64,000 nucleotides of DNA. Source: Eledone cirrhosa (Eukaryota). This document shows, piece by piece, positions 1-64,000 of the stretch. The notes below the pieces were generated by a model. It did no database searches. It saw only the letters and a program-made list of their open reading frames with translations, and was not told the DNA's origin. The stretch covers positions 161,138,001 to 161,202,000 of the forward strand of contig OZ024741.1 of assembly GCA_964016885.1 (NCBI GenBank), in the 5' to 3' direction. The position numbers were made by a program, and so were the translations under genes. The stretch's first letter is position 1. Each line of letters starts with the position of its first letter.

Positions 1-2121
1 TCTTAATAGAGATAATCCTACCCAAAACTGTCATTGATATTCCATGACCCTTCACAATGGATAAATATTGGAAAAGGAAAGATATTAGTGACGAGTCTAA
101 GTCCAGAGGCGAACAACCATCAACCTCTATTGTCATAAAGAGAAACATTAATCGACAATATTGTGAACATTATTTGAAATTTGAATTTTATTGATCTGGT
201 GACATTGACAAACCAAGTCCATCATGCGTAGTGTGCGGTGAAACAAAGTCAAATGAATCCATGGTACCAAGTAAGTTAGAAAGACATTTTAATTCAAAAC
301 ATTCATCTCTGAAAGATACAGAGCTCGATTACTTTCAAAGACTGTTAGAGCAGAAATCAAAACACGAAGATATTTTGAAAAATTAATGACCGTGTCTGAA
401 CGAACCCAACTAGCGTCAATTCAGGTGGCTGAAATAATAGCATTAAAATCTAAATCCCACACGCTTGCTGCGTCAGTCATCCTCCCAGCTTGCAAAAAGA
501 TGGTAAAATCCATGTTTGGTGAAAAGGCTGAGAAGGAATTGAACAATATCCCGCTTTCAAATGATACAATACGTAGAAGAATCCTAGATATATCGAAAAA
601 TATTGAAGACAATGTTCAGAAAAAGCTTAAGAATTCTATTTTGCTTTAACCGTGGATGAATCCACTGACATCAGTAATAAAAGTCAATTGCTTGCATTTG
701 TACGTTTTATTGACGAGAATGAAATAATCAATCAGTTTTTGTGCTGTAAAGAAATATCCACAACTACAAGAGATCAAGATATTTTTGATTTGATAACAGG
801 CTACCCCAAAGAAATGAATTTGTCTTGGAAGTCCTGTGTTGGCATTTGCACCAATGGAGCCCCATGTATGACAGGCTGTATTAAAGGATTTGTATCCTTC
901 GTAGAAAAAGAAAATACAAATCTCATTCGTACTCGTTGCTTTCTTCATAGAGAAATTTTTGTTTCAAAAATATCGCAGGAAGATTTAAAGGTTGTGTTAC
1001 ATCAAGTTATTGGAATGGTCAATTGTATAAAAAGTAGGCCATTGAAGTCACGACTATTTGAACAACTGTCCAAAAAGATGGACTCTCAGCATGTTAAGTT
1101 ATTAATGCACACTGAGGTTCGCTGGCAGTCGAAAGGCAAAGTACTAAATCGTGTTCACGAACTGCACAAGGAATTACTATCATTTTTTTCTCTAGGAAAA
1201 GCAGGAGAAATTCTGTGAATACCTTAGTTGCGAATTTTGGATGTCTAAAATGGAATACCTAACAGAAATATTTAGTGAACTAAATAAAACAAACAGTAGT
1301 ATGCAAGGTAAAAACGAAAACATTCTCACTTCAACAGGCAAGTTAGTTGCCCTCAAAAAGAAAATTTTGATTTGGAAAAAACGGGCAATCACTGGCAATC
1401 TTGATATGTTCCCTTTATTGCGTTCTACCCGCATTAGAGAAATGATCCCTATTGTGGTTACTCATCTGACAGCCCTGGACGAAAGCATCAACAATTACTT
1501 TCCGTCATTAAAGACAGAAAAGTATGATTGGATTAGAGATCCTTTCATAAATCATTCTTCCAACATTGAACTTGAGTTACAGGAAGAAGAATTGGCCACC
1601 CTTTCTAGTGACCGAGGGTTAAAATTAAAACATTCAACTCTGCCCATTGATTCATTTTGGATTTCAAGAGGAGTATCCCATTATGTAAAAGAGCTTTAGC
1701 AATTTTATTACAATTTTCAACTTCTTATATATGTGAATTAGGCTTCTCAACATTAAACATCAAACACAAGAAGCGTGAGAGATTACGTACAACCGAAGAA
1801 GACACGAAGGCGGTGTGTCTGTCTCATATTCGACCAAGCACTGAGGAAATTATGAATAAAAATCAGGCACAAATTTCTCATTAAAGAAGCCAACTATTTG
1901 ACTGATGAAATTCGAAACACTGCAATAAAGTAAGTTCATGGGTGTGTTTTTCTTTATTTAGTTTGAGTCATTCTATGTGTCTGTCTAGTCTGTGTCTACG
2001 GTTGTATGCTGTCTATGATTTGCCATCTTTTTATTTTTCATATATATTTAGCCAGGTGTGCCGCTATTTTTTTTCATGTGTTCCAAGGTATGCCGTTGGC
2101 AAAAAAGGTTGAGAACCACCG
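1..2121 (+). mobile_element. hAT-Buster DNA transposon; 5' end lies outside the window
   Basis: 3' TIR-like aaaggttgagaaccaccg ends at 2121 and is followed by ttcTAacc, matching the Buster NNNTANNN 8-bp target consensus. Confidence 0.8.
57..1884 (+). pseudogene. hAT (Buster/ZBED5-like) transposase, with stops and frameshifts
   Basis: BED-finger remnant (C..C...MVPSKLERH..KH, ~225-300). Catalytic-region motifs DESTD, CTNGAPCM, CFLHRE and EVRWQSKG in 652-1218. C-terminal dimerization motif FSTSYICELGFS in 1657-1884. Confidence 0.92.
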
Positions 2122-2701
2122 TTCTAACCACTTAGCCCCCCCCCCCCCCCCACACACACACACACAGACACACATACACACACACACGTGTGTGTGTGTG
2201 CACTGCGAGTGTTTGCGTATACATATGCATATAAACATTTTTTATAGAACAATGCCAATTGTACGTATGGGAGATTTTTCAAAGCGCTTTTGAAAAACGA
2301 CTTATATAGAATTTATGTAGCCTACAATTTTTTCCCTTTTTCACACAGATTTAAATCTTTGCAATGTTTTATTTACATATACCCTTTTGACAGAATAGAA
2401 CACTGGAGAATTTTCTATTGTCAAAACATTCCCTGAAAGAAATTACATCAACACTAGGAAAGTGTTGATGTAATTTCTTTGTGACCAAAATACAAACAGA
2501 AACAAACGTATTCACACAGAGACGATAAGTTACTTCAAAGAGTAACTGCATATAAAACGTCTTTTTACATTGTAAACAGCTTAAAGACGGCAGCAAAATT
2601 AACAACAAAGTTCGTATTTTTTTTATTTCCTTTTTTTTTCGAGTTAATATTTAAAATAATTTTTTTTAATTCTTTATATATTATTACTTATTTGTTTACT
2701 A

Positions 2702-2916
2702 GGGCGGTGGATTGGCAGTATCAGTAGAGCGTTGGACGACATTTGCAACATATAGTTACAGTCATTTATGTTTTGAGTTCAAATCCAGTCAATGTTACCT
2801 TTGCCTTTCATACTTACGGGGTCGATATAATAAAGTACCAGTAACGCACTAGGGTCGATTTAATCGACTTTCCCCTTCCACAAATTTCTTGGCTTTGTGC
2901 CTAATACAGAAACTAT
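2702..2916 (+). mobile_element. tRNA-derived SINE
   Basis: A-box-like tggcagtatcag, B-box gagttcaaatcc, and a body (ctttgcctttcat..ggggtcgat..taaagtaccagt) repeated elsewhere in the window. Confidence 0.8.
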
Positions 2917-2947
2917 TATTTATGTATATTTATTATACATAAACATA

Positions 2948-3161
2948 TCGGTGGATTGGCAGCATGGGTAAAGCGCCGGAAAACATGCTTTGCGGTACAG
3001 AGTTGCGTCCCTTTACGTTCTGAGTTCAAATCCCATCGAGGTTAGCTTTGCCTTTCATCCTTACGGGGTCGATAAAATAACGCAGTAACGCACCGGGGTT
3101 GATTTAATCAACTTTCCCCTCCCCGAAAATTGTTGACCTTGTACCTAAATTAGAAACTATT
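2948..3161 (+). mobile_element. tRNA-derived SINE, second tandem copy
   Basis: Same head, B-box and body as 2702-2916. Confidence 0.8.
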
Positions 3162-3506
3162 ATACATAAACATATCGCATATGCCACATTACACCTCTAT
3201 TATGAATCACTCTGTTAGGGCTACTGGTAATACAGGGTATGGATCCCTTGGGACACTGGAGATGCCTAGGAGTGGTGGTGACCACCCCCACAACAGAGAC
3301 ATACAGACCCTTGATGTTTGTAATTCAATACAATGTGTGTTCTGTTCTGTACTCAAAACTCAATGAAGAGTAGGGAAGAGAATAGCACACACATAAACAC
3401 ATACATACACACACAAATATGTTCCCACACACACACAAACGCACACCTACATATACACATATGCACACGACCACTCACATACACACACACACAAACAAAC
3501 ACATAA

Positions 3507-3542
<36 letters not shown>

Positions 3543-3545
<3 letters not shown>

Positions 3546-5624
3546 TTATAAGAATCAAAGAACTGTTCAAAACATTTTTATGCTTACAGCTGTTTCCTCC
3601 AAACCGAGGTTTGGATTCTTCGGAGCAATTTATTATTGAATGAACACTTATATGACCTCCTTTTCACCCAAGAGACATACAGATACATATGCAAATATTG
3701 TGGGTCAACATTCATTATAGCATTTAGTGTGGCAGTACACATTTAGAGATTACATTCATATTAAAAGATACAATCAAAAATACAATCAAAAATACAGGCT
3801 AAAATACAACATGAAATTAAGCGGTTATAGAGTGCAAAGGTTATATGTGTGGCAAGCACGTGCGTCTTGTTTATATAGTGTGGCAGAGAGTTACGTGTAA
3901 TAGAAGCACTTAAGCAGGTAATCGAGAGTGTTAAGGTGGTTGATCTGGTGATGAATTCTTTATATGATTGTTATAGCCTGTGTGTGGAGAAATAATATAA
4001 GTATTAAAAATAGTGTAAGCATTAAAAATATTGGAAATGCGTAGCGAAGCGATGATATGGATTTCATGCACTGCGGCATTTTCATAGTCTGGGGAGCGTA
4101 TTTTTCAGATTATATGCCCCTCACATAATCCACGACGGTTCGATATTGGGCGTTTGACAATCCAGTTAGAGAATCGTAGTCTGATGTTCTTTAGCTCAAT
4201 ACAGGAGGGTGTTACGTTGCGAGAATCGACATCGAAATACTACCCGGAAGTGTGTGTGTGGCTAAGGGGAGTTAATGCATGAGGGGATGTAACTCAGTGG
4301 TTTCTATTACTAACTATTAAATTGTGTCTCAAAATAGACCCTAACTTATATGGTTATGCGTAGTTTCTACAAAATTTCTAAAGATTTAAAGTGTTTTAAC
4401 TATAGAGTAGTCTATTAAGTTGTGCTGAAGGTGTTCTTATTATGGTGCTTAATCCCTATCGTAGAGTGCCACAAATGAATATTATACACGACGAGCGAGA
4501 ATTCTAAATTAATGATCTCTGTGATTGCAGTCTACTCAAAGAACCAGGCAAGGTGATTGCAGAATCACTTCAACACACAATGATCCGTGGTAAGTTCCGG
4601 GTCAGTGCTTGCTACATTGGATGTCGAAAGATAATCATCACCAGGGCCGACCAGAGGTCAATCCACATTAAGATGATACCTATCAGTTATATATAACATA
4701 ATAAAATACAATAAATAAGTTACTGATAATATTGTTAAAAATTAAGGTTTTAGATCAATTATTATAACAAGGTCATGTAACACATATAAATATATAAGTC
4801 AAACTTCATGAATCATACGGATAAAAATCTGATACAAAGTGAAAAAGGGAATTGTCTGCGATCTTAAATTTTTTAATAAATTTATATAGTAGTATAATGT
4901 GTCTGCAAACATGAGAAAGCGAAAGCCTAAGGATTTCATTGACCCGAAGGTAACCCAAATTTAATTAAATAAAATAAAATAATAATCAGTTATATAACTT
5001 AGAAAATTTAGAAAATATTTAGAACATACTTAACGATTATAACACTGGAAAATCATTAAAGTTTCTAAAGTACTTATCAATAATAATCGTTATATAACTT
5101 AGAAAATTTAGAAAATATTTAGAAAATATTTAACGATTATAACACTAGAAAGTCATTAAAGTATTTAAAGTACTTATAAATGTAATTGGAAGCATGTTAT
5201 TATACTAGATATACAGATTTGTTCAAATATAAATAGAGTATTCCAGATATTAGTGATTGATATACATATAATAAATAATTAGTACAATCATTGTTAGTAA
5301 TGTTATAATTGAAGTTTTACATCAACAACTTAAACTGCTACCACCACAAGGCTATGGTCAACACTAAAAGAGAAAGAAAGAAAACTAGACAAAAATGTGA
5401 ACTTTTCTCCCTAAATATATATGTAAAAACTAATTTTTTTCTCCATATTCTTATTATTCTTATTAATATGCAATTTAATTGCATTATACACTTCCGTCGT
5501 TGAAAAAGCATATAGGCTGAAACTGGTACAATTAAATGCGGAAATTCATATTTTGTAAATAAATGTTTTGATGTTATTCTGAAAGAAAATCCCTTTAGCA
5601 TTTTCCACTGTTTTTTTCCTTTTT

Positions 5625-5626
<2 letters not shown>
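3543..5626. mobile_element. Non-coding (TA)n-flanked insert with terminal HHR motifs (probable non-autonomous PLE derivative)
   Basis: Bounded by (TA)n at both ends. HHR on the minus strand at 3581-3627 and a decayed HHR on the plus strand at ~5495-5533. Internal ~98-bp tandem duplication at 4980-5180. No long ORF. Confidence 0.5.
3581..3627 (-). ncRNA. Type I hammerhead ribozyme motif (U4C core variant)
   Basis: Minus strand reads tgct CCGAAGA a tccaaacc tc ggtttgga g GAAAC agct GTA agca: 4-bp helix I, long helix II, palindromic helix III loop. Confidence 0.7.
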
Positions 5627-5692
<66 letters not shown>

Positions 5693-5695
<3 letters not shown>

Positions 5696-8600
5696 GGAAA
5701 AATTTGAACAAGGACAAAACAGAGAGGCAGTACAACGAATGTTTATTAATTTCACGCTCTGGAGAGTGGGGTGTTGGTGGGGGAAGACGTTTCGGCCATA
5801 AGCCCTTCCTCAGGTGGGAAGTGTGTGGGACAGAGTTCAAAGGGTGTGTAGGGGAGTGGTGGAGAGACATATAGCGAAAGGAAACGGTGCGAATGAAAAA
5901 ATAAAAAATAAAGATAAAAATAAAAATAAAGCATGATCAAAATACAAGGAATGAGATAAATTTAAAAATAAAGGCATGATCAAAATAAACTGAAATTAAA
6001 AGGGGGGTAAACAGGTGGTGGAAGGGTGTGGGGTGCGTAGGGGTGGTGGCGGGTGGAGTGGGGAGAGGGAGACGGGGTGTCCGAGCGGGGAGGGCTGAAG
6101 GTGGTGTGTGTGTGTAGGTGTGCGTGTGTGTGTATGTGAAAGTAAGGGTTGGGGGAAGAACGGGGTTGCATGTTCAGGAAGAGGTGTGTGTGTGTGTGGG
6201 GGGGGGTCGGAGTGTCTGTGCGTGTGTGGATAGAGGGGTGGGGGTGGAGAGGAATCAGGAGGCTGAGGGTGTAAATATGTGGTGGAAAGTACGTGTGTGT
6301 GGGGTTTAAGCGTGTTGTGGGTGTAGGTGGCGTGTGGAGAAAAATTTTTTTTGGGGTGTGTGTGTGGGTGAGTTATATAGGTGATTACGTAAGAGGATGG
6401 TTGAAAAGTTGGTAAATTCTGAAGATGTTTAGTGGATTGGTTATTGGTCAATTTCTGCGTGTGGGTATTCCATGAAGCGATGGTCGGAAGAGGAGAGATG
6501 TGGGGTGCGCGCGCAACAGGAAGTGGTCAGCAGTGGGAGTGCTGTGGTCTGTTTGTGCTGGGAGGTGGTCAGAGGGCATAGCAGCAGTCGGTGGAATGGT
6601 AAAGGGGCGAGGATGGGTAGGTGTGAAAGTTGGAGTGAGGAGGGTGTGTGTGTGTGTATTAGTAGGGGTGTTAGTGGGATGAGTGAGTGTGGAGCGAGGG
6701 TGTGGGTGGAGCGGGGAGAGAAGGGTGTGTGTGGTTCTATGGAGGGAGTGTGGTGTACTGGTGTGTGTGTAGTTTGATGAAGAGGTGTTAGTGGGTGTTA
6801 GTATACGGGAGGTGGGGAGGGGTTGAATGCAGGTGTGAGTGGGGGTTAGTGGTGGTAGGGTGTGTAGAGTTGGTGGTGTACGAGGGTGTGTGGGTACGTG
6901 TGCGTGGGGTTGGGGGGTGTTAGTGATGTTAGTTGCGTGTGGGGTGGGTGGTGTAAGTGGGTGCGTGTGTTCGTGTGCTTGGGGTTAGGGGTGTTAGTGA
7001 GGTTAGTTGCGGGGTGGTGGGATGGAGGTGTGGGGGTGAGAGGTGTGGGTGTGAGGGTTAGTGGTGGTAGTAGGGTGTGTGTTTAGTGTGAGCGCGTGTA
7101 TATATGTGCCGGTGGGTGTGTGCGTGTGATAAGGAGGGGGGAGGAGGAGAAGAGGGATGTTAGTATGTTAGTTGGGGAAGGGTGGTCAGATGGGGGGTGG
7201 AGTGGAGGTGTTAGTATTGTTAGTTGTGGGGTGGGCGGTGAAAAGGAGGGGTGTGTTAGTGGTGTTAGTGGGGGATAAGTGTGGGGGGAGGGGGCGGTCG
7301 AAGGCTAAAGGAATAAGGGTGGGGAGTTCAGGCCGGGGGGAGTGTGGGTCTGTAAGAGGAAGATAGTTCGTTGTTCGACCGTAAGGCGATTGGCGGGTGT
7401 TCCGTGACACTGGAGTAGGCCACAGACTGTGAGATGGTGTGCGGAATGTCCAGGGCCACCAAAGTGGCGGGCGATGGGGGAACTGCCCCCGAGACGAATA
7501 TCCCGGAGGTGCTCCGTGACTCGGTCCGCCAGGCGACGTCCCGTCTGTCCGACATAAGTCCGTAGACTAGGTTGGAGGAGGTGCAGCGGAAGGCATGCCG
7601 GACCGAGAGAGAGTGGCCGTTGGGACCCTGGAAGGTGTTGGTGATGTGGGGACAGGTGTTGCAGCGGGGCCTAGAACAGGGAAAGGAACCGGGGGGAGGA
7701 AACAGAGCGTGGGTTGGGGGGTAGGGAGCTGTGGACGAGGAGGGTGCGGAGATTGCGTGCGCGTTTGAAGGAGGGGAGTGGTGGGGTTGGGAAGATGTGG
7801 GAGGTGGAGGGGTCGGACTGGAGGCGTCGGAAGAGGCGGCGGATGGTGCGGTGGAGGGGTAAGGTGGAGGGGTGGTAGGTGATGGGGAAGGGGAGACGGT
7901 GGGTGGGTGTGCGGTGGCATGGGGTGAGGGTGGTGGAGCGGGGGACAGCACGGGCGCGGGTGAGAGCGGTGTGGACGAGAGAGGGGGGTAACCTCTGCGG
8001 ATGAAATGGCTGACTAGGGAAAGGGCCTGGGACTCAAAGTCAGCATCACGGCTACAGAGGCGGCGGATCCTGAGAAGTTGGGAGTAGGGAATGGAGTGTT
8101 TAGTGTGGGTGGGGTGGGAAGAGGTGAAGTCGAGGTAAGAGTGGGAGTCGGTGGGTTTGAAGAAGGCGGAGGTGACGAGGGAGTGGTGGGAGGGGTCGAA
8201 GGCGACGGAGATGTCTAAGAAGTGGACGTGGGTGGTGGAGATAGAGGTGGTGAAGTGGAGGGAGGGGTGGAAGGAGCAGAAGAAGGAGAGAAAGGAGTCG
8301 AGCTGTTCTCGGGTGAGGGTCGTGGCTCCGATACAGTCGTCAATGTAACGACCGTACAGTTCGGGCGTGGGGCCTCAACATGGCCAACAAAAAGGTTGGC
8401 ATAGTTCGGGCCCATTCTTTTACCCATGGCTACCCCTGTGACCTGTTGGTAAAACTCACCCGAGAAGGAGAAACAATTCAGGGCGAGGACCAGCTCGGCG
8501 AGGCGAAGGAGGGTGGGGGTGGAGGGAATGGGGGAGGGGCGAAGGTCGAGGTAGTGTTTGAGGGCGCGAAGGCCGTCGGCGTGGGGGATGACTGTATAGA

Positions 8601-10352
8601 GGGACTTGATGTCTAGGGTGAAGAGGAAGGGCTGTGGGCCGGGTGGGTAGGTGAAGGAGTCGAAAAGGCGCAGGGCGTGGTTGGTGTCGGAGATGTGGGA
8701 GGGGACGGTGGTGACAAGGGGGACGAGGAGGGAGTCGAGAAAGGCGGAGATGAGTTCGGTGGGGCAGTTGCAAGCGGAGACGATGGGGCGGCCGGGGTTG
8801 TCGGGTTTGTGGAGTTTGGGGGGAAGCGGTGGGGGGAGGAGGGAGGAGGCGATAAGGTCTTTGATGGTGGAGGAGACTTGTTGTTGGTAGAGGGGGGTGG
8901 GATCGGAGGGTAGAGGGCGGTAAAAGAGGGGGTTACAGAGCTGCCTGAGGGCTTCGGCCGTGTAGAGGTCCGCGCGCCACACCACTACGGCGCCTCCCTT
9001 GTCCGCCGGTTTGATGACGATGTCATCTCGGCTACGGAGGGAGCGGAGAGCGAGGAGTTCGCCCCGTGAGATATTGTACCGTTTGGAACGGTGGCGGAAG
9101 TCGAAACGATTTACTTTGCTACGGCTGGCATAAACGAAGGCGTCCAGGGTGCTAAATTGTCCTGGGGCCGGCGTCCAAGAAGATGGTCGTCGGCCCAGGG
9201 CGAGAAACGGGTCTGGGGCGTCCGGAGCCGGTGGCGTTCGGCCGAAATGTGCCTGTAGCTTAGTGCGTTGCACGAATCGCTCGACTTCCGTTCGGGTGCG
9301 GAACTCGTCGCTGTGCGGAGTGTGGGGTATGAAGCGAAGGCCTCTACTAAGGAGTGAGCGCTCAGGTGCGGAGAGGGGGAGGTCAGGGGGTATGGTGACA
9401 ACAAGGGGTGGGGTTTGGATGTTTGGGGGGAAGGGAGGGTGTGGTGAGGGGTGAGGTGGAGGGTGGAGATTGGGTAGGGGTGTGGGTCGAGGGAGAGGTG
9501 GCGAGTGGTGGGCGTATGAGGATGGGCGGGTGGTGGTGGATGGGGGGAGGGGAGGGAGGGAGTGAGTGTAGCTTGCGGGCTTTGGTGGAGCTGAGGAACG
9601 AGAAGAGGTTGTGGTTGAGGTTTTGGATGAAGGAGAGGATGGCTTGGGCGAGGAGGGGGTGGCAGGTGGAGTTAAGGCGGAGGAGGGTGGGGGTCAGTTG
9701 GTGGTCAAGTTGGCGGAGGGTGGAACGGGAGGCGCGGATGGAGTTGCGCATCAGGAGGCGTGAGGATCGGGTGAGGATACGTTGCGTGGAGGGGGAAGCG
9801 GCGGAGGAAGGGTGGAAGTGTAGACGGAAGCCGAGAGGGATAAGGTGGAGGCGGAGGCAGTGGCTGAGGAAATGGATGTGGCTGGAGTGCCGGGTTTTGG
9901 CGAAGAGAAGGTAGGAGAGTTGAAGGGCGGAGGGGAGATAGCAGGGTGGGAGGAGGGGGTGAGGAAAAGTTTGAGGCGATTATGTAGTTGGTGGAGAAAG
10001 GATCTCAGGTTGGGCATGATGGGCGTTGGGTGAAAGCAGGGGGAGGGATGAGAAGGCAGGGGTGTGAAGCGGGGTGGAGTGAACGAAGGGGTGAGTGCGA
10101 AGGATAGGCAGAGACGGGGAAGGGAAAATGAAACAGAAAAACGTAGGGAGGAGGGAGTAAACACAGGAAAATTAAAGACAAAAAATCATAAAGGTAAAAA
10201 CACAGGCAAAGAATCTTATACGGAAAAAAACAAGTACAGTAACAAAATCAAACGGAGGTAATGCGTGGAAGGAAAGACCAAGTGTGGGAAGGTGTGTAAA
10301 GTTCGGAGAAAGGTCACGGCGGATTAGATCGGGGTTGAGCCGGTAGTTAAGT
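5693..10352 (-). mobile_element. Penelope-like retroelement, Neptune type (RT plus C-terminal GIY-YIG), frameshifted
   Basis: RT motifs IKPADKGGAVVVW, PKLHKPDNPGRPIVSA, LDIKSLYT and GVAMG in 8215-9273. Cys linker CSRPRCNTC and GIY-YIG start F.CTSSNLVY (~7690-7560). Long C-rich 3' region. (TA)n on both sides. Confidence 0.9.
5786..5816 (-). ncRNA. Minimal PLE-type hammerhead motif at the 3' end of the Neptune element
   Basis: Minus strand reads CTGAGGA ag ggc ttatg gcc GAAAC GTC. Helix I pairing is not evident, so it may be inactive. Confidence 0.55.
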
Positions 10353-10659
10353 TATATATATATATATATATATATGTAGATAAATCTACCAAAAGTTTAC
10401 GGTAGTGTCCAATCCGTATGAAGAACTCAATGTAATCCGGATATCCGGATATATATATATATATATATATATATTTAATACAATAACATAGATAGTTTAA
10501 AGCTAAACTCTGACTGGTAACCATCTCATTCAACAAACATAAGGTTATATTAAGATATAAACCCAATTTAAGTGTTTGGGGTACTAACAATATGTATAAT
10601 GTGGAAAAACCAGTTGTATTATTTTATGAGATATAATTAAAGTTAAAGTATATCTCTCT

Positions 10660-10785
10660 TTCCAAACAATTGTTTCATTATAAGTTTTCTACAAGTTTGG
10701 GAGAATGTTTCCAGTTTATGTAGAAGCCTAATATATATTCATGTAAGAATATATTTAGGTGGGCACTTATAAATCGTCAGTGGAA
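10660..10785 (-). ncRNA. Type I hammerhead ribozyme with expanded helix II
   Basis: Minus strand reads ttcca CTGACGA t ttataagt [two hairpins] acttataa t GAAAC aatt GTT tggaa: 5-bp helix I, 8-bp helix II base, palindromic AATT loop III. Confidence 0.8.
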
Positions 10786-11657
10786 GCCCATGAAACATTG
10801 ATATAAGAAAACAAATTTCTTACCGCTGTCAAAAATCATGTCCGTACAGTAGCTCTCTCTTACCTCGAATGACCGCCAAATTTGAAATTCCAGCAGTTTT
10901 TGACTGAGGAAGTATCATAGCGACACGAAGCGGGAAGGGGAGACAACCCACGAAATGAGGAAAAAAATAATATACACGCGGGTTAATTAGTTTTCTTTAA
11001 AACATTATCAATCCGACGTGTTTAAGAACTCAATTGAAAATAAAAAAATAAATATATGCTTGTATAAATTACACACGCATATAGATATTTTCTCAGGCTA
11101 AATCAGAAGTTGTACCCGAATAAGAACCGCTTCTCATAACTGCAGTAAATGCAGAAAGTTATGCTATAAAGGGCAAATGGGAATATAATTCTCCGGCCGA
11201 ATTAAGAGTAAAATATAAAACACACGCGGGTTAATTAGTTATTTCAAAACCAATATCAATTCCTCGTGTAAAGAACTCAATTAATAAAATAAAATAAATA
11301 CATATATGCATGTAATTATATACGTAGGCATATATATATATTTTCTTAGGCTAAAAAACAGAGAAGTTACAACCAAAAAAAGCCACAATATTTCACAACA
11401 GTAATAAATACGGAAAGTCAAATTCATAAGGTACCTGGAAATAAACACCTCTGGCCAATCAAGAGTAAATATTTAATACAATAACAGAGATAGTTTAAAG
11501 CTAAACTCTGACTGGTAACCATCTCACTCAACAAACATTAGGTTATATTAAGATATAAACCCAATTTAAGTGTTTGGGGTGCTAACAATATGTATAATGT
11601 GGAAAAACCAGTTGTATTATTTTATGAGATATAATTAAAGTTAAAGTATATCTCTCT

Positions 11658-11783
11658 TTCCAAACAATTGTTTCATTATAAGTTTTCTACAAGTTTGGGA
11701 GAATGTTTCCAGTTTATGTAGAAGCCTAATATATATTCATGTAAGAATATATTTAGGTGGGCACTTATAAATCGTCAGTGGAA
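11658..11783 (-). ncRNA. Type I hammerhead ribozyme with expanded helix II, second copy
   Basis: Same sequence as 10660-10785. Confidence 0.8.
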
Positions 11784-11981
11784 GCCCATGAAACATTGAT
11801 ATAAGAAAACAAATTTCTTACCGCTGCCAAAAATCATGTCCGTACAGTAGATCTCTCTTACCTCGAATGACCGCCAAATTTGAAAATATATATATATATA
11901 TATAACGGAGGAAATGTGGTAAGGAACCAGGTGGACCATAACGCACCAAAGTACTCAATACTTAGGGTAGTAGAGTGGGTA

Positions 11982-12105
11982 ATAGGAACGAGTAGGACCC
12001 CGACGGCTGAGCTCAAGCCGTTTCGACGGCTAATTCTGGAATTAAGTCCAGAATTAGCCGTCGAAACGGCTTGAGCTCAGCCGTCGGGGTCCTACTCGTT
12101 CCTAT
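11982..12105. repeat. Perfect 59-bp inverted repeat (6-nt loop) made of two HHR 3' halves
   Basis: Arms 11982-12040 and 12047-12105 are exact reverse complements. Each reads GAAAC ggct tgagctc agcc GTC ggggtcc. Homologous to 53656-53770. Confidence 0.9.
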
Positions 12106-12109
12106 ATAG

Positions 12110-12141
<32 letters not shown>

Positions 12142-12457
12142 ATGTATATTGGCTGTATGTATGTTTACATGTAAGGAAGTAAATATATGAGCTAGCAAGA
12201 TCCCCCACCCCCCACTCACCTGCCCTCCCAAACCAATATCAACAACATACATTTCTAACAATATTCCAATACTATCCTTATTTTTCTCTTTGCTGTCATC
12301 CCATTTTTATCAAAAGTCTTACACCTCATTAAACACTGCAGGAGGGCACTTTTACAACTCCTTTCTTAAACACTCCTTAAACACCCCCAACATCTCCCAA
12401 CACCACTCCCAATCAATTATCTTGCTGTTACCATTCACTATTTTCTGTATATATATA

Positions 12458-24394: not shown

Positions 24395-27300
24395 TTAATG
24401 GTAATTCACATATTGTGCCAACTTTGCGGGCCAATGGACACGTCGTCCGCTTCTCGTGACTGGAGATGAAACAGGTGGCTCGCCGGGACAGCAATCTGTT
24501 GGAGTTTCTGGTGTAGAGACTGTAACAGTATCCATGATGGCTTTTTTTAATCTGTCCACGCTGACAGAATTCTGTTTACCATCTAGATCGAGAATAAAAT
24601 ATTTCGGATATTTTTTTAGAACACGATAAGGGCCAGAATATGGAGGTCGAAGATGAGCTGAGATGGTGTCGTTTCGAACGAAAACGTGTGTCCAATCATC
24701 AATGTCTGAAGGTACGTGTGTGGCCGTGTTCTGTTGACGGGTGCTTGCCGGAGCAAGGTGAGACATATATTGTCGAAGACGGTGTACGTAGGATCCTGAG
24801 TCTGGAACATCCTGAGGAGAGATGGGAGCAACCATCTGACCAGGTAGAACCAGGGTGGTGCCGTAAACTAATTCTGCAGGTGTGTGTCCGAATTCCTCCT
24901 TAACGGTGGATCGAATGCCCAGAAGGATGAGTGGTAGGTATTCAAACCAATGGGTCTTGTCTGGATATGCTTTTATTGCAGCTTTCAATTGGCGATGGAA
25001 TCTTTCCACGAGACCATTAGCTTGCGGGTGATAAGCTGTCGTGCGGATGTGTTTACATCCTAACAGGCGAGTCAGTTCTCTGAAGAGGTGAGAGTCAAAT
25101 TGGCGTCCTCTGTCCGTTGTTATCTTCGCTGGGGCGCCATAATGTGATACCCAGTGTAAAACCAAAGTTTTAGCGACTGTTTCTGCTGAGGTATCATTTA
25201 TGGGAAAAGCCTCAGGCCAACGAGAAAATCGATCGATGCAGGTGAGCAAGTGTGTGTAGTTCTGTGATGGTGGTAGAGGTCCGACGATGTCGATATGCAC
25301 ATGATGAAAACGTGCATCAGGTTGCGCGAATGTGCCGAGTGGAGTTTTGATGTGTCTGTGGACTTTGGCTTTCTGGCAGGCAATGCAGCTCCTGGACCAG
25401 TCGCGCACGTCCTTGTTAATGTTAGTCCACACAAAACGAGCAGAGATGAGTTTCTGTGTAGCCCGGATTCCCGGGTGAGGCAAGCAGTGTAAAGCAGAAA
25501 AAACTTGTCGACGATGCATCTGTGGTACGTACGGTCGTTCATGACCAGTAGAAAGGTCGCACCAAATTTGTCCCGGAGAAGAAGGAATGGGAACTTGCTG
25601 AAACTTGAGAGATGGCGAATCTCGGAGTTTCATAAACTCTTCCTCAGTCTCTTGGTCAGCTGCGATTTGTTGAAGGTCGATGCCTGAATGCACATGTATT
25701 GCGTTCAGCTGGATTCGGGACAGGGCGTCGGCTGCTACGTTGTCTGATCCCTTGATATGCCGAATATCAGTTGAATATTGGGAGACAAAATCCAGGTGTC
25801 GGAGTTCTCTCGGTGAATGTCGATCAGGTTTGGTACGGAACGCATAAACTAGTGGTTTATGGTCCGTGTAGATCACGAAATCTGATCCTTCGAGCATGTG
25901 CCGAAAATGCTTAACCGAAAGATAGGTTGCCAAGAGTTCGCGGCCAAAGGTACTGTATTTCGTTTCTGCCGGTTGCAACCGCTTAGAAAAGAAGGATAAG
26001 GGTTGCCACACGCCGTCGACATATTGTTGTAGAACGCCTCCAACCCCCGTGTCTGATGCGTCCACTAGCAGCGAAAGAGGAGCGCCAGACCTGGGGAAAA
26101 CGAGCATGGAAGCGTTTGCCAACATTTCCTTCAGGCGATTAAAAGATGTTAATTCTTCCTCGTTTAGAGTGATCTCTTCGTTTTTGCGAGTCCGGTTACG
26201 AAGAAGGTCCGTGAGGAGTCTGGCTGCGTCGGAACAATGAGGGATGAACCGCCTATAAAAATTCACCAGACCGAGGAATTCACGCAGTTTCCGAAGTGAT
26301 GTAGATGCGGGAAAACTGCGGATAGCTTCTACTTTCTCGGGAAGTGGACGAATGCCGTCTTTATCGATGATGTGCCCGAGAAAGGACAGTGAAGGAACGC
26401 CGAGAAGGCACTTGCTGGGGTTGATGATGATACCGTACTCAGCCAAACGTCGGAAAAGGAGATCTAAGTGCTTCTCGTGTTCATTCTCGGAAGCACTTGC
26501 TACCAGTACGTCGTCAATATACGCGTATACGAAGGGTAGATCGCGTAACACGGTGTCAATGAACCGCTGAAAAGTTTGTGCAGCGTTGCGCAGACCGAAC
26601 GGCATTCGCAGGAATTCGAATAAACCGAACGGTGTTGTGATTGCGGTCTTCGGAAAGTCTGCAGGCTCCATAGGTATCTGGTTATATGCACGCACCAGAT
26701 CTACCTTGGAAAAGATACGTGCGCCTTGCAGAGAGGCAGAAAAATCGTGCAGGTGAGGTACAGGGTAATTATCGGGCACTGTAGAATTGTTAAGTGCACG
26801 ATAATCCCCACATGGTCGCCAATCATTCTCGTTTTTTTTTTGGAACAAGGTGTAGGGGTGCAGACCAGTTGCTGGAGGAAGGGCGAATGATTCCGAGGTC
26901 CAGCATGTGTTGGAACTCCTGCTTGGCGATTCTCAATCGGTCTGGAGGCAGTCTCCTTGGTCGGGCAGCTGTGGGTGGTCCCTTTGTCTCGATGTGGTGC
27001 GTGACACTATGCTTAATTGGACCATCCTTAAATACCGGGCGAGTGATGTCTGGGTATTTCTGGAGAATGCCGTTGTACCGCGAAGGCTCTGACTGGCAAA
27101 TTACAGGGCTCACTGTGGATTGCGTCGTAAATATACCTCTCACAGTGAGGTTTGTGGTGGTGTCACTAAGCCTCCGGTTCTTCATATCCACCAGAAGGTT
27201 GAAGTGGTGGAGAAAATCGGCTCCTAGGATAGGGGTCGGCAGGTCTGCCACGACGAACACCCATTGAAAACGCCGCCTCAGGCCTAAATTGAGGGTCAGA

Positions 27301-27527
27301 GACTTCTCCCCGAAAGTCGGAATTGACGATTGGTTCACTGCCTGCAGAAAGGACGGGGTTGGGTGTCTTTTGCCCGAGATCAGTGAAACCGGAATAACAT
27401 TGACCTGGGCTCCTGTATCCACGAGGTATCGGATGCCTGTCGCCTGGTCGTTAATAAAAAATAGACGACTTTTCTTTTCAGTACCAGAGGTGAACGTCGT
27501 CGCTAGTCCCTGGTCTGCCCGTTTCCC
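24395..27527 (-). CDS. pol: Gypsy pol (PR-RT-RNaseH-IN); one frameshift in the A-run near 26835
   Basis: YLVDTGAQ protease, [16 protein letters not shown] RNase H, HPG..C..C zinc finger, TTD.G.QF / NGLVERFHR integrase, PPYSGPY motif. Confidence 0.93.
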
Positions 27528-28348
27528 TGGGTGGTATTCTGGAAAGAGCACGGGGCCCTACACTTAGATGCCCGAGCGCCGAATTCCTCGTGATACCAGC
27601 AGAAGTTGCCAGACACACGATTTTGACTGGGACTTCTCGATCTTTGACGGTGAAAGGGTCTGGACCGACTGTTGCTGCGCCGCCGGTGTGTTTGCAGCTT
27701 TCTAATTGGTTTGAGAGAGCTTTGATTTGACCAGCCTGCTCTCTGATCATAGCCCGCAGCTCTGCAATCTCGGAGGTGGAGTCCGAGGACGTTACGTAAG
27801 GGTTCGTCCGACGATCTACCTGTGCTACTGAGGCAAAAGCGATCTTATCTGCGACACTCGCCAGTTCCTCCGGGGTTGCTGACTCGTTAGTCGACGCCAG
27901 AATTCCCTGCATCGATAAGGGCAAGCGCTGTATGAACAACCGTTTCAGCAGATCTTCTGAGAGCGGCTGGTCCTCCATCAGCTGTCTCATCTTTCGCAAT
28001 AGTTGGGACGGTTTTCTGTCTCCCAATTCTTCTGCAGACACGAGTTGGTTGAGTCGTCTCTGCTGTGACGCAGTCGTCCGCTTGACCAATTCCTTGCGGA
28101 ATGATTCATATGACACCGTGCCTGGCGGTGCCATGACGAGGTCCCTCACTTCAGCCAAAACTTCTGGCGGGACAGATCCAATGATGTAGGTGAGTTTTGC
28201 GGCATCGGTCTTAATTCTGTTCGCGGTAAATTGCGCTTCTATGTGCGCGAACCACAGAGTCGGGTCGTTAGACCAAAATACGGGGACTAAATGTTAACGC
28301 CGCTTGTGTGGTTGGTATCTCGGCTTCTGTCGTTTGTGCCATGTCCAT
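27503..28348 (-). CDS. gag: Gypsy gag, with frameshifts
   Basis: PVFWSNDPTLWFAHIEAQF, EELGDRKPSQLLRKMRQL and, in an alternative frame, CWYHEEFGARASKCRAPC. Slippery site G GGA AAC at 27521-27527. Confidence 0.85.
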
Positions 28349-29386
28349 GTTAATGTTTTCTTAGGTGCTGTCTGGTTGTGCGTTCGAGTCTCGTCGTGGT
28401 CTCCAATTGTAGCGACGCTGGTTGGTCAGTCTAGTCACTACTTCTGATCAGATCCGGGAATAGTCCTTAGAAGGACTGTTATCGCATACGGTCTGATCAG
28501 ATATGAAGATAGCCCTTAAAAGAACTGTTGAGGATGGACAGACGAAAGCACAAGTTGAAAGGACGAAGCAAGGCGAGATGTAAATTCGATCAGCTATTTA
28601 TTTTCACATGAAGCAACGATACGTGGTACAAGGCAATGCGTGTGTGAGTGACAAAGCGTGGCAGAGTAAAGGAACAACGATGCGCTAGCTGACTCTGCCA
28701 AAAGTCGACTAGCGAAAGTGTTAGGAACCACTCTATTTATACAGGAACAATCCTTTGTTGTTTAGTCGATGTGTAGGCGTTTATTCTGGTAGGTTCTAAT
28801 TCTAGTAGGTTCTAATTCTGGTAGGTTCTAAGGGTTCTTTTGTTTCACGTTGAGTAGCTAGCTAACAGGTAGATGGCGCTGTATATTTCACAGCTGTTAT
28901 TTCCTGTGGCTGTACAGATGTATCAATTTACATCTAATGATACGTTTTGCCTGTTCATTTAAATGCTTTGGAGAAAAGTCTAATTCTGGGTGTTTGGAGT
29001 TCCATAAAGTTTTTAGCCTTTGCATAAAACCGAACTTTTGGGATTCAGATTGTTTGTATGCTTCATATAATACTTTGTTAAGCTCGTAGCTCCACTGTAT
29101 ACAACGGTTGTAGTTGCGATTTGGTCGAAGGAGACTTGTACTTTTTGCCATGATGAGTTCGTCTATTCACTAATATTTCGTATTTATTTTTCAAAATAGT
29201 CGATGATCTTCTTTAAAAGTTACGACAAAGTTCTGTCAGAATCAAATTTAAAGTTATTCACAGCTTGGGTAATATTTCTTTTCAGTTAGTTTTTAATTCT
29301 ACAACTGTGTTTTAATCATTTCTGATTTTTGCGTTTCGCTTCGCTTTTCCTGCTCGCCGAAAATGAATTCTCGCTGAATCTATCTT

Positions 29387-29440
<54 letters not shown>

Positions 29441-29555
29441 GAGGTTATATTTAATTAAAACAATTTTATAACTGATATAAAGCACTCAAAAAATAAGTGG
29501 ACTAAATATACAATATATTAATAAATGGAAACTATATTTATAAAACCATATTTAT

Positions 29556-29618
29556 TTTATTATACATATTTCAAGGGCAACCAACGCAAATTATGGTGCG
29601 CTTTCATCAGATAAAATA
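29556..29618 (-). ncRNA. Type I HHR motif in the inverted arm of the Naiad element
   Basis: Minus strand reads CTGATGA aagcgcacca..tggttgccctt GAAA tat GTA. Helix I is AT-rich and imperfect. Confidence 0.6.
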
Positions 29619-30704
29619 CAGATTTGTTTTATAAATAAATATTGACATACCCGGAAAAAAAGGACAACCTTAACTGTTGGAGCTTCCTGGATAGTGGAGA
29701 TATTACATCTATTGAGGGTAATACAAAATTTTGAGTGAGTATGCAAATGAGTGTCCGAAAGGTTGAAAAGATAACGGTTTATTGAAATTAAACTGTTGGA
29801 AGAAGGTGATATGTAAGGGAGAGAGAAAAAAGAAAAAAAGAAAAAAAAGAAAGGAGAAAGATAGAAGAGGAAAGAAAGAACGATTATATATATTGATAGT
29901 GAAAATAGAGTGAATGAAGAGAATGTAGACAGCATAAGTATATCTAAAAGAGAGAAGAAATTAGAATAACGGGGAAGAAGAATATTTATAATGCAGGATT
30001 CATTACGTTTTGATTATAATACTTATAATGATAGGTTGAAAAATTAGATTAAAATTAAATTTAAATTAAAAATTAGAAATCAAAATTAAAGATTAAAATT
30101 TACCTTAATATTACAGATTTAATTTAATAATTTAATATTAATAATTAGTTTAAATGTTAAGCATTATAAATTATTTAAATAAATATATACATTAGAGCAA
30201 AACTAATATAGTTTATTTTATTAAAAGTTGTAAGTCAAAATTTAAACATCCAAATAATTCTAAATTTATGAAAAATTTACGAGAGTTTATAAAAGAATAA
30301 CCACTTAGTTATATTATAAAAACAGTAAGGAAGTGTAAAGGAAGTTAGAAGTGATTTTTTAAGAACAGTAAGGAAGTGTAAAGGGAGTGATTTTTTAAGA
30401 ACTCAGATGACTCTAAGGATTAAATGTTATAAAGTTAAAAAGTTAAACATTTTTATCTTAAGGATATAATTAAAACATGAATCATATGTTATTTTATACG
30501 AAGTCATAAATTTACTTGCTATAAAGTTAAAACATTAACATTAAAATTAAAACATTAAAAAAATTTATCTTAAGAATATATTTAAAGCATAAACCATAGG
30601 TTATTCCACATATATATAAAAAACCTATATATAAAAATCATATGTTTTTCCACATATATATAAACATTTGGATATATATATTAAAAACATTTGGATATAT
30701 ATAT

Positions 30705-32160
30705 TATAAACATAACAATAAATTCATTCAATTGGATATTGCTAATTATTACTCATCTATCACTCCTAATCTACTTAATAAAGCCCTTACATATGCATTT
30801 AAATATACAGATTTAACTAGCAATGAAATGCCCATTATCTTAACTGCACGTAAAACATTAATTAAATTTAGCAACCACCTTTGGACTAGAGCAGACAGAG
30901 ATAGTAATTTCGATATCATTATGGGATCATCGGACTCGGCGCAATTAACGGATCTTGTGGGGCTTTTTATTAACAATACTTTACATAGGAAAATACCGGA
31001 GATGACCGGTGGTTTATATCGTGACGATATGCTATTACTTATTGAAAATAATAATAATTGTGAAATAAATAGGAAAAGAAAAGAAATTATACAACTTTTT
31101 AATAGCGTTAATCTTAAAGGAGAAGTAGAGGATAATTATAAAATAGTTAATTCTTTAGATGTAACTTTAAACCTTAACACTGGTCTTTATTATCCATTTC
31201 ATAAATTAAACGAGAATTTAAACTATGTTAACTTTAATTCCAATCACCCCAGATCCGTTAAAAACACTATTGCAAATTCTGTGCAGCAACGTATTTCTAG
31301 AATTTCAGCGTATAAAAATATATTTGAAGATAAGGCACAATATTATAACGAAGCGTTAGGTAGAGCAGGCTCTAGTAATGAAATTAAATACATTGACAAT
31401 AAAGATGTGCCAATTAACCATAACTATAATTATAATAGAAAACCTTACACTAACTCGAAAACCAAAAGAAAAAATAGAACTAGAAATATATTATGGTTCG
31501 CGCCCCCCTTCTCATTAAGTATTAAAACTCCTATTGCTAAATTAATCTTTAAAGCTCTAGATAGGTGCTTTCCTAAGACACACATGTATTACTCAATCTT
31601 TAATAGACATACTATTAAACTCTCATATTCCACCACTATGAATTTAGCGCAGAATATTAATAGAATTAATAATAGAAACTTAAAACCTAACCAGAATAGC
31701 ACTAATACCCCTAGAAATATCCAATATAATGTTACGGCTCCTAATAATATAAATTTAGATAAATGTAATTGTAGAAATAAATCTAAATGTCCTCTAAATA
31801 ATAATTGTTTAGTTAAAAATATAGTATACAATTGTAATGTCAAAACAAATGAAAACTCCTTTAACTATGTCGGCTCTACTTCCACAGACTTCAAATCTCG
31901 TTTTAATAACCATAAATGTTCCTTTACAAATATTGGTAAAAAATCTTCAACTTCTCTATCTAACTTATTATGGGACCTGAAATCCAAGAATATTAACTAT
32001 TCTTTACTTTGGAAAATTATTTCCAAAGCTCCTTCATCCCAAAATTGTTCTCTTTGTGTTGAAGAAATATTCTTTATACTAAAAGTAAGAACTCTATTAA
32101 TTTACGAAATAATTTATTCAGTTCCTGCAAACATCGTTTAAACTCAACTTTTAAATATAT
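30705..32160 (+). CDS. Naiad-type PLE RT plus GIY-YIG endonuclease (5'-truncated, late frameshift)
   Basis: FIQLDIANYYSSI, MGSSDSA, GLYRDD, SNHP and WFAPPFS motifs. CNCRNKSKCPLNNNC linker, IVY..YVG.T...FKSRFNNH and CSLC. Terminal SCKHR lies in a shifted frame. Confidence 0.9.
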
Positions 32161-33465
32161 ATATAAAATGTAATATATGATTTATCTCTTTTACATAATG
32201 TCTTCTATATCTATATATGATTCATATCTCTACTTCACATATATATACTATATACTTTATATTATTACACCTATTGATAGATTATAACATTTTTTATATG
32301 ACTGCTTGAAACTCCTTTAAGAAAAAATTTTTTCTTGAAAAACTTACGGAAGGTTTTAGGAAAAATCTTTTGAAAATTCCTTTGAAAGACCATTATTTTC
32401 ATACTTTCCAATATTTTTATATTATTATATTTTTATATTTTTTATATCGCCAAACGTTTTTATGTGTTTATATAGGTGGAAAAATATGATTTTTATATAG
32501 GTTTTTTATATATATGTGGAATAACCTATGGTTTATGCTTTAAATATATTCTTAAGATAAATTTTTTTAATGTTTTAATTTTAATGTTAATGTTTTAACT
32601 TTATAGCAAGTAAATTTATGACTTCGTATAAAATAACATATGGTTCATGTTTTAATTATATTCTTAAGATAAAAATTTATAACATTTAATCCTTAGAGTC
32701 ATCTGAGTTCTTAAAAAATCACTTCTAACTTCCTTTACACTTCCTTACTGCTTTTATAATATAACTAAGTGGTTATTCTTTTGTAAACTCTTGTAAATTT
32801 TTCATAAATTTAGAATTATTTGGATGTTTAAATTTTGACTTACAACTTTTAATAAAATAAACTATATTAGTTTTGCTCTAATGTAAAATACTATATATTT
32901 ATTTAAATAATTTATAATCCTTAACATTTAAACTAATTATTAATATTAAATTATTAAATTAAATCTTTAATATTAAGGTAAATTTTAATCTTTAATTTTG
33001 ATTTCTAATTTTTAATTTAAATTTAATTTCAATCTCATTTTTCAACCTATCATTATAAATATTATAATCAAAACGTAATGAATCCTGCATTATAAATATT
33101 ATTCTTCCACGTTATTCTCATTTCTTCTCTCTTTTAGATATACTTATGCTGTCTACATTTATCTCTTCATGCACTCTATTTTCACTATCAATATATATAA
33201 TCGTTCTTTCTTTCCTCTTCTATCTTTCTCCTTTCTTTTTTTCTTTTTTCTATTTTTTCTCTCTTCCTCACATATCACCTTCTTCCAACAGTTTAATTTA
33301 AATAAACCGTTATCTTTTCAACCTTTCGGACACTCATTTGCATACTCACTCATAATTTTGTATTACCCTCAATAAATGTAATATCTCCACTATCAAGGAA
33401 GCTCCAACAGTTAAGGTTGTCCTTTTTTCCCGGGTATGTCAATATTTATTTATAAAACAAATCTG

Positions 33466-33528
33466 TATTTTATCTGATGAAAGCGCACCATAATTTGCCT
33501 TGGTTGTCCTTGAAATATGTATAATACA
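33466..33528 (+). ncRNA. Type I HHR motif at the Naiad 3' end
   Basis: CTGATGA at 33474, helix II aag../..ctt, GAAA at 33512, tatGTA. Confidence 0.6.
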
Positions 33529-33853
33529 ATAAATATGGTTTTATAAATATAGTTTCCATTTATTAATATATTGTATATATATATATATATATATATGGAA
33601 AAGAATGAAACGAAATTTCATTTCTCACTCTTAGTACGGCTGATACTTAAATGTAAGTATGTATACGTACATACATATATGTATACAGACGTACAGTAGT
33701 ATGTATATATATACATGCACACATATATATATGTACGTATGGGTTTACCGAACATTTATTATAATGTTCGGTTTGTTTGTAAACAAACAGCCTGAATTAC
33801 GCCGTAGTGTTCGGCAACCATCGTCGCCTTTTTGTTCAACACTGACACAGGAA

Positions 33854-33894
33854 CGATGTACTAGTTTCAAGCTTATTAGCTATCGTCAGAATCG
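33854..33894 (-). ncRNA. Minimal type I hammerhead ribozyme (one helix I mismatch)
   Basis: Minus strand reads cgatt CTGACGA t agct aata agct t GAAAC ta GTA catcg. Confidence 0.75.
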
Positions 33895-35090
33895 TATACC
33901 TTCCTGTCAAATGATTGAACGTTTGAAAGTATATACTTTCCTTATGCATATTAACAGCTGAGCTGTGTAATACAAATGAATATATGAGGGATGAACATCT
34001 ATACAATTATAGAAGTGTTCGGATTGCAAATGACCAAGTTAGCTAGGTTGAAAAAATACTAATTTAACATAATATGGTTAGCCTGTCTCGATTTAAAATA
34101 ATAAATCAATAAAAATACAAACCTATATTGGCAATGGCCGTGATACCTGAACAAATTTTAAATCTGTTTGACAAATTTTAAATTTGTTTCGAACAATTAA
34201 GTGAAAGTTACTATTCCTGTGCTCTTCTGCAGGTATCCAGAAATTGGTACCTTCCACTTCAAAATACTTAAGAAGACTGAGAAACATGTGTTGTTGAACG
34301 CACGTGTGTCCCAGCGCCTAACTCGTCTCATATCCGTGCCGCTAAAAATAGCAGTCGGTTTTATGGGACTAACAATTAGCTCAACGCATGGAGCCGTGAA
34401 TATGAAATATTGAGTTATAAACTCGAAATAGTCTTTGTTGCGAAACAAATTTAAAATTTGTCCAGGTATCACGGCCATTGCCAATATAGGTTTGTTATTT
34501 TTATTGATTTATTATTTTAAATCGAGACAGGCAAACCATATTATGTTAAATTAGTATTTTTTCAACCTAGCTAACTTGGTCATTAGCAATCCGGACACTT
34601 CTATAATTGTATAGATGTTCAGCACTCATATATTCATTTGTATACACACACACACACATTTATTATAATGCTCGGTTGTTTGTTTGTAAACAAACAAACA
34701 GCCCGAATTACACCGTACAGTGTTTAGGCAACTGTACGGCGTAATTCGGGCTGTTTGTTTGTTTACAAAAAAACAAACCGAGCATTATAATAAATGTTCG
34801 GTAAACGGATACGTCCATATATATATGTGTGCATGTATGTATATGTATACATACTACTGTACGTCTGTATACATATATGTATGTACGTATACATACATAC
34901 ATACTTACATTTAAGTAAATGCCGTACTAAGAGTGAGAAATGAAATTTCGTTTCATTCTATTCCATTTATCGTTTTCGGTGCGCCCGGCCGACTAAACTC
35001 ACTCGATATGCAAATTAGGCTGCTCAGCCGTTAATATGCATAAGGAAAGTATATACTTTCAGACGTTCAACCATCTGGCAGGAAGGTATA

Positions 35091-35131
35091 CGATGCTGAC
35101 GATAGCTAATAAGCTTGAAACTAGTACATCG
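35091..35131 (+). ncRNA. Minimal type I hammerhead ribozyme, intact
   Basis: cgatg CTGACGA t agct aata agct t GAAAC ta GTA catcg: perfect 5-bp helix I and palindromic ACTAGT helix III. Confidence 0.85.
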
Positions 35132-35391
35132 TTCCTGTGTCAAGTGTTGAACAAAAAGGTGACGTGGTTGCCTAAACACTGTACGGCGTAATTCGGGCTG
35201 TTTGTTTACAAACAAGCAAACAAAGCATTATAATAAATGTTCGGTAAACCGATACGTGCATATATATATATGTATGTATATGTATACATACTACTGTACG
35301 TCTGTATACATATATGTATTTACCTATACATACATACTTATATATATATATATACACACACACATATATATATATATATTTATATATATAT

Positions 35392-35471
<80 letters not shown>

Positions 35472-35473
35472 GT

Positions 35474-35734
35474 ATATAATTGAATATAAAAGAAAGATAA
35501 ACGCAGATATAAACATATGTGTTCAAATCGTAAGGGACCATATTCGCTAGGGTGAAAAAGATACTAACTATTAACAATAGGGTTTGCCAGACTCAATTTA
35601 AAATAAATCAAGAAAAGAAATACAAACCCTATTGTTAATAGTTAGTATCTTTTTCATCCTAGCGAATCTGGTCCCTTACGATTTGAATACATATGTTTAT
35701 ATCTGTGTTTATCTTTCTTTTATATTCAATTATA
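35474..35734. repeat. ~113-bp-arm hairpin insert between (TA)n tracts
   Basis: 35474-35586 is the inverse of 35622-35734 with a few mismatches. The loop and right flank resemble 34081-34130 and 34405-34436. Confidence 0.85.
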
Positions 35735-35822
35735 TTATGCGGCTCAGAAAAACCCTTTCTGTGAGCTATTTAATTGTAAGAGACTATTTTGAATTTCTAA
35801 CTCAATATATACCTTTGATATA

Positions 35823-35904
<82 letters not shown>

Positions 35905-36381
35905 TACATACCAATATATATGTATATATGTGTACACACACACAAGCACATACATACATACATACATGGTGGCTGCCAACTCGTTTTCGAGTATGGCCAC
36001 TACTTTATATCCATGTAGGAGAACCCCTACTGATGCGCTGAACGAGTGTGACTTTTTAGTCCAGCCAGCGACTTGAAAACTCTGGTACAAACACTACACT
36101 TGTGACAATTATTGACACATAATGCTGGGCCCATTGTACCCTGTGATGACAAGTGCAGAGAGATCTCCAGATATAAACCAATGCCTGTGCCGTGAAGCTT
36201 TTATAGTGAGCAAAGGCGCTGCACAAAGCCAGTCCCACTCTCTTAACCAAGATGATATTTACCAAAAAGAAGAACAAGTCAACATCATTGGATACCATCA
36301 GGGTTGCAGGTGTTATATCAGAGTTTTCCTTCTCCTAGAATTCTGCCTTGACAAAGGCTAAGGGGTCATCTCTCCCATACA

Positions 36382-36476
<95 letters not shown>

Positions 36477-36795
36477 GGTATAGAAAGTATTGTAGCAAGA
36501 AGCCAACAGTATTCCATATATATTATATATATTACATTCAAAGTTATGGATGTCATGATTGAGATAATCTCGAAAATGTGTCTTGTCTCTCAAAATAAGC
36601 TCAAAGAAAAAATTCAAAGAATAAATCTGAGCATTTAATCATTAGAAAATACTGAATGATATACACTCACACAAATATCTAATGATATAAATGTATAATA
36701 GAACATATCAAACTTTTACAAGAGACAATCTGGTTAGAATGTAAGAATACATATTACAGTATCATATTAAAATTTAACAAACATTTTAAATATAG

Positions 36796-37168
36796 TGTAG
36801 CGGTTGTCTCCCTTGTTTTGATTGGGATCTAGACGGGAAGTAGAACCCTTTCTGCAACTTCCGGTCAGAGCCCTATAAAACTAACAACTTTAAGCTTTCT
36901 AACTCTCATTGCCTTTTCGGCACCAGGTCAAGAGCCTCTCATTGGGCTCTGCCATTCATTTGGCCAATAGGCGCCTGGCCTTAGCCAGGCGTCCTCTGCC
37001 AGCCACCATTGCCTGGCAATCAAAACGGTAACTACTAACTTTGCTTCATTCTAACATCATCCTCATCTTTGACATGTCAACTATACTATCTACCATTGTT
37101 AATTAAATATTATACACACAAACCATGTCTCGTTTTGTTACATTCATACAACCCAGTAATCTCGCTAT
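36796..37168 (+). repeat. Partial copy of the LTR-like repeat at 15951-16573
   Basis: Begins TGTAGCGGTTGTCTCCC and aligns with the reverse complement of 16225-16573. Confidence 0.7.
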
Positions 37169-37989
37169 AATAGATATATATGATTTTTATCAGGCATCTA
37201 GCAGTTATATAACTGTATACTATCAGGCATCATATATAGGTTCGGTCAAACCGTCGTCTTCGGAAACAATCAGATTGTTTCAATATGATCAAGCCTCCGA
37301 AACGATTGTAAAACAATCATATGAATAGGTAAAATAACTTAACTTTGTTATTGTTTTCGTTGTTAAATTAATATCTAATACACACACATACATATATATA
37401 TATGTTTAACGGAAGGTATTAGGACGGTTATTTAGATATGTGATAATAACAATGTTGTTAGAAGAGATAACATGAATATAATATAAAGAATATTAAGAAT
37501 AAATGATTTGGTTATATATAGTTTACTTCACGTGAATCTTTTAATAAGTACATATAAAAACAGTTACCAATGGTTGTTAAAGTTGTTATCGTTTCTGATG
37601 TGAGGCTGTTGTTGTTGTTGGTGTTAAAACGGCGAGTTACAGATAATTGTTGTTGTTGTTGGAATTCGTGGTAATAGTTGTTAGACCGTGTTAGTTAGAG
37701 AGTATGGTATGTATAGCTCTGAAAGGTCTGTAGTAACTGAGAAATACCGTGAACTGCATACAGCGGTGTGGTCTGTAGTAACAGAGGTTCCAATCTCTGT
37801 AGTGTGTATCTGTAGACTTCATAGGGTCTGTTGGTAGACCAAAGGGGTCTGTTCATAGCAGTAATCCTTACATAGTTAGTTGTATATTATATCGCTTCGA
37901 TCTCTCTGTGTGGAATCGCTTGTACATGGTCTGTATATAGCTGCCACTCTTCCTGTCCCCCAACCTGAACTTGTTAACACAATAAATGT

Positions 37990-38930
37990 GGTGACCTAAA
38001 ATTTAATGAAGAGAGCATCTGTGATACTTTTACCTGGCACAAACCCAAACTGCATTTCATCTAGATAAATTTTGTCTCTAATTAGTTGTGCAATAACTCT
38101 TTCTGTGACCTTCTTGACCTGGTCAACTAACTTAATGCCTCTATAGTTTTCTTTATCTAGAGAGTCTCCTTTGCCCTTGTAGCAGTTAACGATGCTGCTG
38201 CTATGCCAGTCATTTGGTATGATCCCATGCTGTATTACTTGGTTTCCTACCATTCCAGATGCTTTCAACATCTCAGCAACTATCTCCGAAGGCCCAGCTG
38301 CCTTGCCTGTCTTCTTATCTTTGATTGCCTTACTTATACTACCATCAACTTGCACAGCTGGTCCCTCTATTGGATCGACTATCTTTATCCCATTCATTCT
38401 CCTCATTTAGTAGTCTCTTGTAGTGACACTTCCAAGCTACCTTCTTAGCAGTATCAGTGAAGGCAAGTACACCATCATCATTACAGACACACTTCTCCCC
38501 GACAGTATCACAGTTTTCCTTTGACACATTGTCTTGCAATCCTGAATACCTCACGTTTTTGGTCCTTGCATTGTAGAACATACTTGAACTTTCTATCCTC
38601 AGCTTCCCTTTTTGCAAAGTACACTTATCGCCTAGCCACCTGATAGTGTTCTCTACTTCACCCCATCCTGCCATTCTTTCCAAGCCTGCTTTTTGGCTTT
38701 GATTGTCTCCTCCACCTTACTGTTCCACCACCAAGTTACTCTCCTCTTGCTTAAAGGTCAGCTCCAGCCAGAGATTTCATCTGTCACCTTCAGCAGGTTA
38801 ACTTTCAGAAATTCCCACTATATTGTACGTCGCTAATTGCTCTCCTTACTTTCAAAAGCATCAAGTAATATGCTTTTTAATTTGTTACTGGCTGTGGGGT
38901 CCCTCAACTTCCATATTCTTCTCCTCAAGG
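37990..38930 (-). mobile_element. Decayed RTE LINE, central fragment
   Basis: GKAAGPSEIVAEMLK, YKGKGD...NYRGIKL and MQFGFVPGKSITDA. Confidence 0.85.
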
Positions 38931-39304
38931 TAGTCCTCTGTCGTAGAGTACGTCCAGTCTTGACTATGCAGAGAGAAAGGGGGTGGGGAGATGTAAGCAT
39001 ATTTGCAATGTATGAGAGAGATTCTAGAAGGGTCTATATGATTTAGCAATATCTAAAATATGTAATTCCGAGAGACAAAAGTTTGTTAGATAATAGAACA
39101 GTCTAGTACGATAAAATAAAATTGTAAGCATATTACAATGTGTGAGAGATAATAAATAATAATATAGATATATATAGAAATGGTTTCTACAGGACTAGAA
39201 CTGTTTCATTCAAAAGAAATCATCATCATCATCAATATATATATCAGGAGCGAAGGGTCCGTGCATGTATTATAGAATCTTGAATTGATCAAGTGCGTCG
39301 GTTG

Positions 39305-39545
39305 AAGCAAGCAGAATTTTGGTTGCTTACTAAAACGTATAGACACAAAAAAGATAACACACACACACACATACACACAAACACACGACAGCTTTGGGGC
39401 AAGCAGAATTTTGACTGCTTACTAAATCGTAGACACATAAAAAGATAACACACACACATACACACAAACACATGACAGCTTTGGGGCAAGCAGAATTTTG
39501 ACTGCTTACAAAACTGTAGACATAAAAAGATAACACACACACACT
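39305..39545. repeat. Minisatellite, about 3 x 80-90 bp
   Basis: gcaagcagaatttt..tgctta..gtagaca..aaaaagataa(ca)n occurs three times. Confidence 0.8.
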
Positions 39546-39653
39546 ACATGCGTCTTTGACGGAGAGGGTAATTTAGAGGGAATTGGGTGGTGGTGGTGGT
39601 GGCTGCGCAGCCTCACTTTCCGCCATGGCGATTGGACTGCATGCCCTTCGCCA

Positions 39654-39699
<46 letters not shown>

Positions 39700-39703
<4 letters not shown>

Positions 39704-39781
39704 CACCTCCCCACTCCCAAGAGCGTGAAACTAATAAACCTTTGTTCGTACTGCCTCTCTGTTTTGTTTCCGTTCCATTTT

Positions 39782-39786
<5 letters not shown>
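39700..39786 (+). mobile_element. Very short 3'-terminal fragment of the Neptune family within (TA)n
   Basis: ccccactc..agagcgtgaaa.taataaac..gtactgcctctctgttttgt matches the reverse complement of 5693-5775. Confidence 0.8.
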
Positions 39787-39841
<55 letters not shown>

Positions 39842-40027
39842 TTTATATATACATATATAAATATTCAGTTAAAACCTATATACACTTTAATATAAAATTT
39901 ACCATTTTCTTTTGTTTTGTCATTTAAAAGTTTCTTTTCTTTAGAGTTTGTTCACAATCTGGAGAAAAATATCTGTTTATATTTAATTTAGGAATCATAT
40001 GATTTTGTTTTTATTTATTGGCTGATT

Positions 40028-40226
40028 GGGTCGTTGGTGAGTGACTAGTTAGCAGGTTGGGTTGTAGGTGTAATGGCGGCTGGGTGGTGGGCTGGGTGGT
40101 TAGTATAATGACAGCTGGGTGGGTCGTTGGTGAGTGACTAGTTAGCAGGTTGGGCTGTAGGTGTAATGGCGGCTGGGTGGTGGGCTGGGTGGTTAGTATA
40201 ATGACAGCTGGGTGGGTGGTTGGTGA
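40028..40226. repeat. 93-bp tandem repeat, about 2.1 copies
   Basis: gggtcgttggtgag at 40028 and 40121. Confidence 0.85.
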
Positions 40227-40749
40227 AATAGTTGTCAAGGGGAAGTAACCCGATCTAAGTCACTCCCGAAAGTAAGTGTAAAATTACACACACATGCACA
40301 CCAGGTCCGAACACAGGGGAACCAAACTCCCACTGTCATCGCATCCGTTTCTCCCGCCCTCTCACTGTTTATAATGTTATTTACTCATTTGTAATGTTAT
40401 TTATACAACAGAGAATTATTCGGTACATCTAAAATATTCCAAATTTTCTCTGGATTGATGTCCATTGGTCAATCTCTGTATATATTCCACGGAATATGTT
40501 TCTCTTTCTTTACGTTGTTGGTTAGATATGCTTTCTATTGGTATAATCTGTTCTTTGATAATCATGGTTATATTTTTCCTGTACATCTTTTGTTGCTGAC
40601 TGTGCTTTTTCTTGGAAAACGGATTATCTAAATCACATTCTTTCTTAAATTCTACCTTTTGTACTTAAAAAAAAAACAGTTTTCACTCTTTTTCTTATCT
40701 TTGGAGGGATACCAATTCAGCATTTTCACACTCTCGTTTCAATAGTTTT

Positions 40750-43390
40750 CTAGATAATTTCTAATAGTGCCCCATAAACCTACTGTAACTTTATTCTGCC
40801 CAAAAAGTCAAGTGAGATTGGTTTCCAAGAAATTGTGGAATTGCTTTCAAAAAATTTTTGTGATAGAAGTTCATTGTTTAACAACAGAATGAAGTGTTGG
40901 AACTTAACAAAAAATGAGGAGGAGGATTTTATCACTTACACCGGAGTAGTCAACCATATGTGCGAAAATTCCAAACTCTAGGATCTCACTCGGGATATGT
41001 TCAAATCACTTATCTTCGTGCATGGAGAAAGAGAAATTCCAGCAAGGATTCTCTTGAAAATGGAGCAAGCAAACCAAGATTTATCTCTACAGACCATCGC
41101 AGAAGACTATGGTAAATCTTAAACATGATGTGAAAAAAATACAAGATAAAGACTCTGCAAAAATTCAAATGTGTCGTCCCGGGAGGCACAATAAAAAAAA
41201 AAGTGCCAGGCCCCAATCCGTGTTATGGTTGTGGAGACCTACACTATAAAAAGGATTGCCCGTTTAAATACCAAAAATGCTATAGTTGTCAGAAGCTTGG
41301 ATACAGGTGTTCTCACTGTAGAACAAGACTACGAGGCTCAAACACAAAAAGTTCTAAGGTATTTTCAGTGGAGAGTGGTGTAACAGGCGATAAATTACAT
41401 TTCTTGGGCAAAACATGCATCGACATCACATTTCGTTGTGGATAATACAATCAATTTATTTGGCACAGATTGGTTGGAACTATTCGATTTATGACACCTC
41501 CCCATAAATCTTTACTGCAATAACATAAATGGTTGTCCCGTTAAAAACAAGTCTTCGGAAGAGGTGAAGAAAAAATTGAAAAAAATATTCCTGCAAATGT
41601 TGTCAAAGGATTTAGGTCTATGTAGAAAGACGGAAGCCTATTTTCAAATAAGTGAAAATGCAGTACCTGTATTTAAAGCAAACAAAAGTACTGTTCACGG
41701 CAATTGAAACTGTAAATGAAGAATTGGACAGATTAGAAAACAGTGGAGTCAACAGACTAGAAAAGGTGGATTACTCGAAATGGGCAGCACCCACGGTATG
41801 TATTAAAAAAAAAATATATAAGATTAGGCTGTGTGCCGATCTCTCTATAGGATTGAACGACTGCACCAGCAATATTCCAGCAAATCATGGATACTATGTT
41901 ATCCGATTGTGAATTTGCAATCCCGTACTTGGACGATATTTTAATCAAGAGTAGTTCTCGTGAACAGCATGTGGAATACATAAAAGCTGTGTTTAAGAAA
42001 ATTAAAGTTTTCGAGCTCACTTTGAGTGAAGAAAAATGCGAATTCTTTTTGCCCCAAATTAAGTACTTAGGGCAAATAATTGATAAAAGTTGTAGACGTC
42101 CTGACCTGTTCAGGACAGACGCAATAAGGAATATGCCTGCGCCGACAAATATTCCAGCCTTACAAGCATTTCTTGGATTGGCAAACTATTATCAAAGCTA
42201 CATTCCTAATATGCACATTGAATGATTTATTAAAAAAAGGAGTAAAGTGGAATTGGTTCACTTTTGAAGAAATAAAAAAAAATTCTAATCTCAGACCTGT
42301 TGTTAGCTCATTACGATCCCGAAACGGACATCATTGTAGCGTCTGATGCTTCCGAATATGGATTAGGTGCAGTTCTACTTCATAAATACGAAGACAGAAG
42401 TACAAAACCAGTGGTTCGTGTGTCGCGCTCGCTAATAGTGAGAGAGAAGAGATATAGTCAAATTGAAAAGGAGGCCCTAGCAGTTATTTTTGCAGTTAAA
42501 AGATTTCACAGGTTTCTGCATGGCAGAAATTTTTTTTATTGCAAACAGACCATAGATCTTTGCTGTTGATTTATGGGTCTAAAAAATGTTTACCGACTCG
42601 TACTGTGAACCACCTGCAATGTCGGGGTGTAATATTACTAAATTATAATTTCAAAATGCATTACATTCCATCGAAAAAAATCGGTCATGCGGACTGCCTT
42701 TCGCGATTAATTCCAAAAAATATGGAACCACTAGAAGAGACTGTTATAGCCAGAATGTGAAATTAAAAGTGTTATGACGAACGTTATCCAAGAACGACCA
42801 GTGACTGCACAGGATATAAGAATGAAAGCTGTAGGTGATGAGTATATTACGAAAATGAAAGAAGCTTTAAAAAATAAACAATAAAAATTCAGATGCCAGT
42901 AGTTTTTCAATTTGCGACGATATTCTGATGTATGCCCAAAGTGGTGGTTCCAACTACATTACAAAAAGGTGTATTGCAACAATTTCACAGCGGACATCCA
43001 GGAATGGTAACGATGAAAGTACTTATGAGGAGTTATGTCTATTGGCCATCTATGGACCGAGATATTGAAAACTTGGTGAGAACGTGCTGAGGTTGCGTGC
43101 TCACGGCAAAATCTGCGCTGGTAAAATATCAATCGCGGCCAGAGACGGAGAACCCATGGTCTAGGGTATTCATTGACTATGCCGGACCAGTAAATGGTGC
43201 TTACTACCTAATCATAGAAGATAGCTGTACTAAGTGGCAGGAGGTTTGCAGTTGCTATAGACCAACCTCTAAGACAACTATAAAGTTCTTATATGAATTG
43301 TTTGCGTGATGCAGTGTCCCCAACATGCTTGTTTCAGACAACGGAACGCAGTTCTCTGGGCATGAATTCAAGAACTTCTGTAAAAGGCAT
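40750..43390 (+). pseudogene. Decayed Gypsy gag-pol (Mag/K02A2.6-like)
   Basis: Twin zinc knuckles CYGCG..H....C / CYSC...G. Motifs WAAP, YLDDIL, ASDASEYGLG, YSQIEKEALA, PWSRVFIDYAGP and SDNGTQF. Many stops. Confidence 0.88.
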
Positions 43391-43559
43391 TGAGTGTGTG
43401 GCTGGGGATCAAAAAAATTTCATTATACTGCAAAATTCGTTATAATGGTATTTGTTATAACAGAATTTTACCTGTATATATGTTGGGTTGTAGATTTATA
43501 GGTATAAAAATAACAACAAACATTCAATAATAATAAAAAATTATTGTGTACAGTGTTCA

Positions 43560-44810
43560 GGTGCACTACAACTCATCAAAGGTGTATGTATAGTACATAG
43601 AATAATGTAAAAAGTCAGGAAAGTGATACACACACATGCGTGCGTGTGTTTGGAGGGGGAATATTAGGTGTAGTGTTGGCGAATTTCGGGAAGCATGGAA
43701 GTTTTGACAGATGCAGTTTTTCTGGCAGCTAACAACTGATGCAGGTAGTTTGTTTCATGCTTCACCAACTCTGAGCGTGAAAAAATGTTTCTGAAAGTCA
43801 TGGGAGCTGTAATGTTTTTTGATTTTGTAGGCATGCCCACGTGTGTTAGACACATGGATTCAAAAAGGTACCCAGGATTGTTGTTGACAAGATGGTTAAT
43901 AATCTTGTTGGTGTCTACCTATTCTCTTCCTAGATGTCAAAGCTTTAATGTATATATGCGTTCAAAGTATGGTAGATGTCTGATGGAAGGTATTCGCTTG
44001 CTTGCACATTTCTGAACAGTTTCTAGATCAATATTCTGAACAAGAGAGGGGTTCCAAACTGGTGATGAAAATTCTAGTGTGGACGCACCATAGCTATAGA
44101 CAGCTTTAAATAGATAATTGGAGAGCAGATGACAGAGGTCTTAGTGAGTGACGTCAAGACACCTTCGGCCTTCTTGACAATTTTAGAGATGTACTTTGCG
44201 CAACGCAAATTGCTGTTGACAATAATGCTAATGTCACGTTCACACAAAGACTTCTTGAGATTGGTGTTGTGGAGGGAGTATGTGAACACTGGTTTTTTTT
44301 TCCCTCTCAAAATGCATGGTGATACATTTGTCCACAGCCAGATTGAGTTGTCAGTCCATGATCCATTGCTGCATTGTGTCCAGGTCTGATCGCAGGAAAG
44401 ATCTACAGCATACAAGATCTGTCCTTTTTATCTCAAGGTACAGTTTGATGTCATCTGCATATTTCAGCAATGTGATATTCTTCAAGTTGGCATCTGTGTC
44501 ATTAACATATGCAACAAACAAAAGGGCACCAAGAATAGATCCCTATGGTACACCAGATGTCATCTCATAGGGTGAAGAATACTGTCCTAAAACCACAACT
44601 TTTTTTCAACTGAGAATGAAGGACTTTAACAAGATCATCTCTCACACCCATTGCAGAGAGTTTTTCCATAAGTTTTTTTTTGTGTGGCACAGAATTAAAA
44701 GCTTTAGCAAAGTCAAATAAATAACATCTCACCCATGAGCTGCCATCAGTGATTCGGGTAATGTCTTCAAGAAACTTGATGAGTTGGCCACAGCAGCTGG
44801 AGTTAGGGAT
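43560..44810 (-). mobile_element. CR1-clade LINE 3' portion
   Basis: DFAKAFNSVPH, GVP.GSILG.LLF, YADDIKL, MVRPHLE and an AAT-rich tail near 43530. Confidence 0.85.
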
Positions 44811-44979
44811 TAGTTGATGTGAAGATGCCATACATGTATTACAGTTGTCTGTATTATATGTATCTTGATTGACCGGTAGTGGAGCTTGCCAAGGCCAAGG
44901 ATGCTGGAAGATTTTTATTTTATGTATAACAACACACAGCAACACATGTCCCACTGTAAGCTGAAAATACAACCAACAC

Positions 44980-45405
44980 CCTAATGTTGTAGGCTGGTGC
45001 CATGATAAAATCCATCCAGATACTTGATAAAGTTATGTTGGTGCCCCAATAAAATACTCCCAGTCTACATTGTAAAGTGGAAGTACTGGTGCCATGATAA
45101 AAAGCACCCAGTTAACCATATAAGCTGAGTATGCTGGGGCCACAATTATAAGCACCCAGTCCACATAAAGTAATAGTATCAGTGCTGTGATAAAAAGCAC
45201 CTAGTTTGCTCTGTAAAGTGGTAATGCTGGTGCTATGATAAAATTCTACCAGAAGATTCTGTAAAATGGTTGGTTGGCATTAGGTAGAACATCAAGTCAG
45301 AGAAACCATGTCAAAAATAGAGCTAGACATAGACACGGAATATGGCAATATGTCTAACCCACACAAGCATGGAAACTAGACATTAAATGGTAATGATGAT
45401 GATGA
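44980..45405 (+). repeat. Degenerate ~50-bp tandem array ending in an RTE-related short-repeat tail
   Basis: Repeated ggtgccatgataaaa.cacccagt.cac..tgtaaagtgg, then gcatggaaa..gacattaaa..(gat)n. Confidence 0.55.
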
Positions 45406-45664
45406 CACACATACAGACATAGTGAGTGACATAGACACACACACATATATATATATGTGTGTGTCTGTATGTTTATTAAACTGTATTATTTAGTCTTTCA
45501 ACAGAAGAATCATTAAAACTGGTTGGATAAACAATATTATTTCCCTCCATAGCATTGAAGCAATGACAGGAGAAAGAGAGACAATAACAATAACAATGGC
45601 ACAGACAATAACAACAACAGAAACAACAACAACAATAACAACAACAATACGTATTTTTCTGTGA

Positions 45665-47700
45665 TATATACATATGACCATGTCAACACTTCTACCTGGA
45701 GTTGCCCCCCCCCCCCCCCCCAATTACTATCAAGACACACAGCTTTGTGATATCCTCAGAGCTGCTGCCAGGAAAACAGCCACTTATGTTTTTATTGATT
45801 GGGAAACCTTTCGTTGGTTGCAAAGTACAAATGATTTCCTTGAGCTAGTGCTGGACTCGAACTGGTCCCATAAAGTCACCGCCCCAACAAGAGGTGACAA
45901 CACTTTGGATCTACTCTTTACCATTACTCCTGAAATAGTTATTAGTGTCACTACTGAGGAACCTTTAGGTGACTCTGATCATGCTATGATTATTGCCAAT
46001 CTGTCTCTTATGGGCAGTAATAAAAACTACAACCATCTCCAAATTGCTCACTTTGACTGGAATAAAACAGACTGGAACTGTTACTGCACTGAGCTACAAC
46101 GCCTAAACTGTCTTGAATTCTATGACTCTGGAGATGTGAACACTCTACTTCAGAACATCTTGAACTCAATATGGACAGCATGTGCATCATCAGTACCACG
46201 TAAGCACAAAAAAACATCCTAAAAGTGCAATTTGGGAAACTGCAGCAGTTCGACATGCCAGGAAAGAATAATACAAACTGCACAAGTCAGATATCAATAG
46301 AAAATAGCACAATAAATCATCCAACCATCTGAAGCAGGTGACAAAAAAAGCAGTGCTTGAATTTGAACAGTGCCTAGCAACCAACCCTGATAGTAAGGTG
46401 TTCTGGAAATATGTACATTCAAAGCAGAGACCTCACTCTCCAGTTAGTCCTCTTTGCAATCCCCACACAAGCCAGATTACTGACAATCCCAAAGAATGTG
46501 CAGAACTCATTGTTGAATGCTATGCATGCATTTTCATTGTTGAAGACCAAAGTGTACCATCTCCACTGCCTCTGCAATCAAATTCTATAACAACTATGGA
46601 ATTTACACCTGCAATGCTGTGATGTGACCTTAAGAACTATGCCTCTCCTGGTCTAGATGGTGTTACATACCTGCTTCTCAAACGTGGTGGGTACTTTCTT
46701 CTGCACCAGCTTTCACTATTCTTTCAATTCTGTCTTAACAATGGTGCTACTCCGGAGCAGTGGAAAACTGCCAGTGTCATTCTTCTGTTCAAAAAGGGTG
46801 ACCATACGTTGCCCGTCAACTATCGTCCAGTTAGTCTTACTAGCTGTATCTCCAAACTGATGGAATCCCGTGTCAGAGAAACACTCTGAAGCTTCTGGAA
46901 TTCTCACAGCCTTATCCGCCGCTCGCAATTTGGATTTATCACTAACTCCAGCTGCTGTGATCAACTTATCGAGTTTCTTGAAGACATCACCCAGATCACT
47001 GATGGCAGCTCATGGGTGGATGTTGTTTACCTTGACTTTGCTAAAGCTTTTAATTCTGTGCTACACAAAAGAATTATGGTAAAACTCTCTGCAATGGGTG
47101 TGAAGGATGATCTTTTTAACTGGTTAAAGTCCTTCATTCTCAGTTGAAAAGAGGAAGTCATGGTTCTAGGACAGCATTCTTCACCCTATGAGATATCATC
47201 TGGTGTACTGCAGAGATCTGTTCTTGGTCCTCTTTTGTTTGTTGCATATACTAACGACATAGACGCCAACTTAAAGAATGCCACAGTACTGAAATATGCA
47301 GTTGACATCAAGCTGTACCTTGAGATAAAAAGGACAGATCCTGAACACTATAGATCTTTCCTGCAATCAGACCTGGACACAATGCAGCAATGGGTCACGG
47401 ACTAGCAACTCAAGCTGGCTGTAGACAAGTGTACCACCATGCATTTTGGGTGGGAAAAAACCCAGTGTCCACATACTCCCTCCACAACTTTAATCTCAAG
47501 AAGTCTTCTTGTAAATGTGACCTGTCAGCAGTGATTTGCGTTAGACAAAGCACATCTCTAAAATTGTCAAGAAGGTCGAGGGTGTCTAAGCATCACTCAG
47601 CAAGACCTTTGTTGGCCGCTCTCCAGCTATCTATTTAAAGCTGTATATAGCCATGGTGTGGCCACACTTAGAATTTTCATCACCAGTCTGGAACCCCTAT
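45665..47700 (+). mobile_element. CR1-clade LINE ORF2 (APE-RT), decayed and 3'-truncated
   Basis: PTRGDNTLDLLFT, LGDSDH, KVFWKYV, NYRPVSLTSC and SGVLQRSVLGPLLF. Confidence 0.88.
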
Positions 47701-49160
47701 CATAGTGTGCTTGAGCAAAATAGTTTATCTCACATCGTTCTCATGATATAACTTTTCATTGAAACATCAAAGAAACATCCTATGCGAAGAAACCTTGTAA
47801 GAGTCCAGCTAAGCCTAGATAAGTGTAGGCTGTAAACTTCTTTCTTTTCTTCTTTTTAGTTCTGTTGTTACCTCATAAATCAGAGTTCAAATTCCACCAG
47901 TGTCAGCTTTTGCTTTTCATCTCTCTCTGTGGTTGACAGCATTAACAGCTGAAACCATGCATCATCTCAGGGTCTCAAAATCCAGTCCTTAATGATTTAG
48001 CCATGAAAGTTGACTGACCTTTTCCCAAAGTCTTCAAATCACTTTGGAAATAAATAATAATTTAGGGAGATTTAGCAATATAAGTAACCTTTTCGTTAAA
48101 TTGGTGTTTTTGACATAACCTAACAAAGGTCCTTTCATAGAATTATGATGGGAGATTTCTAGATAAATATAAGCACTTTAACTCTTTCATTGCCATATTT
48201 TTAATGAAAGATACTGCTTAAGATTTTCAAATCATTTTGAAAATAATCAACAATTTGGAGGGTTTTAGTGCCATAACTAACTTTCTCATTATTAAGCTGG
48301 TGTTTCGAACATAACTTAACAAAAGTTCTTACATAGAATTACGATGGAAGAAGTTTAGATAAATATAAATTTATATATGAATTTGAGTGACTTCCGTCCA
48401 TCTATCACGCAGTGTGTGTGTGTGTTTGAGTGAATGTATGTGTGTGTAAAAATAAGGTAGAGGATAGTGAAAAAACTATAGCAAAACAGTGCCTGGTGTT
48501 CCATTTGTTACGCTGTGTGTGAGTGTATGTGTATGTGTGGGTTTATGTAAATGTATGTGTGTTTGTGTGAATGTATGTCTGAGTGTGTATTTTTGTAAGT
48601 GTGTCTGTTTTTGCGCGTTTATATTTATATACTCATACATATAAATGTATGCATATGCACATACATACATGCACACACATATACACATACACGTCAGCGT
48701 GTTGAAAAAAATCCTAGTACTTTAAATTAAACAGTTTTGCATCATAGAACCAGAGGTAGTTTGGTATCCACAGAGTTAGATATACTGATTTTTCATAACT
48801 TACTCAAGTACGATATTGTACACCTACTTAGTGATTCTTTCATCATCACTTATACAACAAAGTTTTAACTATTGAGCTAATGATGTCTCATTCTCACCAT
48901 ATAAGTAATTCCAATTAGATTATTGATGCTCACTACATTAAATAGGTTAACACTTGACTATCACTTTTCATGTTGATGTGAAGAGTTGGCATCAGGAAGG
49001 ATATCTGCCCATAACAAAAACTACCTCAAAAAGTCTCCTCCAACCAATACTTACATGGAAAAGTGAACATAAAAATGACGATGATGCATGCATTGGGCTT
49101 ATCCAATCGACTATATCCTTTCCACCAAAATATGGCTTTGTGACTTTACATCTAATTTAA

Positions 49161-49367
49161 CCCTTTAGTGTTCAAACTGGCCAAAACCGGCCAGAATTCT
49201 CTACCTTTTTCTGTTGAAACTGGCTGTAACTGGTTACTCAAACTGATGTTAAGGTATTGTTCTCAAAATAAATACTTTCAAAATCTCATAGATTCGATAT
49301 TATGTGAGATAAAGCATTTACCATGAAAATATAATAGTATATATAAAGTAATGTGAATGCTAAAGGA
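49161..49367. mobile_element. piggyBac-like MITE
   Basis: TTAA ccctttagtgttc ... gaatgctaaagga TTAA: TIRs with a TTAA duplication. Confidence 0.65.
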
Positions 49368-49750
49368 TTAAGAGACAAATAAATTGCAGTTTTCTAATCA
49401 TATATAATGTATAGAGTTGAACTCTTTTCACTATCTGAGTTTAAATCATGTTGAGGTTAACTTTGCCTTTCATCCCTTTGAGGTTGACAAAAAAAATACC
49501 AGTCTTCTTTCTTACTCTCTCTCTCTCTCCATGTCTGAAAGAAATTGACTGTGTTCTAGCCTGGTGAGTAGGGGTGGGTTCTGCCAGGTTTAAAGTGCCC
49601 AAGACATGCTGTATATCGCGACAACATCCCTACAATTCAATCAGGAGTTACAGGTTTATACACACATACAATCACACACACACACACATATTATTTGAAA
49701 TGCACATAGTTATTGTTACTCATATCTGTCTTTTCTGTTCTTAATTGCAG

Positions 49751-50892
49751 ATACACGAGGAATATCTTTGGAAAATCTAAATAAGCTTGGCCAGCCTGAT
49801 GTGGAACGGTGCCAGGAACTTTCTCGTTTAAAGTCGAGTTCAGATGATAAGTTGTACAAAAGAAAATGCATTTTGCTCAAAATAAATAAAGAAAGTGAAG
49901 AATCCAAGATGCCTGTATCAAAAACTGAGAAGAAAAATGTCAAATTCTTTGAGCAGCTCCGGATTAATAAGATGGAAGGCAAAGCCTATGACAACTCTTT
50001 ATTTCAATATGATGAAGATTCTTTGAATTTGAAAAGTGCTGTTGACCTATGGAGGTTTGGAAAGAAAGGGCGTGATCTTGGTCACCTCGGAGATGTGACC
50101 GATATTAGGTATATCGGCGGCAATGTCTTACTTCTCACTGACATGTTCAATAATCGACTTCAAACCTTAGATACAAGTGGCAAGTTGTTGAATACTTGTG
50201 ACCTAGAGAATACCTATCCAGTTTGTGCCACTATAACTAAAGATCGGCAAGTGGTGCTGACTAGTCATGTCCAGAAATGTATTGTGCTTCTATCAAAAGA
50301 AGGTGCAGTTATGAATATGTATGGGCAGGGTTCTTTCACATCTCCATTTGGTATTTCGGAAGATCCTCTTAGTGGAAATTTTGCTGTGACAGATCAACAA
50401 AACAATTCTTTGACACTTCTAGATAAACAATTCAACATCATTCTTGAAATAACTCCTACAGATGCTAAAAACAGTTGTTCTTTTCGCTATCCCAGACACG
50501 TTACATTTTCTCCAAATGGACTAATCTTTGTTGCCGACTCAGGTAATCATTCTCTAAAGGCATTTGACAAAAATGGAATTCTTGTCACAAATATAGGTAC
50601 TTATGGACGTGACTCTGGATTTCTTCGTTCACCATATGGCGTTTGTATTGACCATTCTGGGAATGTTTTAATTGCTGATCATTACAATGATCGTATATCT
50701 TGTTTTGACCAACGAGGTCAGTGGATTCAAGATACTGTTTGCAGCTATCATAGACTACGACATCCACAAGGCATAGCCTTAACCTCAGACAATAAGTTAT
50801 GTGTATCACATGGTGAACTCAAGGCCACTGAAATTGCTTTCTTTGATATAGCTAAAATAAATGGCAATGAGATCACTCATACACACATGTAA
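49751..50892 (+). CDS. Terminal coding exon of an NHL-repeat beta-propeller protein (similar to the TRIM2/3/71 C-terminal domain)
   Basis: Polypyrimidine acceptor ..ttgcag| at 49750 and an uninterrupted frame. About six NHL blades (FTSPFGI, FRYPRHVTFSPNGLIFVADSGNH, LRSPYGVCID..GNVLIADHYNDRI, HPQGIAL). TAA at 50890-50892 and AATAAA at 50921. Confidence 0.9.

Positions 50893-64000: not shown

Follow-up and report, generated by a model that had tools for sequence, protein, structure and literature searches.

The animal non-LTR retrozymes described to date are non-coding, low-GC tandem units that carry one type I hammerhead each, occur as dimers to multimers and are found together with Penelope-like elements (PMC7229834; bioRxiv 10.64898/2026.07.22.740005). 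Their units typically measure 170–400 nt, within a range of 51–972 bp whose largest member is the one of 972 bp, and their origin as Penelope derivatives has already been published (bioRxiv 10.64898/2026.07.22.740005). Coral, mussel and axolotl retrozymes have been shown to yield circular RNAs (PMC7229834), and in vitro cleavage failed in 8 of 9 dimers of Xenopus retrozymes (bioRxiv 10.64898/2026.07.22.740005). Hydra-clade Penelope-like elements, treated by Craig et al. (2021, PMC8557442), display a partial-tandem pseudo-LTR, 5′ truncation, a hammerhead near the 3′ end and a (TA)n target, and non-autonomous Chlamys elements such as MRC1 form head-to-tail copies (PMC8557442). The role of the hammerheads in Penelope-like elements is described as unclear in that paper. 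The LTR retrozymes of plants (Cervera et al. 2016, PMC4918200) have a pair of hammerheads placed in direct repeats that surround a non-coding centre, with a predicted RNA of 600–1,000 nt.

The locus described here, at 10471..11885 on the minus strand of a 64,000-nucleotide stretch of Eledone cirrhosa contig OZ024741.1 (hereafter the window), shares with the animal retrozymes the non-coding, low-GC tandem units, the type I hammerhead motif in each unit, the dimeric to multimeric copies and the company of Penelope-like elements; with the Hydra-clade and Chlamys elements it shares the copy layout, the hammerhead position and the target just named, and with the plant ones the two hammerheads in direct repeats, the non-coding centre and the predicted RNA size. 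The retrozyme class itself is already known. We consider it probable that this locus belongs to the animal non-LTR retrozymes: a 1.42-unit, 5′-truncated member of a tandem family that is abundant, encodes no protein and bears a type I hammerhead motif. Its insertion into TA microsatellites was likely carried out by a Penelope-like reverse transcriptase and endonuclease that are probably of the Hydra clade. The transcripts would be cut by dimeric hammerheads, and priming at a fixed site would be followed by copying through the cut position, most simply on a circle, with a few stops at the cleaved 5′ end. Sequence comparison lends good support to its classing as a non-LTR retrozyme of Penelope type.

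Structure of the window copy and of its genomic family

Two direct repeats of 417 bp (10471-10887 and 11469-11885) are offset by 998 and differ at 6 of 417 positions (98.6% identity), in agreement with a sequence-only reading that had put their identity at about 98.5%. In RNA sense, the locus consists of a full 998-nt monomer (10471..11468, minus strand), whose fixed 3′ end at 10471 adjoins a TA run, preceded by a 5′-truncated partial monomer (11469..11885, minus strand) that corresponds to the last 417 nt of the unit and forms the pseudo-LTR. The fixed 3′ end meets an (AT)13 run (10449..10474), the presumed insertion target, and an (AT)9 run (11886..11904) borders the truncated 5′ end. The longest ATG-initiated ORF of the circularised unit has 48 aa and its GC content is 31%, so that the unit has the low GC and lack of coding capacity of animal non-LTR retrozymes. 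The centre of about 580 bp that the sequence-only reading had described as non-coding holds no longer ATG-initiated ORF; it is not unique sequence, as it holds an older internal tandem duplication of about 250 bp at 72% identity (10962..11480, with halves 10962-11222 and 11210-11480). This duplication may account for the size step from older monomers of 680–740 nt to the present 998 nt. Elsewhere in the window, positions 11906-12105 hold an abundant TA-associated repeat with a near-perfect inverted repeat of 124 nt (62 blast rows in the fetched loci), to which a piece at 53635-53722 is related, and 56801-64000 is taken up by a microsatellite array, rich in TA, that spans at least 7.2 kb.

We searched the 3.0-Gb assembly (1,796 contigs) for related copies. 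The DNA search returned 2,613 candidates, of which 40 were scored, with full-length matches at 94–99.6% identity on many contigs. A 19-mer spanning the predicted cut has 2,396 exact matches, as compared to 0 for its reversed control. The family comprises at least two thousand elements without protein. One copy, L002 (G000:C2:161067498-161068913), lies 81 kb away on the same contig, and its 99.6% identity and identical flanks identify the two loci as a segmental or haplotype duplication. Taken by itself, this pair would suit a local tandem duplication or an assembly artefact as the origin of the repeats. Thousands of dispersed copies with different flanks refute such an origin for the family, and the head-to-tail junction 11468->10475 also occurs in Logan contigs from runs X1-X3, which stem from a single sample that may have been the one used for the assembly; we give this explanation virtually no weight.

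The copies share a fixed 3′ end and have scattered 5′ ends. In three sets of loci the 3′ end falls at monomer position 990 or beyond (24 of 26, 27 of 30 and 19 of 19), followed by a TA run in 23 of 24, 27 of 27 and 18 of 19 cases, respectively. Of the 19 other best loci, 16 have monomer sequence beyond the point where the window copy stops (position 1415), and the upstream partial unit of other copies ranges from 411 to 1367 nt. The length of 417 bp is therefore accidental, being set by the 5′ truncation of this particular copy. Head-to-tail arrays reach three or more units, up to >3, in L055, L056 and L192, and two exact 19-mers 730–1,009 nt apart were counted by hand in 12 of 88 loci among the first 100 matches listed. 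The family is thus tandem, dimeric to multimeric and dispersed, as are animal non-LTR retrozymes. Since a full unit is joined to a 5′-truncated one, with a fixed 3′ end and variable 5′ ends, the layout of the window copy is that of a Penelope-type pseudo-LTR, as in non-autonomous Penelope-like elements. A retrozyme-type unit had been proposed from the sequence, with a genome search for copies, multimers and an autonomous partner as its check: the copies and the multimers were found, and no autonomous partner with shared sequence appeared among the loci tested. At L013, the truncated 5′ end adjoins a right flank of tRNA-like sequence, possibly a tRNA or a SINE.

A true LTR retrozyme or TRIM-like element, with 417-bp LTRs regenerated by the machinery of an LTR retrotransposon, would agree with the 417 + 581 + 417 arrangement, which matches the 300–400-bp repeats and 300–600-bp centre of plant retrozymes (PMC4918200). 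The variable upstream repeat and the head-to-tail multimers speak against it, as does a hammerhead of type I, and we regard this possibility as very improbable. By eye we saw no polypurine tract before the 3′ repeat, and no tRNA-Met primer site after the 5′ repeat when judged solely against the TGG start that marks such sites. No 4-bp target duplication is discernible either; both flanks are TA runs, which would conceal one. The likeness to plant LTR retrozymes put forward in the sequence-only reading is accordingly abandoned.

A type I hammerhead motif with a branched stem II

On the minus strand, each repeat contains in order the 5′ strand of stem I (UUCCA), the core CUGACGA, a 97-nt stem II domain, the stretch GAAAC-AAUU-GUU and the 3′ strand of stem I (UGGAA). 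The downstream motif (10649..10805, minus strand) is composed of a distal stem I (10805-10800/10654-10649), a proximal stem I (10785-10781/10664-10660), the core at 10780-10774, the stem II domain (10677..10773) and GAAAC-AAUU-GUU (10676-10665), with a predicted cut at 10665/10664. The upstream motif (11647..11803, minus strand, core at 11778-11772) is identical to it over the motif and would be cut at 11663/11662. The two minus-strand hammerheads that had been read from the sequence, with GUU cuts 998 nt apart, are thus borne out at the sequence level as a non-canonical motif. The RNA predicted between the cuts (10665..11662, minus strand) has 998 nt and 31% GC, and its circular fold has a z-score of -3.6 against a set of only 12 shuffles.

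The departures from the canonical hammerhead are a U.U at 10.1-11.1 and GUU as cut triplet. Helix III has one C-G pair beyond A15.1-U16.1 and is closed by a palindromic tetraloop. The U.U is a known functional, tolerated variant (PMC3088659, PMC7229834) that is also present at the base of helix II in axolotl HHR_Amex2, and a palindromic loop III is likewise found in axolotl HHR_Amex1 (PMC7229834). Stem II rises from the U.U through an 8-bp stem to a three-way junction with two hairpins, and it is probably this 97-nt junction that caused the Rfam models to find no hammerhead, either at gathering score or at E<=10. A pattern search with stem II limited to 60 nt missed the motif as well. As compared to animal non-LTR retrozymes, each unit therefore has a type I hammerhead by sequence and structure, with an atypical stem II. 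Further hammerhead-like motifs were noted in the window at 35096 (+), 33889 (-), 33474 (+), 29610 (-) and 58987 (+), the 35096/33889 pair also having U.U at the base of stem II.

Identity within the family decreases to about 66–68%, and five subfamilies, A to E, can be recognised. Subfamily A (about 960–1,010 nt) and subfamily B (730–742 nt) have an AAUU loop; subfamily C (about 720 nt, 73–79% identity) has a GAUC loop; subfamily D measures about 680–700 nt at about 70% identity; and subfamily E (about 66–75% identity) has a G10.1-C11.1 closing pair and GUA. A GAUC-loop 16-mer common to C and D has 428 matches. The core is kept in 41 of 42 motifs from the 20 best loci, and in a 30-locus sample chosen on the 3′ half only, the recurrent change within CUGANGA is at N7 (C, U or A). 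In subfamily E (29 loci, 8 of them unparsed and 4 without anchor), G10.1-C11.1 occurs with GUA in 14 of 17 parsed motifs, one of the 17 being mis-parsed. This canonical closing pair fixes the register of the hammerhead.

To examine stem II, 30 sequences were picked, of which 6 could not be parsed and 24 were folded. The branched form is the minimum-energy fold of the isolated domain in 23 of these 24 sequences from subfamilies A to D. RNAalifold on the 24 sequences recovers it too, with two-sided changes at 9 of 40 pairs that represent few independent lineage events; proximal stem I was not predicted in this alignment. Within subfamilies A and B alone covariation was not significant, 36–58 of 500 shuffles reaching the observed values. 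A single subfamily E copy (L202:1425-1800) has lost about 72 nt, which leaves a compact hairpin of canonical form in place of the branched stem II; being one copy with a deletion, it was rejected as an ancestor of the compact-hammerhead kind. In a limited check of open-access literature, neither this family nor a hammerhead with a naturally branched stem II turned up; within that literature, a branched stem II in a natural hammerhead appears to be previously undescribed.

Minimum-energy prediction does not yield the monomeric hammerhead: a proximal stem I pair has a probability of 0.0006 in the window copy and of 0.075 in L033, a typical copy of subfamily A. In the window copy, a change at 10792/11790 (in both repeats), private to L001 and L002 among 20 loci, creates a competing helix, which in the folding model counts against the activity of this copy's hammerhead. 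We also considered a helix sequestering GAAAC as a conserved switch and rejected it, as it depends on this private change. The loop III palindrome differs between subfamilies, GAUC or AAUU, and is always self-complementary, with predicted 8-bp duplexes of -10.0 and -6.4 kcal/mol, respectively. Palindromic loops III are a signature of hammerheads that cleave as dimers (PMC4209133, PMC7229834), and the conservation of such a loop therefore predicts dimeric cleavage. We consider hammerhead cleavage of the family transcripts likely.

Truncations at the predicted cut site and possible re-use of the template

The predicted cut lies at position 804 of the 998-nt monomer, and the fixed 3′ end is located 194 nt downstream of it. 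Priming at the fixed end of a linear cut-to-cut monomer would therefore leave only 194 nt to be copied. A 22-mer located just after the cut has 2,295 matches, 1,889 of which also carry the exact 12 upstream bases. Of the 10 exceptions among the first 100 matches listed, 2 are truncated no more than 2 nt from the cut, 3 are GAUC-loop copies and 5 are point mutants. From the matches and the exceptions so classed we estimate that about 98% of the copies run through the cut, which calls for a circle, an uncut RNA or template jumps.

Truncations abutting TA were tallied by hand in the 17-nt interval 791–807, giving 39 distinct cases among the 100 listed of 169 rows. Their starts fall at 805 (12), 803 (7), 804 (1), 806 (2), 807 (5) and 791–801 (12). 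Hence the predicted cut is the precise start of 12 of the 39, and 20 of 39 start there or at most 2 nt upstream, an excess with a binomial p of about 2e-6 for these 39 listed truncations against a uniform expectation, which overstates it because TA microhomology strongly shapes the truncation points. Indeed, a TATA-like stretch 11–17 nt downstream of the cut is the stop point in 20 of 40 loci. Comparison of positions 803–805 with the similar A/T triplet at 799–801 gives 20 to 5 (p = 0.002). The excess of 5′ ends at the cut is likely a footprint of cleavage, as supporting rather than decisive evidence.

We then compared the units of 39 tandem loci, after setting aside 12 that were duplicated or overlapped. 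Between units of the same locus, 49 rare variants are shared, versus 17 with the nearest other locus; only 18 of the 39 loci have an internal distance that does not exceed the distance to the closest other locus. Shared private variants fit the copying of one RNA unit more than once, on a circular or re-used template, and later gene conversion or a homogeneous tandem source would explain them too. Variants distinguishing upstream from terminal units, a possible trace of a tandem master locus, were absent from the 39 loci apart from alignment edges.

These data bear on the question of whether a circle is involved. The same non-autonomous Penelope-type element could instead spread from linear, mostly uncut tandem transcripts, or by repeated template jumps on one RNA, with a hammerhead that rarely cuts, as in Chlamys MRC1. 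The passage of almost all copies through the cut would then be expected, and the copies beginning at the cut do need a linear 5′ end; moreover, the hammerheads of Penelope elements cleave weakly in vitro (PMC4209133), and Naiad and Chlamys elements that have no hammerhead also form pseudo-LTRs and head-to-tail copies (PMC8557442). We nevertheless judge a mechanism without a circle unlikely: the core, the stems and the loop III palindrome have been kept across about 30% divergence, the coral, mussel and axolotl retrozymes do form circles (PMC7229834), and the trace of a tandem master locus is missing. On balance we lean slightly towards circularisation of the monomer RNA as the simplest source of the read-through, and a circular 998-nt monomer is plausible.

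In the favoured retrozyme mechanism, tandem transcripts would be cut by paired hammerheads and reverse transcription would be primed at the fixed site 194 nt downstream of the cut, usually reading through the cut position for 0.2 to >3 units. The reverse transcriptase and endonuclease of a helper would insert the product into TA microsatellites, and a small share of the cDNAs would stop at the cleaved 5′ end. As a more tentative extension, which we put forward as a possibility only, the dimer-cleaving hammerhead with branched stem II would release a RNA of about 1 kb that becomes a circle, on which a Hydra-clade reverse transcriptase/endonuclease primes 194 nt past the cut and rolls for up to several turns; the few cDNAs made on unligated RNA would stop at the cut, and the three-way junction of stem II might serve the helper protein for docking or control instead of aiding catalysis.

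Candidate helpers and relation to known systems

Dependence on a Penelope-like reverse transcriptase, suggested in the sequence-only reading, is plausible from the (TA)n target and the pseudo-LTR structure of the copies. Through an ORF beside the retrozyme in L056 we came upon family A, a Penelope-like family of very high abundance. Its 719-aa frames contain RWK, DKT and CxCX5C, the motifs by which the Hydra clade, whose target is (TA)n, is diagnosed (PMC8557442). Hydra-type elements gave 55,913 candidate matches, which suggests that they fill a very large share of the genome. The hammerhead of a second Hydra-type family, B, is compact and agrees with that of the retrozyme in its U.U and its GAAAC-AAUU-GUU; a family B-like pattern has 3,887 matches, and family B dominates among those listed. 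The likeness to family B is limited to this shared 13-nt ribozyme half and the U.U. Hetero-dimers between the retrozyme and family B were rejected by reasoning, as their stem I strands are not complementary.

The Hydra-type elements comprise at least two families (L087-L090; L111, L105 and L118), and in the family with 719-aa open frames, 5′ pieces occur in inverted form and the long stem II of the hammerhead is closed by A.G. Other short-stem hammerhead families ending in (TA)n, with loop III GAUC or AAUU, were observed at L203-L230, L092, L095, L119 and L120. Two loci with matches 2.7 and 7.7 kb apart (L051 and L052) were discarded as partners, being local duplications around unrelated LINE-like fragments.

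No alignable link to the retrozyme was obtained for Hydra families A and B, the GAUC-loop compact hammerheads or the flanks of subfamilies D and E, and blastn linked it to none of about 90 loci fetched by Hydra-type protein or compact-hammerhead patterns, a sample covering few of the genome's families. A homolog search with the Hydra ORF returned 1,384 proteins, of which the 120 listed were unnamed except for one 'hypothetical protein', and Pfam matched 0 of 4 proteins. Within the window, positions 5690-10350 (minus strand) hold a frameshifted element with a DKG motif, a YIDD reverse transcriptase and, at the C-terminus, a GIY-YIG-like stretch, which we take from these motifs to be Penelope-like. 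It lies in the same orientation as the retrozyme and just downstream of it, carries a (TA)33 tail as well as a compact motif resembling a hammerhead at 5813, and shows no sequence similarity to the retrozyme. Since this DKG-type neighbour also ends in (TA)n, assignment of the helper by its target is weakened. A Hydra-clade Penelope-like element is the best candidate and probably the helper, by likeness of target and ribozyme only.

A young family with thousands of copies in five subfamilies, in which the surplus of 5′ ends at the cut can be counted, makes the role of the hammerhead testable from genome data alone. Furthermore, since the branched stem II escapes the Rfam models, and probably the usual short-stem descriptors, similar retrozymes may be undercounted in other invertebrates.

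As opposed to plant LTR retrozymes, this family has a hammerhead of type I and not type III, repeats of variable length and a microsatellite target. It differs from Hydra-clade and Chlamys elements in having no ORF, and the 3′-end similarity to an autonomous family that is usual for non-autonomous Chlamys elements was not detected. Among animal retrozymes, it is set apart by the absence of homology to an autonomous pseudo-LTR among our searches, by its strict insertion at (TA)n and by a stem II that is a three-way junction of 94–97 nt in place of a short hairpin. Its monomers of 680–1,010 nt are also long, and the sequence-only reading had contrasted them with shorter animal monomers; the contrast holds in that about 1 kb is at the top of the published range, and not in the sense of being far outside it.
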